From the NCBI RefSeq assembly GCF_050920415.1, contig NZ_CP169309.1: a stretch of 64,000 bases of DNA; one strand, 5' to 3'. How positions within the stretch are numbered: the first letter of the stretch is position 1; each line of letters begins with the position of its first letter. The notes beneath the pieces were generated by a model. It saw only the letters and a list, made by a program, of their open reading frames with translations, did not search any database and was not told where the DNA came from. The position numbers were made by a program, and so were the translations under genes. Positions 1 to 64,000 of the stretch are shown piece by piece. The DNA comes from Escherichia coli (GTDB taxonomy: Bacteria; Pseudomonadota; Gammaproteobacteria; Enterobacterales; Enterobacteriaceae).

Positions 1-902
1 CCTATGTGGCGGTTTCGGCATTGAGCGCAGGAGTGATCACGCGTAATACGACGCTGTTTGACCCAGGCTGGTGGCAACTGCCAGGTTCGGAAAAACGTTA
101 CCGTGACTGGAAAAAATGGGGCCACGGGCGTCTGAATGTCACAAGATCGCTGGAAGAATCTGCGGATACCTTCTTCTATCAGGTGGCCTACGATATGGGA
201 ATCGATCGCCTCTCCGAATGGATGGGTAAATTCGGTTATGGTCATTACACCGGTATCGACCTGGCGGAAGAACGTTCCGGCAACATGCCTACCCGTGAAT
301 GGAAACAGAAACGCTTTAAAAAACCGTGGTATCAGGGTGACACCATTCCGGTTGGTATCGGTCAGGGTTACTGGACAGCGACCCCAATCCAGATGAGTAA
401 GGCACTGATGATCCTGATTAATGACGGTATCGTGAAAGTTCCACATTTGCTGATGAGCACCGCCGAAGACGGCAAACAGGTGCCATGGGTACAACCGCAT
501 GAACCGCCCGTCGGCGATATTCATTCCGGTTACTGGGAGCTGGCGAAAGACGGTATGTACGGTGTTGCTAACCGCCCTAACGGTACGGCGCATAAATACT
601 TTGCCAGCGCACCGTACAAAATTGCGGCGAAATCTGGTACCGCTCAGGTCTTCGGTCTGAAAGCGAACGAAACCTATAATGCGCACAAAATTGCCGAGCG
701 TTTACGTGACCACAAACTGATGACAGCCTTTGCGCCATACAACAATCCGCAAGTGGCTGTCGCCATGATTCTGGAGAACGGTGGCGCGGGTCCGGCGGTT
801 GGTACGCTGATGCGCCAGATCCTCGACCACATTATGCTGGGTGATAACAACACCGATCTGCCTGCGGAAAATCCAGCGGTTGCCGCAGCGGAGGACCATT
901 AA
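1..902 (+). CDS. mrdA: Peptidoglycan D,D-transpeptidase MrdA (PBP2), C-terminal ~300 aa; 5' end lies outside the window
   Basis: Open frame from window edge to stop at 900-902; translation matches PBP2 transpeptidase C-terminus; followed 2 nt later by rodA as in the mrdAB operon. Confidence 0.93.
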
Positions 903-904
903 TC

Positions 905-2017
905 ATGACGGATAATCCGAATAAAAAAACATTCTGGGATAAAGTCCATCTCGATCCCACAATGCTGCTGATCTTACTGGCATTGCTGGTTTACAGCGCC
1001 CTGGTTATCTGGAGCGCCAGCGGTCAGGATATTGGCATGATGGAGCGTAAAATCGGCCAAATCGCGATGGGTCTGGTCATCATGGTGGTGATGGCGCAAA
1101 TTCCTCCACGCGTTTATGAAGGCTGGGCCCCCTATCTCTATATCATCTGTATTATTTTGCTGGTGGCGGTAGATGCTTTCGGTGCCATCTCTAAAGGTGC
1201 TCAACGCTGGCTGGACCTCGGTATTGTTCGTTTTCAGCCGTCGGAAATTGCCAAAATAGCCGTACCACTGATGGTTGCGCGCTTTATCAACCGCGACGTT
1301 TGCCCGCCATCGTTGAAGAACACTGGCATCGCGCTGGTGCTGATATTTATGCCCACGCTGCTGGTGGCTGCACAGCCTGACCTGGGAACATCAATCCTCG
1401 TTGCGCTTTCTGGTCTGTTTGTACTGTTCCTCTCTGGCCTTAGCTGGCGTCTGATTGGCGTCGCAGTAGTGCTGGTAGCGGCGTTCATTCCGATTCTGTG
1501 GTTCTTCCTGATGCATGATTACCAGCGCCAGCGCGTAATGATGCTCCTGGACCCGGAATCAGACCCACTCGGCGCGGGCTATCACATTATTCAGTCTAAA
1601 ATTGCTATTGGCTCCGGCGGATTACGCGGCAAAGGCTGGCTGCATGGCACTCAGTCACAACTTGAATTTCTACCCGAACGCCATACCGACTTTATCTTCG
1701 CGGTACTGGCGGAAGAGCTGGGATTAGTGGGCATTTTGATTCTGCTCGCTCTCTACATTCTGCTGATCATGCGCGGGCTGTGGATAGCCGCCAGAGCGCA
1801 AACCACCTTTGGTCGCGTCATGGCTGGCGGCTTAATGCTGATATTATTCGTTTATGTCTTCGTAAATATTGGTATGGTAAGCGGTATTCTGCCGGTTGTA
1901 GGGGTTCCGCTCCCACTGGTCAGTTATGGAGGATCGGCGCTAATTGTGCTGATGGCTGGGTTCGGGATTGTAATGTCAATCCACACCCACAGGAAAATGT
2001 TGTCGAAAAGCGTGTAA
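905..2017 (+). CDS. mrdB: SEDS-family peptidoglycan glycosyltransferase RodA
   Basis: 370-aa polytopic membrane ORF; sequence and synteny (after mrdA, before rlpA) match RodA. Confidence 0.95.
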
Positions 2018-2027
2018 GAGGTGCGCA

Positions 2028-3116
2028 ATGCGTAAGCAGTGGCTCGGGATCTGCATCGCGGCAGGAATGCTCGCGGCATGTACAAGCGATGATGGTCAGC
2101 AACAGACGGTAAGTGTACCGCAGCCTGCGGTATGTAACGGCCCCATAGTTGAAATTAGCGGGGCGGACCCGCGTTTCGAACCACTGAACGCGACGGCAAA
2201 TCAGGATTACCAGCGCGATGGTAAAAGCTACAAAATCGTGCAGGATCCGTCTCGATTTAGCCAGGCGGGACTGGCGGCAATCTATGATGCCGAACCAGGC
2301 AGTAACCTGACGGCCTCTGGCGAAGCTTTCGATCCGACACAGCTGACGGCGGCCCATCCAACGCTTCCGATCCCCAGCTACGCCAGAATCACTAACCTGG
2401 CTAACGGGCGAATGATCGTGGTGCGCATTAATGATCGCGGTCCTTATGGCAACGACCGCGTTATTTCGCTTTCTCGCGCAGCAGCTGACCGTCTTAACAC
2501 GTCAAACAACACCAAAGTTCGTATCGATCCGATTATTGTCGCCCAGGATGGTTCGCTTTCTGGTCCTGGTATGGCTTGTACCACAGTCGCCAAACAGACT
2601 TACGCCCTGCCTGCACCTCCCGATTTAAGCGGCGGCGCAGGAACAAGTTCAGTGTCTGGCCCGCAGGGTGACATTCTTCCGGTCAGTAATTCGACGCTAA
2701 AAAGCGAAGATCCGACTGGCGCGCCGGTAACCAGCAGCGGTTTCCTCGGCGCACCAACGACCTTAGCGCCTGGTGTTCTGGAAGGCAGCGAACCAACGCC
2801 TGCACCACAGCCCGTTGTTACAGCTCCCTCGACAACGCCTGCAACCTCGCCTGCAATGGTGACACCGCAAGCCGCCTCGCAAAGCGCTAGCGGCAACTTT
2901 ATGGTGCAAGTTGGGGCAGTAAGCGATCAGGCGCGTGCGCAACAGTACCAACAGCAACTGGGACAGAAGTTCGGCGTCCCCGGTCGCGTAACTCAAAATG
3001 GCGCGGTCTGGCGGATCCAGCTTGGCCCATTCGCCAGCAAAGCCGAAGCCAGTACCTTGCAGCAACGTTTGCAAACCGAAGCCCAATTGCAGTCATTTAT
3101 TACCACCGCGCAGTAG
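2028..3116 (+). CDS. rlpA: Rare lipoprotein A (lytic transglycosylase, C-terminal SPOR domain)
   Basis: 362-aa ORF with lipoprotein signal (..LAACTSD), Pro/Thr/Ala-rich linker and SPOR-like C-terminus; synteny. Confidence 0.93.
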   Translation: MRKQWLGICIAAGMLAACTSDDGQQQTVSVPQPAVCNGPIVEISGADPRFEPLNATANQDYQRDGKSYKIVQDPSRFSQAGLAAIYDAEPGSNLTASGEAFDPTQLTAAHPTLPIPSYARITNLANGRMIVVRINDRGPYGNDRVISLSRAAADRLNTSNNTKVRIDPIIVAQDGSLSGPGMACTTVAKQTYALPAPPDLSGGAGTSSVSGPQGDILPVSNSTLKSEDPTGAPVTSSGFLGAPTTLAPGVLEGSEPTPAPQPVVTAPSTTPATSPAMVTPQAASQSASGNFMVQVGAVSDQARAQQYQQQLGQKFGVPGRVTQNGAVWRIQLGPFASKAEASTLQQRLQTEAQLQSFITTAQ

Positions 3117-3255
3117 CGTAAAGCAGGCATCTGATGTGTCAATTTCTGTAAATGACGTTAACAAAGTCACGCGGAAAGTCAGATGCCTGCCGGTAGTGCA
3201 TTTGCTATAGTAGGGCACTTTTTTTAATTCCATCACGGATGTCGTAGTTCAGACC

Positions 3256-4467
3256 ATGAATACCATTTTTTCCGCTCGTATCATGAAGCGCCTGGCGCTC
3301 ACCACGGCTCTTTGCACAGCCTTTATCTCTGCTGCACATGCCGATGACCTGAATATCAAAACTATGATCCCGGGTGTACCGCAGATCGATGCGGAGTCCT
3401 ACATCCTGATTGACTATAACTCGGGCAAAGTGCTCGCCGAACAGAACGCAGATGTCCGCCGCGATCCTGCCAGTCTGACCAAAATGATGACCAGTTACGT
3501 TATCGGCCAGGCAATGAAAGCCGGTAAATTTAAAGAAACTGATTTAGTCACCATCGGCAACGACGCATGGGCCACCGGTAACCCGGTATTTAAAGGTTCT
3601 TCGCTGATGTTCCTCAAACCGGGCATGCAGGTTCCGGTTTCTCAGCTGATCCGCGGTATTAACCTGCAATCGGGTAACGATGCTTGCGTCGCCATGGCCG
3701 ATTTTGCCGCTGGTAGCCAGGACGCTTTTGTTGGCTTGATGAACAGCTACGTTAACGCACTGGGCCTGAAAAACACTCACTTCCAGACCGTGCACGGTCT
3801 CGACGCTGACGGTCAGTACAGCTCCGCGCGAGATATGGCGCTGATCGGCCAGGCGTTGATCCGTGACGTACCGAATGAATACTCGATCTATAAAGAAAAA
3901 GAATTTACGTTTAACGGTATTCGCCAGCTGAACCGTAACGGCCTGTTATGGGATAACAGCCTGAATGTCGACGGCATCAAAACCGGACACACTGACAAAG
4001 CAGGTTACAACCTTGTTGCTTCTGCGACTGAAGGCCAGATGCGCTTGATCTCTGCGGTGATGGGCGGACGTACTTTTAAAGGCCGTGAAGCCGAAAGTAA
4101 AAAACTGCTAACCTGGGGCTTCCGTTTCTTCGAAACCGTTAACCCACTGAAAGTAGGTAAAGAGTTCGCCTCTGAACCGGTTTGGTTTGGTGATTCTGAT
4201 CGCGCTTCGTTAGGTGTTGATAAAGACGTGTACCTGACCATTCCGCGTGGCCGCATGAAAGATCTGAAAGCCAGCTATGTGCTGAACAGCAGTGAATTGC
4301 ATGCGCCGCTGCAAAAGAATCAGGTCGTCGGTACTATCAACTTCCAGCTTGATGGCAAAACGATCGAACAACGCCCGCTGGTTGTGCTGCAAGAAATCCC
4401 GGAAGGCAACTTCTTCGGCAAAATCATTGATTACATTAAGTTAATGTTCCATCACTGGTTTGGTTAA
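3256..4467 (+). CDS. dacA: D-alanyl-D-alanine carboxypeptidase DacA (PBP5)
   Basis: 403-aa ORF with signal peptide and SxxK active-site motif (ASLTK); synteny. Confidence 0.95.
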
Positions 4468-4576
4468 AAATCGAACACTTGAAAGTGTGATTTCCGCCCC
4501 CATATACTAAGCATCAGTAAAAAACTCCCGCCTTCTGGCGGGAGTTGCTATTTAATTACGTTACGCCGGAGCTGAC

Positions 4577-4840
4577 ATGAAAACCAAACTTAACGAACTG
4601 CTTGAATTCCCTACTCCTTTTACTTACAAAGTTATGGGGCAGGCGTTACCTGAGCTGGTTGATCAGGTGGTTGAAGTGGTACAGCGCCATGCGCCAGGTG
4701 ACTACACCCCAACGGTAAAACCAAGCAGCAAAGGCAACTACCACTCGGTATCTATCACTATCAACGCCACTCATATTGAGCAGGTTGAAACACTGTATGA
4801 AGAACTGGGCAAAATCGATATTGTCCGCATGGTTCTGTAA
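4577..4840 (+). CDS. ybeD: UPF0250 family protein YbeD
   Basis: 87-aa ORF between dacA and lipB; matches YbeD. Confidence 0.9.
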
Positions 4841-4940
4841 CTCGCGTATTCTTTACCCGGCCCCTGGTCGGGTAACTCCCCTCTCCTCGCTGTGATATAC
4901 TTTTCCCCCACTTTTACTCATTCTCCACGGAGATGCCGTT

Positions 4941-5582
4941 TTGTATCAGGATAAAATTCTTGTCCGCCAGCTCGGTCTTCAGCCTTACGAGCCAATCTCC
5001 CAGGCTATGCATGAATTCACCGATACCCGCGATGAAAGTACCCTTGATGAAATCTGGCTGGTCGAGCACTATCCGGTATTCACCCAAGGGCAGGCAGGAA
5101 AAGCGGAGCACATTTTAATGCCGGGCGATATTCCGGTGATCCAAAGCGATCGCGGTGGGCAGGTGACTTATCACGGGCCGGGGCAACAGGTGATGTATGT
5201 GTTGCTTAACCTGAAACGCCGTAAACTCGGTGTGCGTGAACTGGTGACCTTGCTCGAGCAAACAGTGGTGAATACCCTGGCTGAACTGGGTATAGAAGCA
5301 CATCCTCGGGCTGACGCGCCTGGTGTCTATGTCGGGGAAAAGAAAATTTGCTCACTGGGTTTACGTATTCGACGCGGTTGTTCATTCCACGGTCTGGCAT
5401 TAAACGTCAATATGGATCTTTCACCATTTTTACGTATTAATCCTTGTGGGTATGCCGGAATGGAAATGGCTAAAATATCACAATGGAGACCCGAAGCGAC
5501 GACTAATAATATTGCACCACGTTTACTGGAAAATATTTTAGCGCTACTAAACAATCCTGACTTCGAATATATTACCGCTTAA
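4941..5582 (+). CDS. lipB: Octanoyltransferase LipB (TTG start)
   Basis: 213-aa ORF starting at TTG 4941; sequence and synteny match LipB. Confidence 0.92.
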
Positions 5583-5841
5583 TTGCATACATCAATGGCC
5601 CAATTTACACTGGGTCATTACTCATAATACCTGCTAATGCTTTACATCTCCTTCGCGTTTGTATATTTTCTTTATCACTTGCAGAAATGCGATGCTACGC
5701 CTTGCTCCGTAACTCACCCCATTGATTAACTTATTGAAATAGTTGATTATGGTGAGCAAAAGCGTTCCGTTCCAATTAGACATAAGATTATTGTAATTTT
5801 TTTAAATATTATTTTTCCATGAATAAAATTGGAGTAAGTGC

Positions 5842-6795
5842 GTGGATAGTAATAATCAAATTGAAACCTGTTTAAGCAGAAAGTCGTCAGAAGGTAAACC
5901 ACAAATATTTACAACCTTACGAAATATTGATCTTAACCTTCTGACTATTTTTGAAGCTGTGTATGTGCATAAAGGGATCGTTAATGCAGCGAAAGTGCTT
6001 AATCTGACACCCTCAGCAATCAGTCAGTCTATTCAGAAACTGCGCGTTATATTCCCTGACCCATTGTTTATTCGCAAAGGCCAGGGCGTCACTCCTACTG
6101 CATTTGCAATGCATTTGCATGAGTATATCAGTCAGGGCCTTGAATCCATTCTCGGCGCGCTGGATATCGAAGGAACCTATGATAAGCAACGAACGATAAC
6201 TATCGCGACCACCCCCTCGGTCGGAGCCCTGGTCCTTCCAGTCATCTATCGGGCGATTAAAACTCATTATCCGCAGCTTTTACTGCGCAACCCCCCTATC
6301 AGCGACGCGGAAAGCCAACTCAGTCAGTTTCAAACCGATCTCATCATTGATAACATGTTCTGCACCAATCGTACGGTACAACATCATGTTCTGTTCACCG
6401 ACAATATGGTGTTAATTTGCCGCGAGGGAAATTCGCTACTCTCCTTAGAAGATGACAGAGAGACTATCGAAAACGCTGCACATGTACTCCTGTTACCGGA
6501 AGGGCAAAATTTCAGCGGTTTGCGGCAGAGAGTTCAAGAGATGTTTCCGGACCGACAAATCAGTTTTACCAGCTACAACATTCTCACAATCGCTGCACTG
6601 GTTGCCAACAGTGACATGTTAGCGATTATTCCCAGCCGTTTTTATAATCTGTTTAGCCGTTGCTGGCCGCTGGAAAAGCTGCCTTTTCCGTCCTTAAATG
6701 AGGAGCAAATTGATTTCTCTATCCACTACAACAAATTCAGCCTGCGCGATCCTATCCTGCATGGGGTTATAGATGTTATCCGTAATGCATTTTGA
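5842..6795 (+). CDS. ybeF: LysR-family transcriptional regulator YbeF
   Basis: 317-aa ORF (GTG start) with N-terminal LysR-type HTH; AT-rich coding sequence; synteny between lipB and lipA. Confidence 0.9.
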   Translation: MDSNNQIETCLSRKSSEGKPQIFTTLRNIDLNLLTIFEAVYVHKGIVNAAKVLNLTPSAISQSIQKLRVIFPDPLFIRKGQGVTPTAFAMHLHEYISQGLESILGALDIEGTYDKQRTITIATTPSVGALVLPVIYRAIKTHYPQLLLRNPPISDAESQLSQFQTDLIIDNMFCTNRTVQHHVLFTDNMVLICREGNSLLSLEDDRETIENAAHVLLLPEGQNFSGLRQRVQEMFPDRQISFTSYNILTIAALVANSDMLAIIPSRFYNLFSRCWPLEKLPFPSLNEEQIDFSIHYNKFSLRDPILHGVIDVIRNAF

Positions 6796-7003
6796 GAAAG
6801 CGTTGTTACAGCCAGTTCACAGCGCAGCACGATAAAATGGCACAATCCAACAACAATTTTACATTTTCGCGACCGCTTTGGCTGCTTTCAAGCGCGTTTC
6901 AATGATATACTGCCAGTCGTTAATTCAAAAATAGTTGATAATTACAACAATCTATTGAATTGAAACGCTTTCCTTCGTAATTCGCAACTGGAACACGCAC
7001 GCT

Positions 7004-7969
7004 ATGAGTAAACCCATTGTGATGGAACGCGGTGTTAAATACCGCGATGCCGATAAGATGGCCCTTATCCCGGTTAAAAACGTGGCAACAGAGCGCGAAG
7101 CCCTGCTGCGCAAGCCGGAATGGATGAAAATCAAGCTTCCAGCGGACTCTACACGTATCCAGGGCATCAAAGCCGCAATGCGCAAAAATGGCCTGCATTC
7201 TGTCTGCGAGGAAGCCTCCTGCCCTAACCTGGCGGAATGCTTCAACCATGGCACAGCAACGTTTATGATCCTCGGCGCTATTTGTACCCGCCGTTGTCCG
7301 TTCTGTGACGTTGCCCACGGTCGCCCGGTAGCTCCAGATGCCAATGAACCAGTGAAACTGGCGCAGACCATTGCCGATATGGCGCTGCGTTATGTGGTTA
7401 TCACCTCCGTTGACCGTGATGACCTGCGCGATGGCGGTGCCCAGCACTTTGCGGATTGCATTACTGCCATTCGGGAAAAAAGCCCGCAAATCAAAATTGA
7501 AACTCTGGTGCCGGATTTCCGCGGTCGTATGGATCGTGCTCTGGATATTCTGACCGCCACACCACCAGATGTGTTCAACCATAACCTGGAAAACGTACCG
7601 CGTATTTACCGTCAGGTACGGCCTGGTGCAGATTACAACTGGTCGCTGAAGCTGCTGGAACGCTTTAAAGAAGCGCATCCGGAAATCCCGACCAAGTCTG
7701 GTCTGATGGTGGGTCTGGGTGAAACCAATGAAGAAATTATTGAGGTAATGCGCGACCTGCGCCGTCATGGTGTGACGATGCTAACGCTGGGGCAATATTT
7801 GCAGCCAAGCCGCCATCACCTGCCGGTTCAACGTTACGTTAGCCCGGATGAGTTCGACGAAATGAAAGCCGAAGCGCTGGCGATGGGCTTTACCCATGCT
7901 GCATGCGGTCCGTTTGTCCGCTCGTCTTACCACGCCGATTTGCAGGCGAAAGGGATGGAAGTTAAGTAA
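7004..7969 (+). CDS. lipA: Lipoyl synthase LipA (radical SAM)
   Basis: 321-aa ORF with CxxxCxxC radical-SAM motif (CTRRCPFC) plus the N-terminal Cys cluster. Confidence 0.96.
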
Positions 7970-8000
7970 TCCTGTAATAATTACTTACATCTGTCTGATA

Positions 8001-8030
8001 AAAAACCCGCTGTTTGAAGCGGGTTTTTTG
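8001..8030. terminator. Bidirectional rho-independent terminator between convergent lipA and tatE
   Basis: GC stem aacccgc-tgtttga-agcgggtt flanked by A-run upstream and T-run downstream. Confidence 0.75.
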
Positions 8031-8069
8031 TATCGAACAAGATATTGAGGGAGCGTCCTGCTCGCCACG

Positions 8070-8273
8070 TCACTCTTTATGAGAGAGCTTTTCAGCCTGA
8101 AGATCAACGTCTGCGCCTTTTTTCGCCGCAGCATCGTCATCATTCATCGCCTTCTTGAACCCTTTAATGGCCGCTCCAAGGTCTCCGCCCAGCGTACGTA
8201 ACTTCTTAGTGCCAAACAGCAGAACGACCAGCGCCGCAACTACCAGCAGTTTGGTAATACTAATCTCACCCAT
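8070..8273 (-). CDS. tatE: Twin-arginine translocase subunit TatE
   Basis: 67-aa ORF with N-terminal TM helix ([26 protein letters not shown]), TatA/E family. Confidence 0.93.
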
Positions 8274-8401
8274 AGATACCTTCTTGACATATAACCGGCA
8301 ACAGAACGCGCCTTAAAAACCAGAGAATATTAACGGTCATTCGACGCGCGCACACAATAGCAATCTGTAACAAGGTGAATCAAGCACCGAGTAAAAAAAC
8401 A

Positions 8402-9196
8402 TCATAATAATTGTGGCGGCGCAAAACGACGGTTGTTTAATACTGGAAGTTGCGCGCGCACCTGACGCACTCGTTCAGGCGTCACTTCCGCCATAATAAG
8501 GGCAGGCATTTCTGCCGCCGCCGCAATGGTGACACCAAAGGGATCTATAATCCGACTTTGCCCGATATTTTTGTTCCCGCACTCCCCCGCCGCCACCATA
8601 TAACTGGTAGTATCCAGCGCACGAGCGGCAAGCAACGTTGACCAGTGATGCTCTTTGAGCGGTCCGCGAACCCAGGCCGCGGGAAGTACCAGGATTTCAG
8701 CTCCCTGTAATGCCTGTGCCAGCGCCAGCTCTGGAAAGCGTAAGTCATAACAGGTCATCAGACCAACCTTCATCCCTTCGACCTCCAGTAACGAAGCGAT
8801 TTCGTTACCTGCATCAACATGGCGTGACTCCTGAATGGCAAATGCATCATAGAGATGCAGTTTGGCATAACGGGCGACAATGTTTCCCGCTTGTATGGCC
8901 ACCAGCATATTCCATGCGCGCCCCGGCGTTGAAGGAACATGAATCGTCAGTATTGTCGTCATCATGTTACGTTTACTTTCTCGCCGTAAACGTCCGAGGA
9001 ATTCGCCTTCCAGCAGCTGTGCTGATTTAACCGATAGATCTGCATCATGATCATCACGCGCCAACAATGCTTCCGGCAGGACAAACAGCGAAACGTCGTT
9101 TTCCGCCGCCTGCGCCATCAACGAGGCACAAATCTCAGCGTTCTTTTCCCACACAGATGTAACAGCAAACTGTCCTGCGGCAACCAGCATTGCCAC
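8402..9196 (-). CDS. ybeM: Nitrilase-superfamily C-N hydrolase YbeM, intact reading frame
   Basis: 264-aa uninterrupted ORF; carbon-nitrogen hydrolase fold recognised by sequence; position between tatE and crcB. Confidence 0.85.
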
Positions 9197-9285
9197 CTCC
9201 TACTGTCAGAGTCGTAAAATTCGCCAACGGCGATTATTCGGCGTTACACTTATCACTCATACAAATCAAATAGCAGGATTTTGCA

Positions 9286-9669
9286 GTGTTACAACTTCTT
9301 TTAGCAGTTTTTATTGGCGGTGGTACGGGAAGCGTGGCGAGATGGCTGTTAAGTATGCGATTTAACCCGCTGCATCAGGCGATTCCGTTGGGGACGCTGG
9401 CTGCAAACCTGATTGGGGCATTCATCATAGGAATGGGATTCGCCTGGTTTAGCAGGATGACGAACATTGATCCAGTGTGGAAAGTATTAATCACCACCGG
9501 ATTTTGTGGCGGTCTAACAACCTTCTCAACATTTTCGGCAGAAGTGGTGTTTTTGTTACAAGAGGGCCGCTTTGGCTGGGCATTACTGAACGTTTTCGTC
9601 AACCTTCTGGGGTCTTTTGCCATGACCGCACTGGCTTTCTGGCTGTTTTCGGCCTCAACCGCAAACTAA
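9286..9669 (+). CDS. crcB: Fluoride ion channel CrcB/FluC (GTG start)
   Basis: 127-aa four-TM ORF; matches CrcB; synteny. Confidence 0.92.
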
Positions 9670-9673
9670 AGAC

Positions 9674-9704
9674 CAAAAAAAACCCGCTGATTAAGCGGGT
9701 TTTG
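9674..9704. terminator. Bidirectional rho-independent terminator between convergent crcB and cspE
   Basis: aaaaaaaacccgct-gatt-aagcgggtttt hairpin with flanking A/T runs. Confidence 0.75.
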
Positions 9705-9722
9705 AATTCTTGCTGACGTATC

Positions 9723-9932
9723 TTACAGAGCGATTACGTTTGCAGCAGAAGGGCCTTTGGCACCGTTAGTGATTTCGAACTCTACGCGCTGACCTTCAGC
9801 AAGAGTTTTAAAACCATTAGTCTGGATTGCAGAGAAGTGTACGAACACGTCTTTGCTGCCGTCTTCCGGAGTAATGAAACCGAATCCTTTGGACTCATTA
9901 AACCACTTAACGTTACCTTTAATCTTAGACAT
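9723..9932 (-). CDS. cspE: Cold-shock-like protein CspE
   Basis: 69-aa [25 protein letters not shown]..; ORF-track N-terminal extension trimmed to the cold-shock-domain start. Confidence 0.96.
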
Positions 9933-10106
9933 CAAAATTACCTTTACATGAAAAATAGACACAAATGCTGTGTCGGTTACCAGTACACCAATTGTGGTAC
10001 GCTTTGTCCAGTGCAACTTTACTAAAAAGTGATAAAAGTCGCGTTATTTTTGATGTTAATTATTTTACTCATTGATTTTAAAGAAGTTACTAAAATTTCA
10101 TTTGTC

Positions 10107-10667
10107 TCAAAACTGAAAGCGCATCCAGGCAAAGTACACATTGCCATTGTTATAGGTACCCGGAATGTAGGTCATCTGAAAAGTCACTGGACCATAACCC
10201 ACAGAGGCCAATGGCAGTAGAACCGGGAGAGGGATGTAATTCCAGTTATCGCGTGCCGTTACGCCAGCGGTGAATCCCAGTCCTAAATGAAAATTTTCAT
10301 CCGCCAGCGGTCGCCAGGTACTTTCCCATCCGTATCCGGCAATCGGTTCCCATTTGTTCCACGAGTCCTTAAATGCCATGGCATACAGGCCATGCCAGTT
10401 TCCTTTTTCATCCCAACGCGACTGACCAAAACCGCCACCCCACGGTCGCTCGTTATAGCGATCGGTTTTTTCTTTGTCGTAAGCGAAACGAGCATGCCAG
10501 GTGATGGCAGGAATATATAAATCATAATGTTCAGGCTGTTGCCAGGTTTGTGTAATATTTTCTCCAAACGTTGTCATCCACTCATCTGCGTTAGCTAAAA
10601 CTTTACCAACGCTGATTAACTGAATAAAAACAAAGGAAAATATAGAGACATATTTACTCACGTTCAT
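10107..10667 (-). CDS. pagP: Lipid A palmitoyltransferase PagP (outer-membrane beta-barrel)
   Basis: 186-aa ORF starting MNVSKYV.. with signal peptide; sequence matches PagP. Confidence 0.93.
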
Positions 10668-11255
10668 TTGTGACCATAAAACATTTATCAAAAATCTACT
10701 ATTAGCATAGCAAAACTACAATTAACATAACCTTAATAGACCCAACATGAAGAATAATCTGAATAGCTGTTCTATTTATTTCCGCTTGTTCAAGATAAAT
10801 ATTTCCGCGCATCTATTAAAGATGATGCGTCGTTTTCTGCGATGGGAATAGTCATAAAAGAAAAACCAAGTCTTTTTTGATGACAAAATACAATCAAGAA
10901 AAAATTACTTTATTTTTTAATAAGATACAAAAAACTTCTTAACGAAGAATATATTATATATCGTCAACCTATGCTCATGGTAGATTATTTTTTGAGCGCA
11001 CGCCCGCGGCTAACACCATTGCAATTAACAAATTTGCATCAATCCACCATCAATTTACACACATTATTATGTGATAATTGCCAACCGCTAAATATGCGTT
11101 TTGTTATCTATGTATAAAAACAGCAACTTCAATGTCTTAATGGCAGTTTTTCTTGATTTTAATCAGCATTCACCGCCAATTTATTGGGCATATTTTTTCC
11201 TTAAGTTTTAGGAATTTTTTATTATTTACTTTGGGGCCTGGAGACAGGAAAAATT

Positions 11256-12641
11256 ATGCTGACATTCATTGAACTCCTTATTGGGGTTGTGGTTATTGTG
11301 GGTGTAGCTCGCTACATCATTAAAGGGTATTCCGCCACTGGCGTGTTATTTGTCGGTGGCCTGTTATTGCTGATTATTAGTGCCATTATGGGGCACAAAG
11401 TGTTACCGTCCAGCCAGGCTTCAACAGGCTACAGCGCCACGGATATCGTTGAATACGTTAAAATATTGCTAATGAGCCGCGGCGGCGACCTCGGCATGAT
11501 GATTATGATGCTGTGTGGCTTTGCCGCTTACATGACCCATATCGGCGCGAATGATATGGTGGTCAAGCTGGCGTCAAAACCATTGCAGTATATTAACTCC
11601 CCTTACCTGTTGATGATTGCCGCCTATTTTGTCGCCTGTCTGATGTCTCTGGCCGTCTCTTCCGCAACCGGTCTGGGTGTTTTGCTGATGGCAACCCTGT
11701 TTCCGGTGATGGTGAACGTTGGTATCAGCCGTGGTGCAGCTGCTGCTATTTGTGCCTCCCCGGCGGCGATTATTCTCGCACCGACTTCAGGGGATGTGGT
11801 GCTGGCGGCGCAGGCTTCCGAAATGTCGCTGATTGATTTCGCCTTCAAAACGACGCTGCCTATCTCAATTGCTGCAATTATCGGCATGGCGATCGCCCAC
11901 TTCTTCTGGCAACGTTATCTGGATAAAAAAGAGCACATCTCTCATGAAATGTTAGATGTCAGCGAAATCACCACCACTGCTCCTGCGTTTTATGCCATTT
12001 TGCCGTTCACGCCGATCATCGGAGTGCTGATTTTTGACGGCAAATGGGGGCCGCAATTACACATCATCACTATTCTGGTGATTTGTATGCTGATTGCCTC
12101 CATTCTGGAGTTCATCCGCAGCTTTAATACCCAGAAAGTGTTCTCGGGCCTGGAAGTGGCTTATCGCGGGATGGCAGATGCGTTTGCTAACGTGGTGATG
12201 CTGCTGGTTGCCGCTGGGGTATTCGCTCAGGGGCTTAGCACCATCGGCTTTATTCAAAGTCTGATTTCTATCGCCACTTCGTTTGGTTCGGCGAGTATCA
12301 TCCTGATGCTGGTATTGGTGATCCTGACAATGCTGGCGGCAGTCACGACCGGTTCAGGCAATGCGCCGTTTTATGCGTTTGTTGAGATGATCCCGAAACT
12401 GGCGCACTCTTCCGGCATTAACCCGGCGTATTTGACTATCCCAATGCTGCAGGCGTCAAACCTCGGTCGTACCCTGTCACCCGTTTCTGGCGTAGTCGTT
12501 GCGGTTGCCGGGATGGCGAAAATCTCACCATTTGAAGTCGTAAAACGCACCTCGGTGCCGGTGCTTGTTGGGCTGGTGATTGTTATCGTTGCTACAGAGC
12601 TGATGGTGCCAGGAACGGCAGCCGCGGTCACAGGCAAGTAA
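11256..12641 (+). CDS. dcuC: Anaerobic C4-dicarboxylate transporter DcuC
   Basis: 461-aa polytopic membrane ORF; sequence and synteny next to dpiA. Confidence 0.93.
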   Translation: MLTFIELLIGVVVIVGVARYIIKGYSATGVLFVGGLLLLIISAIMGHKVLPSSQASTGYSATDIVEYVKILLMSRGGDLGMMIMMLCGFAAYMTHIGANDMVVKLASKPLQYINSPYLLMIAAYFVACLMSLAVSSATGLGVLLMATLFPVMVNVGISRGAAAAICASPAAIILAPTSGDVVLAAQASEMSLIDFAFKTTLPISIAAIIGMAIAHFFWQRYLDKKEHISHEMLDVSEITTTAPAFYAILPFTPIIGVLIFDGKWGPQLHIITILVICMLIASILEFIRSFNTQKVFSGLEVAYRGMADAFANVVMLLVAAGVFAQGLSTIGFIQSLISIATSFGSASIILMLVLVILTMLAAVTTGSGNAPFYAFVEMIPKLAHSSGINPAYLTIPMLQASNLGRTLSPVSGVVVAVAGMAKISPFEVVKRTSVPVLVGLVIVIVATELMVPGTAAAVTGK

Positions 12642-12648
12642 ATAGTCA

Positions 12649-12677
12649 TGCCGGAGGCAAGCTTCCTCCGGCTTTAT
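12649..12677. terminator. Hairpin terminator between convergent dcuC and dpiA
   Basis: ccggagg-caagctt-cctccgg stem followed by T-rich tract. Confidence 0.6.
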
Positions 12678-12681
12678 CATG

Positions 12682-13362
12682 TCACCCACTGTGGTATATG
12701 CGTTGCGGTCTGCCAACTTTGCCGTGAACAATTTCAGCAATAATCAGATGGCGGCTGGCGCAATATTCAAGATAACGTCTGGCAGTGGTGCGGCTGATAG
12801 TCAGTGCCTGCGCCACCGTTTCTGCCGTATGTTGCACACCAGGCTCTTTAAACAGTTTTCGCACCGCGTTTAGCGTCAAGGGGTCAATGCCGGTCGGCAG
12901 TTCGTCTTTGGGTTCACCGCGAGCATAGGCATTAAACATCTCATCGATTTGCTTCTGGCTGGCGCTATCAATACTTTCCAGCATATGTTTACGCTGGCGG
13001 AAACGGGTTAGCGTTTGCCCCAGCCGTTCATAGGCAATTGGCTTAATGAGATAATCAAATACACCACAACGTACGGCTTCAGACACCGTTTCCATATCAC
13101 TGGCTGCAGTGGTAAACACCACGTCGCCGGGATAATGCGCCTGCACCAGTTCATGCAGTAAATTAATCCCTCTACCGTCAGGAAGATAGTTATCGAGCAA
13201 GATTAGCCCCGGCTTAAAACGCTCGATCATCATTCGGGCCTGCGCCAGGTTTCCCGCCAGTAATATCTGACTGAATCCGGGAATGTGACGAATATATTCC
13301 GCATGCATCTCTGCCAGCGGCGTTTCGTCCTCAACGATCAATAGGGTTAATGGAGCTGTCAT
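12682..13362 (-). CDS. dpiA: Two-component response regulator DpiA (CitB)
   Basis: 226-aa ORF with receiver domain (LIVEDE) and C-terminal HTH; overlaps the dpiB stop. Confidence 0.93.
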   Translation of the reverse strand: MTAPLTLLIVEDETPLAEMHAEYIRHIPGFSQILLAGNLAQARMMIERFKPGLILLDNYLPDGRGINLLHELVQAHYPGDVVFTTAASDMETVSEAVRCGVFDYLIKPIAYERLGQTLTRFRQRKHMLESIDSASQKQIDEMFNAYARGEPKDELPTGIDPLTLNAVRKLFKEPGVQHTAETVAQALTISRTTARRYLEYCASRHLIIAEIVHGKVGRPQRIYHSG

Positions 13363-14989
13363 TAGGTTTCACTTTCGGAATATAGATTGAAAATAAGGTA
13401 CCGCAGGGATCATTATCTTCGAGAGTGATAACACCACCGCAGCGCGTTACGTAGCTGGCAATCAAGTACAACCCAATGCCATGTTCGCCGGGCTCGTCAG
13501 CACGCGTACTGACACCCTGCTCAAATATTTTGTCTCGTAGAGACTCTGGAACGCCGCAGCCCTGATCGGCGACTTCAATCACCACATCATCGCCTTCATC
13601 GCTGAGGAATAATTCAACGATCTTGTTTCCTTCATCGCTACGCAGGCTGGCTTCGAAGGCGTTATCAAGTAAATTGCCAACAATGGCTGCAAACTCGGTG
13701 CTGTCCAGTCCTGGCGGCAGTTGCGAAAGCTGACTTCCGGGGACGATGACCATTTTTAGCCCCAGTTCGCGGGCGCGCTGCACTTTACCAAAAAGCAGCC
13801 CCGCCACCTGGCGATCGGCAAACGCCTCGCGCAGGCTATCAATGAGCTGTTGCTGGGCCTGAGACTCCCCCTGCACCATCGCCAACACGCGATCATACTC
13901 TTTCATCTGCAACAGACCATTGAGCGTCGACATCCAATTGAGATGCTCGTGTCGCAATGTGCGCAGGCTCTCGACGTATTGTTTAATTTGCGTCAGTTGT
14001 GCATTGAGGGTGGATATTTCGTCTTTACTACGAAAGCTGATAATGGCCCCCAGCAAATCATCACCAGAACGAATAGCTTCCCGGTTGGCAATAACGCTCA
14101 GACCGTTAAAGTTCGCCACCACATCCTGACGTTTTTCATCAATCTGTTCGGTAAAGAAATCGGCGGGCCTGACCACTTCAGCAATGGGTTTACCCAACCA
14201 TTGCCGTCCGGGGGAACTCAGCCCCAGCATCTTTCTTGCGTTACGATTGATGGCGGTAATGTAACCGTGCGGATCCACCGCAATCAGCCCTTCATAAACC
14301 GAACTAAACAGCGCCTCTTGCTGACGGACCACGCGTGCGATTTGCTTTGGCTCCATGCCCATCATTTGCCGACGGATATGCGCGGCCAGGAACCACGACA
14401 GCAACATCAGAATCCCTAACAGCACGACAAACACGCCAGCCATCGGTAATAAAAACTCAGCCCGCCAGCTATCGATTTTACTCACCAGGTAGCCAATCGA
14501 CACCACGCCGATGACTTTTCCATCGTCATCAAAGATTGGCGTTTTGGCACGCATCGCCATGCCAATTGACCCTTTCCCGGTGATAAAGTAGCTCTCCCCT
14601 TTCTCCAGCGCGCCCGGTTTGGTGAATTGCATAGGATAACCAATTTTCTCCGGATTAGGATGGTAAAGACGAATCGAGTGCCGGTCACCAATCACGACAT
14701 AATCGAAATCAGTATCTCTTTGTAATTTGTTAGCGATGGTCGCCAGCCTCTTGTAGTCACGCGTTTTCACTGCGCTGATGATACTGTCATTAGAAGCAAT
14801 AATTTTTGCCTGATTCATTGCCATGTCGCGCACATGAAGCGTTAAATAGTCCTCAAAACTGGCCGTAAAATATTGCGCCAGGGCTGCAATGACAAATATT
14901 GAGAACACCAGAATCAGCAAAAAGATACGCAGCGGAAATGCCAGTCTTTGGAAAAATGCAAACTGTTTATTCTCGTTAAGCTGCAACAT
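13331..14989 (-). CDS. dpiB: Sensor histidine kinase DpiB (CitA), citrate sensor
   Basis: 552-aa ORF with two TM segments, periplasmic PAS-like domain and HATPase_c C-terminus; start trimmed to MLQLNENK. Confidence 0.92.
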   Translation of the reverse strand: MLQLNENKQFAFFQRLAFPLRIFLLILVFSIFVIAALAQYFTASFEDYLTLHVRDMAMNQAKIIASNDSIISAVKTRDYKRLATIANKLQRDTDFDYVVIGDRHSIRLYHPNPEKIGYPMQFTKPGALEKGESYFITGKGSIGMAMRAKTPIFDDDGKVIGVVSIGYLVSKIDSWRAEFLLPMAGVFVVLLGILMLLSWFLAAHIRRQMMGMEPKQIARVVRQQEALFSSVYEGLIAVDPHGYITAINRNARKMLGLSSPGRQWLGKPIAEVVRPADFFTEQIDEKRQDVVANFNGLSVIANREAIRSGDDLLGAIISFRSKDEISTLNAQLTQIKQYVESLRTLRHEHLNWMSTLNGLLQMKEYDRVLAMVQGESQAQQQLIDSLREAFADRQVAGLLFGKVQRARELGLKMVIVPGSQLSQLPPGLDSTEFAAIVGNLLDNAFEASLRSDEGNKIVELFLSDEGDDVVIEVADQGCGVPESLRDKIFEQGVSTRADEPGEHGIGLYLIASYVTRCGGVITLEDNDPCGTLFSIYIPKVKPNDSSINPIDR

Positions 14990-15368
14990 TGTTTTCCTTG
15001 CGGGTTGTCCCGAGCCTTTTTGACGGATGTAATTAAAATGTTGAATCAAAATACATAGATATTAAATATAATCGTGGCAAATTTTATTCATTAAATCAAT
15101 TAAATCACTTAAACCTGCGGGTCATTTCGTAATTACATTAATTAAAAAACTTAAAACCATTAAATAAATAAAAAACCACTAACTCTATGTGAAATAAATC
15201 AAAATTTCACGCTGCAATACTCCTTAGGATGTATAGCGAAAGGAGAAAAAGATATACCTCGATCGCCCCCCTTTCTCCCAAGTGAAAATAAAAGGTTATC
15301 AGTTTGCAACATCGAACAACATTCGTTGCAAATCGATAACAACATGCACCTTCAGGATACTATTTATT

Positions 15369-16427
15369 ATGTTCGGCAATGATATTTTCACCCGTGTAAA
15401 ACGTTCAGAAAATAAAAAAATGGCGGAAATCGTCCAATTCCTGCATGAAAATGATTTGAGCGTTGACACCACAGTCGAAGTATTTATTACCGTAACCCGC
15501 GATGAAAAGCTTATCGCGTGCGGTGGAATTGCCGGAAATATTATTAAATGCGTTGCTATCAGTGAATCCGTTCGCGGTGAAGGACTGGCGCTGACATTAG
15601 CCACTGAATTGATAAACCTCGCCTATGAGCGGCACAGCACGCATCTGTTTATTTATACCAAAACCGAATACGAGGCGCTGTTCCGCCAGTGCGGTTTTTC
15701 CACGCTGACCAGTGTACCCGGCGTGATGGTGCTGATGGAAAACAGCGCCACGCGACTGAAACGCTATGCCGAATCGCTGAAAAAATTTCGTCATCCAGGG
15801 AACAAGATTGGCTGCATTGTGATGAACGCCAATCCCTTTACGAATGGTCACCGTTATCTGATTCAACAGGCTGCAGCACAGTGCGACTGGTTGCATCTGT
15901 TTTTAGTTAAAGAAGATTCTTCACGCTTTCCCTATGAAGACCGGCTGGATCTGGTGTTAAAAGGCACCGCCGATATTCCACGCCTGACTGTGCATCGCGG
16001 CTCCGAATACATCATCTCCCGCGCTACGTTCCCTTGCTACTTCATTAAAGAACAGAGCGTCATTAACCATTGTTACACCGAAATTGATCTGAAGATTTTC
16101 CGTCAGTACCTCGCTCCCGCGCTGGGTGTAACTCACCGCTTTGTCGGTACTGAACCCTTTTGTCGCGTTACCGCCCAGTACAACCAGGATATGCGCTACT
16201 GGCTGGAAACGCCGACTATCTCCGCACCGCCCATCGAACTGGTTGAAATTGAGCGGCTGCGTTACCAGGAGATGCCGATATCCGCTTCCCGGGTACGTCA
16301 ACTGCTGGCGAAAAACGATCTCACGGCTATCGCGCCGCTGGTCCCTGCAGTCACGCTGCATTATTTGCAGAACCTGCTTGAGCACTCCCGCCAGGACGCG
16401 GCAGCTCGTCAAAAGACCCCCGCATGA
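15369..16427 (+). CDS. citC: [Citrate (pro-3S)-lyase] ligase CitC
   Basis: 352-aa ORF starting MFGNDIFTRV; first gene of the citCDEFXG operon. Confidence 0.92.
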   Translation: MFGNDIFTRVKRSENKKMAEIVQFLHENDLSVDTTVEVFITVTRDEKLIACGGIAGNIIKCVAISESVRGEGLALTLATELINLAYERHSTHLFIYTKTEYEALFRQCGFSTLTSVPGVMVLMENSATRLKRYAESLKKFRHPGNKIGCIVMNANPFTNGHRYLIQQAAAQCDWLHLFLVKEDSSRFPYEDRLDLVLKGTADIPRLTVHRGSEYIISRATFPCYFIKEQSVINHCYTEIDLKIFRQYLAPALGVTHRFVGTEPFCRVTAQYNQDMRYWLETPTISAPPIELVEIERLRYQEMPISASRVRQLLAKNDLTAIAPLVPAVTLHYLQNLLEHSRQDAAARQKTPA

Positions 16428-16441
16428 GAAACAGGTGAAAA

Positions 16442-16738
16442 ATGAAAATAAACCAGCCCGCCGTTGCAGGCACCCTTGAGTCTGGGGATGTGATGATACG
16501 CATCGCCCCACTCGATACGCAGGATATCGACCTGCAAATCAACAGCAGCGTTGAAAAACAGTTTGGTGATGCCATTCGCACCACCATTCTGGACGTTCTC
16601 GCCCGCTACAACGTGCGCGGCGTACAGCTGAATGTCGATGACAAAGGCGCACTGGACTGCATTTTACGTGCACGACTGGAAGCCCTGCTGGCACGCGCCA
16701 GCGGTATCCCGGCTCTGCCATGGGAGGATTGCCAATGA
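16442..16738 (+). CDS. citD: Citrate lyase acyl carrier protein (gamma subunit) CitD
   Basis: 98-aa ORF; operon position. Confidence 0.93.
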
Positions 16739-17643
16739 TTTCCGCTTCGCTGCAACAACGTAAAACTCGCACCCGCCGCAGCATGTTGTTTGTGCCTGGT
16801 GCCAATGCCGCGATGGTCAGCAACTCATTCATCTACCCGGCTGATGCCCTGATGTTTGACCTCGAAGACTCCGTAGCATTGCGTGAAAAAGACACCGCCC
16901 GCCGCATGGTTTACCACGCGCTGCAACATCCGCTGTATCGCGATATTGAAACCATTGTGCGTGTAAACGCGCTGGATTCCGAATGGGGTGTCAACGACCT
17001 GGAAGCCGTCGTTCGCGGTGGTGCGGACGTTGTGCGTCTGCCGAAAACCGATACCGCTCAGGATGTTCTGGATATCGAAAAAGAGATCCTGCGTATCGAA
17101 AAAGCCTGTGGTCGTGAACCCGGCAGTACCGGCTTGCTGGCGGCGATTGAATCTCCGCTGGGCATTACCCGCGCAGTGGAAATCGCTCACGCTTCCGAGC
17201 GTTTGATCGGTATCGCCCTCGGTGCAGAAGACTATGTGCGCAACCTGCGTACAGAACGCTCCCCGGAAGGAACTGAACTGCTGTTCGCTCGCTGCTCCAT
17301 TTTGCAGGCCGCGCGATCTGCGGGTATTCAGGCGTTCGATACCGTCTATTCTGACGCAAACAACGAAGCCGGATTCCTGCAAGAAGCCGCCCACATCAAA
17401 CAGCTGGGCTTTGACGGCAAATCGCTGATCAACCCGCGTCAGATTGATCTGCTGCACAACCTCTACGCACCGACCCAGAAAGAAGTGGATCACGCCCGCC
17501 GCGTCGTAGAAGCCGCTGAAGCCGCCGCTCGCGAAGGCCTCGGCGTGGTTTCCCTGAACGGCAAGATGGTGGACGGTCCGGTTATCGATCGCGCCCGTCT
17601 GGTGCTCTCCCGCGCAGAACTTTCCGGCATCCGCGAAGAATAA
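16735..17643 (+). CDS. citE: Citrate lyase beta subunit (citryl-ACP lyase) CitE
   Basis: 302-aa ORF starting [10 protein letters not shown]; 4-nt ATGA overlap with citD stop. Confidence 0.93.
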
Positions 17644-17653
17644 GGCAATCAAA

Positions 17654-19186
17654 ATGACGCAGAAAATTGAACAATCTCAACGACAAGAACGGGTAGCGGC
17701 CTGGAATCGTCGCGCTGAATGCGATCTTGCCGCTTTCCAGAACTCGCCAAAGCAAACCTACCAGGCTGAAAAAGCGCGCGATCGCAAACTGTGCGCCAAC
17801 CTGGAAGAAGCGATTCGTCGCTCTGGTTTACAGGACGGCATGACGGTTTCCTTCCATCACGCTTTCCGTGGCGGTGACCTGACCGTCAATATGGTGATGG
17901 ACGTCATCGCGAAGATGGGCTTTAAAAACCTGACTCTGGCCTCCAGCTCCCTGAGTGATTGCCATGCGCCGCTGGTAGAACACATTCGCCAGGGCGTGGT
18001 TACCCGCATTTATACCTCTGGCCTGCGCGGTCCACTGGCGGAAGAAATCTCCCGTGGTCTGCTGGCGGAACCGGTGCAAATCCACTCTCACGGCGGACGT
18101 GTGCATCTGGTACAGAGCGGCGAACTGAATATCGATGTGGCTTTCCTCGGCGTCCCGTCCTGTGATGAATTCGGTAATGCCAACGGCTACACCGGTAAAG
18201 CCTGCTGCGGCTCCCTCGGCTATGCAATGGTTGATGCCGACAACGCAAAACAGGTCGTGATGCTTACCGAAGAACTGCTGCCTTATCCGCATAATCCGGC
18301 AAGCATTGAGCAAGATCAGGTTGATCTGATCGTCAAAGTCGATCGCGTTGGCGATGCTGCAAAAATCGGCGCTGGTGCTACCCGTATGACCACTAACCCG
18401 CGCGAACTGCTTATTGCCCGTAGCGCTGCGGATGTGATTGTCAACTCAGGCTACTTTAAAGAAGGTTTCTCCATGCAGACCGGCACCGGCGGCGCATCGC
18501 TGGCGGTAACCCGTTTCCTGGAAGACAAAATGCGTAGCCGCGATATTCGCGCCGACTTCGCCCTTGGCGGTATTACCGCAACGATGGTTGATCTGCACGA
18601 AAAAGGTCTGATCCGCAAACTGCTGGATGTACAGAGCTTTGACAGCCACGCTGCACAATCGCTGGCCCGTAACCCCAATCACATCGAAATCAGCGCCAAC
18701 CAGTACGCTAACTGGGGTTCAAAAGGTGCATCGGTTGATCGTCTCGACGTGGTGGTACTGAGCGCGCTGGAAATTGACACCCAGTTCAACGTTAACGTGC
18801 TGACCGGCTCTGACGGCGTACTGCGTGGCGCTTCCGGTGGTCACTGCGATACCGCGATTGCCTCTGCACTTTCCATCATCGTCGCACCGCTGGTACGCGG
18901 TCGTATTCCGACTCTGGTGGATAACGTGCTGACCTGCATCACCCCGGGCTCCAGTGTCGATATTCTGGTCACAGACCACGGTATCGCAGTTAACCCGGCA
19001 CGTCCGGAACTGGCAGAACGTCTGCAGGAAGCGGGGATCAAAGTGGTTTCTATTGAGTGGCTGCGTGAACGTGCGCGTCTGCTGACCGGTGAACCACAGC
19101 CGATTGAATTCACCGACCGCGTCGTTGCCGTTGTGCGTTACCGCGATGGCTCGGTGATCGATGTTGTGCATCAGGTGAAGGAATAA
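17654..19186 (+). CDS. citF: Citrate lyase alpha subunit (citrate CoA-transferase) CitF
   Basis: 510-aa ORF; operon position. Confidence 0.94.
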   Translation: MTQKIEQSQRQERVAAWNRRAECDLAAFQNSPKQTYQAEKARDRKLCANLEEAIRRSGLQDGMTVSFHHAFRGGDLTVNMVMDVIAKMGFKNLTLASSSLSDCHAPLVEHIRQGVVTRIYTSGLRGPLAEEISRGLLAEPVQIHSHGGRVHLVQSGELNIDVAFLGVPSCDEFGNANGYTGKACCGSLGYAMVDADNAKQVVMLTEELLPYPHNPASIEQDQVDLIVKVDRVGDAAKIGAGATRMTTNPRELLIARSAADVIVNSGYFKEGFSMQTGTGGASLAVTRFLEDKMRSRDIRADFALGGITATMVDLHEKGLIRKLLDVQSFDSHAAQSLARNPNHIEISANQYANWGSKGASVDRLDVVVLSALEIDTQFNVNVLTGSDGVLRGASGGHCDTAIASALSIIVAPLVRGRIPTLVDNVLTCITPGSSVDILVTDHGIAVNPARPELAERLQEAGIKVVSIEWLRERARLLTGEPQPIEFTDRVVAVVRYRDGSVIDVVHQVKE

Positions 19187-19189
19187 GCC

Positions 19190-20594
<1,405 letters not shown>

Positions 20595-20644
20595 TTATTT
20601 AAGCACTTGATAAATTTGGAAATATTAATTTTCGGAGAACCCGT

Positions 20645-22108
20645 ATGTCTTTAGCAAAAGATAATATATGGAAACTATTGGCCCCACTGGTGGTGATGGG
20701 CGTCATGTTTCTTATCCCTGTCCCCGACGGTATGCCACCGCAGGCATGGCATTACTTCGCTGTGTTTGTGGCAATGATTGTCGGCATGATCCTCGAGCCA
20801 ATTCCGGCAACAGCGATCAGTTTTATTGCGGTTACTATTTGCGTTATTGGCAGTAATTACCTTCTCTTTGATGCCAAAGAATTAGCTGACCCAGCGTTTA
20901 ATGCGCAAAAACAGGCGCTGAAATGGGGTCTGGCTGGTTTTTCCAGCACCACGGTATGGCTGGTATTTGGCGCATTTATTTTTGCATTAGGGTATGAAGT
21001 TTCCGGGTTAGGTCGTCGCATTGCCCTTTTCCTGGTGAAATTCATGGGCAAACGCACGCTGACGTTAGGTTATGCGATAGTCATTATCGACATTCTGCTG
21101 GCACCGTTTACACCGTCCAACACCGCGCGTACCGGGGGTACGGTTTTTCCGGTCATTAAAAACCTGCCGCCGCTGTTTAAATCATTCCCGAACGATCCGT
21201 CCGCGCGTCGTATTGGCGGCTATTTGATGTGGATGATGGTCATTAGTACCAGTCTGAGTTCGTCCATGTTTGTCACCGGTGCGGCACCAAACGTGCTGGG
21301 TCTGGAGTTCGTCAGCAAAATTGCCGGCATCCAGATTAGCTGGTTGCAGTGGTTCCTCTGCTTCCTGCCGGTTGGCGTTATCTTACTTATCATTGCGCCG
21401 TGGCTTTCCTACGTGCTTTACAAACCGGAAATCACACACAGTGAAGAAGTAGCAACCTGGGCGGGTGATGAACTAAAAACCATGGGTGCGCTGACACGCA
21501 GAGAGTGGACGCTGATTGGCCTTGTATTGCTCAGCTTAGGTTTGTGGGTATTTGGCAGTGAAGTCATTAATGCTACTGCGGTAGGTCTGCTGGCAGTTTC
21601 GCTAATGCTGGCCCTGCACGTTGTGCCGTGGAAAGACATTACCCGCTATAACAGCGCATGGAACACGCTGGTCAACCTGGCAACTTTGGTTGTGATGGCT
21701 AATGGCCTGACTCGTTCTGGCTTTATTGACTGGTTCGCCGGTACCATGAGTACGCACCTGGAAGGATTCTCACCAAACGCAACGGTGATTGTACTGGTTC
21801 TGGTGTTCTACTTTGCGCACTACCTGTTTGCCAGCCTGTCTGCGCACACCGCAACCATGCTGCCGGTTATTCTGGCCGTCGGTAAAGGTATTCCGGGCGT
21901 ACCAATGGAACAACTGTGTATCCTGCTGGTGCTGTCTATCGGTATCATGGGCTGTCTGACGCCGTATGCAACCGGTCCTGGGGTGATTATTTACGGCTGC
22001 GGCTATGTGAAATCAAAAGATTACTGGCGACTTGGTGCAATCTTCGGGGTGATTTACATCTCTATGTTGCTGTTGGTTGGCTGGCCGATTCTCGCCATGT
22101 GGAACTAA
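20645..22108 (+). CDS. citT: Citrate:succinate antiporter CitT (DASS family)
   Basis: 487-aa polytopic membrane ORF downstream of citG. Confidence 0.93.
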   Translation: MSLAKDNIWKLLAPLVVMGVMFLIPVPDGMPPQAWHYFAVFVAMIVGMILEPIPATAISFIAVTICVIGSNYLLFDAKELADPAFNAQKQALKWGLAGFSSTTVWLVFGAFIFALGYEVSGLGRRIALFLVKFMGKRTLTLGYAIVIIDILLAPFTPSNTARTGGTVFPVIKNLPPLFKSFPNDPSARRIGGYLMWMMVISTSLSSSMFVTGAAPNVLGLEFVSKIAGIQISWLQWFLCFLPVGVILLIIAPWLSYVLYKPEITHSEEVATWAGDELKTMGALTRREWTLIGLVLLSLGLWVFGSEVINATAVGLLAVSLMLALHVVPWKDITRYNSAWNTLVNLATLVVMANGLTRSGFIDWFAGTMSTHLEGFSPNATVIVLVLVFYFAHYLFASLSAHTATMLPVILAVGKGIPGVPMEQLCILLVLSIGIMGCLTPYATGPGVIIYGCGYVKSKDYWRLGAIFGVIYISMLLLVGWPILAMWN

Positions 22109-22139
22109 TACGTTCGCCAAACGCTGAATAAATCATCAC

Positions 22140-22175
22140 GCCCGCCAGGTAAGCCCACCTGGCGGGCTTTTTTAT
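22140..22175 (+). terminator. Rho-independent terminator after citT
   Basis: gcccgccaggt-aagccc-acctggcgggc hairpin followed by TTTTTTAT. Confidence 0.75.
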
Positions 22176-22221
22176 GATTTAATAGATAGTATTCAGTGTA
22201 TGTATGAGTTCCACACCCATT

Positions 22222-23028
22222 ATGAAAGCATTCTGGCGTAACGCCGCGTTGCTCGCGGTTTCTCTGCTTCCCTTCTCTTCTGCCAACGCCGTGGCGTTGC
22301 AGGCAAAACAGTATGGCGATTTTGATCGCTATGTCCTGGCCCTCTCCTGGCAAACCGGATTTTGCCAGAGTCAACACGATCGAAATCGTAACGAACGAGA
22401 TGAATGTCGCCTGCAAACCGAAACGACCAACAAAGCTGATTTTCTGACCGTACATGGTCTATGGCCAGGATTGCCTAAATCGGTTGCTGCCCGTGGTGTT
22501 GATGAACGCCGCTGGATGCGCTTCGGTTGCGCTACTCGCCCAATCCCGAATCTGCCAGAAGCACGCGCCAGCCGGATGTGTTCATCGCCGGAAACTGGGT
22601 TATCGCTGGAAACGGCAGCTAAACTAAATGAAGTCATGCCGGGAGCTGGCGGTCGTTCCTGCCTGGAACGTTACGAATATGCCAAACACGGCGTCTGCTT
22701 TGGTTTTGATCCGGACGCTTACTTCGGCACGATGGTACGTCTGAATCAAGAAATTAAAGAGAGCGAAACCGGAAAATTTCTTGCGGATAACTATGGTAAA
22801 ACAGTGAACCGCCGTGATTTTGATGCCGCCTTTGCCAAAAGCTGGGGAAAAGAGAACGTGAAAGCCGTTAAGCTAACGTGCCAGGGTAACCCTGCGTATT
22901 TGACTGAAATTCAGATCTCGATCAAAGCTGACGCCATCAACGCTCCGCTTTCTGCAAACTCATTCTTGCCACAACCACACCCAGGCAACTGTGGCAAAAC
23001 CTTTGTGATTGATAAAGCAGGTTATTAA
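22222..23028 (+). CDS. rna: Periplasmic ribonuclease I (RNase T2 family)
   Basis: 268-aa ORF from MKAFWRNAALLAVSLL (signal peptide); the in-frame ATG at 22204 is an alternative start. Confidence 0.92.
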   Translation: MKAFWRNAALLAVSLLPFSSANAVALQAKQYGDFDRYVLALSWQTGFCQSQHDRNRNERDECRLQTETTNKADFLTVHGLWPGLPKSVAARGVDERRWMRFGCATRPIPNLPEARASRMCSSPETGLSLETAAKLNEVMPGAGGRSCLERYEYAKHGVCFGFDPDAYFGTMVRLNQEIKESETGKFLADNYGKTVNRRDFDAAFAKSWGKENVKAVKLTCQGNPAYLTEIQISIKADAINAPLSANSFLPQPHPGNCGKTFVIDKAGY

Positions 23029-23174
23029 TCCTCTGATTTACAAAAGACGCTAATTCGTCTTCCATAAACTATGACGATTAAGATTTATACATAATGCGCT
23101 GCATTGAGGAATTCCCTGAATGTGACGCAAATCACTTCAAAGAGTGAGCAACAGTCAGTATCATCATGTGAGTT

Positions 23175-23210
23175 AAACCCTCGCCGCCTGACGGTGAGGG
23201 TTTTCTTTTG
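23175..23210 (+). terminator. Putative terminator after rna
   Basis: aaccctcgccgcctgacggtgagggtt imperfect hairpin followed by TTCTTTT. Confidence 0.55.
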
Positions 23211-23257
23211 GGTATGTTTATCTGCGACACTCGCAGTACCGACGACATGGAGTAAAA

Positions 23258-23668
23258 ATGTCCAGACCAACTATCATCATTAACGACCTGGATGCCGAAC
23301 GCATCGATATTCTGCTGGAGCAACCTGCCTATTCTGGTTTGCCAATCGCCGACGCGTTAAACGCAGAGTTGGATCGCGCCCAAATGTGTTCGCCAGAAGA
23401 GATGCCACACGACGTGGTGACAATGAACAGCCGGGTTAAATTCCGCAATCTTAGCGATGGCGAAGTGCGTGTGCGCACGCTGGTGTATCCGGCAAAAATG
23501 ACCGATAGCAATACTCAGCTTTCCGTTATGGCTCCGGTAGGTGCCGCACTGCTGGGGCTGCGCGTTGGCGATTCCATTCACTGGGAACTTCCGGGCGGCG
23601 TTGCAACCCACCTTGAAGTGCTGGAACTCGAATACCAGCCAGAAGCTGCTGGCGACTACCTGCTTTAA
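23258..23668 (+). CDS. rnk: Regulator of nucleoside diphosphate kinase Rnk (GreA/GreB-like)
   Basis: 136-aa ORF; sequence and synteny. Confidence 0.92.
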
Positions 23669-23699
23669 TCCCATCTGCACAAGCGACAACTCGCTTTGC

Positions 23700-23727
23700 C
23701 CAGAGGATGCACTCGCATCCTCTTTCC
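23700..23727 (+). terminator. Putative terminator after rnk
   Basis: agaggatgc-actc-gcatcctct hairpin followed by TTCC. Confidence 0.5.
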
Positions 23728-23810
23728 GCTCAAATATCAACCAGATTTATCATTTTGCTCTTAAGCACAGCATTCTAATCTGAACTGGTTATTCATCTGC
23801 GGAACCCCAT

Positions 23811-23900
23811 ATGAGCGAAGCTCTCAGTATCACTGCGTTTTATATATTCATAGCAGCTATTATTGTTGCTGCAGTGCTATACCTTGAACAACGCTGGTAG
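23811..23900 (+). CDS. Hypothetical 29-aa hydrophobic peptide (MSEALSITAFYIFIAAIIVAAVLYLEQRW) in the rnk-uspG gap; unverified
   Basis: ATG-initiated 30-codon ORF with a single predicted TM helix; no convincing Shine-Dalgarno; lies where I expect ybdR in K-12. Confidence 0.2.
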   Translation: MSEALSITAFYIFIAAIIVAAVLYLEQRW

Positions 23901-24023
23901 TACCTGGTTTTATTTATTTTCCAGATCAATCGCAAATTCAGATCGAATCAGCCTCGCAAATCATAGATTCATAATCAATAATGTGCTGTTATGTATACAT
24001 GCAAAAACAAGGAGAGAATGCTT

Positions 24024-24452
24024 ATGTACAAAACAATCATTATGCCAGTGGATGTATTTGAAATGGAATTGAGCGACAAAGCTGTTCGCCACGCTGAATT
24101 CCTCGCCCAGGATGATGGAGTTATTCATCTACTTCACGTACTACCGGGGTCAGCCAGCCTGAGCCTGCACCGTTTTGCCGCTGATGTACGTCGTTTTGAA
24201 GAGCATCTGCAACATGAAGCAGAAGAACGTTTGCAAACGATGGTCAGCCACTTCACCATCGATCCTTCCCGCATTAAACAACATGTCCGTTTTGGTAGCG
24301 TGCGGGATGAAGTCAATGAGTTGGCAGAAGAACTGGGGGCTGATGTTGTCGTTATCGGTTCGCGCAACCCATCGATTTCGACCCATCTGTTAGGTTCTAA
24401 CGCCTCAAGCGTTATCCGCCACGCTAATCTGCCTGTACTGGTCGTTCGCTAA
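24024..24452 (+). CDS. uspG: Universal stress protein UspG
   Basis: 142-aa ORF starting [11 protein letters not shown]; GGAGA RBS 8 nt upstream; ORF-track extension trimmed. Confidence 0.93.
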
Positions 24453-24470
24453 CAGACAAAAATATTTATA

Positions 24471-24508
24471 CCGCCCTGCCCGGAGCCATCCCGGCGGGGC
24501 TTTTTATT
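24471..24508 (+). terminator. Putative uspG terminator
   Basis: GC-rich imperfect hairpin (ccgcc...ggcgggg) followed by CTTTTTATT. Confidence 0.5.
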
Positions 24509-24510
24509 GC

Positions 24511-24543
24511 AATAAAAAAGCCGCCAGGTTTGACCCCGGCGGC
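24511..24543 (-). terminator. Rho-independent terminator of ahpCF (minus strand)
   Basis: On minus strand gccgcc-ggggtcaaacct-ggcggc followed by TTTTTTATT. Confidence 0.7.
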
Positions 24544-24573
24544 TAAGCAATTGCAGGTGAATCTTACTTCTTC

Positions 24574-26139
24574 TTATGCTGTTTTGGTGCGAATCAGGTA
24601 GTCAAAAGCACTCAGAGAGGCTTTGGCACCTTCGCCAGTGGCGATGATGATCTGCTTGTACGGAACCGTCGTACAGTCACCCGCTGCGAACACGCCTTTG
24701 ACGTTGGTTTCGCATTTCGCATCAATGATAATCTCGCCCATGCGGTTACGTTCGACTGCGCCTTCGAGCCAGTTGGTGTTCGGCAGCAGACCAATCTGGA
24801 CAAAAATACCGGCCAGTTTGATGTTGTGAATATCGCCGCTGACACGATCGCGATATTCCAGACCAACAACTTTGCTGCCGTCGCCTTTCACTTCCGTGGT
24901 TTGCGCATTCAGAATAATGTCGACGTTTTTCAGGCTGCGCAGTTTGTCCTGCAGAACCTGGTCGGCTTTCATTTCTGGCGCAAATTCCAGCAGAGTTACG
25001 TGTTCAACGATACCCGCCAGGTCGATTGCCGCTTCCACGCCGGAGTTACCACCGCCGATAACCGCTACGCGTTTGCCTTTAAACAGCGGGCCGTCGCAGT
25101 GCGGGCAGTAGGTCACGCCTTTGGTACGATACTGATCTTCTCCCGGAACATTCATGTTGCGCCATTTTGCACCGGTCGCCACTATAATGCTGCGTGCTTT
25201 CAGTACCGCGCCAGAAGCTGTTTCAATCTGATGCAGGCCACCTTCAACCGCTGCCGGAATCAGTTTGCTGGCGCTCTGGCTGTCGATCACATCAACGTCG
25301 TATTCATCAACATGAACTTTCAGTGCACCTGCCAGTTTTTGGCCTTCGGTCTTCGGTACAGAAATGTAGTTTTCGATATCAACGGTATCGAGGATCTGAC
25401 CACCAAAACGTTCACCCATCAAACCGGTACGGATGCCTTTACGTGCGGAGTAAATTGCTGCCGCTGCACCCGCCGGGCCGGAACCAACGATTAATACGTC
25501 ATAAGCATCACGCTTGTTCAGCTCTTCTGCCGCACGTTTTTCCGCGCCAGTATCAATTTTGGCGACGATTTCGGAAATAGTCATGCGGCCCTGACCAAAC
25601 TCTTTCCCGTTTACGAACACTGCCGGAACGCCCATCACGTTGCGATCGGTGATTTCGTTCTGGAAGGTGCCGCCGTCAATTGCCGTATGCTTGATGCGCG
25701 GGTTCAGTACGCTCATCAGGTTCAGCGCCTGCACCACGTCCGGGCAGTTATGGCAAGAGAGCGAGTAATAGGTTTCGAATTCAAAATCACCGTCAATATG
25801 GCGAATCTGCTCCAGCAAAGACTGCGCTTCTTTTGACGGATGACCACCGGTCCACAACAACGCCAGTACCAGCGAGGTGAACTCGTGGCCCATCGGGGAA
25901 CCTGCAAAACGTGGCCCCTGGTTGGAACCTGGGTTAGTGATCAGGAAAGACGGCTTACGCACCGGCAAGCTGTTATCTTCTTTAAAGGTGACTTTGTCTG
26001 ACAGTTCTGCGATTTCAGCCAACAGTTCCTTGATTTCTGCCGATTTAGCGCTGTCATCCAGCGTGGCAATTAACTCAACAGGCTTGGTCAATTTCTCAAG
26101 GTAAGCCTTGAGTTGAGTTTTCATATTTGTGTCGAGCAT
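24574..26139 (-). CDS. ahpF: Alkyl hydroperoxide reductase subunit F (flavoprotein disulfide reductase)
   Basis: 521-aa ORF starting [11 protein letters not shown]; two CxxC redox motifs (CHNC, CPHCDG) and FAD/NAD Rossmann motifs. Confidence 0.95.
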
Positions 26140-26309
26140 GTTTATCTCCTGGGCTTTAAACATCATCATGCAAGCGGCCTCTGCGGCTACCTGGATGCAG
26201 CTTGCATCATGGTGCGGGGAAGAAAATCGGGTGCCGCAGCACCCGATTAATTAGGTGAATTTCCGAACTATTTCGCGCCGGAGTTGGTAGCGCGAAAGAC
26301 AAAGGAAAT

Positions 26310-26873
26310 TTAGATTTTACCAACCAGGTCCAGAGACGGAGCCAGAGTTGCTTCACCTTCTTTCCATTTAGCCGGGCAAACTTCACCTGGGTGAGAAGCT
26401 ACGTACTGTGCTGCTTTGATTTTACGCAGCAGGTCAGACGCGTCACGGCCAATGCCTTCAGCGGTAACTTCGATTGCCTGGATGATACCCTGCGGGTCAA
26501 CAACGAAGGTTGCACGGTCAGCCAGACCTTCATCTTCACGCATGTTGTCGAAGTTACGGGTCAGGGCGCCAGTCGGGTCGCCGATCATCGCATATTTGAT
26601 TTTAGCGATAGTTTCAGAGCTGCTGTGCCATGCTTTGTGGGTGAAGTGAGTATCGGTAGATACTGCGTATACATCTACGCCCAGTTTCTGCAGTTCTTCG
26701 TAGTGGTCAGCAACGTCACCCAGTTCGGTCGGGCATACGAAAGTAAAGTCAGCCGGGTAGAAGAAGAAGACGCTCCAGCGGCCTTCGGTATCTTTTTCGG
26801 TGATTTCGATGAATTCGCCGTTTTTGAATGCCTGGTTTTTAAAAGGTTTAATTTTGGTGTTAATCAAGGACAT
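26310..26873 (-). CDS. ahpC: Alkyl hydroperoxide reductase subunit C (2-Cys peroxiredoxin)
   Basis: 187-aa ORF with peroxidatic Cys motif FTFVCPTEL and resolving Cys (EVCP). Confidence 0.96.
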
Positions 26874-27245
26874 CTATACTTCCTCCGTGTTTTCGATGAG
26901 ATGTAAGGTAACCAATTTTTGCCGATTCGGCTAATGCGTTTCCATTATCAAATCGATAAGTTTTACCTTACAACCGTCGTAAGACAACTTTGTGAACTTT
27001 GCACCGCCAGTGGCGATAAAAAGTAAAATGGGCCCCCTTTCCAGGTGACCGTGTAATCTGAACTACCCTTTGGTATCTTCAGCGCCTGCCTGCAGGCTGT
27101 GGTGTTGCCCTTACAAATGCAACAACGACATGGATTACAACACCCTCATAAACAAAGGGCAATCACCTGATCTAAGCTCTTACCTATGACAGTGATAGGT
27201 TATGCCTTTTACTCCATTTTTGCACTGACTGAAAAGGACAAATTA

Positions 27246-27992
27246 ATGTTAAAAAAGATACTTTTACTGGCTCTGCTTCCTACAATCGCCTTTGCAGAGG
27301 AACTTCCTGCTCCGGTAAAAGCGATTGAAAAACAGGGCATTAAGATCATCAAAACGTTCGATGCCCCCGGCGGAATGAAAGGTTATCTCGGCAAGTATCA
27401 GGATATGGGCGTCACCATCTACCTGACTCCAGATGGTAAGCACGCTATCTCTGGTTACATGTACAACGAGAAAGGTGAAAACCTGAGTAACATGCTTATC
27501 GAAAAAGAAATTTATGCGCCAGCCGGACGCGAAATGTGGCAACGGATGGAACAATCGCACTGGCTCCTCGACGGTAAAAAAGACGCGCCAGTCATAGTCT
27601 ACGTTTTCGCCGATCCGTTCTGCCCATATTGTAAACAGTTCTGGCAGCAGGCGCGCCCGTGGGTTGATTCTGGCAAAGTACAGTTGAGAACATTGTTGGT
27701 TGGGGTTATCAAACCAGAAAGTCCGGCGACAGCCGCGGCAATTCTGGCCTCTAAAGATCCCGCAAAAACCTGGCAAGAATATGAAGCCTCTGGCGGCAAA
27801 CTTAAGCTAAATGTGCCTACAAACGTAAGTGCAGAGCAAATGAAAGTGTTAAGCGACAACGAGAAACTCATGGACGATCTGGGGGCAAATGTCACACCGG
27901 CTATCTATTACATGAGTAAGGAAAATACGCTGCAACAGGCCGTGGGGTTGCCCGATCAGAAAACGCTTAATATCATCATGAGAAATAAATAG
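27246..27992 (+). CDS. dsbG: Periplasmic thiol:disulfide interchange protein DsbG
   Basis: 248-aa ORF from [12 protein letters not shown] (signal peptide) with CPYC active site; divergent from ahpC. Confidence 0.93.
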
Positions 27993-28199
27993 AAGGTAAT
28001 TCATGGGTGGTTGAAATACATTCTTGCTTTTCAACCATTCTAAAAACGCATGAATTGCTTCTTCCCCTCCTGACAACTGTGTTACTTTAGAAAAACTTAA
28101 TCCAGAGTTAAGTAATAAAACATAACAAATATAAATAAAACAGTAGAATCATTGATTGCAAGAATGATTTATGGAAAAGATAATATAACGGAGTATGTT

Positions 28200-29102
28200 A
28201 TGGCTAATCTTTATGATTTAAAAAAATTCGACCTCAATTTACTGGTCATATTTGAGTGCATTTATCAACACCTCAGCATTAGCAAAGCAGCAGAATCATT
28301 ATATATAACGCCATCTGCCGTTAGTCAGTCGTTACAACGTTTACGCGTGCAATTTAATGACCCGTTATTCATCCGCTCAGGGAAAGGTATCGCGCCGACT
28401 ACAACAGGGTTAAATCTGCATCACCATCTTGAGAAAAATCTCCGAGGCCTTGAACAAACGATCAATATCGTTAATAAGTCTGAGCTGAAGAAAAATTTTA
28501 TTATCTACGGTCCTCAGCTTATTTCTTGTAGTAATAACAACATGCTAATCCGCTGTCTAAGACAAGATACTTCAATCGATATAGAATGCCATGACATACT
28601 GCTTTCAGCTGAAAACGCTGAAGAATTGTTAGTTCAACGCAAAGCTGACCTGGCAATTACACTGCAACCAGTAATTAGCCGCTCTGTCATCTGCATGCCG
28701 GTACATACTATTCGCAATTCTCTTATATGTAGCAACAAACATCCTCGTATTACCGATACCAGTAACTATGAACAAATTATCGCCGAAGAATTCACCTTGT
28801 TGATATCTAAATCAGCAGGGATTGACGAAATTCAAATGGACATAGATGAACGTTTTATGAACCGTAAAGTTTCATTTCGCAGTTCTTCTTTGTTGACGAT
28901 AATTAATAGTATTTCTGTTACTGACTTATTGGGCATTGTGCCCACCGAACTGTACGATTTACATCGTGATTTTTTGAAGTTACAAGAGATAAAACTGGAA
29001 CGACCACTTCCTACGGTTAAACTTTATATTTCCTATAACAAGGCTTCGTTGAACAACCTTGTCTTCTCACGATTCATAGATCGTTTAAATGATAGCTTCT
29101 GA
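28200..29102 (+). CDS. ybdO: LysR-family transcriptional regulator YbdO
   Basis: 300-aa AT-rich ORF starting MANLYDLKKFDLNLLVIFE with LysR HTH. Confidence 0.88.
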   Translation: MANLYDLKKFDLNLLVIFECIYQHLSISKAAESLYITPSAVSQSLQRLRVQFNDPLFIRSGKGIAPTTTGLNLHHHLEKNLRGLEQTINIVNKSELKKNFIIYGPQLISCSNNNMLIRCLRQDTSIDIECHDILLSAENAEELLVQRKADLAITLQPVISRSVICMPVHTIRNSLICSNKHPRITDTSNYEQIIAEEFTLLISKSAGIDEIQMDIDERFMNRKVSFRSSSLLTIINSISVTDLLGIVPTELYDLHRDFLKLQEIKLERPLPTVKLYISYNKASLNNLVFSRFIDRLNDSF

Positions 29103-29248
29103 TTTATTACCACGGATAAATGTTATATTACGCATCAATTGATTCATTGTGTGAATATAAAATAATGTGCTCTATCTTGCTTCGTTTACCCTATAATTAG
29201 CGGATTCATCTCACAAGTCACCCAGTAACGTTCAGAGAGCGTTTTCAG

Positions 29249-30469
29249 ATGTCTATTTATAAAATCCCTCTTCCGCTGAATATTTTAGAAGCTGCACAGG
29301 AACGTATTACCTGGACACTTAACACCTTGCCCCGTGTTTGCGTTTCTTTTTCGGGGGGTAAAGATTCCGGATTAATGCTGCATCTTACCGCCGAACTTGC
29401 CAGAAAATTGGGAAAAAAAATCTGCGTTTTGTTTATCGACTGGGAAGCACAGTTCTCTTGTACCATCGACTATGTACAGTCGTTACGCGAGTTGTATACC
29501 GACGTTATTGAAGAGTTTTACTGGGTAGCACTCCCACTCAAGACGCAAAATTCCCTTTCACAATACCAACCAGAATGGCAGTGCTGGGAATCTGATGTCG
29601 AATGGGTGCGTCAGCCCCCGCAAGAAGCGATAACCGATCCTGACTTTTTCTCCTTTTACCAGCCAGGCATGACCTTCGAACAATTTGTACGTGAGTTTGC
29701 CGAATGGTTTTCACAAAAACGTCCGGCGGCGATGATGATCGGCATCCGTGCGGATGAGTCCTACAACCGTTTTGTCGCCATCGCCAGTTTAAATAAACAA
29801 CGTTTTGCCGATGATAAGCCCTGGACCACAGCCGCACCAGGCGGTCACTGCTGGTACATTTACCCCATCTACGACTGGAAAGTAGCTGATATCTGGACCT
29901 GGTATGCTAATCATAAATCCCTATGTAACCCATTGTATAATATCATGTATCAGGCAGGCGTTCCCCTGCGTCATATGCGAATTTGCGAACCTTTTGGCCC
30001 GGAGCAACGGCAAGGATTATGGCTCTATCACGTTATCGAACCGGATCGCTGGGCTGCTATGTGCGCACGAGTTAGCGGGGTAAAAAGTGGCGGCATTTAC
30101 GCCGGACATGACAATCATTTTTATGGTCATCGGAAAATCCTCAAACCAGAGCATTTAGACTGGCAAGAGTATGCATTATTGCTGCTTGATAGCATGCCGG
30201 AGAAAACGGCTGAGCATTACCGCAACAAAATTGCCATTTACTTGCATTGGTATCAGAAAAAAGGTATCGAGGTGCCACAGACCCAGGACGGGGACATTGG
30301 CGCGAAAGATATCCCCTCCTGGCGGCGAATTTGCAAGGTGTTACTGAATAACGATTACTGGTGTCGGGCATTATCATTTAGCCCAACCAAAGCGAAGAAT
30401 TATCAGCGTTATAACGAACGGATAAAAGTAAAACGTCAGGAGTGGGGAATACTATGCAACAACAATTAA
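29249..30469 (+). CDS. ybdN: PAPS-reductase-like (ATP pyrophosphatase fold) protein YbdN, IbrA-like
   Basis: 406-aa ORF with SGGKDS P-loop-like motif near the N-terminus; AT-rich; synteny. Confidence 0.88.
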   Translation: MSIYKIPLPLNILEAAQERITWTLNTLPRVCVSFSGGKDSGLMLHLTAELARKLGKKICVLFIDWEAQFSCTIDYVQSLRELYTDVIEEFYWVALPLKTQNSLSQYQPEWQCWESDVEWVRQPPQEAITDPDFFSFYQPGMTFEQFVREFAEWFSQKRPAAMMIGIRADESYNRFVAIASLNKQRFADDKPWTTAAPGGHCWYIYPIYDWKVADIWTWYANHKSLCNPLYNIMYQAGVPLRHMRICEPFGPEQRQGLWLYHVIEPDRWAAMCARVSGVKSGGIYAGHDNHFYGHRKILKPEHLDWQEYALLLLDSMPEKTAEHYRNKIAIYLHWYQKKGIEVPQTQDGDIGAKDIPSWRRICKVLLNNDYWCRALSFSPTKAKNYQRYNERIKVKRQEWGILCNNN

Positions 30470-31071
30470 CGCAGGATTTAACCCAATTTCTCGCCAGCTT
30501 GCCGGAAGACGATCGCATCAAAGCGATTAACGAAATCCGCCTGGCGATCCATCAGGTTAGCCCCTTTCGTGAAGAGCCAGTAGATTGTGTTCTGTGGGTT
30601 AAAAACAGCCAACTTATGCCAAATGATTACAACCCAAACAATGTGGCACCGCCCGAGAAAAAACTGTTACAAAAATCCATTGAGATAGATGGTTTTACCC
30701 AACCTATTGTGGTCACGCACACAGATAAAAATGCTCTGGAAATCGTGGATGGCTTTCACCGTCATGAAATTGGTAAAGGCTCTAACACGTTAAAAATGCG
30801 ATTAAAAGGATATTTACCGGTCACCTGTCTGGAAGGAACACGTAACGAACGCATCGCCGCGACTATTCGTCATAACCGCGCTCGTGGACGCCACCAAATC
30901 ACAGCCATGTCAGAAATCGTTCGTGAACTCAGCCAGTTAGGATGGGACGACAATAAAATCGGCAAAGAGCTGGGTATGGACAGCGACGAAGTGTTGCGCC
31001 TGAAACAAATTAACGGCCTGCAAGAGTTATTTGCTGACCGTCAATATTCCCGCGCCTGGACAGTAAAATAA
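30442..31071 (+). CDS. ybdM: ParB/Srx-like nuclease-domain protein YbdM, IbrB-like
   Basis: 209-aa ORF overlapping ybdN by 28 nt; ParB-like motif region (IVDGFHR). Confidence 0.88.
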   Translation: MGNTMQQQLTQDLTQFLASLPEDDRIKAINEIRLAIHQVSPFREEPVDCVLWVKNSQLMPNDYNPNNVAPPEKKLLQKSIEIDGFTQPIVVTHTDKNALEIVDGFHRHEIGKGSNTLKMRLKGYLPVTCLEGTRNERIAATIRHNRARGRHQITAMSEIVRELSQLGWDDNKIGKELGMDSDEVLRLKQINGLQELFADRQYSRAWTVK

Positions 31072-32232
31072 TTACAGCTGGCGCAGGCGTTCAGCTGCCG
31101 CCAGCAACGTCGATTCCTTCTTGGCAAAACAGAGACGAATGAGCTTATGGGGGAAGGGATCGGCGCAAAATACCGACAGCGGGATCGCCGCCACGCCATG
31201 CTCCCGCGTCAGCCTCTGGCAAAACTCAACGTCATCCAGCGAAGAAACCGCGCTGTAATCCACCAGCAAAAAGTAAGTGCCTTCGCACGGTAAAATCTCC
31301 AGCCGACTCTCACTTAAGGCATTCACCAGAATATCGCGCTTCTGGCGATAAAAGTCCGGTAACGCAAGGTAGTGTTCAGGTTCTGCTCGCAGCATATCGG
31401 CAAGGGCCAGCTGCGCCGGGGTATTCACCGAAAAAGTCAGATACTGATGCACTTTGCGGATCTCGGCGCTGATGGGCGCAGGCGCAACGCAATAGCCCAC
31501 TTTCCAGCCGGTCATATGATAGGTCTTGCCAAACGATGACACCGCCACCGCCCGCTCACGCAGTTGCGGATGCGCCAGCACACTGGCATGGTCCTGCTGT
31601 GAAAAGTTGATATGCTCGTAAACTTCATCGCTAATGACAAAAATCTCGTGCCCGGCAATTGCCTGCCACAAAGCGGAAAAATCAGTCTGCTGCCAGACAG
31701 TAGCACTGGGGTTATGCGGGGTGTTAAGGATCACCAGTCGGGTGCGCTCGCTTAACAATGCGGCAAATTCCTGCCAGTCCACGCGAAAATGCGGTGGTTG
31801 CAGTGCAATACGTTTCACTATTCCACCCGCAAGCGTGATGGCGGGGGCGTAACTGTCATAGCTGGGATCAAAGCAAATCACTTCATCGCCATTGCGCACC
31901 AATGCAGTAATCGCTGCGTACAGCGCTTCCGTCGCCCCTGCTGTTACGGTGATATCGCTGTCGGCATCTGGTTGATAGCCATACAGCCGTTCCGTTTTCT
32001 GAGCAATCGCCTCGCGCAAGGCCTGCACGCCAGTCATAGGCGCGTATTGGTTTGCTCCCTGGGCAACGTGGTACGCCAGCCGTTCCTGCAAATAGCGCGG
32101 ACCATCAAAATCAGGAAAGCCTTGTGACAGGTTAATCGCCTGGTGTTGCTGCGCCAGTGCGCTCATCTGGGTGAAAATAGTGGTGCCAAGTTGTGGAAGT
32201 TTGCTTTGTGGAATCAGAGGGTTATTTGTCAT
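31072..32232 (-). CDS. ybdL: PLP-dependent aminotransferase YbdL (methionine aminotransferase)
   Basis: 386-aa ORF from MTNNPLIPQSK with class-I aminotransferase lysine motif (SSFGKTY). Confidence 0.92.
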   Translation of the reverse strand: MTNNPLIPQSKLPQLGTTIFTQMSALAQQHQAINLSQGFPDFDGPRYLQERLAYHVAQGANQYAPMTGVQALREAIAQKTERLYGYQPDADSDITVTAGATEALYAAITALVRNGDEVICFDPSYDSYAPAITLAGGIVKRIALQPPHFRVDWQEFAALLSERTRLVILNTPHNPSATVWQQTDFSALWQAIAGHEIFVISDEVYEHINFSQQDHASVLAHPQLRERAVAVSSFGKTYHMTGWKVGYCVAPAPISAEIRKVHQYLTFSVNTPAQLALADMLRAEPEHYLALPDFYRQKRDILVNALSESRLEILPCEGTYFLLVDYSAVSSLDDVEFCQRLTREHGVAAIPLSVFCADPFPHKLIRLCFAKKESTLLAAAERLRQL

Positions 32233-32340
32233 TTTTATTGTGCCTGACAAAGTTGCGTGTTGAAGCCACTATAACACGATGCTAGTATTTGGCAATCAAG
32301 ACGTTTAGATGTCTAAATAAAACAATAAGGACAACACAAC

Positions 32341-33429
32341 ATGCCTCACAATCCTATCCGCGTCGTCGTTGGCCCTGCTAACTACTTTTCTCATCCCGGC
32401 AGTCTCAATCACCTGCATGATTTTTTCACTGATGAACAACTTTCTCGCGCAGTGTGGATCTACGGTGAACGTGCACTTGCCGCGGCGCAAACCAAACTTC
32501 CATCGGCGTTTGAACTGCCAAGAGCAAAGCATATTTTGTTTCGCGGTCATTGCAGTGAAAGCAATGTGCAACAACTGGCGGCTGAGTCCGGTGACGATCG
32601 CAGCATGGTGATTGGCGTCGGTGGCGGCGCACTGCTCGACACCGCGAAAGCCCTCGCCCGCCGTCTCGGTCTGCCGTTTGTTGCCGTTCCAACGATTGCC
32701 GCTACCTGCGCTGCCTGGACACCACTCTCTGTCTGGTACAACGATGCCGGACAGGCGCTACATTATGAGATTTTTGACGACGCCAATTTTATGGTGCTGG
32801 TGGAACCGGAGATTATCCTCAATGCGCCGCAAGAATATCTGCTGGCGGGAATCGGTGACACGCTGGCGAAATGGTATGAAGCGGTGGTGCTGGCCCCACA
32901 ACCAGAAACGTTGCCACTAACCGTGCGGCTGGGAATCAATAATGCGCAGGTCATTCGCGACGTCTTGTTAAACAGTAGCGAACAGGCGCTTGCCGATCAG
33001 CAAAATCAGCAGTTAACGCAATCATTTTGCGATGTGGTCGATGCGATTATCGCCGGAGGCGGAATGGTCGGTGGTCTGGGCGATCGTTTTACGCGTGTGG
33101 CGGCGGCCCATGCCGTGCATAACGGTCTGACTGTACTGCCACAAACCGAGAAGTTTCTCCACGGCACCAAAGTCGCCTACGGAATTCTGGTGCAAAGCGC
33201 CTTGCTGGGTCAGGATGATGTGCTGGCGCAATTAACCGGGGCGTATCAGCGTTTTCATCTGCCGACTACGCTGGCGGAGCTGGAAGTGGATATCAATAAT
33301 CAGGTGGAGATTGACAAAATGATTGCCCACACCCTACGTCCGGTGGAATCCATTCATTATCTGCCAGTCACGCTGACACCAGATACTTTGCGTGCTGCGT
33401 TCGAAAAAGTGGAATCGTTTAAAGCCTGA
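32341..33429 (+). CDS. ybdH: Iron-containing alcohol dehydrogenase family protein YbdH (hydroxycarboxylate dehydrogenase HcxA)
   Basis: 362-aa ORF; GGGxxxD nucleotide-binding motif; synteny. Confidence 0.9.
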   Translation: MPHNPIRVVVGPANYFSHPGSLNHLHDFFTDEQLSRAVWIYGERALAAAQTKLPSAFELPRAKHILFRGHCSESNVQQLAAESGDDRSMVIGVGGGALLDTAKALARRLGLPFVAVPTIAATCAAWTPLSVWYNDAGQALHYEIFDDANFMVLVEPEIILNAPQEYLLAGIGDTLAKWYEAVVLAPQPETLPLTVRLGINNAQVIRDVLLNSSEQALADQQNQQLTQSFCDVVDAIIAGGGMVGGLGDRFTRVAAAHAVHNGLTVLPQTEKFLHGTKVAYGILVQSALLGQDDVLAQLTGAYQRFHLPTTLAELEVDINNQVEIDKMIAHTLRPVESIHYLPVTLTPDTLRAAFEKVESFKA

Positions 33430-33438
33430 CGTACAAAT

Positions 33439-33636
33439 TTAGCAGCAGCGCGCGCCGCCTTTTCCACCGTAGCGCGCGTCCTGCCGCTCACGGAAAAACT
33501 CCTCGTAGGTCATCGGCGTTTGATCGGGATGGTTAACCCGCATATGTTCGACATAGTTGTCGTAATCAGGCATACCAATCATCAGCTTCGCCGCCTGACC
33601 TAAATATTTTCCGGCTTTTGCCAGTGAATCAAACAT
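33439..33636 (-). CDS. ybdD: DUF466 small protein YbdD (CstA-associated)
   Basis: 65-aa [20 protein letters not shown].. downstream of cstA. Confidence 0.88.
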
Positions 33637-33699
33637 CAATACCTCCGGTAATCAGGTTGCTGAGAGAGTGCATTAATAGCTATCAACGCGCTCGGTCAG

Positions 33700-33772
33700 T
33701 CCCCTCGCCCCACCAGGGAGAGGGTTAGGGTGAGGGGGAACCCCAGGCACTACGCCAACATCCCCCTCACTC
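33700..33772. repeat. GC-rich palindromic intergenic element between cstA and ybdD
   Basis: cccctcgccccaccagggagagggttagggtgagggggaacccc...tccccctcac; gtgaggggg (33730-33738) pairs with ccccctcac (33762-33770). Confidence 0.45.
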
Positions 33773-33777
33773 TGACT

Positions 33778-35883
33778 TTAGTGCGCGCCTTTCGCCTGCG
33801 CCACGATCTCCTCGACATTTTCCGGCATTGGCTCATACGGCGTTTCTTTCGCCGTTGGCTTCGGCTCTTTCAATGCCGCCAGTGCCGTCTTAATCGAGAA
33901 CAGTGCCAGAACCACCACAACCACCATAAAGAAGATGGTTAATCCGGCATCCAGACGGTTGTTGAACACCAGTTGCGCCAGTTGTGACTCAGTATACTGC
34001 GACGGAATATTGCCGCTGTCGATCATTGCCTGGAACTTGTTAGCAATCGCCAGGAAACCGACTTTCGCATCCGGGCTAAACGCTTTCTGCCAGCCTGCGG
34101 TCAGGGTACAAATCAGCAGCCAGGCCGTTGGTACCAGCGCCACCCAGGCGTAACGTTGACGTTTCATCTTGAACAACACCACGGCACAGAGCATCAGCGC
34201 CATCCCTGCCAGCATCTGGTTGGCAATACCAAACAGCGGCCACAGAGTGTTAATACCGCCCAGCGGATCGACCACGCCCTGATGCAGAAAGTAACCCCAA
34301 GCCAGCACGCACAGCGCCGTTGCCAGCAGGTTAGCAGGCAGTGAATCGGTCCGTTTCAGGCCCGGAGAAACCACGCCCAGCAGATCCTGCAACATAAAGC
34401 GCGCAGCACGCGTACCCGCATCCACCGCCGTCAGAATAAACAGTGCTTCAAACAGAATGGCGAAGTGATACCAGAACGCCACATCCATCATGCCACCCAG
34501 CGCGCCGTGCAGAATGTAGGCCATCCCCACCGCCAGGGTCGGCGCACCGCCCGCACGGGAAATGATCGACTGTTCACCCACTTCGCTGGCAATCTGATTT
34601 AACGTATCTGGCGTAATGCTAAAGCCCCAGCTACTCACTACCTGCGCAGCAGATGCCACTACATCCGCCGTCCCCGCCGGAGCCAGCACCGCCATCGGAC
34701 TGTTCATCGCGAAGTACACGCCCGGATCGATGATACAGGCAGAAACCAGTGCCATAATCGCCACGAAGGATTCCATCAACATCCCACCGTAGCCGATAAA
34801 GCACGCCTGACCTTCGTTCGCCAGCATCTTCGGTGTGGTGCCGGAAGAGATCAGCGCATGGAAGCCAGACACCGCGCCACAGGCGATAGTAATAAACAGG
34901 AACGGGAACAGATTACCGGTCCATACCGGGCCAGTGCCATCTACAAACTTGGTCAGCGCAGGCATGGTCAGCGTCGGACGCATAATCAAAATGCCTACCG
35001 CCAGACCGACGATAGTCCCGATTTTCAGGAAGGTAGAGAGGTAGTCACGCGGAGCCAGCAGCAACCACACCGGCAGAACCGCCGCCACAAAACCGTAACC
35101 CACCAGCATCCAGGTCAGCTGCACGCCGGTAAAGTCAAAGTACGGTGCCCAAGTCGGGCTTTCTGCCACCCAGCCGCCAGAGATAATGGCGAAAATAAGG
35201 AATACCAGGCCAATCACCGACACTTCCCCAATGCGGCCTGGACGCAGATAGCGCAGGTAAATCCCCATGAACAGCGCCAGCGGAATGGTGAACGCAACGG
35301 TATACGTTCCCCACGGGCTATGAGTCAGGGCTTTCACCACGATCATCGCCAGTACTGCAAGGATAATGACCATGATCATAAAGCAGGCCACCAGCGCAAT
35401 CACCCCGGCGGTTGGCCCCATCTCTTCTTTAACCAGCTCGCCCAGCGAGCGACCGTCACGGCGCGTGGAAACAAACAGCACCATGAAATCCTGCACCGCA
35501 CCGGCGAGAACCACCCCGGCAAGTAGCCAGATCATCCCCGGTAGGTAGCCCATTTGCGCCGCCAGTACCGGCCCCACCAACGGGCCTGCTCCGGCAATGG
35601 CCGCAAAATGGTGACCGAACAGCACTTTCTTGTCCGTCGGCACATAGTCCAGCCCGTCGTTATGGCGCACCGCTGGCGTCATACGCGTCGGGTCAACCGC
35701 CAATACATTTTTGGCAATATAAAGACCATAAAAACGGTAAGCGATCAGATAGATACAGACCGACGCCACCACAATCCACAGCGCGTTGATCTGTTCCCCA
35801 CGATTTAAAGCAATGTATCCCAGAGCAAATGCTCCCATTACAGAGAGCACTGTCCAGACGAGGTATTTCCCTGATTTGTTCAT
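33778..35883 (-). CDS. cstA: Carbon starvation protein A (peptide/pyruvate transporter)
   Basis: 701-aa polytopic membrane ORF; CstA family. Confidence 0.95.
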   Translation of the reverse strand: MNKSGKYLVWTVLSVMGAFALGYIALNRGEQINALWIVVASVCIYLIAYRFYGLYIAKNVLAVDPTRMTPAVRHNDGLDYVPTDKKVLFGHHFAAIAGAGPLVGPVLAAQMGYLPGMIWLLAGVVLAGAVQDFMVLFVSTRRDGRSLGELVKEEMGPTAGVIALVACFMIMVIILAVLAMIVVKALTHSPWGTYTVAFTIPLALFMGIYLRYLRPGRIGEVSVIGLVFLIFAIISGGWVAESPTWAPYFDFTGVQLTWMLVGYGFVAAVLPVWLLLAPRDYLSTFLKIGTIVGLAVGILIMRPTLTMPALTKFVDGTGPVWTGNLFPFLFITIACGAVSGFHALISSGTTPKMLANEGQACFIGYGGMLMESFVAIMALVSACIIDPGVYFAMNSPMAVLAPAGTADVVASAAQVVSSWGFSITPDTLNQIASEVGEQSIISRAGGAPTLAVGMAYILHGALGGMMDVAFWYHFAILFEALFILTAVDAGTRAARFMLQDLLGVVSPGLKRTDSLPANLLATALCVLAWGYFLHQGVVDPLGGINTLWPLFGIANQMLAGMALMLCAVVLFKMKRQRYAWVALVPTAWLLICTLTAGWQKAFSPDAKVGFLAIANKFQAMIDSGNIPSQYTESQLAQLVFNNRLDAGLTIFFMVVVVVLALFSIKTALAALKEPKPTAKETPYEPMPENVEEIVAQAKGAH

Positions 35884-36194
35884 AGTTGTTATCCGTGTGC
35901 GTGTCCATAGAGATGTTACATTTTGTTTCTATATCAGCAGATTTTATTTAACAACCAAGAAACCAATGCGCACAACAAAAACACCTCATATTTACATCAC
36001 ATTGTTAACGAGATCACTTTAGTCGCGAAAAGACGTGTACAATTACGGACAATTGAGAGGGTTGACTCACCAGAGTAGTAACACTACTTATATGCGAAAA
36101 TGCATAGCCGAAATCTATAGTATTCCGCGTCAATGTTATGCAACGCAACTATACGATAGCATGGCTATTTCGTTATATGATAAGGAGTCCTCCC

Positions 36195-36617
36195 ATGAGC
36201 TATGACAAAGCGAAATACCATTTTGACTCGGTTATAGAAGAAGGTTTACCGCTCAGCCAGGCATACATCCATACTGGTTTTTATTTAGGTTGGTTGATTG
36301 ATAATAACTTGTTGGACGAGGAGTTTAAGGAAGATCTCGCTGAATCTCTTGCCCTCTTTACGCGCAGAGAAATAACAGCCCCTCAGCTTTTTGAAGAATT
36401 CGATGGTACTTTGACCGATGAAGAACTTTCGACCCAAGGAAACGCCTTTACTAAACATTATTTTGATTTTGATACAGGCGATTATCTCGAAGACTACTGC
36501 ACCCATCTTGTCAAAGATCTTCCCAGCGAATTCCATGTAAAAGACACATGGGAAAACTATAAAATCGCAGCGAGTTTCATATCCAGACGCTATCAGGAAT
36601 GGCTACAGAACCAATAG
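36195..36617 (+). CDS. Hypothetical 140-aa acidic cytoplasmic protein of unknown function (MSYDKAKYHFDSV..), in an AT-rich insertion
   Basis: Uninterrupted ORF; strong RBS (TAAGGAG, 7-nt spacer) before ATG 36195; an in-frame ATG at 36138 has no RBS; no TM or signal peptide; ~40% GC; I could not assign a family from sequence. Confidence 0.7.
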   Translation: MSYDKAKYHFDSVIEEGLPLSQAYIHTGFYLGWLIDNNLLDEEFKEDLAESLALFTRREITAPQLFEEFDGTLTDEELSTQGNAFTKHYFDFDTGDYLEDYCTHLVKDLPSEFHVKDTWENYKIAASFISRRYQEWLQNQ

Positions 36618-36683
36618 TCTCACCCTCTGCACATATTTTTCCGGGTAGCGCTTTCACTTACCAGGCCAACAAATTCTCGCGAA

Positions 36684-36716
36684 TCGTAGGCCTGATAAGC
36701 GAAGCGCATCAGGCAT
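36684..36716. repeat. REP (repetitive extragenic palindrome) element
   Basis: gtaggcctgataagcgaagcgcatcaggca, the typical E. coli REP palindrome, between the hypothetical ORF and the entH 3' end. Confidence 0.75.
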
Positions 36717-36727
36717 ATTAATCCAAT

Positions 36728-37889
<1,162 letters not shown>

Positions 37890-37890
<1 letters not shown>

Positions 37891-38747
37891 CATTTCACCT
37901 CGCGGGAGAGTAGCTTCCACCAGGCATCGATGGTCGGATTTTTCGCCAGCATGACAAAATCGATATCGCCATGCACTTTGCGCCAGCGCGCCGCCAGCGC
38001 CATCATGCGCACCGAATCCAGACCGTAATCAATTAGGTTGTCGTCATCGAACGGCTCATCGGACTCGTCCAGCAACGGCAGGATCACCTCTCGCAGCGCC
38101 GCTTTGGTTGAAGGGATCGGTGCAGGCAATAGTTCTTCGGTCATCACCACCCGGCCAGAACGCCCGGCTACATATTTCAGCGACATCAAATGCTCGTCAC
38201 GACTGAAATCGGCCAGCGCATCCGCCACCATAAACGGTTTAATATCGCGCATAAATGCGTCGGTTGCGGTGGTCATACAGCCAATGTGGGCGTACACCCC
38301 GGTAATAATCAGCTGGTTACGTCCACTCTCTTTGAGCATTTGTTCCAGCGGAGAACGATGAAACGCGCTGTAGCGCCACTTCACCAGCACCGTGTCGTCG
38401 GCATCTGGCGTCAGGCGATCCACCACCTTTTGCTGTTCCGGTGAACGGGTCAGGCCCGGCCCCCACATATCATTCAACAGCGCCCGATCTTCATCGCTCT
38501 GCTCTTTCGGCTGGGCGGTGTAATAAACCGGAATATTGTGCTGTTTGCAGTAGTCGCGTAGTGCCGCAATATTCGCGATCACCTGCTCCATCATCGGGCA
38601 GTTCTCGCCCCAGAAGCTAACAAAATAGTCCTGCATATCATGGATTAACAACGCGGCACGTTGCGGCTCAAAGGCCCAGTTGACTTTATTGTGCGGAATA
38701 TCGTGAGACTCCGGCAGTGCGTAAGCCTGTAATTTTGGAATAGCCAT
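37890..38747 (-). CDS. entB: Isochorismatase / aryl carrier protein EntB
   Basis: 285-aa ORF with isochorismatase domain and C-terminal carrier domain (DSV phosphopantetheine site). Confidence 0.95.
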
Positions 38748-38760
38748 CGTGTTCTCTCCT

Positions 38761-40371
38761 TCAGGCTGATGCGCGTGACGCCAGCCACTGACGTAATTGT
38801 TTTTTATCGACTTTCCCGACCGCCGTCAGCGGAAGTGAATCTACACACTCCACGCGATCCGGTAATTTAAATTCGGCAATACCCTGTTCACGCAGGAAAC
38901 GACGCACCTGCACCGCACGCAGTGGTTCTTTTACCACCAGATAAGCACAGCTTTTTTCGCCCATCAGCTCATCTTCCATACTCACCAGTGCGGCGTAGAT
39001 CACCGCCGGATGGCGCAGTAACAGGTTTTCGATCTCTTCGGCAGCGATCTTCTCGCCGCCACGGTTGATCTGATCTTTCTCGCGCCCCTGCACGGTGATG
39101 TACCCCTCTGGATCAATAGAGATCAGATCGCCGGAACAGTAAAAACCGTTGGCATCAAAGGCGCTGGCATTGTGCTGTGGACTTTTGTAATAGCCGCGGA
39201 AGGTGTACGGCCCGCGCGTCATCAGGCGTCCAACCTCCCCTTGCGGCAGTGGATTTCCGTCAGCATCGGCAACCCACACTTCATCATCCGGACACATTGG
39301 ATAGCCCTGGGTATGGATAATTTTTTCCGCGCTATCATCAAGACGGGTGTAGTTCACCAGCCCTTCCGCCATGCCGAATACCTGCTGTAACTGGCAGCCA
39401 ATCTCTGCGGGAATACGCGCCGCAAGCGTGGCAGAAAGACGTGCGCCACCGACCTGTAACAGTTTCAGCGAGGCAAGCTGCGCCCGGCTTTCACCTTCGG
39501 TCAGCGCCTGTAACCACAGGCTGACTGCTGGTGGCACCAGCGCGGTGACGTTCACCTGATGTTTTGCAATCAATGGGAAGCAGAGCGTGGCGCTGGGGTC
39601 GGCAGCCAGAGCGACCGTGCCGCCAGCGAGAAAGACGCCCAGCGATCCTGGCGAACTCATGGCGTAGTTGTGGGCCGCAGGAATCGCGCACAGGTAGCGT
39701 GTCTGTTGCGTGAACTGACAAATCTCGACGCTACGACGTACGCTGTAGTAATAGTCATTGTGAGTGCGTGGGATCAGTTTCGGTGTGCCGGTGGTACCGC
39801 CGGAGAGCTGAAAATAGGCCACTTCATCGGCAGGTGACGGTGTGGCAGTAAAATCCTCTGCAGGATGGTTAATCGCATCCTGCAAGTTATGCTCACCGCT
39901 GTCGTTCAGCAGCTGCACCACGCGAATGGAAGAATGCTCTGCAACAAATGTGTTGAGGAAATCATCCCCGCTAAATAGCGCATGTTGGCGATCGGCAATC
40001 AGTAACGCCGGTTCAATCTGGCTGGCATAGGCGTTCAGTTCACTACGCTGATGGCTGAACAGCGCGAGCACCGGCGCAACGCCCAATTTTAGCAGTGCGA
40101 AAAAGGTAATATACAATTCAGCGACGTTACCCAGTTGTACCAGTGCGGTTTCACCGGGTTTAATGCCCTGACGACGCAAGCTACAGGCGAGATTATCCGC
40201 CGCCTGATTCAGTTTCCGGTAACTCAACTGACGCTCGCCGTCGATGACCGCGATGCTGTCGCTTGCGGCATGACGGGTCAGAATGTCGGTCAGCGGCAAA
40301 TCCTGCCAGTAGCCTTTTTCCCGATAGCGACGGGCAAACTCTTCCGGCCAGCGGGTGAATGAAATGCTCAT
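38761..40371 (-). CDS. entE: 2,3-dihydroxybenzoate-AMP ligase EntE
   Basis: 536-aa adenylate-forming enzyme ORF. Confidence 0.95.
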
Positions 40372-40380
40372 CCTCGCTCC

Positions 40381-41556
<1,176 letters not shown>

Positions 41557-41579
41557 ATCATCCTCCACAAAATGATAAA

Positions 41580-41610
41580 GGCTTTAATAATGATTATCAT
41601 TTATATTTTC
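41580..41610. promoter_or_regulatory. Fur box in entC/fepB divergent promoter region
   Basis: taataatgattatcatttatat matches the GATAATGATAATCATTATC Fur consensus. Confidence 0.65.
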
Positions 41611-41744
41611 GGTCGCTAACCTAAAAGCAAACGAGCACTATGTCAACTCTTGAGGTAACGCAATCTGCAAGTCGGGGTTGCATCTGCTTGTGGTTACAAT
41701 GAAAATGAGAAGCATTAACTTCATTAATAACAGGAAGCTGATTT

Positions 41745-42701
41745 GTGAGACTCGCCCCGCTCTACCGCAACGCCCTTCTTTTAACCGGAATTTTGCTTTC
41801 AGGAATATCCGCAGTTCAGGCTGCCGACTGGCCGCGTCAGATTACTGACAGTCGTGGTACTCATACCCTGGAAAGCCAGCCGCAGCGTATTGTTTCCACC
41901 AGCGTCACCCTGACCGGCTCACTGCTGGCGATTGATGCACCAGTGATCGCCAGCGGCGCGACCACGCCGAATAACCGCGTAGCGGATGACCAGGGTTTTT
42001 TACGCCAGTGGAGCAAGGTAGCGAAAGAACGCAAACTGCAACGTCTCTATATCGGCGAACCGAACGCCGAAGCAGTAGCCGCACAAATGCCGGATCTGAT
42101 TTTAATTAGCGCGACTGGCGGCGATTCAGCGCTGGCGCTATACGATCAGCTTTCCACTATCGCACCAACGTTAATCATCAATTACGACGATAAAAGCTGG
42201 CAGTCGCTGTTAACGCAACTTGGCGAAATTACCGGGCATGAGAAACAAGCGGCAGAGCGGATTGCGCAGTTTGATAAGCAACTGACGGCGGCGAAAGAGC
42301 AAATCAAATTACCGCCGCAGCCGATCACTGCCATTGTCTATACCGCCGCCGCGCACAGTGCCAATCTCTGGACAGCTGAATCAGCACAAGGACAGATGCT
42401 GGAACAACTCGGCTTTACGCTGGCCAGGTTGCCCGCAGGCTTAAACGCCAGCCAAAGCCAGGGCAAACGCCATGACATCATTCAGCTTGGTGGGGAAAAT
42501 CTGGCGGCAGGGTTAAATGGCGAGTCGCTATTCCTGTTCGCCGGTGATCAGAAAGACGCCGATGCGATTTATGCCAATCCACTGCTCGCGCACCTGCCTG
42601 CAGTACAAAACAAGCAGGTTTATGCGCTGGGAACCGAGACGTTCCGACTGGATTACTACAGCGCCATGCAAGTGCTGGATCGGCTTAAGGCGCTGTTCTA
42701 A
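41745..42701 (+). CDS. fepB: Periplasmic ferric-enterobactin binding protein FepB (GTG start)
   Basis: 318-aa ORF with signal peptide; divergent from entC. Confidence 0.93.
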
Positions 42702-42704
42702 GCA

Positions 42705-43955
42705 TTAACTGTCAGACGCTGTCACCTGCGGCGGCGTCTGGCGAAAACGACGCAACTCTACCAGTACCAGCAACAACAACACGCCGATAATCAACAAACC
42801 AAAACCACTCGCGCTTGCGGAGGCCACCGGCGTCATCATCGCGCCCAGACCGCCCAACAGCGCTGCGCCTATAGCATCGCCCGTCACGTTTTGTGCCGTC
42901 CACAAACCGTTAATCCGTCCTAACATCGCTTCCGGGGTTTGCGTTTGCAGCATTGTGTATTGCAGCAACGAACTAACCGCGCTCAACCAGCCGAACAGCG
43001 CCAGACAAACCACGCCTAAAATCCACATCGGCATCAGGCCAAACAAACCAATGGCGAGGAACGATCCCAGCGTGGAGAGCAGCATCAATAACCCTGGTCG
43101 CGCGCTATGTGCCAGCTTCCCGCTGGTTAACGCGCCAATAGCTGCACCGAGCGGGATCGCCGCATAGAGAAAACCAATCTGTGCCGCCGACATCTGCCAG
43201 TTGTCAGCCAGCGCCGGATACAGTACCCGTACCGCGCTCGCCATCGTCAATAAACCACCCAGCAGCGCAATCCCTCCCACCAGCGGGCTGGCAAGCAGAA
43301 AACGAAATCCTGCCAGTAATGATTTCAACGGATGCTCACGCGGTTGCGGTGGCGGAGGTAGCGCCGGAAGGCTTAACAACGGTAGCAAGGTAATAAACGT
43401 GCCCGCCGCCGCCAGCCCGTAGTTCCAGGCCACACCGCCAGTCGCCAGCAATAAACCGCCAATCATAGGCGAAATCACCGACCCCAGACGCACGGTCAAC
43501 ATGGTGATAGCCCCGGCCTGCATTAAGTTTTCACGCCCTACCAGTGCAGGTGTCGCCGCCAGTAGCGCCGTAACGCCAAGCGATGCGAAAAAACCATCCC
43601 ATAATCCGAGTAAATAGATTGCCAGCAAAGACGGCTCCGGCAGTAACGCGTTCAGGCACAGACCAATGAAGCCAATGCCACAGGTGCCACGCGCCAGCAA
43701 AATCACTTTTTTGCGCTCATAGCGATCCGCCAGCACACCGCCGACCATCAAGCCGACAAACATCGCCCCGCCGGTCAGCGTCACCGAAAGCCCCACCTGC
43801 CAGGTAGAATGCGTCATCATCTGGATCTGCACCGGCACCGCGACGCCGAGCAAACCCAGAGAAACAATAGAGATAAAACGAGCGAGGAATACTGCGCGAA
43901 ACGCCGGGTGCGTTTTCAACAGGCTGAGGTTAAGCAGCCAGGATTGTTTATTCAT
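42705..43955 (-). CDS. entS: Enterobactin exporter EntS (MFS)
   Basis: 416-aa 12-TM MFS ORF. Confidence 0.93.
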
Positions 43956-44024
43956 TACAATGCCTTGCCATCAAATATTTTAAATACCTATTCTTAGGCT
44001 GCACATGCTAACATATCCAAATAA

Positions 44025-44055
44025 GATCGATAACGATAATTAATTTCATTATCAT
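44025..44055. promoter_or_regulatory. Fur box in entS/fepD divergent promoter region
   Basis: gataacgataattaatttcattatc, AT-rich Fur-box-like dyad. Confidence 0.6.
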
Positions 44056-44065
44056 GGAAGTTCGT

Positions 44066-45070
44066 ATGTCTGGTTCTGTTGCCGTGACACGCGCCATTGC
44101 CGTGCCCGGATTGCTGTTATTACTGATTATCGCGACGGCATTAAGCCTGCTCATTGGAGCAAAATCACTCCCCGCTTCCGTAGTGCTGGAGGCCCTCTCC
44201 GGCACCTGCCAGAGCGCCGACTGCACCATCGTGCTCGACGCGCGACTGCCGCGTACCCTTGCCGGTTTACTGGCAGGCGGCGCGCTTGGCCTTGCCGGGG
44301 CGTTAATGCAAACCCTCACCCGAAACCCACTTGCCGACCCCGGCTTGCTTGGCGTGAACGCCGGAGCCAGCTTTGCCATTGTGCTGGGCGCGGTGCTGTT
44401 TGGTTACTCATCCGCGCAGGAACAACTGGCGATGGCCTTCGCCGGTGCGCTGGTGGCCTCGTTGATTGTTGCCTTTACTGGCAGCCAGGGCGGTGGGCAG
44501 TTAAGTCCGGTGCGTTTAACTCTGGCGGGCGTGGCGCTGGCGGCAGTGCTGGAAGGGCTGACCAGCGGAATCGCCCTGCTTAATCCCGACGTCTACGATC
44601 AACTGCGTTTCTGGCAAGCCGGTTCGCTGGATATTCGTAATTTACACACCTTAAAAGTGGTGCTGATCCCTGTGGTGATCGCCGGAGCAACTGCGCTATT
44701 ACTGAGCCGCGCACTGAACAGTTTAAGCCTCGGCAGTGACACCGCGACGGCGCTGGGCAGTCGCGTAGCACGCACGCAGTTGATTGGCCTACTGGCGATT
44801 ACCGTGCTTTGTGGTAGTGCGACGGCGGTAGTTGGCCCGATTGCTTTTATTGGCCTGATGATGCCGCACATGGCACGTTGGTTGGTTGGAGCCGATCATC
44901 GCTGGTCGCTGCCCGTCACGCTGCTCGCCACACCTGCCCTGCTGCTGTTTGCCGATATTATCGGGCGGGTGATTGTTCCCGGCGAACTGCGCGTTTCTGT
45001 AGTCAGTGCCTTTATTGGCGCACCAGTGCTGATCTTCCTTGTACGACGTAAAACGCGAGGTGGCGCATGA
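44066..45070 (+). CDS. fepD: Ferric enterobactin ABC transporter permease FepD
   Basis: 334-aa ORF from MSGSVAVTRA; FecCD-family permease. Confidence 0.93.
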   Translation: MSGSVAVTRAIAVPGLLLLLIIATALSLLIGAKSLPASVVLEALSGTCQSADCTIVLDARLPRTLAGLLAGGALGLAGALMQTLTRNPLADPGLLGVNAGASFAIVLGAVLFGYSSAQEQLAMAFAGALVASLIVAFTGSQGGGQLSPVRLTLAGVALAAVLEGLTSGIALLNPDVYDQLRFWQAGSLDIRNLHTLKVVLIPVVIAGATALLLSRALNSLSLGSDTATALGSRVARTQLIGLLAITVLCGSATAVVGPIAFIGLMMPHMARWLVGADHRWSLPVTLLATPALLLFADIIGRVIVPGELRVSVVSAFIGAPVLIFLVRRKTRGGA

Positions 45071-46059
45071 TTTACGTCTCTCGTCGATTAATTATCACCT
45101 GTCTGCTGTTGCTAATAGCTTGTGTGATGGCAAGCGTGTGGGGATTACGCAGCGGTGCCGTCACGCTGGAAACCTCTCAGGTATTTGCCGCGCTGATGGG
45201 TGACGCACCGCGCAGTATGACAATGGTGGTCACCGAATGGCGTTTACCGCGGGTACTAATGGCGCTGTTGATTGGTGCGGCACTGGGCGTCAGCGGCGCG
45301 ATTTTTCAGTCGTTGATGCGTAACCCACTCGGCAGCCCTGACGTAATGGGCTTTAACACCGGAGCGTGGAGCGGCGTGCTGGTGGCGATGGTGCTGTTTG
45401 GTCAGGACCTGACGGCTATCGCGCTGGCAGCAATGGCGGGCGGCATTATCACTTCGCTGCTGGTCTGGCTGCTTGCCTGGCGTAACGGTATCGACACCTT
45501 TCGGTTGATTATTATCGGCATCGGCGTTCGCGCCATGCTGGTGGCCTTTAATACCTGGCTGTTGCTGAAAGCGTCTTTAGAAACGGCGTTAACAGCGGGT
45601 TTGTGGAATGCAGGATCGCTCAATGGCCTGACGTGGGCAAAAACCTCGCCTTCCGCGCCCATCATCATATTGATGCTAATTGCCGCCGCCTTGCTGGTAA
45701 GGCGGATGCGCTTGCTGGAGATGGGCGATGACACCGCGTGTGCGTTAGGCGTCAGCGTCGAACGTTCGCGGCTATTAATGATGCTGGTGGCAGTAGTGCT
45801 TACCGCTGCGGCAACGGCGCTTGCCGGGCCGATTTCCTTTATTGCTTTAGTCGCGCCACACATTGCCCGCCGCATCAGCGGCACCGCTCGCTGGGGTCTA
45901 ACCCAGGCAGCGCTGTGCGGTGCGCTGTTACTGCTGGCAGCCGATCTCTGTGCTCAACAACTGTTTATGCCGTATCAACTTCCGGTTGGCGTCGTTACCG
46001 TCAGCCTCGGCGGTATTTACCTTATCGTCTTGTTAATTCAGGAGTCTCGCAAAAAATGA
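45067..46059 (+). CDS. fepG: Ferric enterobactin ABC transporter permease FepG
   Basis: 330-aa ORF; 4-nt overlap with fepD stop. Confidence 0.93.
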   Translation: MIYVSRRLIITCLLLLIACVMASVWGLRSGAVTLETSQVFAALMGDAPRSMTMVVTEWRLPRVLMALLIGAALGVSGAIFQSLMRNPLGSPDVMGFNTGAWSGVLVAMVLFGQDLTAIALAAMAGGIITSLLVWLLAWRNGIDTFRLIIIGIGVRAMLVAFNTWLLLKASLETALTAGLWNAGSLNGLTWAKTSPSAPIIILMLIAAALLVRRMRLLEMGDDTACALGVSVERSRLLMMLVAVVLTAAATALAGPISFIALVAPHIARRISGTARWGLTQAALCGALLLLAADLCAQQLFMPYQLPVGVVTVSLGGIYLIVLLIQESRKK

Positions 46060-46871
46060 CCGAATCAGTAGCCCGTTTGCGCGGCGAACAGTTAACCCTC
46101 GGATATGGCAAATATACCGTTGCGGAAAATCTGACTGTAGAAATTCCTGATGGTCACTTCACAGCGATTATCGGGCCAAATGGCTGCGGTAAATCCACGT
46201 TACTGCGTACCTTAAGCCGCCTGATGACGCCTGCTCACGGGCATGTCTGGCTGGATGGCGAGCACATTCAACATTACGCCAGTAAAGAGGTCGCACGCCG
46301 GATTGGTTTACTGGCGCAAAACGCCACCACGCCGGGAGATATCACCGTGCAGGAGTTAGTAGCGCGCGGGCGTTACCCGCATCAACCGCTGTTTACCCGC
46401 TGGCGTAAAGAAGATGAAGAAGCGGTAACGAAAGCGATGCAGGCCACAGGAATAACTCATCTGGCAAATCAAAGCGTTGATACCCTCTCCGGTGGGCAAC
46501 GTCAGCGAGCGTGGATCGCGATGGTGCTGGCCCAGGAAACGGCAATTATGCTACTCGACGAACCCACCACCTGGCTGGATATCAGTCATCAGATTGATTT
46601 GCTGGAATTGTTAAGCGAACTGAACCGCGAGAAAGGCTATACCCTGGCGGCGGTACTGCACGATCTTAATCAGGCCTGTCGGTACGCTAGCCATTTGATT
46701 GCATTACGTGAAGGGAAAATTGTCGCTCAAGGAGCACCAAAAGAGATAGTCACTGCTGAACTGATTGAGCGTATTTATGGTTTGCGTTGCATGATCATTG
46801 ACGATCCGGTAGCCGGAACTCCGCTTGTGGTGCCGCTCGGACGAGCGGCACCTTCAACCGCGAAGATTTAA
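46056..46871 (+). CDS. fepC: Ferric enterobactin ABC transporter ATPase FepC
   Basis: 271-aa ORF from MTESVARLRGEQ with Walker A (GPNGCGKST) and ABC signature (LSGGQRQR); 4-nt overlap with fepG. Confidence 0.95.
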   Translation: MTESVARLRGEQLTLGYGKYTVAENLTVEIPDGHFTAIIGPNGCGKSTLLRTLSRLMTPAHGHVWLDGEHIQHYASKEVARRIGLLAQNATTPGDITVQELVARGRYPHQPLFTRWRKEDEEAVTKAMQATGITHLANQSVDTLSGGQRQRAWIAMVLAQETAIMLLDEPTTWLDISHQIDLLELLSELNREKGYTLAAVLHDLNQACRYASHLIALREGKIVAQGAPKEIVTAELIERIYGLRCMIIDDPVAGTPLVVPLGRAAPSTAKI

Positions 46872-48001
46872 ACTAAGTGGTCTGCCATGATGGCATCCTG
46901 TTTTCTGGATGCCATGGCATGGCGCAACAGCACGCTACCACAAGCCACCATACCGCCGATCAACGCAGAAAGGATCACGATAATCGCCTTACCCGGACCG
47001 TCTTTTTTTACCGGTAATGACGGACGCAACTGATATTTAAACGGCGTAAAATTCACATCGTTGACATTTGTTTTTGTTAATTGCTCGACTAGATACTGAC
47101 GATTACGTAATTCACCATTCAGCTCCGCAACGTCAGTGACCGCTTTTTCAATTTCCAGTTTACGTTCAATACCGTCTGCGCCGAGAGAAATAGAAAAGTC
47201 GGGGTCATCTTTAACTGCCTGACCATTGCTATAAATGGGCTTTTTAATTCCTGCCGCGTTGGCAATGTCGAGTGAATAATTGAGGCGCTGAATGTTTGCA
47301 TCAAGTTGGTTTTTCGTTTTAATGCGATCCTGAGCCAGTTTTTCTTTTTCAAACTGGGTTTTGATTTCCAGTTTATTACGGACGTTTTCTAGCGACTCTT
47401 TCACCACCAACGCAGAGATATAATCGATATACCCGCTCAAAACGGTCTGCGCCTCTTCACTGGTTGGCGCGGTGAAACTTAGCGTCCAGGAGGCATACAG
47501 TGACGGTTCATCTTTTTTCTTACTGGCATTGTCATCAACCGCTTTCATTTTTTCGCTCAATGCGACGATAGCGCGATGCAAATCCAGTTCGTCGATTTTC
47601 GCCTCTTTTAATTGGTCCATCACATAAGGTGATGAGCGCAGGTACTCTTCCAGTAAGCTAACCGACTGAAACTTCTTGATAAACAGGTTAAATGCTTCTG
47701 TACGATCAATTTTGATATCCAGATCCAGCACACGAAGCTTAGTGAATGTTTTCTCAAGCGCCTGCCACTGAACAGGTTCTGGAGGCGTGACAACCGCCGC
47801 GCTGGTCCATTTTTGCGGCAGGATGAAAGAGATCAGTAAACCTGCGCAGGCAAACGCAAAAACGACCGCCATGACCGTTTTTTTGGCCCGCCATAAAACT
47901 TCAATTAGATTAAGTAAATCAATTTCATTATTACTGGGCGACGCCAGAGGATACTCGGGAAAATGAGCGTCACTTCCCTGTTTAATATTCAGTGATGACA
48001 T
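46868..48001 (-). CDS. fepE: Polysaccharide co-polymerase (Wzz-like O-antigen chain length regulator) FepE
   Basis: 377-aa ORF from MSSLNIKQGSD with N- and C-terminal TM segments flanking a coiled-coil periplasmic domain. Confidence 0.9.
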   Translation of the reverse strand: MSSLNIKQGSDAHFPEYPLASPSNNEIDLLNLIEVLWRAKKTVMAVVFAFACAGLLISFILPQKWTSAAVVTPPEPVQWQALEKTFTKLRVLDLDIKIDRTEAFNLFIKKFQSVSLLEEYLRSSPYVMDQLKEAKIDELDLHRAIVALSEKMKAVDDNASKKKDEPSLYASWTLSFTAPTSEEAQTVLSGYIDYISALVVKESLENVRNKLEIKTQFEKEKLAQDRIKTKNQLDANIQRLNYSLDIANAAGIKKPIYSNGQAVKDDPDFSISLGADGIERKLEIEKAVTDVAELNGELRNRQYLVEQLTKTNVNDVNFTPFKYQLRPSLPVKKDGPGKAIIVILSALIGGMVACGSVLLRHAMASRKQDAIMADHLV

Positions 48002-48215
48002 GCGGTATAACCTGAAATGGGTCCAATAAGAGTAAATCTCCACGGCCCCCACTTTACCAGTTGGTGAGATTTATCCGAAGCTGAAGTTTGTAAATTCCTC
48101 TCACTGAATGCAACATTCACTCTATTTCAGAGAAATATCCGTTAAATTGATAAATTAAATAAATAATAAACCCATAATCATTTATTGTAATTATGGGTTT
48201 ATAGATAATATAAAT

Positions 48216-51200
48216 TTACTTATTTAGCGCCGCACGAATAATTGGCCCTATTTTTTCAAACGCCATCGGCGAGATAATATCCACATGTGCGCAATCCTGA
48301 CGATAGATATCCAGCTCCGCAATCCATGGTGCCCAGGCCCGTTCGGGAGTCATCCCCTCCTGAAGCGTGCGTTCGGCAACAAACAGCGTCGCTTTTCCAT
48401 CAAACGGAACACTATGGGCAGTGGTCAACAAGCGCACTGCATCAGCGTAGTTGCCTTCAATGGTGGTAAACAGCTCCGTTGAAGTATTTCCCTGCTGTGC
48501 CGCCAGGAAGGCCTCGCGCTCGCGGTTAATCTCCGCCAGCACTTCCGGGTCCAGACCATTAGCCTCTTTTTCCTGCCAGTTTTGCGTTTCTGGCGGCCAG
48601 GTATCCAGCAAGCCAAGAAATGCCACCTGTTCGCCACGGGCACGCAGCCGTGCCGCAATCCCCTGCGCCAGCGTACCGCCCAGCGAATACCCCAGCAGGT
48701 AATAAGGGCCGTGCGGTTGTTGTTCAAGTAACGTTGCCAGATGCGCTTCGCAGACTTCATCCAGGTTTGCCGCGGTCTGCATGGGGCCATGAGGGCGCGG
48801 AGACTGGATGCCAATAATCGACCATTGAGGATCGAGATAACGCGAGAGCACGCTAAACTGCCAGGCAAAACCAGATGCTGGATGGAAACAAAACAGCGTC
48901 GGGCCATTACCTTCACGCAACGGCAGGATGGTTTCAAATCCCATGCGCTGGGTGCTGTCTTCTTCACCATCAATAACCGTTGCCAGTTTGGCGACGGTTG
49001 ACGCGACCATCACCTGCCCCGGCGTCACCTGACGGGCAAACTGTCGACTAAGTTGTGCTGCCAGTTTCATTGCCAGTAGCGAATGACCGCCAAGCGCGAA
49101 GAAATCAGCGTCAGCATCCTGCACGTCACAACCCAGCAACGACGAGAATGCCGCGGCGATAATCGTTTCACTGCCCACTTTCGGCGCACGCCCCGGCACT
49201 TGTGCCTTCAGTTCCGGCAACGGTAAGGCTTTGCGATCCAGCTTACCGTTGGCGCTAAGTGGTAACTGTGGCAGTTGCAGTAGAACCACGGGCACCATAT
49301 GCGGAGGCAATTTTTCGCGAAGCTGCGCCTGCAATGCGCTGGTATCCAGCGGCAGGCCCGATTGCGATACAAAATAGCCCACCAGTTGACGCGCATCCCC
49401 CCCGGTGGCTGCCGCCTGATTAATCACACAAGCGTGGGTAACTGCTTGCTCGACATCCGGCAGCGCCTGCATCACACGATCGATTTCGCCCAGTTCAATC
49501 CGCTGACCACGAATTTTTAGCTGATCATCACTACGCCCGAGATACTCCACCGCGCCGTTATCCAGCCAGCGGGCAACATCTCCGGTACGGTACATCCGTT
49601 CACCTGGCGCGAAAGGATCGGCAATAAAGCGGCTGGCTGTCAGATCGGGTCGTCCAAGATACCCCTGCGCCAGTTGAATACCGGTCAGATAGAGATCGCC
49701 TGCCACACCCGGCGGCACCGGATGCATCATCGCATCGAGAATGCGCAGGCCCGTGTTCCACACCGGGTAGCCAATCGGCACACTGCTGCCGCGTACCGCT
49801 GCAAGTTCAGCACCAAAGGCTGGATACCAGCTCACATCCACCGCTGCTTCCGTCGGGCCATAAAGATTATGTAACGGCGCGCCGGTTAACTGCTGCCATT
49901 CGCGACATAAATCGGCTGGTAAGGCTTCTCCGCTACAGAAAACCTGTTTCAACGTCGCGCAACTCTGGCGAGCGGTTTCCGGCGTCAACGAAGCAACAAA
50001 CGCCGCCAGCATCGACGGTACAAAATGCGTGGTCGTTACGCCATATTCAGCAAAGAATTGCTGCATAGCGAGCGGATCGCGGTGCGCTTCCGGTTCAGCC
50101 ATCACCAGTTTCGCCCCGGCAATAAACGGCCAGAAAAACTCCCACACCGAGACATCAAAACTGCACGGCGTTTTTTGGGCAACAACATCTTCGCCTGTGA
50201 GCGGGTAGTGGTTTTGCATCCATAACAGGCGGTTAACGATAGCCGTCTGCCCGACCATCACCCCTTTCGGCCTGCCGGTGGAACCGGAGGTAAAGATGAT
50301 ATAAGCCGTGTGGTGCGGTTGCGAAAGTTGCAGCGGCGCACTGCCCTGCGGTGTAAGCGGGGCGTTATAGCAAAGACTGGTTAAATTGGGGATATCGCTA
50401 AAGCGCGGCAGTTGATCATCGGTGGTGATTAACAGTGACGGACGCGCATCTTCCAGCATCATTTTCAGGCGATCGTCCGGATAGCCCGTATCCAGCGGTA
50501 GCCAGGCCGCACCTGCTTCAACTATCGCATGTAGCGCCATAGTCAAAAAGACCGAGCGCGGTAGTGCCACCGCTACGCTGTCGCCAGGTTTAACGCCGCG
50601 CTCACGCAGCAGATTCGCCAGCGCCACCACCTGCTCGCGCATTTCCCGATAACTGAACTGGTAACGCACATCTGCCAGTGCCGGAGCATCCGGCGTTTTT
50701 GCCGCCTGTTCTGCCACCAGCGCGCTCAGTGTGGTTTCTGGAATCTCAACCTGAGTGGCGTTGATCTGCGCCAGCTGTGCATACTCTTCTGGCAGCATAA
50801 TATCGACATCGCCGCACAACCGCGCCGGATCCGCGGCAAACTGCACCGTCAGCATTTTCAGCCGTTCAGCATGCTGGATTAGCGTTGGCTCATCGTAACG
50901 CTGTTTATTGGCGAGGATCTCAATACTCAAATCACCGTTTTCATCCGGGAAAAGGGCCAGTTCAAGGTCATTAACCGGACCGGTTGCCAGGGTATGGGTT
51001 TGCGCCTGTACCCCCGGAATATCTAACTGATAATCAAATACTTTAATATTGAGCACCGGACCGAACAGCGGTTCCTCTCCCGCCGCGCGCCCGCTGTCAC
51101 GGACAATTTGTTCGGCATCGTAACGTTGATGACGACGCATTTTTTTCAGTTGTGCCGCTAGTCGGGCTGCCAGTTGCGGCAATGTTTCTTGTGCCTCAAT

Positions 51201-52097
51201 GTGAATACCCAACGGCAACACGTTGAGCACGGGTCCGGTAGCCGTCAGCGCCGCTGAGCCCAGTCGACGCATAAAGATAAATCCGGCGGCGTAGTCCATG
51301 CGGTTGCACAATCGCCCCAGCCACAAAGCCGCCAGCGCAAGGGCTATATCGGTACGCTGCACACCTGAAAGTTGCGTAGCCAACTGGCGGAATTCCCCGC
51401 CGTTAAATTCCAGTTTCAGACGCAAAATATCTGCCGAGGCGCTGCGCCCCGGTAAAGGGGCTGGAGAAAGTGACGCGGGCGGTGGTAGTTGACGACGCTG
51501 TTCCGCCCAGAATGCCGCATCACGCTGCCAGGCTTCGCTTTCGCGGTACTGCTGGTACTCTTCCACTACCTCAGCGAAAGGCGTAAACGGCGAAGCCGGT
51601 GTTGGTTCGCCACACCCCCATGCACAGTAAATGTTGGCGATCTGGCGGGTAATGACCGGGAAACTGAAGCCATCGACCAGCAAATGGTGGTAACGCTGAT
51701 ACCAGTACCAGCGGTTATCTGCCACCTGTATCAGTTGATGAAAAACCAGAGGTTTACCGCTATCGACGCGCAGATCTTGTTGCAAATCCGCCTGCATTAA
51801 TGCCTGCGCAGTACCGTGCGGATCAATGTTGGTTCGCAGGTCGATAATTTCTGGCAGTTCGAACGTCAGCGCATCATCGACCCATTGCCAGACTTCGCCG
51901 TTATCTTCCGTAAAACGCATCCGCAGCGTATCTGCTTGCGCTAATCCGGCAACCACCGCGCGAGCCAGTAATGGCGCATCAACATCTCCGGTTAACTCAA
52001 CGTAATGCGCCACGCTCCAGGCGGAGGGTAAATCCGACAGTTTTTCTGCCATCCAGATGCCGGGCTGTGCGGCAACTAAAGGTAAATGCTGGCTCAT
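48216..52097 (-). CDS. entF: Enterobactin non-ribosomal peptide synthetase EntF (C-A-PCP-TE)
   Basis: 1293-aa ORF from MSQHLPLVAAQPGIWMAEK; HHxxxDG condensation motif, adenylation motifs, GGHSL carrier motif, GYSLGG thioesterase motif. Confidence 0.96.
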   Translation of the reverse strand: MSQHLPLVAAQPGIWMAEKLSDLPSAWSVAHYVELTGDVDAPLLARAVVAGLAQADTLRMRFTEDNGEVWQWVDDALTFELPEIIDLRTNIDPHGTAQALMQADLQQDLRVDSGKPLVFHQLIQVADNRWYWYQRYHHLLVDGFSFPVITRQIANIYCAWGCGEPTPASPFTPFAEVVEEYQQYRESEAWQRDAAFWAEQRRQLPPPASLSPAPLPGRSASADILRLKLEFNGGEFRQLATQLSGVQRTDIALALAALWLGRLCNRMDYAAGFIFMRRLGSAALTATGPVLNVLPLGIHIEAQETLPQLAARLAAQLKKMRRHQRYDAEQIVRDSGRAAGEEPLFGPVLNIKVFDYQLDIPGVQAQTHTLATGPVNDLELALFPDENGDLSIEILANKQRYDEPTLIQHAERLKMLTVQFAADPARLCGDVDIMLPEEYAQLAQINATQVEIPETTLSALVAEQAAKTPDAPALADVRYQFSYREMREQVVALANLLRERGVKPGDSVAVALPRSVFLTMALHAIVEAGAAWLPLDTGYPDDRLKMMLEDARPSLLITTDDQLPRFSDIPNLTSLCYNAPLTPQGSAPLQLSQPHHTAYIIFTSGSTGRPKGVMVGQTAIVNRLLWMQNHYPLTGEDVVAQKTPCSFDVSVWEFFWPFIAGAKLVMAEPEAHRDPLAMQQFFAEYGVTTTHFVPSMLAAFVASLTPETARQSCATLKQVFCSGEALPADLCREWQQLTGAPLHNLYGPTEAAVDVSWYPAFGAELAAVRGSSVPIGYPVWNTGLRILDAMMHPVPPGVAGDLYLTGIQLAQGYLGRPDLTASRFIADPFAPGERMYRTGDVARWLDNGAVEYLGRSDDQLKIRGQRIELGEIDRVMQALPDVEQAVTHACVINQAAATGGDARQLVGYFVSQSGLPLDTSALQAQLREKLPPHMVPVVLLQLPQLPLSANGKLDRKALPLPELKAQVPGRAPKVGSETIIAAAFSSLLGCDVQDADADFFALGGHSLLAMKLAAQLSRQFARQVTPGQVMVASTVAKLATVIDGEEDSTQRMGFETILPLREGNGPTLFCFHPASGFAWQFSVLSRYLDPQWSIIGIQSPRPHGPMQTAANLDEVCEAHLATLLEQQPHGPYYLLGYSLGGTLAQGIAARLRARGEQVAFLGLLDTWPPETQNWQEKEANGLDPEVLAEINREREAFLAAQQGNTSTELFTTIEGNYADAVRLLTTAHSVPFDGKATLFVAERTLQEGMTPERAWAPWIAELDIYRQDCAHVDIISPMAFEKIGPIIRAALNK

Positions 52098-52312
52098 TGC
52101 GCCTCCTGCTGCTGGATGAAATTCGCCGGTGTCAGAGTACGCCAGTGGGCGTCCAGCCACTGCTGGCAGGACGCCTGTGACTGCGGCTGACACACAACAT
52201 CCCAGCCTGCCGGTAAGGCGCACTGTTGCGGCCACAGACTGAATTGCCCCTGCGCATTGCGTAAAATGTAAAACACGCCCTGCGGATCATCGAAGGGATT
52301 ACTGAATGCCAT
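52094..52312 (-). CDS. ybdZ: MbtH-like protein YbdZ
   Basis: 72-aa ORF MAFSNPFDDPQG..SLWP.. ; 3' end overlaps the entF start by 4 nt. Confidence 0.92.
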   Translation of the reverse strand: MAFSNPFDDPQGVFYILRNAQGQFSLWPQQCALPAGWDVVCQPQSQASCQQWLDAHWRTLTPANFIQQQEAQ

Positions 52313-52314
52313 AT

Positions 52315-53517
52315 TCAACTCCTGTCATGGAAAAGTGGTTGCCAGAGGTCGATTAGCCCCTGCATCAAGCCACCGCGCCAACAAAGCGCATCATGTCCGC
52401 CGTCAACCTGACGCCAGAAAATGGATTCTTTTAGGGGGGCTAATTGCGCATACAGCGCCTGATTGGCCCGCATAATCATCGGCTCGCGAATACCTGCTTC
52501 CAGCACAATGCGCAGACCTTCGGCGCTAACTTCACCAGCTTTGAGCTGTTCAAGTAACACGCCCTCTTGCTGCCCGCCCCGATGCGGCCACCAGTACGAT
52601 CCCGACTGGCTTAATACACAGCCAAAGCGTTCAGGCCAGCGCAGTCCGGCATACAGCGCGGAAAGTCCACCAAAACTCTGCCCTGCGACCACGGTGCGAT
52701 CGGCGCAATCGCTAAAGGGGGCGATAGCTTTCACCTGGGGTAATAACTCTTGCTGTACTGCCAGCCAGAAATCCGCATTACACGGCAGTTCGTGGGCGCG
52801 GTGCGTGGTGTCGATAGCGTCGATCAACACGTACACGGCGGGAGGAAGTTGCTGACGATGGGTCAACGAAGTCAGCGCAGGCCAGACGGGCATACTCTGC
52901 GCCCAAAATTCGCCATCAAGTAAAACTGCCAGCGGGCGTTCTTCTGCTGTTGCATCGCCGGTGGTAAAAATCCATACACGGCGTGAATTTTTCAACCTTT
53001 CACTTTTCCAGATAATTTCTTTGGCAGGCGTTTCTGGCGCTTGCGGACAATCCCATCCCGGTTGCAGGGGCGCTTGCGGCATTTCGAGTGCAGAAACAGC
53101 GTGCCCTCGCCCGCCTTTCCAGCTTTGTGGATTCAGCGGATCGGCTATCGCCTGGGGTAATAGTTTTCGCCAGCCTTCGCGCAATTCGAGGCGATCAGGG
53201 GATGGTGCAGAAAAAATGTCATCACGTTCGGTAGGAATAAAACAGTAGCTGCCGCGCCAGTTGGCATTGAGTTGTGTCGTCCACTGCCAGACATCGGTCC
53301 CTGCAATTCGCTGCATCGACTGGGGCTGGCTGTTCTGATGGTGATCGGTCACGCCAGTGATATAGACCCATACGCGCTTTATCGTCGAGTGGTCTTCAGA
53401 GCCTTGTGGATCACGCCACCAGAAAGTGACCTGATACATTTCGTCATTCAGACGCTGACATTCCGGGCCATGTTTCGACTGCCACCAGCTCTCACTTCCT
53501 ACTTTTAACGCTGTCAC
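52315..53517 (-). CDS. fes: Enterochelin (ferric enterobactin) esterase Fes
   Basis: 400-codon frame (GTG start at 53517) with GQSFGG esterase motif; true start may be internal. Confidence 0.9.
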   Translation of the reverse strand: MTALKVGSESWWQSKHGPECQRLNDEMYQVTFWWRDPQGSEDHSTIKRVWVYITGVTDHHQNSQPQSMQRIAGTDVWQWTTQLNANWRGSYCFIPTERDDIFSAPSPDRLELREGWRKLLPQAIADPLNPQSWKGGRGHAVSALEMPQAPLQPGWDCPQAPETPAKEIIWKSERLKNSRRVWIFTTGDATAEERPLAVLLDGEFWAQSMPVWPALTSLTHRQQLPPAVYVLIDAIDTTHRAHELPCNADFWLAVQQELLPQVKAIAPFSDCADRTVVAGQSFGGLSALYAGLRWPERFGCVLSQSGSYWWPHRGGQQEGVLLEQLKAGEVSAEGLRIVLEAGIREPMIMRANQALYAQLAPLKESIFWRQVDGGHDALCWRGGLMQGLIDLWQPLFHDRS

Positions 53518-53559
53518 ACCATAACCCCATGTTTAATGTGCATTTTTTCATTGATTGCA

Positions 53560-53600
53560 GAAATATATTGATAATATTATTGATAACTATTTGCATTTGC
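53560..53600. promoter_or_regulatory. Overlapping Fur boxes in fes/fepA divergent promoter region
   Basis: attgataatattattgataactatttgc contains tandem GATAAT hexamers typical of Fur sites. Confidence 0.7.
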
Positions 53601-53759
53601 AATAGCGTAATGACGCGCCGTGGGAAGCGCGGACATTAATTAACCAACTGCACTGCGTGTCTTTCAGGATCAAAGGTTTTCGCGGTAGCGGGATGCGTCG
53701 TGTTGATGACGACCATGCCCGACAGTTGCAATTCGTGGCAAAAATGCAGGAATAAAACA

Positions 53760-56000
53760 ATGAACAAGAAGATTCATTCCCTGGCCTTGTTGGTCAATCT
53801 GGGGATTTATGGGGTAGCACAGGCACAAGAGCCAACCGATACTCCTGTTTCACATGACGATACCATCGTGGTCACCGCCGCCGAGCAGAACTTGCAGGCG
53901 CCTGGCGTTTCGACCATCACCGCAGATGAAATCCGCAAAAACCCGGTTGCCCGCGATGTGTCGGAGATCATCCGTACCATGCCAGGCGTTAACCTGACTG
54001 GTAACTCCACCAGTGGTCAGCGTGGTAATAACCGCCAGATTGATATTCGCGGCATGGGTCCGGAAAACACGCTGATTTTGATTGACGGTAAGCCTGTCAG
54101 CAGCCGTAACTCGGTGCGTCAGGGCTGGCGTGGCGAGCGTGATACCCGTGGTGATACCTCCTGGGTGCCGCCTGAAATGATTGAACGTATTGAAGTTCTG
54201 CGTGGTCCGGCAGCTGCGCGTTATGGCAACGGCGCGGCGGGCGGCGTGGTTAACATCATTACCAAAAAAGGCAGCGGCGAGTGGCACGGCTCATGGGATG
54301 CTTATTTCAATGCGCCAGAGCATAAAGAGGAAGGTGCCACCAAACGCACCAACTTCAGCTTGACCGGTCCGCTGGGCGACCAATTCAGCTTCCGTTTATA
54401 TGGCAACCTCGACAAAACTCAGGCTGATGCGTGGGATATTAACCAGGGCCATCAGTCAGCGCGTGCCGGAACGTATGCCACGACGTTACCAGCCGGGCGC
54501 GAAGGGGTGATCAACAAAGATATCAATGGCGTGGTGCGTTGGGACTTCGCCCCTATGCAGTCACTCGAACTTGAAGCGGGCTACAGCCGCCAGGGTAACC
54601 TGTATGCGGGTGACACCCAGAACACCAACTCTGACGCTTACACTCGCTCTAAATATGGCGATGAAACCAACCGCCTGTATCGCCAGAACTACTCGCTGAC
54701 CTGGAACGGTGGCTGGGATAACGGCGTGACCACCAGCAACTGGGTGCAGTACGAACACACCCGTAACTCGCGTATTCCGGAAGGCCTGGCGGGCGGCACC
54801 GAAGGGAAATTTAACGAAAAAGCGACACAAGATTTCGTCGATATCGATCTTGATGACGTGATGTTGCACAGCGAAGTTAACCTGCCGATTGATTTCCTCG
54901 TTAACCAGACGCTGACGCTGGGGACCGAGTGGAATCAGCAGCGGATGAAGGACTTAAGTTCCAACACCCAGGCGCTGACCGGAACGAATACCGGCGGTGC
55001 TATTGATGGTGTAAGTGCCACTGACCGTAGCCCATATTCAAAGGCAGAAATTTTCTCGCTATTTGCCGAAAACAACATGGAGCTGACTGACAGCACCATC
55101 GTAACGCCGGGGCTGCGTTTCGATCATCACAGCATTGTTGGCAATAACTGGAGTCCGGCGCTGAATATATCGCAAGGTTTAGGCGATGACTTCACGCTGA
55201 AAATGGGCATCGCCCGTGCTTATAAAGCGCCGAGCCTGTACCAGACTAACCCGAACTACATTCTCTACAGTAAAGGTCAGGGCTGCTATGCCAGCGCGGG
55301 CGGCTGCTATTTGCAAGGTAATGATGACCTGAAAGCAGAAACCAGCATCAACAAAGAGATTGGTCTGGAGTTCAAACGCGACGGCTGGCTGGCGGGTGTC
55401 ACCTGGTTCCGTAACGATTATCGCAATAAGATTGAAGCGGGCTATGTGGCTGTAGGGCAAAACGCAGTCGGCACCGATCTCTATCAGTGGGATAACGTGC
55501 CGAAAGCGGTGGTTGAAGGTCTGGAAGGATCGTTAAACGTACCGGTTAGCGAAACGGTGATGTGGACCAACAACATCACTTATATGCTGAAGAGTGAAAA
55601 CAAAACCACGGGCGACCGTTTGTCGATCATCCCGGAGTATACGTTGAACTCAACGCTGAGCTGGCAGGCACGGGAAGATTTGTCGATGCAAACGACCTTC
55701 ACCTGGTACGGCAAGCAGCAGCCGAAGAAGTACAACTATAAAGGCCAGCCAGCGGTTGGACCGGAAACCAAAGAAATCAGTCCGTACAGCATTGTGGGCC
55801 TGAGCGCGACCTGGGATGTGACGAAGAATGTCAGTCTGACCGGCGGCGTGGACAACCTGTTCGACAAGCGTTTGTGGCGTGCGGGTAATGCCCAGACCAC
55901 GGGCGATCTGGCAGGAGCCAACTATATCGCCGGTGCCGGGGCGTATACCTATAACGAGCCGGGACGTACATGGTATATGAGCATTAATACGCACTTCTGA
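53760..56000 (+). CDS. fepA: TonB-dependent ferric enterobactin outer-membrane receptor FepA
   Basis: 746-aa ORF from MNKKIHSLALLVNLG (signal peptide), TonB box DTIVVTA, terminal aromatic residue. Confidence 0.96.
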   Translation: MNKKIHSLALLVNLGIYGVAQAQEPTDTPVSHDDTIVVTAAEQNLQAPGVSTITADEIRKNPVARDVSEIIRTMPGVNLTGNSTSGQRGNNRQIDIRGMGPENTLILIDGKPVSSRNSVRQGWRGERDTRGDTSWVPPEMIERIEVLRGPAAARYGNGAAGGVVNIITKKGSGEWHGSWDAYFNAPEHKEEGATKRTNFSLTGPLGDQFSFRLYGNLDKTQADAWDINQGHQSARAGTYATTLPAGREGVINKDINGVVRWDFAPMQSLELEAGYSRQGNLYAGDTQNTNSDAYTRSKYGDETNRLYRQNYSLTWNGGWDNGVTTSNWVQYEHTRNSRIPEGLAGGTEGKFNEKATQDFVDIDLDDVMLHSEVNLPIDFLVNQTLTLGTEWNQQRMKDLSSNTQALTGTNTGGAIDGVSATDRSPYSKAEIFSLFAENNMELTDSTIVTPGLRFDHHSIVGNNWSPALNISQGLGDDFTLKMGIARAYKAPSLYQTNPNYILYSKGQGCYASAGGCYLQGNDDLKAETSINKEIGLEFKRDGWLAGVTWFRNDYRNKIEAGYVAVGQNAVGTDLYQWDNVPKAVVEGLEGSLNVPVSETVMWTNNITYMLKSENKTTGDRLSIIPEYTLNSTLSWQAREDLSMQTTFTWYGKQQPKKYNYKGQPAVGPETKEISPYSIVGLSATWDVTKNVSLTGGVDNLFDKRLWRAGNAQTTGDLAGANYIAGAGAYTYNEPGRTWYMSINTHF

Positions 56001-56037
56001 TGCTAACGTCAGATTGTTGACAAAGTGCGCGTCGTTC

Positions 56038-56140
56038 ATGCCGGATGCGGCGTGAACGCCTTATCCGGCCTACAAAAATCTTGCCAATTCAATATATTGC
56101 AGGATAGTGTAGGCCTGATAAGCGTAGCGCATCAGGCAGT
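56038..56140. repeat. BIME (two REP palindromes) between fepA and entD
   Basis: tgccggatgcggcgtgaacgccttatccggcctac and gtaggcctgataagcgtagcgcatcaggca in opposite orientation. Confidence 0.75.
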
Positions 56141-56165
56141 TTTGCGTTTGTCATCAGTCTCTAAT

Positions 56166-56795
56166 ATGGTCGACATGAAAACTACGCATACCTCCCTCCC
56201 CTTTGCCGGACATACGCTGCATTTTGTTGAGTTCGATCCAGTAAGTTTTCGCGAGCAGGATTTACTCTGGCTGCCACACTACGCACAACTGCAACACGCT
56301 GGACGTAAACGTAAAACAGAGCATTTAGCCGGACGGATCGCTGCTGTTTACGCCTTGCGGGAATATGGCTATAAATGTGTGCCCGCAATCGGCGAGCTAC
56401 GCCAACCTGTGTGGCCTGCGGAGGTATACGGCAGTATTAGCCACTGCGAGACTACGGCATTAGCCGTGGCATCTCGTCAACCGATTGGCATTGATATCGA
56501 AGAGATTTTCTCTGTACAAACCGCAAGAGAATTGACAGACAACATTATTACACCAGCAGAACACGAGCGACTCGCAGAATGCGGTTTAGCCTTTTCTCTG
56601 GCGCTGACACTGGCATTTTCCGCCAAAGAGAGCGCATTTAAGGCAAGTGAGATCCAAACTGATGCAGGTTTTCTGGACTATCAGATAATTAGCTGGAATA
56701 AACAGCAGATCATCATTCGACTAGAGGATGAGCAGTTTGCTGTGCACTGGCAGATAAAAGAAAAAATAGTCATAACGCTGTGCCAACACGATTAA
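56166..56795 (+). CDS. entD: Enterobactin synthase 4'-phosphopantetheinyl transferase EntD
   Basis: 209-aa ORF from MVDMKTTHTSLPF; PPTase family; the ORF-track start upstream lies inside the BIME. Confidence 0.92.
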   Translation: MVDMKTTHTSLPFAGHTLHFVEFDPVSFREQDLLWLPHYAQLQHAGRKRKTEHLAGRIAAVYALREYGYKCVPAIGELRQPVWPAEVYGSISHCETTALAVASRQPIGIDIEEIFSVQTARELTDNIITPAEHERLAECGLAFSLALTLAFSAKESAFKASEIQTDAGFLDYQIISWNKQQIIIRLEDEQFAVHWQIKEKIVITLCQHD

Positions 56796-56916
56796 TTGAC
56801 AACATCTGGTACGATTCGCCCGCAGCCATCACTGACCACGGGCGAAAGTGTAAAGCAGGTGCCTTACCATCCTGACCTGACAACCGGATATGCGGGGATT
56901 ACTCCCCGCACAACGG

Positions 56917-57069
56917 CTACTTCTTCGGTTCGTAAGCGAGAACAGCCCTGAACTCAATATTACGTTCCTTTACGGTGAACTCACACAGCGAGTCGCCGAC
57001 CAGAAGCGTAAATCCCAGCACTGTCAAACACAGCACTATGACCGCCACAAGGGCATATTTCGTCAGCAT
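56917..57069 (-). CDS. hokE: Hok-family toxin, copy 1 ([50 protein letters not shown])
   Basis: 50-aa single-TM peptide; in this copy the upstream mok-like frame is fused in-frame (ORF 56917-57213) through a 1-nt length difference. Confidence 0.85.
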
Positions 57070-57418
57070 GTTTATATTGCCTCCATGCGAAGAAGGGACT
57101 ACCATCCAAATTGTCTGGTTTGGAGTGGCGGCCCCAGGGTTGATAGAAATATCTCCTGGGGCTTCATCTTTCCAGACCTCAGAGTTAACCTGAAACCGGA
57201 AAGCTTCAGGCACCCGCCGTTATCTTACCCTTCCTTAGCAAAATGGCTGTTTATTTATACAGTAAATCCTGTTCCGGACTTTTCATTAGTATTATCGCCC
57301 ATGCCAGTTAAACGACATCGCCCGCAGCCATCACTGACCACGGGCGAAAATGTAAAGCAGGTGCCTTACCACCCTGAACTGACAACCGGATATGCGGGGA
57401 TTACTCCCCGCACAACGG

Positions 57419-57571
57419 CTACTTCTTCGGTTCGTAAGCGAGAACAGCCCTGAACTCAATATTATGTTCCTTTACGGTGAACTCACACAGCGAGTCGCCG
57501 ACCAGAAGCGTAAATCCCAGCACTGTCAAACACAGCACTATGACCGCCACAAGGGCATATTTCGTCAGCAT
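57419..57571 (-). CDS. hokE: Hok-family toxin, copy 2 (..[18 protein letters not shown])
   Basis: 50-aa Hok ORF; one substitution (R35H) relative to copy 1. Confidence 0.85.
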
Positions 57572-57716
57572 GTTTATATTGCCTCCATGCGAAGAAGGGA
57601 CTACCATCCGAGTTGTTGAGGTTCGGAGTGGCAGCCCCAGGGTTGATAGAAATATCTCCTGGGGCTTCATCTTTCCAGACCTCAGAGTAAACCTGAAACC
57701 GGAAAGCTTCAGGCAC
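57483..57716 (-). CDS. mok-like overlapping reading frame, copy 2
   Basis: 77-codon [12 protein letters not shown].. starting 145 nt upstream of hok and ending inside it in a different frame; mok-like arrangement. Confidence 0.45.
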
Positions 57717-57921
57717 CCGCCGTTATCTTACCCTTCCTTAGCAAAATGGCTGTTTATTTATACAGTGAGTCCTGTTTCGGACTTCTGTTGGCAAAACTGA
57801 TCATTGCTCTTAAAACGACATCGCCCGCAGCCATCACTGACCGCGGGCGAAAGTGTAAAGCAGGTGCCTTACCATCCTGACCTGACAACCGGATATGCGG
57901 GGATTACTCCCCGCACAACGG

Positions 57922-58074
57922 CTACTTCTTCGGTTCGTAAGCGAGAACAGCCTTAAACTCAATATTACGTTCCTTCACCGTAAACTCACACAGCGAGTCT
58001 CCGACCAGAACCGTAAATCCCAGCACCGTCAAACACAGCACTATGACTGCCACAAGGGCATATTTCGTCAGCAT
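57922..58074 (-). CDS. hokE: Hok-family toxin, copy 3 (..[32 protein letters not shown]), adjacent to ybdK
   Basis: 50-aa Hok ORF closest to ybdK. Confidence 0.88.
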
Positions 58075-58219
58075 GTTTATATTGCCTCCATGCGAAGAAG
58101 GGACTACCATCCAAATTGTTTGGGTTTGGAGTGGCAGCCCCAGGGTTGATAGAAATATCTCCTGGGGCTTCATCTTTCCAGACCTCAGAGTAAACCTGAA
58201 ACCGGAAAGCTTCAGGCAC
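57986..58219 (-). CDS. mok-like overlapping reading frame, copy 3
   Basis: 77-codon ORF paralogous to 57483-57716. Confidence 0.45.
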
Positions 58220-58515
58220 CCGCCGTTATCTTACCCTTCCTCAACAAAATAGCTGTTTATTTATACAGTTAGTCTTATTTCGGACTTCTCACTACGCATC
58301 AGATCAACCGAAACTAAACCAATTTTTCCTTCGCCCCTCAATCGTCAAAATTCTCCGCCGCCAGCCAGCTCTGCCATAACTTGGCACATTGCAAAAGTAG
58401 CCAAATTGCTTCAGTAGCAATCAGTTCACCATCACCAAAAAAAGAAACATTCCAGAACTTCCGCATCTCTCCCGGCCGCTCCCACTTCTATACTCAAATG
58501 AAAACGCCAACATAA

Positions 58516-59643
<1,128 letters not shown>

Positions 59644-59708
59644 GTCGGGAATTGCCTTACAGAAGAATATCCCTGACAATGGTGTTTTAACTTACATTTA
59701 ACAATGTT

Positions 59709-59957
59709 ATGAAACACCCTTTAGAAACTTTGACCACCGCAGCAGGCATTTTGCTGATGGCTTTCCTCTCTTGCCTGCTGCTGCCCGCCCCCGCACTGGG
59801 GCTGACGCTGGCACAAAAACTGGTGAGCACGTTCCATCTGATGGATCTTAGCCAGCTTTACACTTTATTGTTTTGCCTGTGGTTTTTAGTGCTGGGCGCA
59901 ATTGAGTATTTTGTTCTGCGCTTTATCTGGCAACGCTGGTTCTCACTGGCGGATTAA
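59709..59957 (+). CDS. ybdJ: Small inner-membrane protein YbdJ
   Basis: 82-aa ORF with two predicted TM helices. Confidence 0.85.
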
Positions 59958-60021
59958 ACGTCGATTATCGCCGTACTTCACGGCATACTTTGCTTATTCT
60001 CCTTCGCCTAAAGGAACGTTT

Positions 60022-60390
60022 ATGGATAAGCAATCACTGCACGAAACGGCGAAACGCCTGGCCCTTGAGTTACCCTTTGTCGAGCTTTGCTGGCCTTTTG
60101 GCCCGGAGTTCGATGTCTTTAAAATTGGCGGCAAGATTTTTATGCTGTCGTCGGAGCTGCGCGGCGTCCCCTTTATCAATTTGAAGTCCGATCCACAAAA
60201 ATCCCTGTTAAATCAGCAGATATACCCGAGCATTAAGCCAGGGTATCACATGAATAAGAAGCACTGGATTTCAGTGTATCCAGGCGATGAGATCTCCGAA
60301 GCGTTACTGCGCGATCTTATCGATGATTCATGGAATTTAGTGGTTGATGGCTTATCTAAACGCGATCAAAAAAGAGTGCGCCCAGACTAA
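60022..60390 (+). CDS. ybdF: Uncharacterised protein YbdF (YjbR/MmcQ-like)
   Basis: 122-aa ORF from [15 protein letters not shown]; ORF-track upstream extension overlaps ybdJ and was trimmed. Confidence 0.88.
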
Positions 60391-60484
60391 AAGCGAAAAT
60401 CTATAGCGCATTTTTCTCGCTTACCATTTCTCGTTGAACCTTGTAATCTGCTGGCACGCAAAATTACTTACACATGGAGTCTTT

Positions 60485-61138
60485 ATGGATATCATTTCTG
60501 TCGCCTTAAAGCGTCATTCCACTAAGGCATTTGATGCCAGCAAAAAACTTACCCCGGAACAGGCCGAGCAGATCAAAACGCTGCTGCAATACAGCCCATC
60601 CAGCACCAACTCCCAGCCGTGGCATTTTATTGTTGCCAGCACGGAAGAAGGCAAAGCGCGTGTTGCCAAATCCGCTGCCGGTAATTACGTGTTCAACGAG
60701 CGCAAAATGCTTGATGCCTCGCACGTCGTGGTGTTCTGTGCAAAAACCGCGATGGACGATGCCTGGCTGAAACAGGTTGTTGACCAGGAAGATGCCGATG
60801 GCCGCTTTGCCACGCCGGAAGCGAAAGCTGCGAACGATAAAGGTCGCAAATTCTTCGCCGATATGCACCGTAAAGATCTGCATGATGATGCGCAGTGGAT
60901 GGCAAAACAGGTTTACCTCAACGTCGGTAACTTCCTGCTGGGCGTTGCGGCGCTGGGTCTGGACGCGGTACCCATCGAAGGTTTTGACGCCGCAATCCTC
61001 GATGAAGAATTTGGTCTGAAAGAGAAAGGCTACACCAGCCTGGTGGTGGTTCCAGTGGGCCATCATAGCGTAGAGGATTTTAACGCGACTCTGCCGAAAT
61101 CTCGTCTGCCGCAAAGTATCACCTTAACCGAAGTGTAA
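60485..61138 (+). CDS. nfsB: Oxygen-insensitive NAD(P)H nitroreductase NfsB
   Basis: 217-aa ORF from [17 protein letters not shown]; nitroreductase family. Confidence 0.95.
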
Positions 61139-61197
61139 TTCTCCCTTGCCGGGCATCTGCCCGGCTATTTCCCCTCAGATTATCCTGATTTGCATAA

Positions 61198-62493
<1,296 letters not shown>

Positions 62494-62495
62494 TT

Positions 62496-62532
62496 AAAAA
62501 ACCGCTCTCATCGAATGGATGAGAGCGGTTTA
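62496..62532. terminator. Bidirectional terminator between convergent ybdG and pheP
   Basis: aaaaaa-accgctctcatc-gaatg-gatgagagcggt-tt perfect 12-bp stem. Confidence 0.75.
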
Positions 62533-62551
62533 GGATGGTCGACATCGTTTT

Positions 62552-62632
62552 GTCGGATGTAGCGTGAACACCTTATCCGACTTACAGAATCGTTACAAAT
62601 TGTAGGCCCGATAAGCTTGCGCATCGGGCAAA
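62552..62632. repeat. BIME (two REP palindromes) downstream of pheP
   Basis: gtcggatgtagcgtgaacaccttatccgacttac and gtaggcccgataagcttgcgcatcgggca. Confidence 0.7.
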
Positions 62633-62648
62633 TCAGCCTCACATCAGC

Positions 62649-64000
62649 TTAATTCGCTTTTCTACGCAATGTTTTAAACGCCACAAACAGGAATACAATC
62701 CACACCGGCAGCAAAATTGCCGACAAGCGCATATCATCCATCGTGCACATCAGCAGCAAAATCATGCCGAGGAAGGCAATGCAAAGATAATTGCCGAATG
62801 GATAAAGCAGCGCTTTAAACTGTGTTTCACGCCCCTGACGTCGCATCGCCGCGCGAAAACGCAGATGCGCCAGACAGATCATAATCCAGTTCAACAGCAA
62901 CGTTGCCACCACCAGCGCCATCAGCAGACCAAATGCTTTTTGCGGCAGCAGATAGTTGATCAGCACCACCAGAGAAGTGATCGCCCCGGAAAGCATCAGC
63001 GAGTTGATCGGCACACCGCGATGGCTAACGCGGGTAAGAAACTTCGGTGCATTACCCTGCACAGAAAGACCAAACAGCATCCGGCTGTTGGAGTAAACCC
63101 CGCTGTTGTATACCGATAATGATGCTACCAGAATGACGAAGTTCAGCGCAGAAGCCACCACATTGCTGTCAAGATTATGAAAAATCATCACAAACGGACT
63201 ACTGTTAGATTTCACTTCCACCCACGGGTAGAGTGCCAGTAATACCACCAGCGAACCGATATAAAACAGCAGAATGCGATACACCACCTGATTTACCGCT
63301 TTTGGAATGCTTTTTTCCGGCTCGCGCGCTTCAGCAGCAGTAATCCCAATCAGTTCCAGCCCGCCGAAGGAGAACATAATCACCGCCAGCGACAAAATCA
63401 GCCCATTCCAGCCAGTGGCAAAGAAACCACCGTAGCGCCAGAGGTTGTCGATACTGGCTTTCTCACCGCCGTGACCAGAAAACAGCAGCCACAGGCCAAA
63501 GCCAATCATGCCGATAATTGCCAGCACTTTAATCAGCGCAAACCAGAACTCAGTTTCGCCATATAAGCGCACGTTCACCAGGTTAACGGCGTTGATGATA
63601 ATAAAGAAGGCGGCAGCCCAGATCCAGGTGGGAACATCCGGGAACCAGTACTGCATATAGATGCCCGCAGCGGTGAGTTCAGCCATCCCCACCAGTACGA
63701 ACATCACCCAGTAGTTCCAGCCTGAGAGGAAGCCCGCAAACGGTCCCCAGTATTTATAGGCAAAGTGGGCAAACGAACCGGATACCGGCTCCTCAACCAC
63801 CATCTCGCCAAGCTGGCGCATGATCAGGAAAGCAATGATCCCGGCGACGCCGTAGCCCAACAATACAGCCGGACCTGCCATCTGAATCGCCGGGCCAATG
63901 CCAAGAAACAGACCAGTACCAATAGCGCCACCCAGCGCAATCAGTTGAATATGACGGTTATGTAATCCGCGATGAAGCGTCGGCTCTTTATTCGACGCAG
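62649..64000 (-). CDS. pheP: Phenylalanine-specific permease PheP (APC family); C-terminal ~450 aa, N-terminus beyond window end
   Basis: Minus-strand frame open to the window edge, stop at 62649-62651; amino-acid permease sequence matching PheP; synteny next to ybdG. Confidence 0.9.
   Translation of the reverse strand, partial: ASNKEPTLHRGLHNRHIQLIALGGAIGTGLFLGIGPAIQMAGPAVLLGYGVAGIIAFLIMRQLGEMVVEEPVSGSFAHFAYKYWGPFAGFLSGWNYWVMFVLVGMAELTAAGIYMQYWFPDVPTWIWAAAFFIIINAVNLVNVRLYGETEFWFALIKVLAIIGMIGFGLWLLFSGHGGEKASIDNLWRYGGFFATGWNGLILSLAVIMFSFGGLELIGITAAEAREPEKSIPKAVNQVVYRILLFYIGSLVVLLALYPWVEVKSNSSPFVMIFHNLDSNVVASALNFVILVASLSVYNSGVYSNSRMLFGLSVQGNAPKFLTRVSHRGVPINSLMLSGAITSLVVLINYLLPQKAFGLLMALVVATLLLNWIMICLAHLRFRAAMRRQGRETQFKALLYPFGNYLCIAFLGMILLLMCTMDDMRLSAILLPVWIVFLFVAFKTLRRKAN

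Follow-up and report, generated by a model that had tools for sequence, protein, structure and literature searches.

An intact ybeM gene in Escherichia coli, a probably functional deaminated glutathione amidase with a divergent 3′ tract

Introduction

In the annotation of Escherichia coli K-12 MG1655 (NC_000913.3), ybeM (b4581) appears as a 788-bp pseudogene, and RefSeq marks the copies of K-12 derivatives as 'frameshifted'. A stretch of E. coli DNA of 64,000 nt (the window) carries ybeM with an open reading frame. This raises the question whether the allele still encodes a working enzyme, and whether its intact state says anything about the lineage of the strain. The original prediction, made from the sequence alone, had answered both parts in the affirmative: it considered the amidase probably functional and took the intact frame as support for a non-K-12 lineage. 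The identity of the gene, its family, the reaction assigned to it and its pseudogene status in K-12 are already contained in public annotation.

Results

On the minus strand, positions 8402–9196 hold an uninterrupted open reading frame of 795 nt with 264 sense codons followed by TGA, which agrees with the extent and the codon count of the original prediction. Only about 0.02–0.04 frames of this length are expected by chance in the six frames of 64 kb. Since the frame is too long for chance and the protein strongly matches the family models PF00795 (E=3e-38) and NF033621 (E=2e-134), it represents a real gene. The strand and the start codon can be added to the earlier description. The count of 264 codons begins at a GTG at 9196, the first G of which is also the last base of the Shine-Dalgarno sequence AGGAGG (9196–9201, minus strand), located 5 nt upstream of an ATG. 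In strain MFDS1022581, whose sequence is 100% identical to the window from 5200 to 12300, RefSeq places the start at this ATG (9188–9190), two codons downstream of the GTG (789-bp coding sequence, WP_001354846.1, NZ_CP169399.1). The ATG and a GGAGG-type Shine-Dalgarno core are kept in E. albertii and Citrobacter, which, however, have no start codon in place of the GTG. Enterobacter and Klebsiella also kept the ATG and lack the GTG. Because the GTG overlaps the Shine-Dalgarno sequence, and because the ATG and the Shine-Dalgarno sequence but not the GTG are conserved in Enterobacteriaceae, the start of YbeM is assigned to the ATG at 9190, with a predicted product of 262 aa (8402–9190 including TGA, minus strand). 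A start at the GTG, yielding 264 aa, was rejected, as both the RefSeq annotation and the conservation within Enterobacteriaceae favour the ATG. The two extra codons of the maximal frame, GTG GCA (9191–9196, minus strand), are probably untranslated.

Just upstream of the Shine-Dalgarno sequence, at about 9202–9204, the window has an insertion of 3 nt compared to K-12, ATCC 25922 and E. albertii (gacaGTAggagg versus gacaggagg). Equal match lengths of 1001 bases suggest that strains GPEC606 and A24 share this insertion. Furthermore, an alternative frame of 56 codons lies within ybeM at 8770–8940 on the minus strand, and its product starts with MFLQRRGAH. The same peptide is the product of a 29-bp ybeM fragment in a UTI89 library whose overexpression led to filamentation; the authors regard this as an overexpression effect and not as an evolved function (PMC6206680).

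The assignment of the gene to ybeM and of its product to the carbon-nitrogen hydrolases of the nitrilase superfamily, as originally proposed, was borne out by profile searches. The Pfam model PF00795 (CN_hydrolase) matched the protein with 132 bits (cut-off 23.2) over residues 5–247 of the 264-aa frame, corresponding to profile positions 2–255 of 256. The NCBIfam model NF033621, 'deaminated glutathione amidase', gave 446.8 bits, above its curated cut-off of 355, and covered model positions 2–260 of 260. With the same model other intact orthologues from E. coli, E. albertii and Citrobacter score 448–452 bits, and the window protein lies within 6 bits of them. The gene order lipA, tatE, ybeM, crcB, cspE, pagP is that of K-12 and of other strains, and the crcB-ybeM-tatE-lipA synteny is conserved. 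Nearly all complete E. coli genomes (5,424 of 5,426) contain ybeM, annotated as 'deaminated glutathione amidase', and full-length orthologues of 262 aa are present in E. albertii (92% amino acid identity), Citrobacter (79–84%), Enterobacter, Klebsiella, Salmonella and others. The E. coli proteins WP_001354846.1 and WP_001305561.1 share the crcB-ybeM-tatE-lipA locus and the length of 262 aa with the window protein. The first of them, from MFDS1022581, is identical to it, and the identity to the main cluster of E. coli YbeM proteins is about 98%. Judged from these sequence comparisons the gene is ybeM, coding for a bacterial nitrilase-superfamily C–N hydrolase that is orthologous to Nit1 of eukaryotes.

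Among solved structures, the best relatives are of the Nit1 type, namely NitFhit of Caenorhabditis elegans (1EMS, E=1e-26), the K. lactis protein 7ELF and yeast Nit2 (4H5U). Homology to these structures is full-length at the level of the superfamily (E=1e-26 to 1e-25). With 97 bits the query-to-structure match is distant, and the window protein is shorter and stands alone, without the Fhit fusion. An alpha-beta-beta-alpha sandwich fold is predicted from the homology to solved members. Counted through the alignment, Glu40, Lys110 and Cys147 of the window protein correspond to Glu54, Lys127 and Cys169 of 1EMS, which we take to be the catalytic triad positions of NitFhit. Thus, the Glu-Lys-Cys triad for which the original prediction had proposed a check is present. 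Its codons lie on the minus strand at 9071–9073 (Glu40, the putative general base), 8861–8863 (Lys110) and 8750–8752 (Cys147, the putative nucleophile). Glu121 (codon 8828–8830, minus strand) aligns with Glu143 of 1EMS, presumably the second active-site glutamate typical of the nitrilase superfamily, and is a candidate for this role.

Family membership points to the following reaction. Deaminated glutathione (dGSH) is the 2-oxo analogue of glutathione (GSH) that arises when transaminases act on GSH by mistake. Cys147, activated by Glu40, would attack the amide carbonyl of dGSH, and Lys110 together with Glu121 would stabilise the tetrahedral intermediate. Cysteinylglycine would then depart, and hydrolysis of the thioester would free 2-oxoglutarate, so that the overall reaction would be one of metabolite repair. 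Peracchi et al. 2017 (PNAS 114:E3233) reportedly describe Nit1 homologues of E. coli and of other glutathione-producing bacteria as excellent dGSH amidases. For Nit1 itself, three reviews, each with reference to Peracchi et al. 2017, describe a metabolite-repair step in which dGSH arising from non-specific GSH transamination is hydrolysed, yielding 2-oxoglutarate and Cys-Gly (PMC10452834; PMC9913352; PMC5714238).

The nitrilase superfamily is functionally diverse, and the window protein also matched the models for N-carbamoylputrescine amidase, YafV-type amidohydrolase and nitrilase. An active amidase with a substrate other than dGSH is conceivable on these grounds, either an omega-amidase for 2-oxoglutaramate or 2-oxosuccinamate like YafV or Nit2, or an enzyme for another small amide. 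Nevertheless, these matches were weaker and far below the respective cut-offs, and NF033621 was the sole NCBIfam model to pass its curated cut-off. The YafV-type model NF007757 gave 63.3 bits (cut-off 249), and the model for the Yersinia-type deaminated glutathione amidase, NF043013, gave 79.6 bits (cut-off 500). Moreover, the closest solved relatives are of the Nit1 type and not omega-amidases of the Nit2 type. YafV and the mammalian omega-amidase Nit2 have the superfamily, the catalytic chemistry and the role in metabolite repair in common with YbeM, but YafV belongs to another family, is encoded at another locus and acts on 2-oxoglutaramate rather than dGSH. Indeed, a table in PMC8711792 that cites Peracchi 2017 assigns the 2-oxoglutaramate (omega-)amidase role in E. 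coli to YafV. We regard a substrate other than dGSH as very improbable.

The statement that ybeM of K-12 MG1655 is a pseudogene, made in the original prediction, proved right, and the K-12 gene is not equally intact. Pairwise alignment with K-12 ybeM, as had been suggested, located the lesion: one G is missing at gene nt 200, in codon Arg67 and in the context GGAC[G]TTTAC. This G is present in the window at 8991 (minus strand; the K-12 site is L003:3231), and the K-12-type deletion is thus absent from this allele. The site is not a homopolymer run. The K-12 frame encodes 66 native residues and, after the shift, nine codons (LYGEKVNVT) followed by two stop codons. As the truncated product loses Lys110 and Cys147, strains that carry the lesion would be without the enzyme. 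The lesion is young, since the downstream part is still open in another frame and its sequence is nearly identical. Over the whole gene the window and K-12 are 95% identical, and the first 103 nt of the maximal frame do not differ. K-12 ybeM has the additional substitutions V33A and V37A.

An 80-mer of K-12 centred on the deletion had exact matches in 859 of 5,424 complete E. coli genomes. The corresponding intact 80-mer of the window matched 3,533 genomes exactly, and most of the remaining genomes differ from it by single-nucleotide polymorphisms. Wild carriers of the lesion include isolates of human stool (Mozambique), bovine mastitis (France) and chicken stool (China), and all three copies are annotated as 'frameshifted' with 788 bp. 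These three share one ybeM sequence, from which MG1655 departs at 2 nt, both non-synonymous (V33A and V37A, which the wild carriers lack). The wild carriers thus indicate that the lesion is a natural polymorphism of a lineage related to K-12 and not a laboratory artefact, and the non-repetitive sequence context argues for a single origin. The crcB protein allele WP_000939747.1 is common to K-12 and the three wild carriers. The allele WP_000939738.1 was found in the four strains with intact ybeM that were checked besides MFDS1022581, and also in strains F765 and JNE21-003. An 80-mer across the K-12-specific substitutions matched 365 genomes exactly; if all of these are among the 859, the lesion occurs in roughly 490 genomes without the K-12 laboratory haplotype.

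With respect to lineage the original prediction holds, with a caveat. The window does represent a non-K-12 lineage, as it is 2.8% divergent from K-12 over 7 kb, but the intact frame is only a weak marker for this. Most genomes have the intact gene, and wild relatives of K-12 carry the lesion as well. Accordingly, an intact ybeM excludes only a subclade related to K-12.

Other lesions were found in further strains. Strain F765, whose ybeM carries a 'frameshifted' annotation, has a separate frameshift by loss of one A at gene nt 49–50 (L010:253). The 80-mer with this lesion was exact in 37 complete genomes, mostly of O157:H7. The affected AA dinucleotide (codon Asn17) lies at 9141–9142 on the minus strand of the window and is intact, with both A's present in GAAAAGAACGC. 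In JNE21-003 an IS21-family element, ISEc62 with istA and istB, disrupts ybeM close to its 3′ end (L013:3836-5930). Hence at least three independent events inactivated ybeM in E. coli: the K-12-type deletion, the O157:H7-associated deletion and the insertion of an IS21-family element. These losses, at least three in number, imply that ybeM is dispensable under some conditions. A gene of strain UTME-9 (NZ_CP157110.1, L012) with a match of 93.9%, annotated as 'nitrilase-related carbon-nitrogen hydrolase', was considered as a divergent allele and rejected. Every gene of this region is marked as frameshifted, which indicates an error-ridden assembly despite its RefSeq status as 'complete'.

Comparison of alleles revealed an uneven distribution of differences within the window gene. 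The ybeM genes of K-12, GPEC606, A24, cattle strain 147 and ATCC 25922 differ pairwise by at most 20 nt, whereas 33–43 nt separate the window from each of these alleles. All 29 substitutions private to the window fall into gene nt 240–777 (8414–8951, minus strand) and none into nt 1–239; under uniform scatter such a distribution has a probability of (550/789)^29, about 3e-5. The first 239 nt are 0.4% divergent from GPEC606 and A24 and 16.3% from E. albertii. The last 550 nt are 5.8–6.5% divergent from the sampled E. coli alleles, which differ from each other by at most 2.0%, and 15.5% from E. albertii. Scaled to the distance to E. albertii, the 3′ segment of ybeM has a ratio of 0.41, compared to 0.12–0.20 in neighbouring genes. 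Only one complete genome of 5,426 carries the same allele; the match that follows reaches 96.5%. Closer relatives exist for the flanks of ybeM, with 99.4% and 98.2%. In contrast to this rarity among complete genomes, the exact YbeM protein has index entries in 193 blocks of public assemblies, among them GCA_015290205.1, which has an identical neighbourhood of 6.8 kb.

According to these distances, the 3′ tract of about 540 bp was probably acquired by a short recombination import from a divergent Escherichia lineage. The divergence of the donor would be about threefold that of the deepest split between sampled E. coli alleles, but the donor would be far closer than E. albertii or E. fergusonii. 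A degenerate back-translated pattern was applied to genome contigs in search of the donor. E. albertii was the only other Escherichia among the matches listed, which were mostly Actinomycetota. A 27-mer containing five private variants had no match in metagenome contigs, and a 23-mer matched one metagenome contig, but this contig belongs to E. albertii, with a difference of 0.7% to the type strain. The protein search was clustered at 90% identity, with all E. coli-like YbeM alleles in one cluster; E. fergusonii, at 82% identity in this search, was excluded as donor. An import of the whole region including ybeF as one large piece was rejected, because the ratios of ybeF (0.20), lipA (0.13) and tatE (0.20) represent the background.

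Several features of the neighbouring genes were also noted. The LysR-type regulator gene ybeF (about 5840–6795) is among the fastest-evolving neighbours: the window copy is 4.9% divergent from that of K-12, which differs from E. albertii by 24.7%. With a ratio of 0.20 its divergence is, on the sequence distances, that of a fast-evolving gene. The lipA-ybeF intergenic region shows an unusually high ratio for window versus K-12, although this is based on small numbers (8 versus 10 differences). The cspE gene (about 9723–9932, 210 nt) is 100% identical in nucleotide sequence, even at synonymous sites, in the window, K-12 and E. albertii, while the genes around it are 7–25% divergent from E. albertii. 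The cspE-crcB spacer of 53 nt is the same in the window and K-12.

Compared to nine other alleles, the window ybeM shows dS values of 0.17–0.22 and dN values of 0.007–0.012, resulting in dN/dS of 0.04–0.07 (Nei-Gojobori). Only 4–7 amino acid changes occur among the 33–43 nucleotide changes. Together with the normal score for the family model (446.8 bits), this purifying selection suggests that YbeM of the window is probably functional, as originally proposed. The residues private to the allele are L99I, P133S, C196S and S226A. Ala226 is also the state of E. albertii and Citrobacter. At positions 133 and 196, the other Enterobacteriaceae sampled, Escherichia and Citrobacter among them, have kept Pro and Cys, as has NitFhit.

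An intact frame could nevertheless hide an impaired or silent enzyme, with P133S and C196S brought in by the divergent 3′ tract or with expression lost, which would make the allele a cryptic pseudogene close to decay. Such a state would be consistent with the two private substitutions at positions that do not otherwise vary among Escherichia, Citrobacter and NitFhit, and with the repeated inactivation of ybeM within E. coli. It would also fit a simple and in itself uninformative sigma-70 scan of positions 8000–9400, in which no promoter-like site was found. However, dN/dS is low against all of the other alleles, the NF033621 score is close to the 448–452 bits of other intact orthologues, and the triad as well as the second glutamate are intact. 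In addition, the solved K. lactis Nit1 orthologue 7ELF has Ser at both positions aligned to 133 and 196, and the recurrence of the exact protein in public assemblies also speaks against a decaying allele. An impaired or unexpressed YbeM is thus rather hard to reconcile with the data and appears highly unlikely, and we retain the reading of YbeM as a probably functional amidase.

Discussion

Considering the frame, the family models and the aligned active site together, it is very likely that positions 8402–9190 encode an intact YbeM of the expressed type that acts as a thiol amidase for dGSH, that the K-12-type lesion removes this enzyme, and that the state of the window is the ancestral one. 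In uropathogenic E. coli, ybeM is annotated as an intact gene as well (UTI89_C0629; PMC6206680). In strain CFT073 the gene is transcribed and responds to nitric oxide (NO), its expression falling to 0.30-fold when NO stress is applied. Moreover, ChIP in CFT073 gave an NsrR peak 345 bp into ybeM, and a previous ChIP-chip study of K-12 had likewise found the gene to be an NsrR target (PMC5320621). The NsrR and NO data hint at a link between nitrosative stress and ybeM as a glutathione-repair gene.

The probable import of the 3′ two-thirds of the allele from an unsampled Escherichia through homologous recombination and the inactivation events, at least three in number, could be considered together. 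Repair of dGSH would then be conditionally dispensable in E. coli, repeatedly lost and occasionally replaced by recombination. We put this forward as a tentative view, for which the chances are slightly below even.

Beyond the correct annotation of ybeM the importance of these findings is small. Nevertheless, K-12 and about one sixth of the complete E. coli genomes would be without the YbeM repair enzyme, a count that is inflated by laboratory derivatives. K-12 would thus offer a natural null background for studies on damage by deaminated glutathione, and results on glutathione side products that were obtained with K-12 may not carry over to wild strains.

Follow-up and report, generated by a model that had tools for sequence, protein, structure and literature searches.

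The DNA analysed here is a 64,000-nucleotide stretch of an Escherichia coli genome (contig NZ_CP169309.1; hereafter the window), in which crcB, cspE (−), pagP (−), dcuC (+), dpiA (−) and dpiB (−) follow each other in this order. The window was 100% identical to strain MFDS1022581 over 721 bp, and its orientation is inverted relative to K-12. In the RefSeq annotation of the 100%-identical genome, as well as in that of K-12, the start codon of pagP (561 nt, 186 aa) is the ATG at position 10667, and the intergenic region between the divergently oriented pagP and dcuC genes (hereafter the gap) therefore comprises positions 10668-11255 (588 bp, 30.8% GC). These bounds, set by the RefSeq gene limits and by colinearity with K-12, replace those of the original prediction (10692-11255, 564 bp), whose left edge had been placed one base past the in-frame upstream TTG of a mechanically called ORF (10107..10691). 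The gap is colinear with K-12 positions 655,969-656,556, from which it differs by 25 substitutions in the same 588 bp, nearly all in the spacer, and by no indels. It is a single-copy region in E. coli genomes, and no PGAP feature was present between pagP and dcuC in any annotated genome that was examined, K-12 included.

With the left edge corrected, the description of the interval as AT-rich and poor in ORFs proved to be right. The GC content of the gap (30.8%; 31.0% for the interval as first delimited) compares with 51.2% for the whole window, in which just 0.14% of the 588-bp segments of a sliding scan are equally AT-rich. The several A/T tracts that had been noticed amount to 20 tracts of at least 4 bases, about twice the expectation from composition (10.9 ± 2.9 in composition-matched shuffles, P = 0.002), so that the gap has an H-NS-type composition, that is, AT-rich, A-tract-rich and far below the GC content of the genome. 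As also stated before, no ORF of 60 codons or more is found within it, the longest one encoding 48 aa. Elsewhere in the window, 588-bp stretches with a GC content of 36% or less occurred only at 5338-6081, 14749-15629 and 27915-29328. Two neighbouring features lie outside the gap. The leader and coding region of cspE (9675-10088, −) matched the Rfam cspA thermoregulator with 123.8 bits (gathering threshold of 78), and this was the only strong Rfam match at permissive E-values. A homologue of ybeM, encoding a deaminated glutathione amidase (8402-9196, −), is an intact ORF both in the window and in the RefSeq genome identical to it; K-12 MG1655 has a pseudogene instead, and strain 23AR1101 a frameshifted copy.

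Conservation of the region was analyzed in 80 loci recovered by a PagP-anchored scan from Escherichia, Citrobacter, Salmonella, Enterobacter, Klebsiella, Raoultella and other genera. The divergent dcuC-pagP arrangement is retained in 44 of them. The spacer lengthens from about 285-305 bp (Klebsiella and Raoultella) through 403 bp (Salmonella), about 437 bp (several Enterobacter) and about 460 bp (Citrobacter) to 558-588 bp (Escherichia), and the sequence that fills it is non-homologous. Comparison of about 45 loci and an alignment of 13 sequences showed that conservation across genera is confined to the two ends of the gap. Using blastn, similarity outside Escherichia was detectable only at 11147-11235; against other Escherichia species, 11023-11251 aligned at about 79% and 10672-10782 at 72%, and no alignment was obtained for 10783-11022 except for one 22-bp patch. 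The conservation profile across the Enterobacteriaceae thus consists of one block near pagP (10704-10738, −) and one near dcuC (11153-11255). The outcome named beforehand as refuting the original prediction, conservation of nothing but the two promoters, was nearly obtained; the exception is one additional conserved block (11021-11150), contiguous with the dcuC promoter. In two loci, from Kosakonia oryziphila and Enterobacter cloacae, the spacer is much longer (899-1,024 bp) and contains ORF fragments resembling hydrophobic membrane proteins. The possibility that the E. coli spacer is a gene remnant was considered and rejected, given that the ORF fragments and inserts of the longer Enterobacter and Kosakonia spacers are dissimilar to it.

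The dcuC promoter of E. coli K-12 was reportedly found by Zientz and co-workers, in 1999, to be activated by FNR. At the dcuC end of the gap, a motif scan identified an FNR box, TTGATTTTAATCAG, at 11153-11166 (+), with one mismatch to TTGAT-N4-ATCAA and with no variation in its ten core bases across the 13 aligned sequences. In 41 of 46 spacers, an FNR-like box stands 99-113 bp away from the dcuC ATG, and an insertion has displaced it in one further spacer; a box close to the consensus upstream of the gene is what characterizes the sequence of an FNR promoter. Downstream of the box, the alignment showed a block conserved across genera, TTTATTnGGCAnATT (11181-11194), that contains the predicted −10 hexamer CATATT (11189-11194, +), and then the Shine-Dalgarno region, where AGGA (11246-11249, +) belongs to a conserved ACAGG(A/G) element. 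From the geometry of the FNR box and the −10-like CATATT, we infer that dcuC transcription would start at about 11201, which would place the centre of the box at about −41.5 and give a predicted 5′ UTR of about 55 nt (11201-11255, +).

Published K-12 data agree with these positions. Coordinates of U00096.2 were converted into window positions by subtracting them from 666,447, a relation that takes into account the colinearity with K-12 and a 777-bp offset between two K-12 genome versions. The bound FNR motif CTGATTAAAATCAA reported at 655,281 by Myers et al. (2013; PMC3688515) corresponds exactly to the box at 11153-11166; the same work lists FNR ChIP peaks at 655,298 and 655,340, classifies dcuC as 'Activated', and gives an aerobic/anaerobic ratio of 0.05 for dcuC, i.e., about 20-fold anaerobic induction. 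The sigma-70 peak at 655,235 falls on window position 11212, beside the predicted start. The dataset also carries the remark 'TSS not in peak region' for dcuC, and a catalogued dcuC start site may hence be located elsewhere. The FNR box is identical in K-12 and located at an equal distance from the ATG, and only 2 differences between both strains fall in the 198 bp next to dcuC (11058-11255); unlike the K-12 promoter, the present gap carries the 25 substitutions in 588 bp and its dcuC start is a predicted one. The anaerobic FNR control that had been proposed for dcuC is therefore well founded in a box with a published motif and ChIP peak. A 14-nt inverted repeat, 93% complementary, was also observed between the −10/start region of dcuC (11188-11201) and its Shine-Dalgarno/ATG region (11246-11259), with 13 of 14 positions paired in four Escherichia sequences and 5-9 of 14 in other genera. 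Such a structure would form only in transcripts begun upstream of the FNR-dependent start, and the pairing could block translation of read-through RNA.

At the opposite end, the −10 hexamer of pagP was assigned to TATGCT (10704-10709, −) on the basis of the alignment, of the Salmonella −10 hexamer TATTAT with which it aligns, and of a K-12 sigma-70 peak; its T1, A2 and T6 are invariant among 13 genera/species. That peak, at 655,742 in anaerobic sigma-70 ChIP-seq and 10-fold higher anaerobically (Myers et al., 2013; PMC3688515), converts into window position 10705, on the predicted −10. Twelve nucleotides upstream of the hexamer, a scan for PhoP motifs found the direct repeat TATTAA-GGTTA-TGTTAA (10722-10738, −), with 3 mismatches to the consensus (T/G)GTTTA-N5-(T/G)GTTTA and with the TT.A cores of both halves invariant across genera. 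By motif count alone the repeat is not statistically distinctive. It shows the disposition expected from a PhoP promoter, with a direct repeat at the −35 position or just upstream of it and phased with the −10, and further phased hexamers resembling half-sites are present at 10711-10716 and at about 10742-10749. An imperfect 20-bp duplication around the PhoP half-sites was detected in a repeat search of the gap. The position of the −10 and the alignment with the S1-mapped Salmonella promoter would place the pagP start site at about 10697, with a predicted 5′ UTR of about 30 nt (10668-10697, −).

A PhoP-dependent promoter of E. coli crcA/pagP is attributed to Minagawa (2003) in PMC2908699, and the Salmonella pagP promoter, of architecture IV, has been footprinted and S1-mapped (PMC3335776). 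The −10 of the present promoter lies at the position aligned with those of both, and the half-site T(G/A)TTAAG is common to the pagP promoters of all genera compared. The best pair of PhoP half-sites lies 12 nt from the −10 in E. coli and one helical turn further upstream, at 23 nt, in Salmonella, which agrees with the distances between PhoP site and start site published by Harari et al., of 32 bp in E. coli crcA and 44 bp in Salmonella. The position of the repeat (10722-10738) is compatible with the crcA site described 32 bp from the start, and the suggestion of PhoP control of pagP was borne out. Visually, the PhoP repeat is also reminiscent of an ArcA direct repeat; a prediction by Park et al. 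places an ArcA site of at least 15 bits in the pagP-dcuC gap, where they saw no ChIP binding.

H-NS had been considered as a further regulator, and here the K-12 data are explicit. Two H-NS ChIP-chip regions, 654,590-655,558 and 655,584-656,283 (Myers et al., 2013; PMC3688515), correspond to 10889-11857 and 10164-10863 in the window, and cover the whole gap, nearly all of pagP (to position 10164) and the first 600 bp or so of dcuC. H-NS was also flagged in the pagP-dcuC spacer by gSELEX (Shimada et al.). In addition, Chalabaev et al. found that expression of a pagP-lacZ fusion increased 18-fold in an hns mutant and that SlyA acts as counter-silencer, and Szczesny et al. described RcsB as a further regulator of pagP. 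Occupancy across the gap together with this derepression of pagP substantiates H-NS control. In the gap of the present strain, no match to the SlyA consensus TTAGCAAGCTAA was found with up to 3 mismatches.

The same region is a recurrent target of insertion sequences. In kanamycin-evolved MG1655, IS5 insertions recur at the gap (PMC6307192), and parallel events were observed in natural isolates: an ISKpn26 element, of the IS5 family, replaces the whole gap in one of them (NZ_CM132250.1; locus positions 2874-3854), and an IS1A is inserted at the start of pagP in another (NZ_OZ546963.1; 411-1108). Within the E. coli gap itself, the repeat search revealed no REP, MITE or IS remnant, only short AT-rich inverted repeats and the 20-bp duplication mentioned above. 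Control by sigma-54 from within the gap was also considered and discarded. A gSELEX peak of RpoN/NtrC near the start of pagP is better explained by a ChIP-mapped site inside the gene, and no correctly spaced GG-N10-GC element was seen by eye in the gap. The sigma-54 ChIP-seq site inside K-12 pagP, TTGGTAAAGTTTTTGCT, reads TTGGTAAAGTTTTAGCT here (10593-10609, −), a change that coincides with the F24L difference in PagP. This intragenic site probably accounts for the peak that was reported 'between dcuC and pagP'.

A gap of this size had been regarded as large enough to host an unannotated small RNA. Support for this idea comes from Ssr31, a predicted 295-nt transcript on the pagP strand between pagP and dcuC in Shigella flexneri 2a 301, which was scored 'Yes' by RT-PCR, and from a distal promoter in the pagP direction, TTAAGA-17-TAAAAA, proposed by Shimada et al. 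and located at 10914-10942 in the window. RT-PCR without a northern blot, however, cannot separate a small RNA from read-through or DNA carry-over, and the place where such a gene with its own promoter and terminator would be expected is the least conserved part of the gap, unalignable even between Escherichia species. No intrinsic terminator was found in the gap on either strand (scan of 10500-11400); the two terminator-like matches in that interval are both inside dcuC (11272-11288 and 11334-11360). At E ≤ 10, the sole Rfam match within the gap had 11.6 bits, which is at chance level and in line with the earlier statement that no RNA gene is recognisable, and folding of 100-nt windows on both strands gave a best z-score of −2.3 against shuffled sequences in 38 tests.

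Data from K-12 likewise speak against such a gene. Anaerobic sigma-70 ChIP-seq (Myers et al., 2013) places two peaks in the gap and no more, one at each of the end promoters. When start-site maps were consulted, as proposed with the original prediction, Cappable-seq showed no start site on the pagP strand between 653,077 and 656,393, and the start-site or 3′-end supplements of Kim 2012, Adams 2021 and SMRT-Cappable-seq contained no entries for pagP or dcuC. None of the attributes of a small RNA gene (an own promoter, or a 5′ end in the start-site data for the pagP strand; a defined 3′ end; conservation or membership of a family) was thus found in the gap, and we consider it very improbable that one is encoded there. 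A consensus scan for sigma-70 promoters in 10500-11400 returned zero matches, compared with 4.6 ± 2.2 in dinucleotide shuffles; this lack of matches may reflect depletion of strong consensus promoters in the AT-rich region.

The nine ORFs of 20-48 aa present in the gap were examined for a small protein. The most plausible one, of 48 codons (10971-11117, +), has an uninterrupted frame beginning with ATG or GTG in six of eight E. coli genomes, but O157 has ACG in place of the start codon, SCU-123 carries a frameshift, stops and frameshifts break it in E. whittamii and E1V33, and its substitutions are mostly amino-acid-changing. The other ORFs of at least 20 aa behave alike, each of the nine being interrupted, deprived of its start or mostly amino-acid-changing within E. 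coli or Escherichia, so that none combines an open frame with purifying selection across relatives. No small protein is annotated here in K-12 or in the PGAP genomes either, and we give hardly any credence to this explanation.

Nucleotide diversity was determined in eight E. coli genomes, chosen from different identity bands of the list of matches, with the 4-fold degenerate sites of pagP and dcuC as neutral benchmark. Values increased from 0.015 in the dcuC promoter (11151-11255) through 0.031 in the adjacent block (11021-11150) and 0.037 in the pagP promoter (10668-10750) to 0.064 at the benchmark sites, which was equalled or exceeded in the spacer core (10751-11020; 0.088, about the synonymous-site rate). 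Within the core, diversity was 0.054 at 10751-10879 and 0.125, about twice the 4-fold-site value, at 10880-10999, its most variable part. This AT-rich, fast-evolving core is specific to E. coli: apart from the 22-bp patch, blastn detected no similarity to 10751-11020 outside the species, and column identity to other Escherichia species was 35-60%.

The block at 11021-11150 (+), upstream of the dcuC promoter, is conserved within Escherichia and partly beyond. Its diversity is half the neutral level, it differs from K-12 at 1 position in 130 bp, and its identity to E. whittamii and E1V33 is about 79%. Nearly invariant columns comprise ATTAACA...GCATCAAT (11024-11043), partly retained in Citrobacter and Enterobacter, and an A-tract at 11116-11120. 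The block also shares the 9-mer CAATTAACA, as a direct repeat, with the pagP PhoP half-site. Judged from these sequence comparisons, it is constrained within Escherichia and yet unexplained by the model of two divergent promoters.

The core itself occurs as discrete allele classes. Among 5,381 E. coli genomes, the 270-bp allele of O157 was present at 99% identity or more in 310 and at 80-90% in 4,863, and that of K-12 at 99% or more in 2,150 and at 80-90% in 1,525. K-12 and O157:H7 differ at 37 positions in 10737-11003 (about 14%) compared with 6 of 1,947 (0.3%) in the flanking coding regions of pagP and dcuC; a core much more divergent than its flanking genes in some strains is the mark of a mosaic intergenic region. 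These observations could point to an actively selected, exchangeable cis-regulatory cassette, whose alleles would set lineage-specific levels of H-NS/SlyA-dependent expression of pagP (or dcuC), which would amount to horizontal regulatory switching. The allele classes, the K-12/O157 discordance and the excess diversity at 10880-10999 are in favour of it, as is the precedent of switched intergenic regions, a phenomenon described in the Piggy paper (PMC5890482). Simple local hypermutation is an unlikely source of the divergence, because the close relatives K-12, BL21 and ECO8855 show less divergence in the core than at their synonymous sites. For most strain pairs, however, core divergence is about equal to synonymous divergence, as expected for unconstrained DNA, and one short recombination tract is enough to explain the O157 discordance without selection. 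We therefore regard a selected cassette as unlikely. Quite doubtful, too, is the more specific proposal that the roughly 270-bp core alleles (K-12, O157 and B2 type) tune silencing of pagP by H-NS/SlyA, perhaps through a distal, Ssr31-like transcript in the pagP sense. If it were true, the alleles would tune lipid A palmitoylation lineage by lineage. Short-tract recombination of old alleles appears to be the simplest account of the discordance between K-12 and O157.

Comparison with the Piggy-type regions (PMC5890482) shows a resemblance in the near-identical flanking genes around a core with about 14% divergence between K-12 and O157. Unlike in Piggy-type switching, the alleles of the gap can be aligned and are homologous over their full length, a pattern of divergence plus recombination and not of replacement by unrelated sequence.

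Bgl, flhDC and similar loci are AT-rich E. coli promoter regions that are silenced by H-NS and can be activated by IS elements. The gap resembles them in being AT- and A-tract-rich, in its H-NS occupancy in K-12, in the derepression in hns mutants, in counter-silencing by SlyA/RcsB, and in the recurrence under selection of IS5 insertions, which may here relieve the silencing by H-NS. It differs from them in that the silenced gene, pagP, is an ancestral core gene and not a horizontally acquired one.

Taken with a probability of about 0.85, our reading is that the divergent genes pagP and dcuC share the gap as a control region, with an H-NS-bound, fast-evolving spacer between their promoters. 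The conservation, motif positions, composition and diversity behind it were computed here; the occupancy by FNR, sigma-70 and H-NS and the effects of hns, slyA and phoP are published K-12 data, and the 25 of 588 positions that differ between K-12 and the present strain spare the FNR box, both −10 hexamers and the PhoP repeat. About 70 bp at the pagP end would act as a sigma-70 promoter in which the PhoP direct repeat takes the place of a −35 element, an arrangement that would lead to activation by PhoP at low magnesium. About 105 bp at the dcuC end would form a class II-type FNR-dependent promoter that fires anaerobically, the centre of the box lying some 41 bp upstream of the presumed dcuC start, and a further 130 bp or so upstream of the box are constrained within Escherichia. 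The middle part of about 270 bp seems to carry no sequence-specific information; it belongs to an H-NS-bound stretch that runs without interruption across the gap and the starts of both genes. H-NS would keep pagP silent until SlyA, RcsB, PhoP or an IS insertion counteracts it. The unconstrained spacer would change by approximately neutral drift overall and by exchange through recombination, and we infer a passive role for it.

The regulators that act on the gap (FNR, PhoP, H-NS/SlyA and RcsB) have already been published for K-12, and the region is in this respect an ordinary, already known one. The main use of the analysis lies in correct annotation. Conservation across genera is limited to about 70 bp next to pagP and about 105-235 bp next to dcuC, and the remainder of the gap can be handled as an H-NS-bound spacer. 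Being at the same time a mosaic core and a recurrent IS target next to a host-interaction gene, the locus could be a handy one for testing whether the exchange of intergenic alleles alters expression of that gene.

Follow-up and report, generated by a model that had tools for sequence, protein, structure and literature searches.

A ybdR-less haplotype of the rnk-uspG locus of Escherichia coli carries yldA, a small membrane protein gene resembling yoaI

The window analysed here is a stretch of 64,000 nucleotides of an Escherichia coli genome (assembly GCF_050920415.1, contig NZ_CP169309.1), in which the genes citT, rna and rnk (regulator of nucleoside diphosphate kinase) precede uspG (universal stress protein G), itself followed by ahpF and ahpC on the minus strand (Table 1). 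The rnk gene is 99.5% identical in nucleotides to that of K-12. In K-12, the 1239-bp gene ybdR lies between rnk and uspG on the opposite strand, as a previous sequence-only reading of this DNA had stated. In the window, rnk and uspG are separated by 355 bp (23669-24023), and neither tblastn with the K-12 YbdR protein nor a relaxed tblastn detected any trace of ybdR in this gap. The coordinates and the searches thus agree with that reading on a short gap devoid of ybdR.

Table 1. Features of the rnk-uspG locus and its left flank, in window coordinates.
Feature	Coordinates	Strand	Remarks
citT	20645-22108		left of rna
rna	22204-23028		between citT and rnk
rnk	23258-23668	+	left flank
Two hairpins 3' of the rnk stop	23677-23723	+	fold z = -4.96
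Haplotype segment, 276 bp, unlike K-12	23730-24005	.	blastn and census
Weak SD-like GGAA	23801-23804	+	7 nt 5' of the yldA ATG
yldA, 29 aa, window-type allele, Ser6 variant, MSEALSITAFYIFIAAIIVAAVLYLEQRW	23811-23900	+	RefSeq, NF041476
yldA-uspG spacer, presumed uspG promoter	23901-24023	+
uspG SD, AGGAG	24010-24014	+	inside the yldA-uspG spacer
uspG	24024-24452	+	right flank

The gap holds a small ORF made of an ATG, 28 further codons and a TAG. The hydropathy of its product peaks at 2.65 (Kyte-Doolittle, 19-residue window, residues 5-23), which fits one predicted transmembrane (TM) helix and the earlier description of a single-TM peptide. An ATG-initiated ORF of at least 29 codons occurs in 66% of the shuffles of the gap with the same composition; an ORF this long is therefore expected by chance, and the reality of the gene rests on conservation and annotation rather than on its presence. 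When the region from rnk through uspG was compared by megablast with 5426 complete E. coli genomes, identical DNA turned up in strain MFDS1022581, where RefSeq calls the ORF yldA, "small membrane protein YldA". The peptide matches the YldA equivalog model of NCBIfam (NF041476) over its full length (1-29 of 29) with 57.9 bits (E = 6.8e-16; curated cutoff of 45 bits), and its ATG sits 142 nt past the rnk stop, on the same strand, which is the YldA arrangement. We are nearly certain that the ORF is the known gene yldA and that the window carries a ybdR-less haplotype.

The K-12 protein (MAEAFYILIGFLIMAAIIVMAVLYLENHS; b4734-class, NF041476 and PF23689) is one of 36 new small proteins revealed by chromosomal SPA-tagging and immunoblotting (VanOrsdel 2018, PMC6001520, Table 1), and this evidence of synthesis pertains to the K-12 allele only. 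The window allele shares 52% identity with it. The two proteins have the same length (29 aa), a single TM helix, a common C-terminal core (AAIIVxAVLYLE) and the same score on NF041476 (57.9 bits each), and their genes are both found ~140 nt past rnk on the same strand. They differ in that 15 of the 29 residues are identical, the DNA being unalignable, and in the 3' neighbour of the gene, which is uspG at 123 nt in the window and the convergent ybdR at 3 nt in K-12. They also fare differently with the YldA-like family of Pfam (PF23689, gathering score 27): the K-12 allele scores 73.6 bits and the window allele a marginal 26.5 bits (E = 6.5e-06), below the gathering score, and the model appears centred on K-12-type sequences. 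Since window-type YldA misses the gathering score by 0.5 bit, Pfam-based annotation would overlook yldA in about one-third of E. coli. The acidic N-terminus and the basic residues past the helix suggest a topology with the N-terminus out and the C-terminus in.

The two alleles belong to two distinct haplotypes. In K-12 MG1655, yldA lies 137 nt past rnk on the same strand, and the convergent ybdR ends 3 bp beyond its stop codon. Nucleotide homology between the window and K-12 stops at 23729, just past the hairpin of the presumed rnk terminator, and restarts at 24006, 18 nt 5' of the ATG of uspG. Between these points there are 276 bp in the window and 1611 bp in K-12 (the latter comprising its yldA allele, ybdR and the ybdR-uspG intergenic region), and the two segments have no similarity even with sensitive blastn. 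The alignment to K-12 that had been suggested as a way to delimit an indel thus gives no definable junctions: the segment, which takes in yldA, the DNA 5' of it and nearly the whole uspG upstream region, is a different haplotype that cannot be aligned. Around the K-12 yldA-ybdR block we found no indel junctions, flanking direct repeats or mobile-element signatures, and homology fades on both sides; the sole repeat candidate is 16 nt long at 81% identity, and by our estimate chance alone would give about six such pairs in that region.

The census of the 5426 complete E. coli genomes gave 1818 with the ybdR-less window-type gap (including 536 and Nissle 1917), most of their segments being 95-96% identical to the window. 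K-12-type yldA is found in 3605 (including O157:H7 and O121:H19), and 3579 of these copies are at least 99% identical. As one class or the other is carried by 5423 of the 5426 genomes, yldA is a core gene of E. coli with two allele classes, and ybdR goes with one class only. The absence of ybdR is an ordinary polymorphism, affecting about one-third of E. coli genomes, and the window haplotype is one of two old haplotypes that cover essentially all E. coli. The window-type haplotype is also common to E. albertii and other Escherichia representatives, and no ybdR remnant was found in its Escherichia carriers. The similarities of the two haplotypes reach beyond the genus: the window-type yldA region resembles that of the Citrobacter sp. 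R56 group, and for the K-12-type yldA and uspG upstream region the resemblance is to C. amalonaticus, C. koseri and Enterobacter. The yldA-uspG spacer of the window is homologous to the spacer of E. albertii and of the Citrobacter sp. R56 group, and alignable to K-12 over its final 18 nt only.

Neighbouring regions are also variable. The uspG gene is unusually polymorphic in E. coli (nucleotide identities of 92.1% between K-12 and 536 and of 91.4% between the window and 536), while the adjacent rnk is 99.3-99.8% identical. The differences in uspG are clustered in blocks, which suggests mosaic recombination. A few kb from yldA, the region 27790-29290 (3' end of dsbG, citR/ybdO) is another deeply divergent allele block, with 75-85% identity to K-12 and 90-96% to 536.

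The history of ybdR does not look like that of a recent acquisition. The third-position divergence of K-12 ybdR from the ybdR of Salmonella, Citrobacter and Enterobacter equals that of rnk and uspG, so there is no sign of recent import from any sampled genus. Judging from these divergences, ybdR is probably old at the rnk-uspG site. Independent losses, more than one, are visible. Enterobacter asburiae TN152 (locus L058, ~1073-1165) is ybdR-less and keeps a remnant of YbdR residues 381-411 after yldA; relative to a ybdR-positive relative (L027), it shows a clean indel with 1262 bp missing. The remnant and the clean indel indicate an independent deletion of ybdR in Enterobacter. The second case is E. 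coli HH97, whose ybdR has an internal deletion and persists as a remnant. The locus of HH97 (NZ_CP116409.1, locus L003, 2824-3493) has a hybrid arrangement seen in 1 of the 5426 genomes: the 5' part of a K-12-type yldA is fused to ~78 nt that are 85% identical to the sequence following yldA in the window, and then comes a G-rich decayed remnant of ybdR codons 2-67, with ~65% amino acid identity to every YbdR tested. The flanks are 100% K-12-like. This arrangement could be a recombinant or an assembly error.

We then placed yldA in the context of the Enterobacteriaceae. A scan with Rnk, using one genome per species, provided 80 enterobacterial loci, in which rna, rnk, ybdR, uspG and ahpF were mapped and YldA-like ORFs were sought between rnk and uspG. 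All four combinations of presence and absence were found: both genes (K-12, C. sedlakii, many Enterobacter, Lelliottia, Leclercia and Pseudenterobacter), yldA without ybdR (the window, E. albertii, other Escherichia, several Citrobacter, Lelliottia and Phytobacter), ybdR without yldA (Salmonella, some Enterobacter and Silvania), and neither (the C. freundii complex, Kluyvera and most Kosakonia). With or without ybdR, yldA has exactly 29 codons and lies ~145 nt past rnk in all 36 loci where it was found (the window and 35 others), which belong to Escherichia, Citrobacter, Enterobacter, Lelliottia, Leclercia, Phytobacter, Kosakonia and Pseudenterobacter and encode 35 distinct peptides. Six residues (M1, E3, A21, V22, L25 and E26) are invariant among these 35 sequences. 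The aligned DNA has invariant start and stop codons, and the variable sites are most numerous at third positions (19, 18 and 28 sites at codon positions 1, 2 and 3, respectively). The mean pairwise pS of 0.62 exceeds the pN of 0.24, indicating purifying selection on the protein, and the values are 0.55 and 0.15 in the C-terminal half. The 5' region of yldA also contains a 23-nt stretch (23735-23757, AAATATCAACCAGATTTATCATT) with a single mismatch when Escherichia is compared with the Citrobacter sp. R56 group. This conservation exceeds that of the coding sequence, and we recognised no known box in the stretch. It may be a regulator site or a promoter element.

The signals for the expression of yldA are faint in the window. 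The absence of a clear ribosome-binding site had been pointed out before, and this is right in so far as the window has only a weak GGAA; orthologues have a G-rich run at the same distance (GGGGAC in Enterobacter, GGGAA in K-12). Upstream, the second hairpin past rnk (23702-23723) consists of AGAGGATGC-ACTC-GCATCCTCT followed by TT, and is presumably the rnk terminator, even if a terminator consensus scan of 23600-24100 returned nothing and did not call it. The T-tract is short, so read-through from rnk is possible. All 14 aligned loci, which come from six genera (Escherichia, Citrobacter, Phytobacter, Kosakonia, Lelliottia and Enterobacter), have the same core stem in this hairpin (GAGGATGC/GCATCCTC) with a variable loop, and the stem is more conserved than the neighbouring coding sequence. 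The hairpin may do more than terminate transcription, e.g., form the 3' end of a UTR-derived RNA. Downstream, there is no evident terminator between yldA and uspG, which are on the same strand, 123 nt apart. In K-12, the transcripts of yldA and ybdR are reported to overlap convergently as an excludon (PMC12288877). Judging from sequence, the two haplotypes would thus place both yldA and uspG in different transcriptional surroundings.

In the literature searched we found no published function for YldA, and we turned to its relatives. All 35 YldA sequences match NF041475, the YoaI model of NCBIfam, in a single register with YldA 3-29 facing YoaI 8-34 (best E = 1.2e-8), and no other family is matched by more than 3 of the 35. 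Reciprocally, the second-best family for the K-12 YoaI is that of YldA (E = 0.035). The window YldA scores 30.2 bits on NF041475 (E = 3.6e-07), below the 45-bit cutoff, which means that YldA is related to YoaI without being a YoaI. We gathered the relatives of YoaI by a full phmmer scan, aligned them, and compared this alignment with that of YldA using hhalign: the probability is 96.7% (E = 3.7e-10, score 39.4, 27 columns). The control scores reached at most 11.9 when all columns were shuffled and 23.1 when only the TM core was shuffled, and 12.5 in the reversed alignment. From these profile comparisons, YldA looks homologous to YoaI, although physical constraints common to single TM helices can account for part of such a similarity, and homology does not guarantee the same partner.

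YoaI, an inner-membrane protein of 34 aa, is an activator of the sensor kinase EnvZ, to which it binds; its residues S26, V27 and E31 are invariant, and the E31A and E31Q variants lose both EnvZ binding and activation (PMC11429745). These three residues align with A21, V22 and E26 of YldA, all of which are invariant in YldA. Both proteins have a single TM helix ending in LE[RQ]xx, with C-termini in the same register and an acidic residue before the helix (E3 in YldA, E8 in YoaI). YoaI, which is PhoB-regulated, differs by five additional N-terminal residues (MNDQM) and an SSF motif, both absent from YldA, and by its location at yeaK-yeaL, a locus different from that of yldA. Other small proteins act in a comparable way: MgrB and SafA on PhoQ, and SamT/YdgU on RstB, are shorter than 70 aa, have one TM helix and directly contact the kinase (PMC12648545, PMC13425233). 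Their families gave no match to YldA in the NCBIfam and Pfam scans, and the likeness is mechanistic only. The suggestion of the sequence-only reading that the peptide belongs to the class of small single-TM regulators of membrane proteins is nevertheless in line with the similarity to YoaI.

These observations lead to a model in which YldA would insert in the inner membrane, like YoaI, MgrB, SafA and SamT/YdgU, and would use its TM helix to bind a larger protein of the membrane, for which a sensor histidine kinase is the likeliest candidate. The invariant juxtamembrane Glu26, as the counterpart of Glu31 in YoaI, would take part in this binding. We propose tentatively that YldA is a paralogue of YoaI whose helix and Glu26 serve to modulate a larger membrane protein, with a sensor kinase as the most likely target. 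A more specific version, which we consider speculative and rather unlikely, is that YldA is an unrecognised YoaI paralogue tuning a sensor kinase, whose two ancient allele classes, 52% identical, differ in affinity for the partner or in regulation. The explanation as a whole (identity of yldA, haplotype and kinase-type mechanism), weighted mainly to the identity of the gene, has our high confidence.

The main rival to a kinase modulator is a non-kinase membrane partner, a serious contender even if we would not count on it. YldA would then serve a transporter, a respiratory complex or a stress protein partner, either as a regulator or as a small accessory subunit, on the model of AcrZ, KdpF, CydX and MgtS, and its likeness to YoaI would reflect common descent, not a common target. 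Many small single-TM proteins do act on transporters and complexes (PMC12648545). The strict synteny of yldA with rnk, and usually with uspG, hints at a role in stress more than in a specific two-component system, and yldA appears in a list of genes induced by NaF stress that also contains envelope and osmotic stress genes (PMC10100675). However, YoaI is the one relative that has been characterised, its target is a sensor kinase, and the residue needed for that action is invariant in YldA; no gene of a transporter or complex is consistently adjacent to yldA.

We find it very improbable that the ORF is a type I toxin, damaging the membrane and restrained by an antisense or nearby small RNA, one of the possibilities raised initially. 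The size and hydrophobicity of YldA fit such a toxin, the K-12 excludon (PMC12288877) could supply an antisense RNA in that strain, and overexpression of YoaI delays growth (PMC11429745). Yet yldA is a single-copy gene, conserved vertically and in synteny across many genera, its fixed 29 codons being under purifying selection, and the K-12 protein is detectable in ordinary LB cultures (PMC6001520), which is unusual for a repressed toxin. In addition, the window has no convergent gene, and scans of 23600-24100 revealed no direct or inverted repeats and no sigma-70 promoter on either strand, hence no conventional one for an antisense transcript; over the scanned interval Rfam gave no match above the gathering score, only a spurious snoRNA below threshold. 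Finally, a chance, untranslated ORF or a scar of ybdR deletion, which the shuffles, the weak SD and the missing ybdR might suggest, does not survive the comparative data, within the reach of computation, and seems to us hardly credible: the ORF is annotated as yldA in identical DNA, precedes an intact ybdR after rnk in K-12, C. sedlakii, many Enterobacter and other genera, is found in 5423 of 5426 E. coli genomes with invariant length and a predominance of third-position substitutions, encodes a protein detected in K-12 (PMC6001520), and lies in a gap with no YbdR-derived sequence.

The gene yldA is thus already named, annotated and experimentally detected in K-12, and the loss of ybdR is a common polymorphism. 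Because the gene is known and the haplotype common, the observation in its initial form matters little. Its by-products are of more interest. First, yldA is core in E. coli and has two deeply diverged alleles. Second, its 29 codons are conserved across many enterobacterial genera, independently of ybdR. Third, the similarity to YoaI, including the glutamate that YoaI requires for EnvZ activation, provides a concrete hypothesis for an uncharacterised small protein. If a paralogue of YoaI does tune a sensor kinase here, the two classes of YldA, one of which goes together with ybdR and a different uspG upstream region, would give lineages of E. coli a different wiring of an input to envelope or stress signalling.

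Follow-up and report, generated by a model that had tools for sequence, protein, structure and literature searches.

The ahpC-ahpF locus and the limits of its spacer

The window, i.e. the whole stretch of Escherichia coli DNA that was analysed (64,000 nt), carries ahpC and ahpF on its minus strand, and beyond ahpC lie dsbG and a LysR-type gene, the same as in E. coli K-12. The ahpC coding sequence (26310-26873, (-)) encodes 187 amino acids and ends with the stop codon TAA at 26310-26312, on the basis of the open reading frame and the ahpC annotation in a 100% identical RefSeq genome. The ahpF coding sequence (24574-26139, (-)) encodes 521 amino acids plus stop, with the start codon ATG at 26137-26139 in the RefSeq annotation of the identical genome, and residues 1-521 of AhpF showed 99% identity to Escherichia loci. 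The N-terminus of RefSeq AhpF reads MLDTNMK, starting from the ATG at 26139, and is preceded in the sequence by the Shine-Dalgarno motif AGGAGA (26145-26150, (-)), the GGAG/GGGA core of which was conserved in alignment A2.

With the RefSeq ahpF start, the spacer between the two genes comprises positions 26140-26309, in total 170 nt. The original prediction had described a spacer of 140 nt beginning at 26170, which was too short because the longest ORF had been taken, opening at the in-frame upstream ATG codons ATGATGATG. Of 80 related species, only 11 had an in-frame upstream ATG open to ahpF. A short upstream ORF or N-terminal extension of AhpF from ATGATGATG, which is in frame in the window, was consequently rejected, as the number of T residues after ATGATGATG varies between species and the frame is not kept. 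The motif AUGAUGAUG is situated inside the 3' arm of the RNase III hairpin (26161-26169, (-); columns 112-125 of alignment A2; see below). In E. coli AUGAUGAUG is in frame with ahpF and generates a misleading 531-aa ORF, and UUUUAA comes after it in most of the remaining genera, resulting in a 4-codon ORF (MMMF or MMTF). Since the frame is not conserved, the AUGAUGAUG ORF is probably not translated.

A 241-nt query over the spacer gave matches in 5422 of the 5426 complete E. coli genomes, including one match at 100%. The consensus promoter scan predicted no sigma-70-like site on the sense strand of the spacer, and an internal promoter for ahpF is thereby unsupported.

Folding of the spacer RNA into three hairpins

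The whole spacer, folded as sense RNA, reached -61.2 kcal/mol in comparison to -44.1 +/- 4.0 kcal/mol in 200 shuffled sequences (z = -4.27), none of which folded as well. The fold consists of three separate hairpins, which from ahpC towards ahpF are the hairpin of an ERIC remnant (-16.6 kcal/mol when folded singly, z = -3.33), a GC-rich terminator hairpin (-18.3 kcal/mol, z = -6.36), and a long imperfect RNase III hairpin (-21.0 kcal/mol, z = -2.35).

The presence of several inverted repeats had been predicted from the sequence, and this was confirmed: both repeats that had been cited are found at their places, within a spacer structured beyond chance. On the plus strand, atgcaagc (26169-26176) pairs with gcttgcat (26201-26208), and the pairing extends to 21-nt arms at 26161-26181 and 26194-26214. 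The repeat gggtgc-cgca-gcaccc is included in a perfect 10-nt inverted repeat (26225-26234 with 26239-26248). A third inverted repeat (26258-26278 with 26290-26310) had not been named in the original prediction.

A probable intrinsic terminator between ahpC and ahpF

The middle hairpin, AAUCGGGUGC-UGCG-GCACCCGAUU (26225-26248, (-)), begins 62 nt past the ahpC stop codon and is composed of a perfect 10-bp stem with a 7-bp GC-rich core (26239-26245 with 26228-26234) and a 4-nt loop. It is adjoined by the U-tract UUUUCUU (26220-26226, (-)), so that both the GC-rich stem-loop and the adjoining U-rich tract of an intrinsic terminator are present. The hairpin had previously been considered to lack a strong T-run, which is true of the plus strand only: on the transcribed minus strand TTTTCTT (26226-26220) directly adjoins it.

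Curated Term-seq data for strain MG1655 place RNA 3' ends at 639668 (+) in two conditions and at 639670 in a third, with the flanking sequence ...TTCGGGTGCTGCGGCACCCGATTT|TCTTCCCCGC given for the end (Adams et al. 2021, eLife, PMC7815308, supplementary file 1). Through the identical K-12 sequence these ends map to window positions 26224 and 26222, 3 to 5 nt into the U-tract; the in vivo evidence is thus from the literature and from another strain with identical sequence at this site, and in Term-seq ends alone true termination and 3' trimming to a stable hairpin after RNase III cleavage look alike. The published table of Rho termination regions lists no coordinate at 6395xx-6398xx (Adams et al. 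2021, supplementary file 2).

A simple consensus terminator scan did not flag this hairpin; the negative result was discounted, because the stem runs through A-U pairs into the T-run and leaves fewer than five T in the scanned tail. The hairpin together with its U-tract is most probably an intrinsic terminator, and we infer that the 3' ends originate from termination and not from trimming. The interruption of the U-tract (UUUUCUU) would fit with incomplete termination.

The RNase III processing site

The third hairpin (26164-26211, (-)) is 48 nt long and contains 17 base pairs broken by mismatches and small internal loops, which corresponds to about two helical turns. Its basal stems are CAU/AUG and AUGCAAGC/GCUUGCAU, with a G-G mismatch between them, and the apical part is weaker and interrupted. 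From the TCGGGTGC stem up to the start codon of ahpF, the window does not differ from K-12.

A cleavage site at 639695, designated 'Intergenic (ahpC-ahpF)' in NC_000913.3 coordinates, has been verified with purified RNase III and 5' RACE (Gordon, Cameron and Pfleger 2017, mBio, PMC5371410). When mapped through K-12, this position is the C of GCUGCAUCC, i.e. window position 26197 in the 5' arm of the hairpin. RNase III-dependent cleavage both in vivo and in vitro is accordingly known from the literature for the identical K-12 sequence; the second cut of a staggered cleavage on both arms was inferred by the same authors (open triangles, Fig. 4 legend; PMC5371410). Thus, the repeat atgcaagc...gcttgcat, which the original prediction had assigned to termination or attenuation, is instead an RNase III processing site (Gordon et al. 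2017, PMC5371410).

The half-life of ahpC mRNA was ca. 14 min in the wild type and ca. 6 min in the rnc deletion strain, with unchanged stability of ahpF, and the authors proposed that after the cut a stabilising hairpin remains on the 3' side of ahpC (PMC5371410). In an rnc14 mutant, ahpF mRNA was 7.7-fold and ahpC mRNA 3.3-fold up, and ahpF was already handled as a confirmed RNase III target in that study (Kim et al. 2013, PMC4222554). The two studies conflict in direction, as ahpC was stabilised by cleavage and ahpF unaffected in the former (Gordon 2017), whereas both mRNAs were higher in rnc14 in the latter (Kim 2013).

All experimental data, on 3' ends as well as on cleavage, are from K-12, which has a full ERIC element upstream of the terminator, whereas the window has a deleted form. 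The terminator 3' ends and the RNase III site are already known in E. coli K-12, and in this respect the window adds no new biology.

Conservation across Enterobacteriaceae

The ahpF loci of 80 Enterobacteriaceae species were compared, including Escherichia, Salmonella, Citrobacter, Klebsiella, Enterobacter, Kluyvera, Kosakonia and Raoultella; together with the window and the K-12 and short alleles of E. coli, 83 spacers were analysed. The GC-rich hairpin was present in 80 of 80 loci at a near-constant distance to the ahpF ATG (mostly 84-88 nt), and the 83 spacers contained 71 distinct terminator hairpin sequences. Compensatory double changes were detected in five of the seven core pairs, with 98.8% of the cells of the 80-species alignment paired; for example, C-G was replaced by U-A in 26 sequences at one core pair and in 24-25 at another. 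When the partners were slid by 1 to 3 columns, pairing of the whole tested structure fell to 29-42%. At least five T within the 8 nt after the core stem were found in 76 of the 80 species, usually in the form of TTTCATTC or TTTTATTC.

These observations bear on a different explanation, according to which the GC-rich hairpin is only a 3' stabiliser: all polymerases would read through, RNase III would cut, and exonucleases would trim the ahpC half back to the hairpin. Such a role agrees with the stabilising hairpin proposed by Gordon et al. and with the shorter ahpC half-life in the rnc deletion strain (PMC5371410), as well as with the imperfect U-tract and with the failure of the consensus scan to find the site. 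However, a mere exonuclease block or stabiliser needs no T-run, and the T-run is kept beside a stem that covaries freely and drifts in sequence, which argues for a terminator; likewise, the 3' ends lie as far into the U-tract as at intrinsic terminators. A purely stabilising function was on these grounds considered rather unlikely, and the intrinsic terminator is preferred.

The RNase III hairpin formed in 71 of the 72 distinct sequences, with a mean of -20.3 kcal/mol, the exception being Salmonella diarizonae (L031). Its basal arms CCAUGAUGCAAG and GCUUGCAUGAUGAUG had column identities of 97% and 99.5%, respectively, among the 80 species (alignment A2 columns 64-74 and 106-116; window 26161-26214, (-)). 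In the flanking genes, the first and second codon positions reach the same level (96-99%), and the third positions stay far below it (76-81%). A double change was observed in only one of the 14 tested pairs, whereas the neighbouring terminator stem covaries freely. Owing to this near-invariance, the comparison neither proves nor disproves the pairing of the RNase III hairpin, and it shows a strong constraint on the sequence itself.

Near-invariance of the arms exceeds what RNase III recognition is generally thought to require. Judged from the alignment, it is one loose end that is not obviously explained by RNase III recognition alone. A sequence-specific partner of the hairpin, either a protein or a small RNA, which might control ahpF translation or cleavage, is conceivable and we regard it as a long shot; such a partner would represent an uncharacterised layer of AhpF control.

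Conservation of both the terminator and the RNase III hairpin across Enterobacteriaceae, in the case of the terminator with covariation, is a modest addition of this analysis to the K-12 data.

The ERIC remnant and the spacer alleles of E. coli

The first hairpin corresponds to a 51-nt remnant of an ERIC (IRU) element (26259-26309, (-)), which adjoins the ahpC stop. In alignment with the 125-nt element of K-12, the ends ATTTCC...GGAAAT are kept and the central 74 nt are absent, so that the first ca. 22 and the last ca. 19 nt of the element are retained. The outer stem of the remnant is formed by 26304-26309 with 26259-26264, and the inner stem UUUCGCGCU/GGCGCGAAA by 26289-26297 with 26271-26279.

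ERIC or IRU elements are miniature inverted-repeat transposable elements (MITE) of ca. 127 bp in Enterobacteriaceae (Sharples and Lloyd 1990, Hulton et al. 1991, summarised in PMC3184786), which are often co-transcribed at the 3' ends of genes and have reported effects on mRNA decay in Yersinia (PMC3184786). The K-12 allele carries its 125-nt element (L001:910-1034) right after the stop codon, with the inverted ends ATTTCC...GGAAAT and a core matching the ERIC-PCR primers at 20/22 and 21/22 positions. These two primer sequences, which occur together in 233 papers of the literature searched, are presumably the standard ERIC-PCR primers ERIC1R and ERIC2. Assignment of the K-12 insertion to the 'box C' repeats was ruled out by the same primer-matching core. 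The K-12 element is dispersed: its median number of detectable places per E. coli genome is 8, the maximum 15. In the window, the best match to the ERIC primer sites was 13/22, which equals background, and with 51 nt the element falls short of the ca. 127 bp of the family due to the 74-nt internal deletion in reference to K-12. A literature search for a link between ERIC and ahpC returned nothing relevant.

Three spacer alleles were distinguished in E. coli: 244 nt with a full ERIC (K-12), 170 nt with the deleted ERIC (window), and 128 nt with no ERIC (L003). Estimated by identity bands, ca. 1760 E. coli genomes have the full copy and ca. 1100 the ERIC-free 128-nt spacer, the rest being window-like. 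When the upstream repeats of the 80 species loci were classified by alignment to the K-12 ERIC, a full ERIC was located at the site in 37-38 of them (the higher figure includes the divergent L062, with 93 aligned columns), REP-like palindromes instead in ca. 30, and neither in ca. 6. Independent internal ERIC deletions with other boundaries were observed in L011, L054 and L066, and the 377-nt spacer of the Phytobacter locus L013 contains two tandem ERIC copies. The site is hence a hot spot for ERIC or REP insertions, polymorphic within E. coli, which is a modest addition of this analysis. The sequence upstream of the terminator is replaceable, and the ERIC remnant is most likely a passenger without a required role.

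It remains to be considered whether all of the inverted repeats are debris of mobile repeats (REP, ERIC) and irrelevant to ahpCF expression. In favour of this, an ERIC remnant makes up the first third of the spacer, where E. coli is polymorphic, and REP-like palindromes occupy its place in other species. Nevertheless, the hairpins of the terminator and of the RNase III site are single-copy, with a median of 1 genomic place, both recur across the 80 species whatever lies upstream, and experimental 3' ends and cleavage sites fall on them. No REP-like units were identified in the spacer of the window, and the 241-nt spacer query likewise matched a median of 1 place per genome, which gives no indication of REP or BIME membership. 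Debris as the sole content of the spacer is therefore improbable.

The least probable explanation, and one to which we give hardly any weight, is a regulated attenuator or riboswitch-like switch tuning read-through to a peroxide or redox signal: the spacer has several hairpins and an alternative pairing, I3, which joins the 5' half of the terminator to a stretch on the apical 3' side of the hairpin that follows (16 nt, 75% complementarity), but I3 lies downstream of the terminator and would come too late for the termination decision, both hairpins persist in the minimum-free-energy fold, the terminator stem varies between species without a conserved upstream partner, no Rfam family was found in the spacer even at E <= 10 beyond chance-level matches, and the upstream sequence is interchangeable (ERIC, REP-like, or nothing), with neither an anti-terminator nor a ligand domain recognised in it. 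Attenuation via I3 was rejected on the same basis.

RNA features in the neighbourhood

The only notable Rfam hit fell outside the spacer, in the dsbG-ahpC intergenic region (27018-27112, (-)), which resembles the enterobacterial sRNA STnc70 but scores below threshold (36 bits, gathering score 40, E = 2.9e-5). For MG1655, an 'orphan' Term-seq 3' end has been reported at 638796 (+), where 149 nt separate it from the ahpC ATG downstream (Adams et al. 2021, PMC7815308), and corresponds to about window position 27022. A short transcript upstream of ahpC thus seems to end near 27022.

Downstream of ahpF, a strong terminator-like hairpin is located at 24544-24519 (region ca. 24519-24573, (-)), with 10 pairs, of which 8 are G-C, followed by TTTTTATT. 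In E. coli, the 3' UTR of ahpF has been reported as a candidate source of a small RNA associated with Hfq (Iosub et al. 2020, PMC7213987; cited in PMC10703908). A literature search for small RNAs from the ahpC-ahpF spacer returned only this ahpF 3' UTR candidate, which is a different region.

A proposed composite intercistronic control region

We consider it probable that the spacer forms a composite control region between the two cistrons, by which ahpC mRNA is made in excess over ahpF mRNA within one OxyR-driven operon. Transcripts initiated at the ahpC promoter would first cross the 51-nt ERIC remnant, after which a fraction of the polymerases would stop at the 10-bp GC-rich hairpin and UUUUCUU, releasing a monocistronic ahpC mRNA with a protective 3' hairpin. 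Polymerases reading through would produce the second, imperfect hairpin of ca. 48 nt, a short way ahead of the ribosome-binding site of ahpF. RNase III would then cut this hairpin and part the two halves of the message; the ahpC half could be shortened as far as the terminator hairpin and would be stabilised, and the fates of the two cistrons would be uncoupled. In this way one promoter would yield more message for ahpC than for ahpF.

From these elements we infer that only a fraction of transcription is terminated and that the AhpC:AhpF ratio is set in this way. The original prediction had likewise proposed partial termination or attenuation setting this ratio, and it largely holds as regards a leaky terminator, in line with the Term-seq 3' ends and the conserved, covarying hairpin with its T-run; attenuation in the sense of a regulated switch is not retained, there being no Rfam family and no upstream alternative structure in the spacer.

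Comparison with known systems

The K-12 allele shares with the ERIC family the inverted ends, the primer-matching core, the multi-copy occurrence, and the intergenic, co-transcribed position. The window copy has kept both ends and lost the central 74 nt including both primer segments, and is therefore a remnant and not a full member of the family.

With the ahpC-ahpF site of Gordon et al. 2017 (PMC5371410), the window has in common the same locus and a K-12-identical hairpin, which is long and imperfect with about two helical turns and the cleavage of which alters ahpC mRNA stability. Differences between K-12 and the window are confined to positions further upstream, i.e. the deleted ERIC and AAT for CTT just ahead of the terminator stem.

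The cell needs unequal amounts of AhpC and AhpF, and the spacer would be a clear example of how this may be arranged, by a leaky terminator and then an RNase III cut. As in other intra-operon intrinsic terminators setting gene ratios, a GC-rich hairpin and U-rich tract separate a strongly expressed upstream gene from a downstream partner with lower expression, RNA 3' ends map to the U-tract in vivo, and the stem covaries across species. The ahpC-ahpF spacer differs from these in that its U-tract is interrupted, and in that an RNase III site is nearby and coupled to the terminator.

Follow-up and report, generated by a model that had tools for sequence, protein, structure and literature searches.

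The window, a stretch of 64,000 nucleotides from Escherichia coli, contains the annotated E. coli locus citR(ybdO)-ybdN-ybdM, which consists of a repressor gene and a conserved enzyme pair, all on the plus strand. Gene ybdO, also named citR, occupies positions 28200–29102 (300 aa), or begins at 28152 if the other of its two possible starts is used. It is followed by ybdN (29249–30469, 406 aa) and ybdM (30442–31071, 209 aa, GTG start). The same three genes, with equal lengths, are annotated by RefSeq in other E. coli, and the gene positions proposed in a first-pass annotation of this DNA agree with these open reading frames. As had been noted there, ybdN and ybdM overlap by 28 nt (30442–30469) when the annotated GTG is taken as the start. 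An AGGAG sequence is found at 30437–30441, and an in-frame ATG at 30454, 12 nt 3' of AGGAG, would shorten the overlap to 16 nt, so that the genes overlap with either start. Downstream, and outside the module, lies the convergent gene ybdL (31072–32232, minus strand), encoding a methionine-oxo-acid transaminase, whose stop directly abuts that of ybdM, with no terminator between the two.

The locus had been described as markedly AT-rich throughout. GC content in 1-kb windows across the whole stretch averaged 51.1% (SD 4.9). Gene ybdO (37.9% GC; GC3 37.1%), the dsbG-ybdO intergenic region (27993–28199, 29.9%) and the ybdO-ybdN spacer (29103–29248, 34.9%) were among the lowest values of the window, and for these segments (30–38% GC) the description holds. 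By contrast, ybdN (46.5%) and ybdM (46.0%) each lie only about 1 SD below the mean and therefore are not markedly AT-rich. The dsbG-ybdO region, which includes the citR promoter and the reported CitR-binding region, is hypervariable among E. coli lineages, with 75.6% identity between two allele classes, and the ybdO-ybdN spacer shows 69.9% identity between allele classes. The latter spacer carries a promoter-like site at 29139–29166 (TTGATT-16-AATAAT), whose match to the consensus is no better than expected by chance in the region. A promoter and terminator scan of 27900–31400 gave counts no higher than in shuffled sequence, no parS-like inverted repeats were found in 27950–29300, and no Rfam family was matched in 26000–33500.

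The product of ybdO scored 454.8 bits against the CitR equivalog model NF047710 of NCBIfam, above its cut-off of 400. Control of the locus by H-NS and a LysR-type regulator, as had been suggested, is documented: a CitR ChIP-exo peak lies upstream of citR-ybdNM, deletion of citR raises expression of ybdN by 5.5 log2 units (about 45-fold) and that of ybdM by 2.5, and the citR gene itself is described as H-NS-regulated (PMC9068703). The role of CitR as a repressor of ybdNM comes from the same paper. Expression of 86 genes was altered in the citR deletion, including flagellar, cys and cit genes, and CitR peaks other than that upstream of citR-ybdNM did not match differentially expressed genes (PMC9068703).

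The domain assignments of the first-pass annotation were recovered for the three proteins: CitR (LysR) for YbdO, PAPS_reduct plus DUF3440 for YbdN, and ParB_N for YbdM. YbdN consists of a PP-loop ATP pyrophosphatase domain of the PAPS-reductase fold (residues ca. 30–234; PF01507, 9e-14) and a helical DUF3440 domain (residues 237–383; PF11922, 4e-23), and matches PHROG 2302 over its full length. Its best profile and fold matches were CysD and the PAPS domain of eukaryotic FAD synthase, two adenylyltransferases that are the closest relatives of known function, and PDB sequence searches with single proteins returned nothing close. The PP-loop SGGKDS (residues 35–40, 29351–29368), a motif that binds the alpha and beta phosphates of ATP, is nearly universal: G37, K38 and S40 are invariant in the homologue alignment and S35, G36 and D39 at least 90% conserved, with SGGK[DN][ST] present in 146 of the 160 YbdN homologues and S.GK[DN][ST] in 159. 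A second motif, GIRADESYNR (residues 165–174, 29741–29770), corresponds to the G-x-R-x-D-E-S..R motif of the PAPS-reductase/CysD clade. G165, R167, E170, S171 and R174 are its conserved columns, and G.R..ES occurs in 157/160 homologues.

YbdN homologues also share a set of cysteines. C372 (Cys in 152/160, 95%) sits in an NDYWC motif inside DUF3440 and is the sole well-conserved one; together with C362 (114/160) it lies in RICKVLLNNDYWC (30332–30364), which provides candidate ligands for a metal or Fe-S cluster, or a catalytic Cys. Cys246 (codon at 29984–29986) belongs to five semi-conserved Cys positions, of which at least three are occupied in 140/160 homologues in complementary patterns; C94 or C246 was found in 156/160. 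The more distant, actinophage-type homologues are devoid of these cysteines. An earlier reading of a 43-sequence alignment, according to which the family had no conserved Cys, was dropped when the 160-sequence alignment showed C372 and the semi-conserved constellation. Judged from conservation, C246, C362 and C372 may form a metal or Fe-S centre, or take part in catalysis.

YbdM combines a ParB_N domain, of the ParB-N/sulfiredoxin (Srx) fold, with a helix-turn-helix (HTH) resembling those of KorB and Spo0J. Three segments are strongly conserved. Residues 61–72, NDYNPNNVAPPE (30622–30657), replace Box I of ParB (xxQPR); N61, N64, P65, N66 and E72 are invariant. Residues 103–107, DGFHR (30748–30762), are an Srx/DndB-type version of ParB Box II and align with GERR of Noc; D103, G104 and R107 are invariant, and DG[FYVWL][HC]R is found in 132/165 cluster members. 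The third segment, TIRHNRARGRH (residues 141–151, 30862–30894), is a signature of the family, with R143, N145, R146, G149 and H151 invariant. Identity of the E. coli protein to homologues from Bacteroidota, Firmicutes and an archaeal MAG amounts to 44–51%, and DGFHR and RHNRARGxH are invariant among them. YbdM shares the N-terminal ParB fold and the HTH with canonical ParB CTPases, but lacks the residues for CTP hydrolysis and clamp cycling: in the alignment with Noc the Q, R and E are replaced by N64, N66 and F105, and the equivalents of Box I and II read N64-P65-N66 and G104-F105-H106-R107 rather than QPR and GERR. Because these CTPase residues are replaced, a sliding clamp of the ParB type cannot be assumed for YbdM. 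No parA-like neighbour was found at ybdNM or at homologous loci. Weaker matches of YbdM were to ParB-domain DNA methyltransferase families (phrog_498; MTase_II ParB domain of PADLOC, E 0.0024).

YbdN and YbdM had been called paralogues of IbrA/IbrB, the two immunoglobulin-binding regulators known from E. coli ECOR-9, and full-length amino acid identities of 57–58% (IbrA) and 55–60% (IbrB) to accessory E. coli pairs annotated as IbrB-like bear this out. The placement of ybdNM in the core genome was likewise confirmed, since 5420 of the 5426 complete E. coli genomes contain the pair; its synteny is kept in Citrobacter, Enterobacter, Kluyvera, Phytobacter and Pseudocitrobacter. Values of dN/dS between 0.04 and 0.10, with dS saturated between genera, indicate strong purifying selection. 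The base composition had been taken as typical of horizontally acquired DNA; a recent acquisition of ybdNM is contradicted by this near-universal presence, conserved synteny, low dN/dS and saturated dS. Identity of the 3-kb region within E. coli is bimodal, which could be mistaken for diversifying selection on the enzymes but reflects two deep alleles of ybdO and the spacers. A second, IbrAB-like copy was found in 2094/5426 E. coli genomes (39%), and the pair is carried on 729 PLSDB plasmids. Linkage between the two genes is tight: at 146 of 159 loci IbrA and an IbrB signature share a strand and are no more than 2.5 kb apart, and in 7 of the 13 exceptions one of the flanks is shorter than 2.5 kb. 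The pair ybdN-ybdM represents the IbrA/IbrB family on the chromosome of enterobacteria, where it is inherited vertically; elsewhere the family resides mainly on phages, plasmids and islands.

The neighbourhoods of 80 genomic and 80 viral homologous loci were surveyed. Viral copies lie in phage replication and recombination modules, among helicases, a primase, a Sak4-like annealase and Cas4/RecE-like exonucleases, and in one lambdoid prophage a copy occupies the nin region as a moron on the opposite strand. Accessory copies adjoin a PerC-family regulator and the cah autotransporter or, in another case, a TonB-dependent receptor; on Klebsiella IncFIB plasmids the pair adjoins iroBCDN and fecIA, and in Ralstonia a hemagglutinin gene. 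A SNF2-like ATPase (Pfam SNF2-rel_dom, phrog_62) recurs as a third gene at 38 loci. Further recurrent partners are a small GNAT protein, at 27 loci, and a domain of 140 aa that in phages is fused to IbrB. For a 135-aa partner in Bacteroidota the assignment to GNAT came only from an HHalign comparison with a related cluster (98.4%; Pfam GNAT E 1.3e-4), Pfam giving no match for this protein or for the 140-aa phage domain. NCBIfam and PHROGs searches of the longer family members revealed no informative fused domain except phrog_26647, of unknown function.

We tentatively favour the explanation that ybdNM encodes a ParB-guided, ATP-dependent pair that modifies or processes DNA and is silenced by CitR. 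The nearly universal SGGKDS loop and the conserved GxRxDES..R motif point to YbdN being an ATP-using adenylyltransferase, the ParB-N/Srx fold, HTH and very high conservation of YbdM suggest a DNA-binding partner, the two genes are almost always linked, and the SNF2-like third gene and the viral replication and recombination context argue for a role related to DNA. That these are functional, regulated proteins is supported by the dN/dS values, the repression by CitR and the effect of IbrB on Eib. YbdM would bind DNA through its nucleotide-binding ParB/Srx-fold domain and HTH and would recruit or activate YbdN. This enzyme, as a member of the PAPS-reductase/CysD/FAD-synthase/DndC clade, would activate a group on the nucleic acid, which we infer to be DNA, by adenylating it with ATP, and the activated group would then be substituted or processed in another way. 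The likely outcome would be an altered DNA state with an effect on how genes that are silenced or lie nearby are expressed, in agreement with what is reported for IbrAB; phage pairs would mark or process the replicating genome, and in E. coli CitR (YbdO) would hold ybdNM off. A bolder form of this explanation, which we consider unlikely, is that IbrAB/YbdNM pairs install a hitherto undescribed, ParB-guided, ATP-activated covalent DNA mark, an epigenetic switch that lifts the silencing of foreign genes in bacteria and, in phages, marks replicating genomes. It might consist of an adduct on the backbone or on a base, formed by way of an adenylated intermediate, and a step that depends on Cys/Fe-S is perhaps involved. 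In the searchable literature there was no functional study of YbdN or YbdM, in line with the earlier remark on their function, and none that demonstrated a modification, a substrate or an activity for a member of the family; a 2022 paper terms YbdM 'completely uncharacterized' (PMC8764527).

Several other explanations were weighed against a DNA-modifying or DNA-processing pair. The one to be taken most seriously, although rather doubtful, is a purely regulatory pair, the role first described for IbrAB, in which YbdM is a ParB-like DNA-binding anti-silencer or activator comparable to VirB and KorB and YbdN a nucleotide-dependent cofactor or sensor, with no covalent modification of DNA. A passage of PMC7649339 citing Sandt 2002 says that IbrB activates, or enhances, Eib expression, and the 86 changes in the citR deletion for which CitR peaks offer no match could lie downstream of derepressed YbdNM (PMC9068703). 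The KorB/Spo0J-like HTH of YbdM points the same way, as do the horizontally acquired neighbours of accessory copies; these adhesin, siderophore and iron-uptake, PerC-type and hemagglutinin genes fit a purely regulatory role equally well. A regulator, however, needs neither a near-invariant PP-loop and catalytic-type motifs kept from archaeal MAGs to E. coli, nor SNF2 and GNAT partners, nor a location in lytic phage replication modules. Flagellar changes, moreover, are a known class of artefact in Keio-type mutants. The ybeF mutant shows the same pattern of flagellar change as the citR deletion (PMC9068703). Modification of tRNA or rRNA, with YbdN adenylating a base in the manner of TilS, TtcA, ThiI or MnmA and YbdM acting as specificity or regulatory subunit, appears quite improbable: YbdN is paired with a ParB-fold HTH protein, a SNF2 DNA translocase recurs as third gene, the viral setting is one of DNA replication and recombination, and ybdNM is silenced in E. 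coli, whereas housekeeping tRNA enzymes are constitutive.

A defence or anti-defence function, either modification-based or abortive in bacteria, or self-modification by which phages escape restriction, is given the same low likelihood as RNA modification. The locus had been labelled defence-like, and the domain pairing, reminiscent of Dnd, Ssp and BREX type 4, the prophage moron, the 729 plasmids and preprints that place PAPS reductases in Aca-regulated anti-defence operons and NAP-linked candidate defences could all be cited for it. Positive evidence for the label was nevertheless not obtained. PADLOC matches were only partial, to DndC and BrxP but not to DndB, and no nuclease, restriction, effector or other defence partner recurred in the 160 homologous loci. 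The family is located instead in phage replication and recombination modules and, on islands and plasmids, beside virulence or iron-uptake genes. In addition, ybdNM is core, syntenic and repressed, unlike a variable defence island, and no experimental phage phenotype has been reported. That YbdN is a genuine PAPS/APS reductase of sulfur assimilation, as is assumed in its database names and in surveys of 'auxiliary metabolic genes' of viruses, has very little probability. In its favour are the Pfam PAPS_reduct match, the RefSeq product name and the rise of the cys regulon in the citR deletion, where ybdN is so strongly induced (PMC9068703). However, YbdN scored 34.7 bits against the NCBIfam PAPS reductase model TIGR02057 (cut-off 254.2; residues 13–88) and 35 against PRK02090 (cut-off 154), with no alignment beyond residues 13–91. 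Its PP-loop is canonical and intact, whereas that of CysH is degenerate; the C-terminal catalytic motif ECGLH is absent, the ParB-HTH partner is obligate, and E. coli already possesses cysH. Barely conceivable, finally, is a sulfiredoxin-like repair of over-oxidised peroxiredoxin cysteines by a CysD-like adenylyltransferase together with a protein of the Srx fold, their genes being neighbours of ahpCF and dsbG. The position of the Srx catalytic Cys is a Phe in YbdM (DGFHR), YbdM carries an HTH, and linkage to ahpCF is confined to one bacterial family, the pair being mostly phage- or plasmid-borne and SNF2-associated.

The pair is near-universal in E. coli and present in many Enterobacteriaceae and many gut and environmental phages, and its phage and plasmid copies are regularly mistaken for a sulfur 'auxiliary metabolic gene'. 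Should it modify DNA, the best-studied bacterium would harbour, in silent form, a new modification chemistry assisted by ParB, and counts of phage 'cysH' in viromics would need re-interpretation; a covalent mark would mean that the E. coli K-12 core genome holds a cryptic DNA-modification system. Should the pair have a regulatory role alone, it would represent a new, enzyme-dependent class of ParB-type activator, relevant to the expression of virulence islands.

Among known systems, the resemblance to the DndC/DndB domain pairing, also proposed in the first-pass annotation, was upheld. Here as in Dnd, SspD and BrxP, a ParB/Srx-fold DGxHR protein has as its partner an ATP pyrophosphatase that possesses a PP-loop and belongs to the PAPS-reductase clade. 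The DndB motif is DGQHR where YbdM has DGFHR. A Cys-ligated cofactor, in DndC a [4Fe-4S] cluster, is a possibility for YbdN. However, YbdN scored 21.3 bits against the DndC model TIGR03183 (cut-off 290.4) and matched DndC of PADLOC only over residues 155–254 (E 2.4e-5), and YbdM gave no match to PADLOC DndB at E up to 0.1. DndA/IscS, DndD, DndE, SspB, SspC, PglZ, BrxC and BrxL did not recur as neighbours at the 160 homologous loci, to which no sulfur-mobilising or nicking partner was linked. Unlike Dnd, YbdN carries a C-terminal DUF3440, and the recurrent partners are SNF2, GNAT and the 140-aa domain. Membership of BREX type 4 was not supported either, the match of YbdN to PADLOC BrxP (19.8 bits) covering only residues 29–102. 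Over PADLOC-DB v2 no component model was matched at family level, the partial DndC and BrxP matches having E of about 1e-5 and YbdO having none.

With CysD and the FAD synthase PAPS domain YbdN shares the intact PP-loop and the active-site scaffold for adenylyl transfer, but it scores far under the family cut-offs, lacks a CysN partner and bears Trp-rich inserts (W110, W113, W119, R121) in addition to DUF3440. YbdM differs from KorB, VirB and Noc in that the canonical residues for CTP binding and hydrolysis are not kept, in having no C-terminal dimerisation domain comparable to that of ParB and in its obligate enzymatic partner. As precedents for the favoured explanation, ParB-fold partners of DNA-modifying enzymes are known for DndC (DndB) and DpdA (DpdB; PMC10853773, PMC12839542), and the phage thymine dioxygenase 5mYOX176 depends on ParB176 (PMC13229309). 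In the ParB176 and DpdB systems an enzyme that modifies DNA after replication requires, or is activated by, a ParB-fold protein encoded next to it, although YbdN is a PP-loop ATPase and not a dioxygenase or a transglycosylase (DpdA), and the HTH of YbdM has no counterpart in ParB176, which is without a DNA-binding domain. The closest likeness is to IbrA/IbrB. In both, a PAPS_reduct plus DUF3440 gene is followed by an adjacent, overlapping, same-strand gene for a ParB-like HTH protein, and the motifs SGGKDS, NDxWC, DGFHR and RHNRARG are common to both pairs. A phenotype has been reported for IbrAB only, and IbrAB-like pairs are accessory, on prophages, islands and plasmids, whereas ybdNM is a core, syntenic pair under an adjacent LysR repressor.

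The genes ybdO (citR; 28200-29102, from ORF and RefSeq annotation), ybdN (29249-30469; 406 aa) and ybdM (30442-31071; 209 aa with the annotated GTG start) lie on the plus strand, with dsbG on one side and convergent ybdL on the other. The locus was already annotated and its regulation published, and the first-pass annotation had described it largely correctly, base composition excepted. The 28-nt overlap that it reported between ybdN and ybdM holds for the annotated GTG. This codon (30442) has zero spacing from an AGGAG at 30437-30441, and an in-frame ATG at 30454, 12 nt after AGGAG, is better placed, so that true YbdM may be 205 aa long and the overlap 16 nt. The stop codons of ybdM and ybdL abut (31071/31072), and a promoter/terminator scan of 27900-31400 detected no terminator-like site between these genes. 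With a 0-nt spacer and no such site, the two transcripts must overlap, and antisense interference between them is possible. A paper on 'excludons' names ybdM.

All three genes had been called markedly AT-rich. This fits ybdO (37.9% GC, GC3 37.1%) and the two spacers (29.9% and 34.9%), but not the enzyme pair, since ybdN (46.5%) and ybdM (46.0%) are only about 1 SD below the window mean (51.1%, SD 4.9, from 1-kb windows). Other AT-rich stretches of the window, at about 10000-11500, 14500-15500 and 5250-6000, have GC contents equal to or under that of ybdO, and the 1-kb minimum (35.7%) is found near 10500.

The proposed horizontal acquisition was not supported. The citR-ybdNM region was found in 5420 of 5426 complete E. 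coli genomes, and the order ahpF-ahpC-dsbG-ybdO-ybdN-ybdM-ybdL-hcxA-cstA is shared with Citrobacter, Enterobacter, Kluyvera, Phytobacter and Pseudocitrobacter. For ybdN dN/dS was 0.04-0.07, for ybdM it was 0.05-0.10, and dS between genera was saturated. These are old, functional, vertically inherited genes and do not form a recent island. Across E. coli, identity over the 3-kb region was bimodal (1846 genomes at 90-95%, 3554 at 80-90%), because ybdO, together with its flanking spacers, falls into two deep allele classes. The ybdO alleles are 79.6% identical in nucleotide sequence (dS about 2.1, dN/dS 0.03) and the flanking spacers 70-76%; in the same strains ybdM is 97.5% identical, and ybdM, dsbG and ybdL together 96-97.5%. 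The divergent stretch corresponds to 27900-29300 of the window, which holds the minority, Seattle-1946-like allele. Diversification driven by H-NS is the topic of a PLoS Genetics paper from 2016 (PMC4720273), which names ybdO 112 times and probably treats this split. The window is 100% identical to E. coli MFDS1022581. Three queries (two flanks and the citR-ybdNM region) found 2, 3 and 14 genomes at 99% identity or above. Against nearly all 5426 genomes the flanks showed about 97% (ahpCF-dsbG, 24574-27992) and about 93% identity (ybdL-hcxA, 31072-33429), indicating that the genome of the window comes from a divergent Escherichia lineage.

YbdO matched the CitR equivalog model, and YbdN consists of a PAPS_reduct domain followed by DUF3440, with the PP-loop SGGKDS and the motif GxRxDES..R near-invariant family-wide. 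An alignment of 43 sequences that included distant actinophage homologues had suggested that the family lacks a conserved Cys, a result overturned by an alignment of 160 closer full-length homologues. In the latter, C372, within the DUF3440 motif NDxxC[K/R]xxGF, is Cys in 152 sequences; Cys occupies position 94 in 79%, 246 in 50%, 362 in 71% and 364 in 52%, and at least three of the five positions are filled in 140 of the 160. The patterns are complementary, C94 or C246 being present in 156/160 (Fisher p 4.5e-7, uncorrected for phylogeny). YbdN itself carries C246, C362 and C372. Judged by alignment, these positions suggest a plastic site for a metal or Fe-S centre, or else a catalytic cysteine. 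Sulfur transfer of the DndC or TtuA kind is therefore conceivable. Conservation of the YbdM family is exceptionally high, with a mean column identity of 40% and the invariant motifs NxYNPN, DGFHR and RHNRARGxH.

Full-length families exist in PHROGs for both proteins. Linkage was assessed at 159 loci that encode an IbrA homologue of full length (from 80 genomic loci, 80 viral loci and four phage records); at 146 of them an IbrB signature lay on the same strand within 2.5 kb, and in seven of the 13 exceptions the flank on one side was shorter than 2.5 kb. Among the recurrent neighbours, one gene, found at 38 loci, encodes an SNF2-like ATPase about 420 aa long (Pfam SNF2-rel_dom, phrog_62). Another encodes a small protein with a GNAT fold (22 + 5 loci) and at one Ralstonia locus stands between the IbrA- and IbrB-type genes. 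At about 30 viral loci a domain of about 140 aa, with the motif W..SCEH.L.N...NR.AW[IL]GQA and an unmatched fold (no match in Pfam), is fused to phage IbrB or follows it, as at homologous loci L108 (3384-3809) and L118 (ORF L118_1, residues about 222-392). In the homologue P0124, IbrA is fused to a further small protein, phrog_26647.

Of the 5426 E. coli genomes, 2094 also carry a paralogous pair, 57-60% identical. In one lambdoid prophage this pair forms a moron on the opposite strand within the nin region. Accessory pairs were located in comparison loci L167 (12001-13870), L168 (8978-10833), L169 (8941-10793), L170 (8989-10850) and L172 (5977-8257). In an O157 island the pair adjoins a PerC-family regulator, near the cah autotransporter, and in an ST131 islet it stands beside a TonB-dependent receptor. 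Searching PLSDB with YbdN found 729 plasmids, 323 from Klebsiella; in the one Klebsiella IncFIB plasmid examined, the pair is flanked by fecIA on one side and iroBCDN on the other. In Ralstonia it follows a hemagglutinin gene. That accessory pairs stand beside horizontally acquired genes for surface, virulence or iron functions is a hint that they activate genes nearby.

A region bound by CitR lies upstream of citR-ybdNM, citR deletion raises ybdN by 5.5 log2 and ybdM by 2.5 log2, and citR is stated to be regulated by H-NS (PMC9068703). In the same study, CitR ChIP-exo peaks outside this region did not coincide with the genes whose expression differed; in the deletion strain cysDNC, cysJI and cysAUW rose 4- to 7-fold, flagellar genes rose strongly and cit genes were also altered. 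These changes may lie downstream of derepressed YbdNM, or may be strain artefacts. YbdM protein was 29-fold higher with a CTX-M-15 plasmid, and YbdM overexpression lowered growth rate by 10% (PMC8764527); a ybdM knockout also scored in a peptide-resistance screen (PMC12147183). The searchable literature assigns no biochemical function to YbdN or YbdM.

With folds, motifs, linkage, distribution, selection and repression established, we infer substrate and chemistry, and tentatively prefer to regard YbdNM as a DNA-directed two-protein machine that modifies or processes nucleic acid through ATP use by YbdN. As the DNA-binding partner, YbdM would recruit YbdN or activate it, and YbdN would use ATP through its PP-loop to adenylate, and hence modify or process, nucleic acid. 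In bacteria the read-out would be gene activation, in phages the marking or processing of the genome. A purely regulatory ParB-type activator, with which the placement of the accessory pairs is also compatible, is rather unlikely. In an alignment to Noc, the ParB CTP binding and hydrolysis residues QPR and GERR are replaced in YbdM by N-P-N and G-F-H-R, so canonical CTPase clamp chemistry should not be assumed. The Box II motif of YbdM is of the Srx/DndB type.

RNA as the modified nucleic acid is improbable; the viral neighbours comprise helicases, primase, a Sak4-like annealase and Cas4/RecE-type exonucleases. Other viral copies adjoin terminase genes. The defence-like character first suggested found no support, as cysteine desulfurase, DndD/DndE, PglZ or a nuclease was not a recurrent partner among genomic and viral loci, and a defence or anti-defence role has a similarly low probability. 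Viromics papers handle the phage homologues as sulfur-metabolism genes; YbdN scores far under cut-off against the CysH, DndC, CysD and BrxP models, and a true PAPS reductase is highly improbable. Sulfiredoxin-like repair of AhpC, encoded nearby, is hardly credible.

The first-pass interpretation was reasonable as a lead. Precedents for a ParB-fold partner of a DNA-modifying enzyme are DndB and DpdB (PMC10853773, PMC12839542), and a ParB-dependent phage thymine dioxygenase provides an experimental one (PMC13229309). Since the very widespread YbdN-YbdM family does not belong to CysH, Dnd, BREX-4 or canonical ParB, it represents at most a variation on the theme of ParB-assisted DNA modification.

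Follow-up and report, generated by a model that had tools for sequence, protein, structure and literature searches.

The closest described system is the repeat family BoxC (Bergler 1992; Bachellier 1999), which was first described in the 1990s and which Holder et al. (2015, PMC4666352) equate with both TMECO and the PIT (potential intrastrand triplex) elements of Hoyne and Maher (2000, 2002). TMECO is defined there by the pattern CCCTCNCCC N3-6 GGGNGAGGG N3 GGGNGAGGG, with 3610 copies in 262 proteobacterial genomes, and five K-12 loci carry a type-A copy together with an inverted type-B copy. The same paper reports an intrastrand purine-motif triplex for the consensus, observed in vitro by CD and NMR, and describes "genomic instability" and a "palindrome effect". 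The G-quadruplex-hairpin-duplex switch HPG1 of Kaplan et al. (2016, PMC5100583), a G-quadruplex motif with the same 21-mer, interprets this repeat as another kind of structure; Table 1 of that paper gives "cstA >>> 632058 (-) >>> ybdD" as HPG1 no. 19. Two further systems show partial likenesses. REP/BIME elements, which stabilise mRNA 3' ends, are dispersed GC-rich palindromes that occur in 3' untranslated regions and between cistrons, and RNA 3' ends fall shortly beyond their hairpins; they are like BoxC in working only, their sequence is unrelated, and K-12 has a true REP 20 nt downstream of its cstA–ybdD BoxC. REPIN or MITE-like doublets resemble the paired inverted copies of K-12, which together with inverted-repeat outer flanks form a discrete unit of about 185 bp, present at fepB–entC in K-12 and absent in the window (the whole stretch of 64,000 nucleotides of Escherichia coli DNA analysed here). 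This unit is a candidate for mobility only, and no associated transposase was found. To our knowledge, BoxC has no transposase, and we know of no RAYT-type transposase linked to it.

Compared with these systems, the GC-rich palindrome of the cstA–ybdD spacer is, by its sequence, one copy of BoxC, also published as PIT, TMECO and HPG1. The TMECO pattern has a single exact match in the window, with 0.00 expected by chance, and the element is intergenic as in BoxC, lying between the cstA stop codon and the ybdD start at 33636 [Table 1]. Within the core, the 21-mer GGGAGAGGGTTAGGGTGAGGG (33716-33736, plus strand), identical to that of HPG1, agrees exactly with the G-quadruplex pattern (G3+ N1-7)x4; it is the sole copy in the window even when up to three mismatches are allowed (0.00 expected by chance). 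The window copy matches BoxC in the pattern, in the type A loop (TTA) and in the common mismatch variant CCCTCGCCC, as well as in its intergenic position, conserved flanks, multi-copy chromosomal spread, inverted A+B pairing and decay by internal deletion. Nothing essential differs; the partner copy in the window is cut to a 10-nt stub beside the cstA stop codon. In K-12, fabI (envM) is a member locus of the family, and we take fabI to be the gene beside which BoxC was first described. The equivalence to the original BoxC rests on this membership and on the statement in PMC4666352. An Rfam scan of the region gave no family above the gathering threshold, and we regard the best match, Antizyme_FSE (21.1 bits against a threshold of 40, E = 0.15), as a chance resemblance of the hairpin. 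The family, its structures and even the cstA–ybdD locus in K-12 are already published; the finding itself is therefore ordinary and matters little.

The original prediction had placed a 9-bp inverted repeat in a 138-bp spacer and had likened it to a dispersed intergenic repeat family more than to a simple terminator. The sequence that it quoted is found on the plus strand at 33701-33744 and 33762-33770, and the repeat is located exactly as described, with GTGAGGGGG at 33730-33738 and its reverse complement at 33762-33770, two matches compared with 0.21 expected in the 64-kb window. A chance palindrome is excluded; neither the quoted sequence nor the 9-bp inverted repeat is expected by chance. 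The length of the spacer is correct if counted to a TTG codon (33639) from the list of open reading frames, but becomes 141 bp if counted to the ATG (33636), which is the start annotated by RefSeq in a strain with an identical spacer. The classification as a dispersed family is borne out by the exact match to BoxC/PIT/TMECO, the median of 14 related places per genome and the flanks in common with K-12; the prediction had not recognised which named family this is, the triplex/G-quadruplex motif of the other strand or the origin of the 9-bp arm from a partner stub.

Table 1. Features of the cstA–ybdD spacer in the window, with related features of K-12 and of other genomes. Coordinates refer to the window unless another genome or locus is named.
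Feature	Coordinates	Strand	Basis or remark
cstA	33778-35883	-	gene; ybdD adjoins downstream on the same strand
cstA stop codon TAA	33778-33780	-	hairpin 1 starts 7 nt 3' of the stop
ybdD Shine-Dalgarno GGAGG (33642-33646) and ATG (33634-33636)	33634-33646	-	sequence and RefSeq annotation of the identical strain
Composite element: BoxC unit, spacer, inverted-partner stub and outer closing helix	33682-33776	.	end-to-end alignment with K-12 paired BoxC loci; fold of 33691-33780 (-)
TMECO/PIT core, 35 nt, 'type A mm'	33702-33736	+	exact pattern match
Block 1, CCCTCGCCC	33702-33710	+	TMECO core
Loop CACCA	33711-33715	+	between blocks 1 and 2
Block 2, GGGAGAGGG	33716-33724	+	TMECO core
Loop TTA	33725-33727	+	between blocks 2 and 3; type A loop
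Block 3, GGGTGAGGG	33728-33736	+	TMECO core
G-quadruplex-type motif GGGAGAGGGTTAGGGTGAGGGGG (HPG1)	33716-33738	+	motif match; K-12 locus in the list of Kaplan et al.
Left flank, ATCAACGCGCTCGGTCAGTC	33682-33701	+	conserved in 15 K-12 type-A copies
Spacer, AACCCCAGGCACTACGCCAACA	33739-33760	+	homologous to the family right flank and paired-copy spacer; loop of hairpin 1
TCCCCCTCAC, stub of the inverted partner's third block	33761-33770	+	contains the repeat arm 33762-33770
CTGAC, outer helix arm (partner GTCAG, 33695-33699)	33772-33776	+	minimum-free-energy structures, window and K-12
Second imperfect palindrome, downstream of BoxC	33660-33699	.	inverted repeat; alignments
Predicted cstA-transcript 3' end	33691	-	homology with K-12 632098 (+); surrounding sequence identical
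K-12 BoxC-associated 3' ends	847200(-), 3781065(+), 3959467(-), 4231270(-), 164636(+), 624567(-), 632098(+)		PMC7815308, Supplementary file 1
Salmonella, 63-nt spacer	L148 638-700		simple hairpin GCCCTCTCC-N7-GGAGAGGGC, then AUUUGG
Another enterobacterium, spacer	L150 637-702		same kind of simple hairpin
E. coli UM146, hairpin GCCCUC..GAGGGC-AUUUGUAUU	L138 203-232		besides the BoxC remnant; scores terminator-like
Enterobacter asburiae, spacer	L143		REP and two-block BoxC hairpin
Further enterobacterial genome, CCCTCTCCC-TGT-GGGAGAGGG-CTG-GGGTGAGGG	L144/L145 712-790		full three-block core; orientation opposite to E. coli

We compared the element with 16 K-12 loci, which were fetched and aligned. 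The family unit consists of the core with a left flank GCGCTCGGTCAGTC and a right flank GAACAGGCCAGCACTGG, and the window copy has both in the K-12 alignment. The right flank (GAAC..GGCACT) is common to the window and K-12 copies, and homology extends beyond the core to a unit of about 56 bp. Four of the aligned K-12 loci are pairs, in which 26-29 nt separate a type-A copy from the inverted type-B copy that comes after it. The alignment of the window with these pairs covers the spacer, enters the partner by its opening bases (CCCTCAC) and breaks off at the cstA stop codon, and the stub TCCCCCTCAC aligns with CCCTCACCCC, the start of the inverted type-B partner, in all four. Therefore, the 9-bp inverted repeat is block 3 pairing with the stub of a lost partner. 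The perfectly paired 9-mer sits at the centre of an imperfect inverted repeat that is longer, with 16-nt arms that are 88% complementary and stand 21 nt apart. On the ybdD side, the second palindrome holds the point at which REP is inserted in K-12 (approximately 33672-33675) and the decayed ancestral hairpin of the cstA–ybdD spacer.

The condition set to refute the original prediction, a lack both of other genomic copies and of transcript processing or termination at the site, does not hold: other copies exist, and an RNA 3' end maps at the orthologous K-12 site. The sense RNA of the spacer folds at -61.5 kcal/mol (z = -2.83 compared with shuffled sequences), and a 90-nt RNA from the cstA stop codon to 33691 forms two hairpins closed by a GUCAG/CUGAC helix (-44.6 kcal/mol), with a 3' tail of 4 nt. 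The K-12 RNA has the same fold architecture, with a stability no greater than that of shuffled sequence (z = -0.84). In the K-12 Term-seq data of Adams et al. (2021; PMC7815308, Supplementary file 1), a dominant 3' end is located at the orthologous site, 632098 (+), in LB at OD 2.0 with average reads of 1686. Hairpin 2 finishes 10 nt, and the closing helix 4 nt, before this position, from which a further 84 nt lead to ybdD. The end appears in only one of the three growth conditions, with a modest read count, and it is retained in Supplementary file 3, the rule of which implies a transcription start at most 200 nt upstream; thus, the RNA ending at 632098 may not be cstA mRNA. The 3'-end data of PMC12207403 contain no E. 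coli entry at cstA–ybdD. A promoter scan of the region found no ybdD promoter, and the reading of the element as such a promoter was dropped for this reason.

At six other K-12 BoxC copies, too, the block 1-2 hairpin is followed within 1-11 nt by a dominant 3' end, in either orientation of the repeat (PMC7815308 table); the one at 3781065 (+) is the primary 3' end of lldD. Most of the K-12 copies that were checked have no dominant 3' end, among them pstA–pstB, yihS–yihR, fabI, alx–sstT and ygfF–gcvP, and a literature search on BoxC at pstA–pstB found nothing relevant. Judging by the public 3'-end maps, transcript ends and BoxC hairpins often fall together. This association contrasts with the older reporter assays of Hoyne and Maher, in which, according to the account given of them in PMC4666352, PIT elements acted neither as promoters nor as terminators and left RNA polymerase unaffected. 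The link between BoxC and RNA 3' ends seems not to have been tied to the family before, although it is only a mildly new thread.

We consider it quite probable that two things hold jointly, namely that the locus is a BoxC copy with a truncated stub of its inverted partner and that this structure-prone repeat marks or protects the 3' end of cstA mRNA. BoxC is a non-coding repeat that is maintained between genes, where slippage or deletion involving its own internal repeats wears it down. Transcription of cstA puts the C-rich strand of the element into RNA, for which the predicted fold is a pair of neighbouring GC-rich hairpins within a 5-bp outer helix, beginning 7 nt beyond the stop codon of cstA. 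Such a compact RNA domain could block 3'-to-5' exonucleases, or be the point to which transcripts terminated further downstream are trimmed back, and so mark or protect the 3' end. The hairpins would serve as a 3'-end barrier or marker for whichever transcript crosses them, and this marking or protection is most likely incidental. We infer that the hairpin causes the 3' end mapped in K-12; the same would hold in the strain of the window, where ybdD might then be made only from transcripts reading through the element. The negative PIT reporters, the lack of a dominant 3' end at most of the K-12 copies checked, the differences of the K-12 allele from the window, the single growth condition and modest read count of the mapped end, the transcription start implied upstream of it and the stability of the K-12 fold, no greater than for shuffled sequence, count against this model.

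On the opposite strand, the Rho table of PMC7815308 lists a termination region at 631994 (-) (Rho score 4.5, p = 8e-6). It corresponds to about 33783 (+) in the window, antisense to cstA and just beyond the element. The likely source is the hcxA transcript, as hcxA is convergent on that strand; this transcript would need an antisense run across all of ybdD and BoxC to reach 631994 (-). Elsewhere in K-12, the end 624680(-), in the fepB 5' leader directly upstream of the BoxC pair, has approximately 100,000-240,000 Term-seq reads in two growth conditions.

Of 5426 complete E. coli genomes, 5396 have matches to the spacer, and the median number of related places is 14 per genome, so the search for other genomic copies proposed with the original prediction does find them. 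The places are chromosomal in 66,561 cases and on plasmids in 29, and the genome identical to the window has ten. At cstA–ybdD, seven aligned strains have seven distinct alleles, which differ by REP insertion, a 12-bp duplication or internal deletion. The K-12 allele differs from the window by the 12-bp duplication, a mutated block 3 and the canonical REP inserted 20 nt downstream; its third block is GGGTGAGAGGG, and the K-12 copy fails the strict pattern, whereas the window core is intact. Approximately 22% of the genomes cover less than 80% of the 341-nt query, and all nine that were sampled are of the UM146 type, in which the core is lost. In UM146 and Nord1, blocks 1 and 2 are deleted and the remaining hairpin consists of the stub and block 3. 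At alx–sstT (L127, positions 249-374, compared with L151), an inverted pair is reduced to one hairpin in one strain. The collapse is a 76-bp deletion between two direct CCCTCTCCC repeats, a decay route for pairs, and it agrees, together with the deletions at cstA–ybdD, with the instability reported by Holder et al. At fepB–entC, the window has a clean empty site, GTTAATGC (41712-41719), and K-12 has a palindromic module of about 185 bp, an inverted BoxC pair with TAA at both ends; the TAA could be a target-site duplication or a deletion microhomology. At ygfF–gcvP, the empty-site comparison shows that the strain variation is a larger replacement. For annotation, the cstA–ybdD spacer is a strain-variable stack of repeats, BoxC with or without REP, and since these repeats vary by strain the spacer is unsuited to reading as a conserved regulatory region.

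The same variability bears on a reading in which the element acts at the DNA level, where a triplex or G-quadruplex of the G-rich strand competes with the hairpin and the RNA effects are incidental. The element would then stall replication or repair and be a rearrangement hotspot (Holder et al.), or it would be a transcription switch (Kaplan et al.). The sequence of the core agrees with the triplex pattern and with the (G3N3)4 quadruplex pattern alike, and both structures were formed in vitro on single strands (PMC4666352, PMC5100583). The hypervariable locus, with its seven alleles and its poorly covered genomes, is in line with this reading, as are the deletions between internal repeats at cstA–ybdD and alx–sstT and the absence of the fepB–entC pair from the window. 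However, this variability is equally consistent with the neutral decay of a selfish repeat. Furthermore, double-stranded TMECO gave duplex signals only, in vivo DMS footprinting did not support a stable triplex (PMC4666352), and the transcriptional effect is predicted in PMC5100583, with no function demonstrated there. We regard action at the DNA level as possible but rather doubtful; it is compatible with the preferred reading of a BoxC repeat whose RNA hairpins mark or protect the 3' end.

Regarding other genera, a simple hairpin, GCCCTC(TCC)-loop-(GGA)GAGGGC followed by a U-rich stretch, is present in the cstA–ybdD spacers of Salmonella, another enterobacterium and E. coli UM146, and its stem resembles the block 1-2 stem of BoxC. 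This hairpin has decayed to ATGCACTCTCTCAGCAAC in the window lineage and has decayed in the K-12 lineage too. A GC-rich hairpin in the spacer therefore seems to be ancestral, and BoxC seems to be a later, dispensable occupant. The opposite orientation of the full core in a further enterobacterial genome suggests an independent acquisition at the same spacer.

An exact-pattern scan of species-representative genomes gave at least 120 stretches in about a dozen or more very different genomes, and among the matches listed are Contendobacter, Afipia, Hyphomicrobiales, Deltaproteobacteria and Gracilibacteria. Also among the matches listed, 110 of 139 sites have the complementary CCCTCNCCC arm, which was not part of the search pattern; its N is T at 72 sites and G at 36. 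Across these matches, the GC content of the host loci spans 24% to 66%, and the longer repeat unit around the core differs from genome to genome. In a Candidatus Gracilibacteria MAG (L078-L094), the core is multi-copy and stands out as a GC island in loci of 24-31% GC; in distant bacteria (L003-L122), the core and its complementary arm are multi-copy within different MITE-like units. The 1299 open reading frames within 1.5 kb of motif copies at 120 loci were clustered, and no protein family recurs across genomes. The scan extends the picture given by Holder et al. and does not overturn it. A broader joint reading would make BoxC hairpins general, orientation-independent determinants of RNA 3' ends in E. 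coli, contrary to the older reporter result; at cstA–ybdD, the repeat would have taken on the role of the ancestral hairpin still seen in Salmonella and UM146, uncoupled cstA from ybdD and ended the convergent hcxA transcript, which is antisense to ybdD, and the recurrence of the core in distant bacteria would leave room for a conserved mobilising or binding factor. Such a combination is tentative, and we would sooner doubt it than expect it.

A dedicated cis-regulatory RNA of cstA–ybdD, such as an attenuator controlling the CstA:YbdD ratio and selected for this task, would agree with the GC-rich CCCTC.../...GAGGG hairpin in every enterobacterial cstA–ybdD spacer examined (Salmonella, another enterobacterium, UM146, Enterobacter asburiae and one further genome), with the terminator-like score of the UM146-type hairpin and with the 3' end mapped in the K-12 spacer, and both cstA and ybdD are needed for pyruvate uptake (PMC5847655, a paper in which nothing on their cotranscription was found). 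However, the core is dispensable, being deleted in the UM146-type allele while YbdD (WP_000460431.1) is the same protein in all six annotated E. coli strains fetched. The copies of the family at unrelated loci, in both orientations, and the reversed core in the same spacer of another enterobacterium also argue against selection for this role, and we consider a dedicated regulator unlikely. Lastly, an ordinary Rho-independent terminator of cstA is very improbable and was rejected despite the GC-rich hairpins directly after the stop codon, since no U-tract follows either hairpin, a scan of 33300-34000 on both strands gave 0 terminator-like sites, in keeping with the original preference for a repeat family over a simple terminator, and PIT elements were inactive as terminators in the reporters as recounted in PMC4666352.

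Two other features of the window lie apart from the element. The REP consensus GCCGGATGCGGCGTGAACGCCTTATCCGGCCTAC has no match at cstA–ybdD when up to three mismatches are allowed; its sole match in the window, at 56040-56073 (+), is a perfect one to the canonical consensus and is unrelated to the BoxC element. Between entH and cstA, a 159-codon open reading frame occupies 36138-36617 (+), and the identical strain annotates it as a hypothetical protein. The entH–cstA gap in K-12 is only about 180 bp, and the reading frame in the window is a strain-specific accessory insertion.

Follow-up and report, generated by a model that had tools for sequence, protein, structure and literature searches.

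Between cstA and entH, the Escherichia coli window (the whole 64,000-nucleotide stretch of DNA analysed here) carries an intact, selectively maintained gene of the DUF7832 family, located on a low-GC segment of about 0.7 kb whose presence or absence at the cstA-entH junction is a rare polymorphism. The identity of the gene as a DUF7832 member and the picture of its distribution in the population are near certain, and gene and family are already catalogued. In the best-supported functional reading, to which we assign a probability of about 0.38, the product would be a small cytoplasmic protein of the immunity type, an orphan from polymorphic-toxin conflicts.

The gap spans positions 35884-36727 of the window and is bounded by cstA on its left (33778-35883, minus strand) and by entH on its right (36728-37141, minus strand). 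Its length is 844 bp, compared with 180 bp in a K-12-type genome, in agreement with a preliminary description of this DNA, which had given about 845 bp here and about 180 bp in K-12. The leftmost part of the gap, 35884-36019, represents the leader and promoter region of cstA (minus strand) and is homologous to the K-12 and Salmonella spacers. Its first 51 bp (35884-35934) match K-12 and the O145 haplotype described below at 98-100% identity; the remainder (35935-36019; identities measured up to 36030) shows approximately 55% identity to K-12 in a multiple alignment and 82-85% identity to Pseudocitrobacter. Near the end of this region, a CRP-like site of the TGTGA-N6-TCACA type, tgttaacgagatcact, is found at 36003-36018, with four of five matches per half-site. 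Judged by consensus alone, it is a candidate CRP site, and the CRP-like half-sites also occur in the short spacers of K-12 and Salmonella.

Aligned locally to the gap, the K-12 and Salmonella spacers reach approximately gap position 136 (~36019), beyond which there is no K-12 counterpart until the final codons of entH. The extra segment of ~0.7 kb, 36020-36727, which has no counterpart in the 180-bp K-12 spacer or the 181-bp Salmonella spacer, is made up of 175 bp of AT-rich upstream sequence, the open reading frame (ORF), and a 110-bp tail containing a REP element. On its far side, the 3' end of entH (36728-36745, minus strand) belongs to a variant haplotype, encoding a C-terminus that reads ..AVIG before the stop codon, compared with ..AVLG in K-12; all annotated carriers examined share the EntH protein WP_000637952.1, and the K-12 type is WP_000637953.1. 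The preliminary description called the whole an AT-rich insertion. An extra AT-rich segment that varies between strains and is additional relative to K-12 is indeed present, but its boundaries are not those of a clean insertion, a reading that we rejected since 35935-36019 is homologous though strongly diverged and the end of entH differs too. A consensus scan of the segment detects neither a sigma-70-like promoter nor a terminator on the plus strand, and an Rfam search of 35600-37000 returns no match. For the biology of cstA and enterobactin, there is no evident effect, save that the promoter region of cstA is displaced and diversified in its distal part.

The ORF occupies 36195-36617 on the plus strand, encodes 140 amino acids, and is preceded by the Shine-Dalgarno sequence TAAGGAG at 36181-36187 (plus strand), 7 nt before the ATG. 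The well-formed gene, its TAAGGAG ribosome-binding site, and the REP element, all previously described from this AT-rich gap, are confirmed. The ORF corresponds exactly to the RefSeq coding sequence WP_000119449.1 of E. coli strain MFDS1022581, and over a 1201-bp test segment that strain and the window are 100% identical. A longer reading of 159 amino acids from an ATG at 36138 was rejected, as the close homologues all begin MSYDKAKYH. The GC content of the ORF is 40.9% (GC3 41.8%), compared with 56.5% for cstA and 57.5% for entH. The protein was expected to be acidic and soluble, and the calculated properties bear this out: it has a pI of 4.4, 28 Asp and Glu versus 11 Lys and Arg, and a net charge of about -17, it lacks any hydrophobic stretch (maximum 19-residue Kyte-Doolittle mean of 0.75), and neither a signal peptide nor a transmembrane segment is found along its 140 residues. 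Comparison of the ORF with its orthologues yields dN/dS values of 0.05-0.23, indicating purifying selection.

The preliminary description could place the protein in no family, yet it belongs, with a full-length match, to Pfam DUF7832 (PF25191): residues 3-115 match positions 2-115 of the 115-position model at 124 bits, and several RefSeq records already carry that name. This Pfam match (E=4.4e-36), together with the dN/dS values, establishes that the ORF is more than a chance reading frame. At E≤1e-3, exhaustive searching with phmmer yields 1138 representatives of clusters formed at 50%, and the family is distributed over Proteobacteria, Bacillota, Bacteroidota, Planctomycetota, Verrucomicrobiota, and others. 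Asp4, Ala6, His9, Leu18, Trp33, Phe85, Tyr89, and Asp100 hardly vary among members, which also share the N-terminal motif YDKAKYH, and in an alignment of 59 members, the window protein has the consensus residue at all nearly invariant columns; His26 and His114 are frequent among members. Besides YDKAKYH, the E. coli protein shares the HTGxxLGW, GNxFxxxYF, and DY motifs of the family.

The AlphaFold2 model of the 140-residue protein (pLDDT 96.9) is mainly alpha-helical, and the predicted fold superposes on AFDB models of DUF7832 proteins with TM-scores up to 0.97. Among the best 50 matches in AFDB50, almost all are named DUF7832 and have query-normalised TM-scores of 0.88-0.97, and the two named otherwise (DUF2809 and Lon N-terminal) are longer proteins; the AFDB50 structure search returned members of the DUF7832 family and nothing else. 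Among solved proteins, no fold match to the model was found, a sequence-profile search of the PDB gave no match, and NCBIfam gave only a noise match. Sequence and structure searches of the kind proposed earlier assigned the protein to DUF7832 and matched it to no solved structure. PADLOC, run on the protein (36195-36614), aligns residues 63-127 with Csx1 (E=1e-3) and, at similar profile positions, with CARF4-CARF_PDDEXK (E=0.02). We treated kinship with Csx1/CARF as noise, since these matches are marginal and have no support from the fold. Searches for literature on DUF7832, PF25191, and the RefSeq accessions found none.

Domain architecture varies within the family. The 38 multi-domain relatives include two or three WGR fusions, two TIR_2 fusions (one match each to ThsB_TIR and TIR), and single fusions to GrpB, Lon-N, and Hsp70. 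Approximately 40% of the top profile matches are proteins of ~220 amino acids with an N-terminal domain of ~78 residues whose similarity to WGR is weak; some relatives end in transmembrane segments, and many end in a basic-aromatic KKPFWKFW tail. The E. coli protein differs from these in being the minimal stand-alone form, with neither the WGR-like N-terminal domain nor the KKPFWKFW tail. Comprising more than 1100 clusters at 50% identity from many phyla, with no solved structure and no literature, DUF7832 has some value as a target for characterization.

Within E. coli, the segment is rare. Megablast and blastn searches against 5426 complete genomes locate it in 33 (0.6%), at one chromosomal place in each, and the position between cstA and entH is confirmed in the four annotated E. 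coli carriers. The BLASTN survey that had been suggested for this interval thus establishes a presence/absence polymorphism, with the K-12 type among the genomes that have no copy. The carriers fall into two haplotypes, one of 5 genomes at least 99.7% identical to the window and the other of 28 genomes, mostly O145 or O145:H28, that are ~95.7% identical to it. Between the haplotypes, synonymous divergence (dS) amounts to 0.12 for the ORF, 0.20 for cstA, and 0.23 for entH, and the dN/dS of the ORF is 0.05 (9 synonymous and 2 non-synonymous changes). Of the 33 complete carrier genomes, 32 have an intact ORF. The carrier C325, one of the 28, has a 4-bp length difference and a frameshifted gene, annotated with 107 amino acids (2849-3172 of locus L065); the same 107-residue truncated product appears on 38 contigs in public data, and another truncation is 101 residues long. 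The EntH protein is identical in both long haplotypes (compared between the window, 36728-37141, and positions 3279-3692 of locus L064) despite 4.8% DNA divergence of the gene (dS 0.23, dN 0).

Comparison with other species suggests the polarity of the difference. The 181-bp spacer of Salmonella enterica aligns end to end with that of K-12 at 76.7% identity, and from the presence of the short spacer in both we infer that the short form is probably ancestral in the Escherichia/Salmonella group and the long form a derived insertion or replacement. An ancestral long form followed by deletion in K-12 is disfavoured, given the end-to-end homology of the Salmonella and K-12 spacers. Among 100,044 species representatives searched, those of Escherichia, Salmonella, and Citrobacter all lack the gene; the closest named match is in Budvicia aquatica (70% amino-acid identity), and a protein search also identifies a copy in Buttiauxella sp. 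(66% amino-acid identity). Exact-sequence look-ups show the same cstA-entH location in an E. fergusonii locus (L074, named from its EntA sequence) and in two Pseudocitrobacter loci (L071 and L072, named from EntH and EntA). At two additional enterobacterial loci (L069 and L070), the gene adjoins cstA and is followed by a YafT-family gene. Its occurrence in L074 and in no Escherichia representative implies that the gene is polymorphic within E. fergusonii too. Relative to Pseudocitrobacter, the window ORF retains 91.7% DNA identity, compared with 76-84% for the flanks, and the synonymous divergence is 0.36 for the ORF versus 0.88 for cstA and 1.37 for entH. That the ORF has diverged less than its flanks makes the gene younger than the split between its hosts and suggests that lineages have exchanged it. 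The locus offers a clean example of how a small gene can persist in several species, at a single core-genome junction, as a presence/absence polymorphism.

The route of this exchange is suggested by the surroundings of the segment. Apart from short matches expected by chance, it is flanked by no direct or inverted repeats, and no integrase, transposase, or IS lies within 3 kb on either side; the earlier remark that no partner toxin, integrase, or IS is adjacent holds, the neighbours being cstA and entH. Insertion of a mobile element was rejected on these grounds (no repeats and no mobility gene) and because the gene always occupies the same chromosomal site, in the four E. coli carriers, E. 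fergusonii, and Pseudocitrobacter. Since no repeats, integrase, or IS flank the segment, homologous recombination through the conserved flanks is most likely, and the segment would accordingly move between lineages through the conserved cstA and ent sequences on its two sides. The window copy itself appears to have arrived inside a larger, E. fergusonii-like block.

Identity to K-12 varies along the window. From ~27000 to 50700 (citR/ybdN through the ent and fep genes), the window is 91-96% identical to K-12, and from ~2000 to 27000 the mean identity is ~97.7%. Between ~31 and 42.6 kb, the window is 96.7-99.6% identical to the E. fergusonii locus. From these sequence comparisons, the region of ~27-50 kb looks like an interspecies recombinant block. 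Around citR/ybdO-ybdN (28001-30000), two 1-kb bins fall to 79.5% and 85.9% identity to K-12. In Pseudocitrobacter L071, a pair of genes encoding a ParE toxin and an HTH antitoxin lies between hcxA and ybdD (6569-7247) in a locus that is otherwise syntenic.

Relatives in other taxa supply genomic context for the functional argument. At the Buttiauxella locus (L003), genes for a TPR protein, DUF2314, DUF7832, DUF805, an unannotated protein, DUF805, and an LRR protein follow one another on the same strand, succeeded by an IS3 transposase. In a metagenomic locus whose DUF7832 protein is 63% identical (L009), DUF7832 is followed by DUF4288, Imm32, and many small ORFs interrupted by IS110. On a Priestia megaterium plasmid (L077), DUF7832 lies with LRR, SMI1/KNR4, YxiJ, and other small proteins, in the order LRR, SMI1/KNR4, DUF7832, YxiJ. 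DUF2314 corresponds to Imm34, and heterogeneous polyimmunity loci include ankyrin, LRR, Imm32, Imm34, and Imm47 (Zhang et al. 2012, PMC3482391). A scan of 90 neighbours, covering 12 of the 13 array-like loci together with L009 and one further metagenomic locus (L007), finds four ankyrin proteins, Imm47, DUF2314, and DUF4272 among them. Array-like loci, i.e., runs of at least five small same-strand genes, make up 13 of 54 loci, a raw count made without a background control, and the other 41 are not array-like.

Immediate neighbours are more heterogeneous. The 104 examined include housekeeping and metabolic genes and regulators, and neither a toxin domain nor a recurrent partner appears among the 20 commonest Pfam families listed for them. 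Among 14 upstream or overlapping genes in other taxa, most of which are tightly adjacent and which include HsdR, helicases, a DUF1501 protein, and GNAT, there is no toxin domain; one locus has the DUF7832 gene directly 3' of the gene for a type I restriction R subunit. A same-strand trio is conserved in Budvicia aquatica (L011, 6583-8447) and in two metagenomic loci (L007, 6589-8420; L008, 3576-5421). It consists of DUF4240 (160 aa), a beta-rich unannotated protein of 283-300 aa, and DUF7832, and is found downstream of GntR and MR_MLE genes; the assignments are based on Pfam for L007 and L008 and on ORF calls and alignments at 85-90% identity for L011. A profile-profile comparison of DUF4240 with DUF7832 reveals no relation. 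Relatives of DUF7832 are absent from 50,697 phage records, PHROGs, and 2.9 million viral contigs. Plasmids with a relative number 10 among 72,556, of which 8 are non-mobilizable.

Like many immunity proteins, the window protein is small and acidic and has neither a signal peptide nor a transmembrane segment. The context that favours an orphan immunity protein comes from a subset of loci, in which recognised immunity families stand beside DUF7832 (the Buttiauxella, 63%-identical metagenomic, and Priestia loci, and the array loci with four ankyrin proteins and Imm47). Under this reading, the E. coli product would be an orphan of the kind that gathers in heterogeneous polyimmunity loci, and it would bind and block a toxin domain injected by competing bacteria, with the cognate toxin not encoded nearby. 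Like the immunity proteins of such loci (Imm34/DUF2314, Imm32, Imm47, SUKH/SMI1-KNR4, and Imm-ank; PMC3482391), DUF7832 proteins are small, cytoplasmic, and sporadic across phyla, lie, in a minority of loci, beside those same families in arrays of small same-strand genes, and are sometimes fused to other poorly characterised small domains. However, DUF7832 is not one of the Imm families listed in PMC3482391, most of its copies, including that of the window, are solitary and outside arrays, and the protein has no sequence or fold relation to solved immunity proteins.

Several observations stand against the immunity reading. In Escherichia and Pseudocitrobacter, the gene is surrounded by core metabolic genes; the near-invariant Asp4, His9, and Asp100 could equally belong to a ligand-binding or catalytic site or to a toxin-binding surface; the TIR, WGR-like, Lon-N, Hsp70, and GrpB fusions are atypical of classical immunity proteins; and in neither the window nor the relatives examined is the gene found next to a toxin. 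The stand-alone immunity protein envisaged in the preliminary description thus gains from the proximity of relatives to immunity families in a minority of loci but not from any adjacent toxin in the loci examined; likewise, looking for homologues beside a toxin or in a defence island yielded no adjacent toxin and the one locus that follows the type I restriction R subunit. We keep the probability at the value given above because the argument is one of guilt by association, drawn from a minority of loci, with no background control and no cognate toxin. A more far-reaching version, which we hold tentatively and consider doubtful, is that DUF7832 is an unrecognised immunity or conflict family with a fold unlike solved structures, and that the cstA-entH copy is an orphan protective allele, maintained as a trans-species polymorphism of Escherichia and Pseudocitrobacter by toxin-armed competitors and neutralising a toxin class not yet linked to the family. 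If the immunity reading is true, a large uncharacterised family gains a function, and E. coli O145:H28 and a few other lineages hold private resistance to some interbacterial toxin; if it is false, this is an ordinary accessory gene.

A cytoplasmic accessory protein acting outside inter-bacterial conflict, e.g., a small enzyme or a protein that binds a small molecule or a metal, is a possible alternative, although we would not bet on it. The arrays would then reflect only how low-GC accessory genes in general tend to collect in variable regions. The near invariance of Asp4, His9, and Asp100 across phyla, with His26 and His114 frequent, speaks for such a protein, as do the strong purifying selection, the 41 of 54 loci that are not array-like, the metabolic genes and regulators among the neighbours, and the lack of an adjacent toxin in the loci examined (the 20 commonest Pfam families listed and the 14 upstream or overlapping genes). 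The fusions suggest another role, in which DUF7832 would be a sensor or adaptor module of conflict or defence systems that passes a signal to an effector such as the TIR domain, the stand-alone copy having its partner elsewhere or serving as a decoy. Two of the 38 multi-domain relatives are fused to TIR_2 and two or three to WGR, ~40% of the best members have the weakly WGR-like N-terminal domain of ~78 residues, one locus directly follows the type I restriction R subunit, and the marginal PADLOC match to Csx1/CARF models (E=1e-3) points the same way. However, the TIR fusions are rare, no PADLOC match rises above noise and the Csx1 match lacks fold support, most loci have no known defence system adjacent among the listed Pfam families, and the window copy has no partner gene; we therefore consider this role unlikely.

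The other functional suggestion of the preliminary description, a DNA-mimic anti-restriction protein, fares worst. As an anti-restriction or anti-defence protein of mobile-element origin, the product would resemble Ocr and ArdA in being small and strongly acidic (pI 4.4, net charge about -17), and the low GC content of its gene is in keeping with such an origin. Unlike those proteins, however, its family is not phage-borne and hardly plasmid-borne, and its fold is unrelated to theirs and to that of solved DNA mimics in general. Because relatives are absent from the phage collections (none in 50,697 phage genomes, PHROGs, or 2.9 million viral contigs) and few on plasmids (10 of 72,556, 8 of these non-mobilizable), the idea is disfavoured; the stable chromosomal site without mobile-element hallmarks and the failure to match any solved fold add to this, and we now give it almost no credence. 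Nor does it seem at all probable that the gene is a remnant, decaying or unexpressed, that no longer has a function in E. coli. The missing plus-strand consensus sigma-70 promoter and terminator, the truncated versions (107 aa in C325 and on 38 contigs; 101 aa), and the 99.4% of E. coli genomes that have no segment would agree with decay, but 32 of 33 complete carriers have an intact ORF, the haplotypes differ with a dN/dS of 0.05 (9 synonymous, 2 non-synonymous), and the ribosome-binding site is strong.

Downstream of the gene, between the convergent ORF and entH, an imperfect palindrome at 36686-36714 forms the repetitive extragenic palindromic (REP) element. It contains, on the complementary strand, GCCTGATGCG, which we take to be the REP consensus. 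The 68 bp at 36660-36727 that include it have matches in 5425 of the 5426 E. coli genomes, at a median of 29 places per genome. Elsewhere in the window, at 56109-56137, lies another copy, one mismatch away from 36686-36714. Intergenic and present in tens of copies per genome, the palindrome shows no difference from other E. coli REP elements. As an imperfect palindrome with many dispersed intergenic copies, 36686-36714 is a genuine, ordinary REP element.
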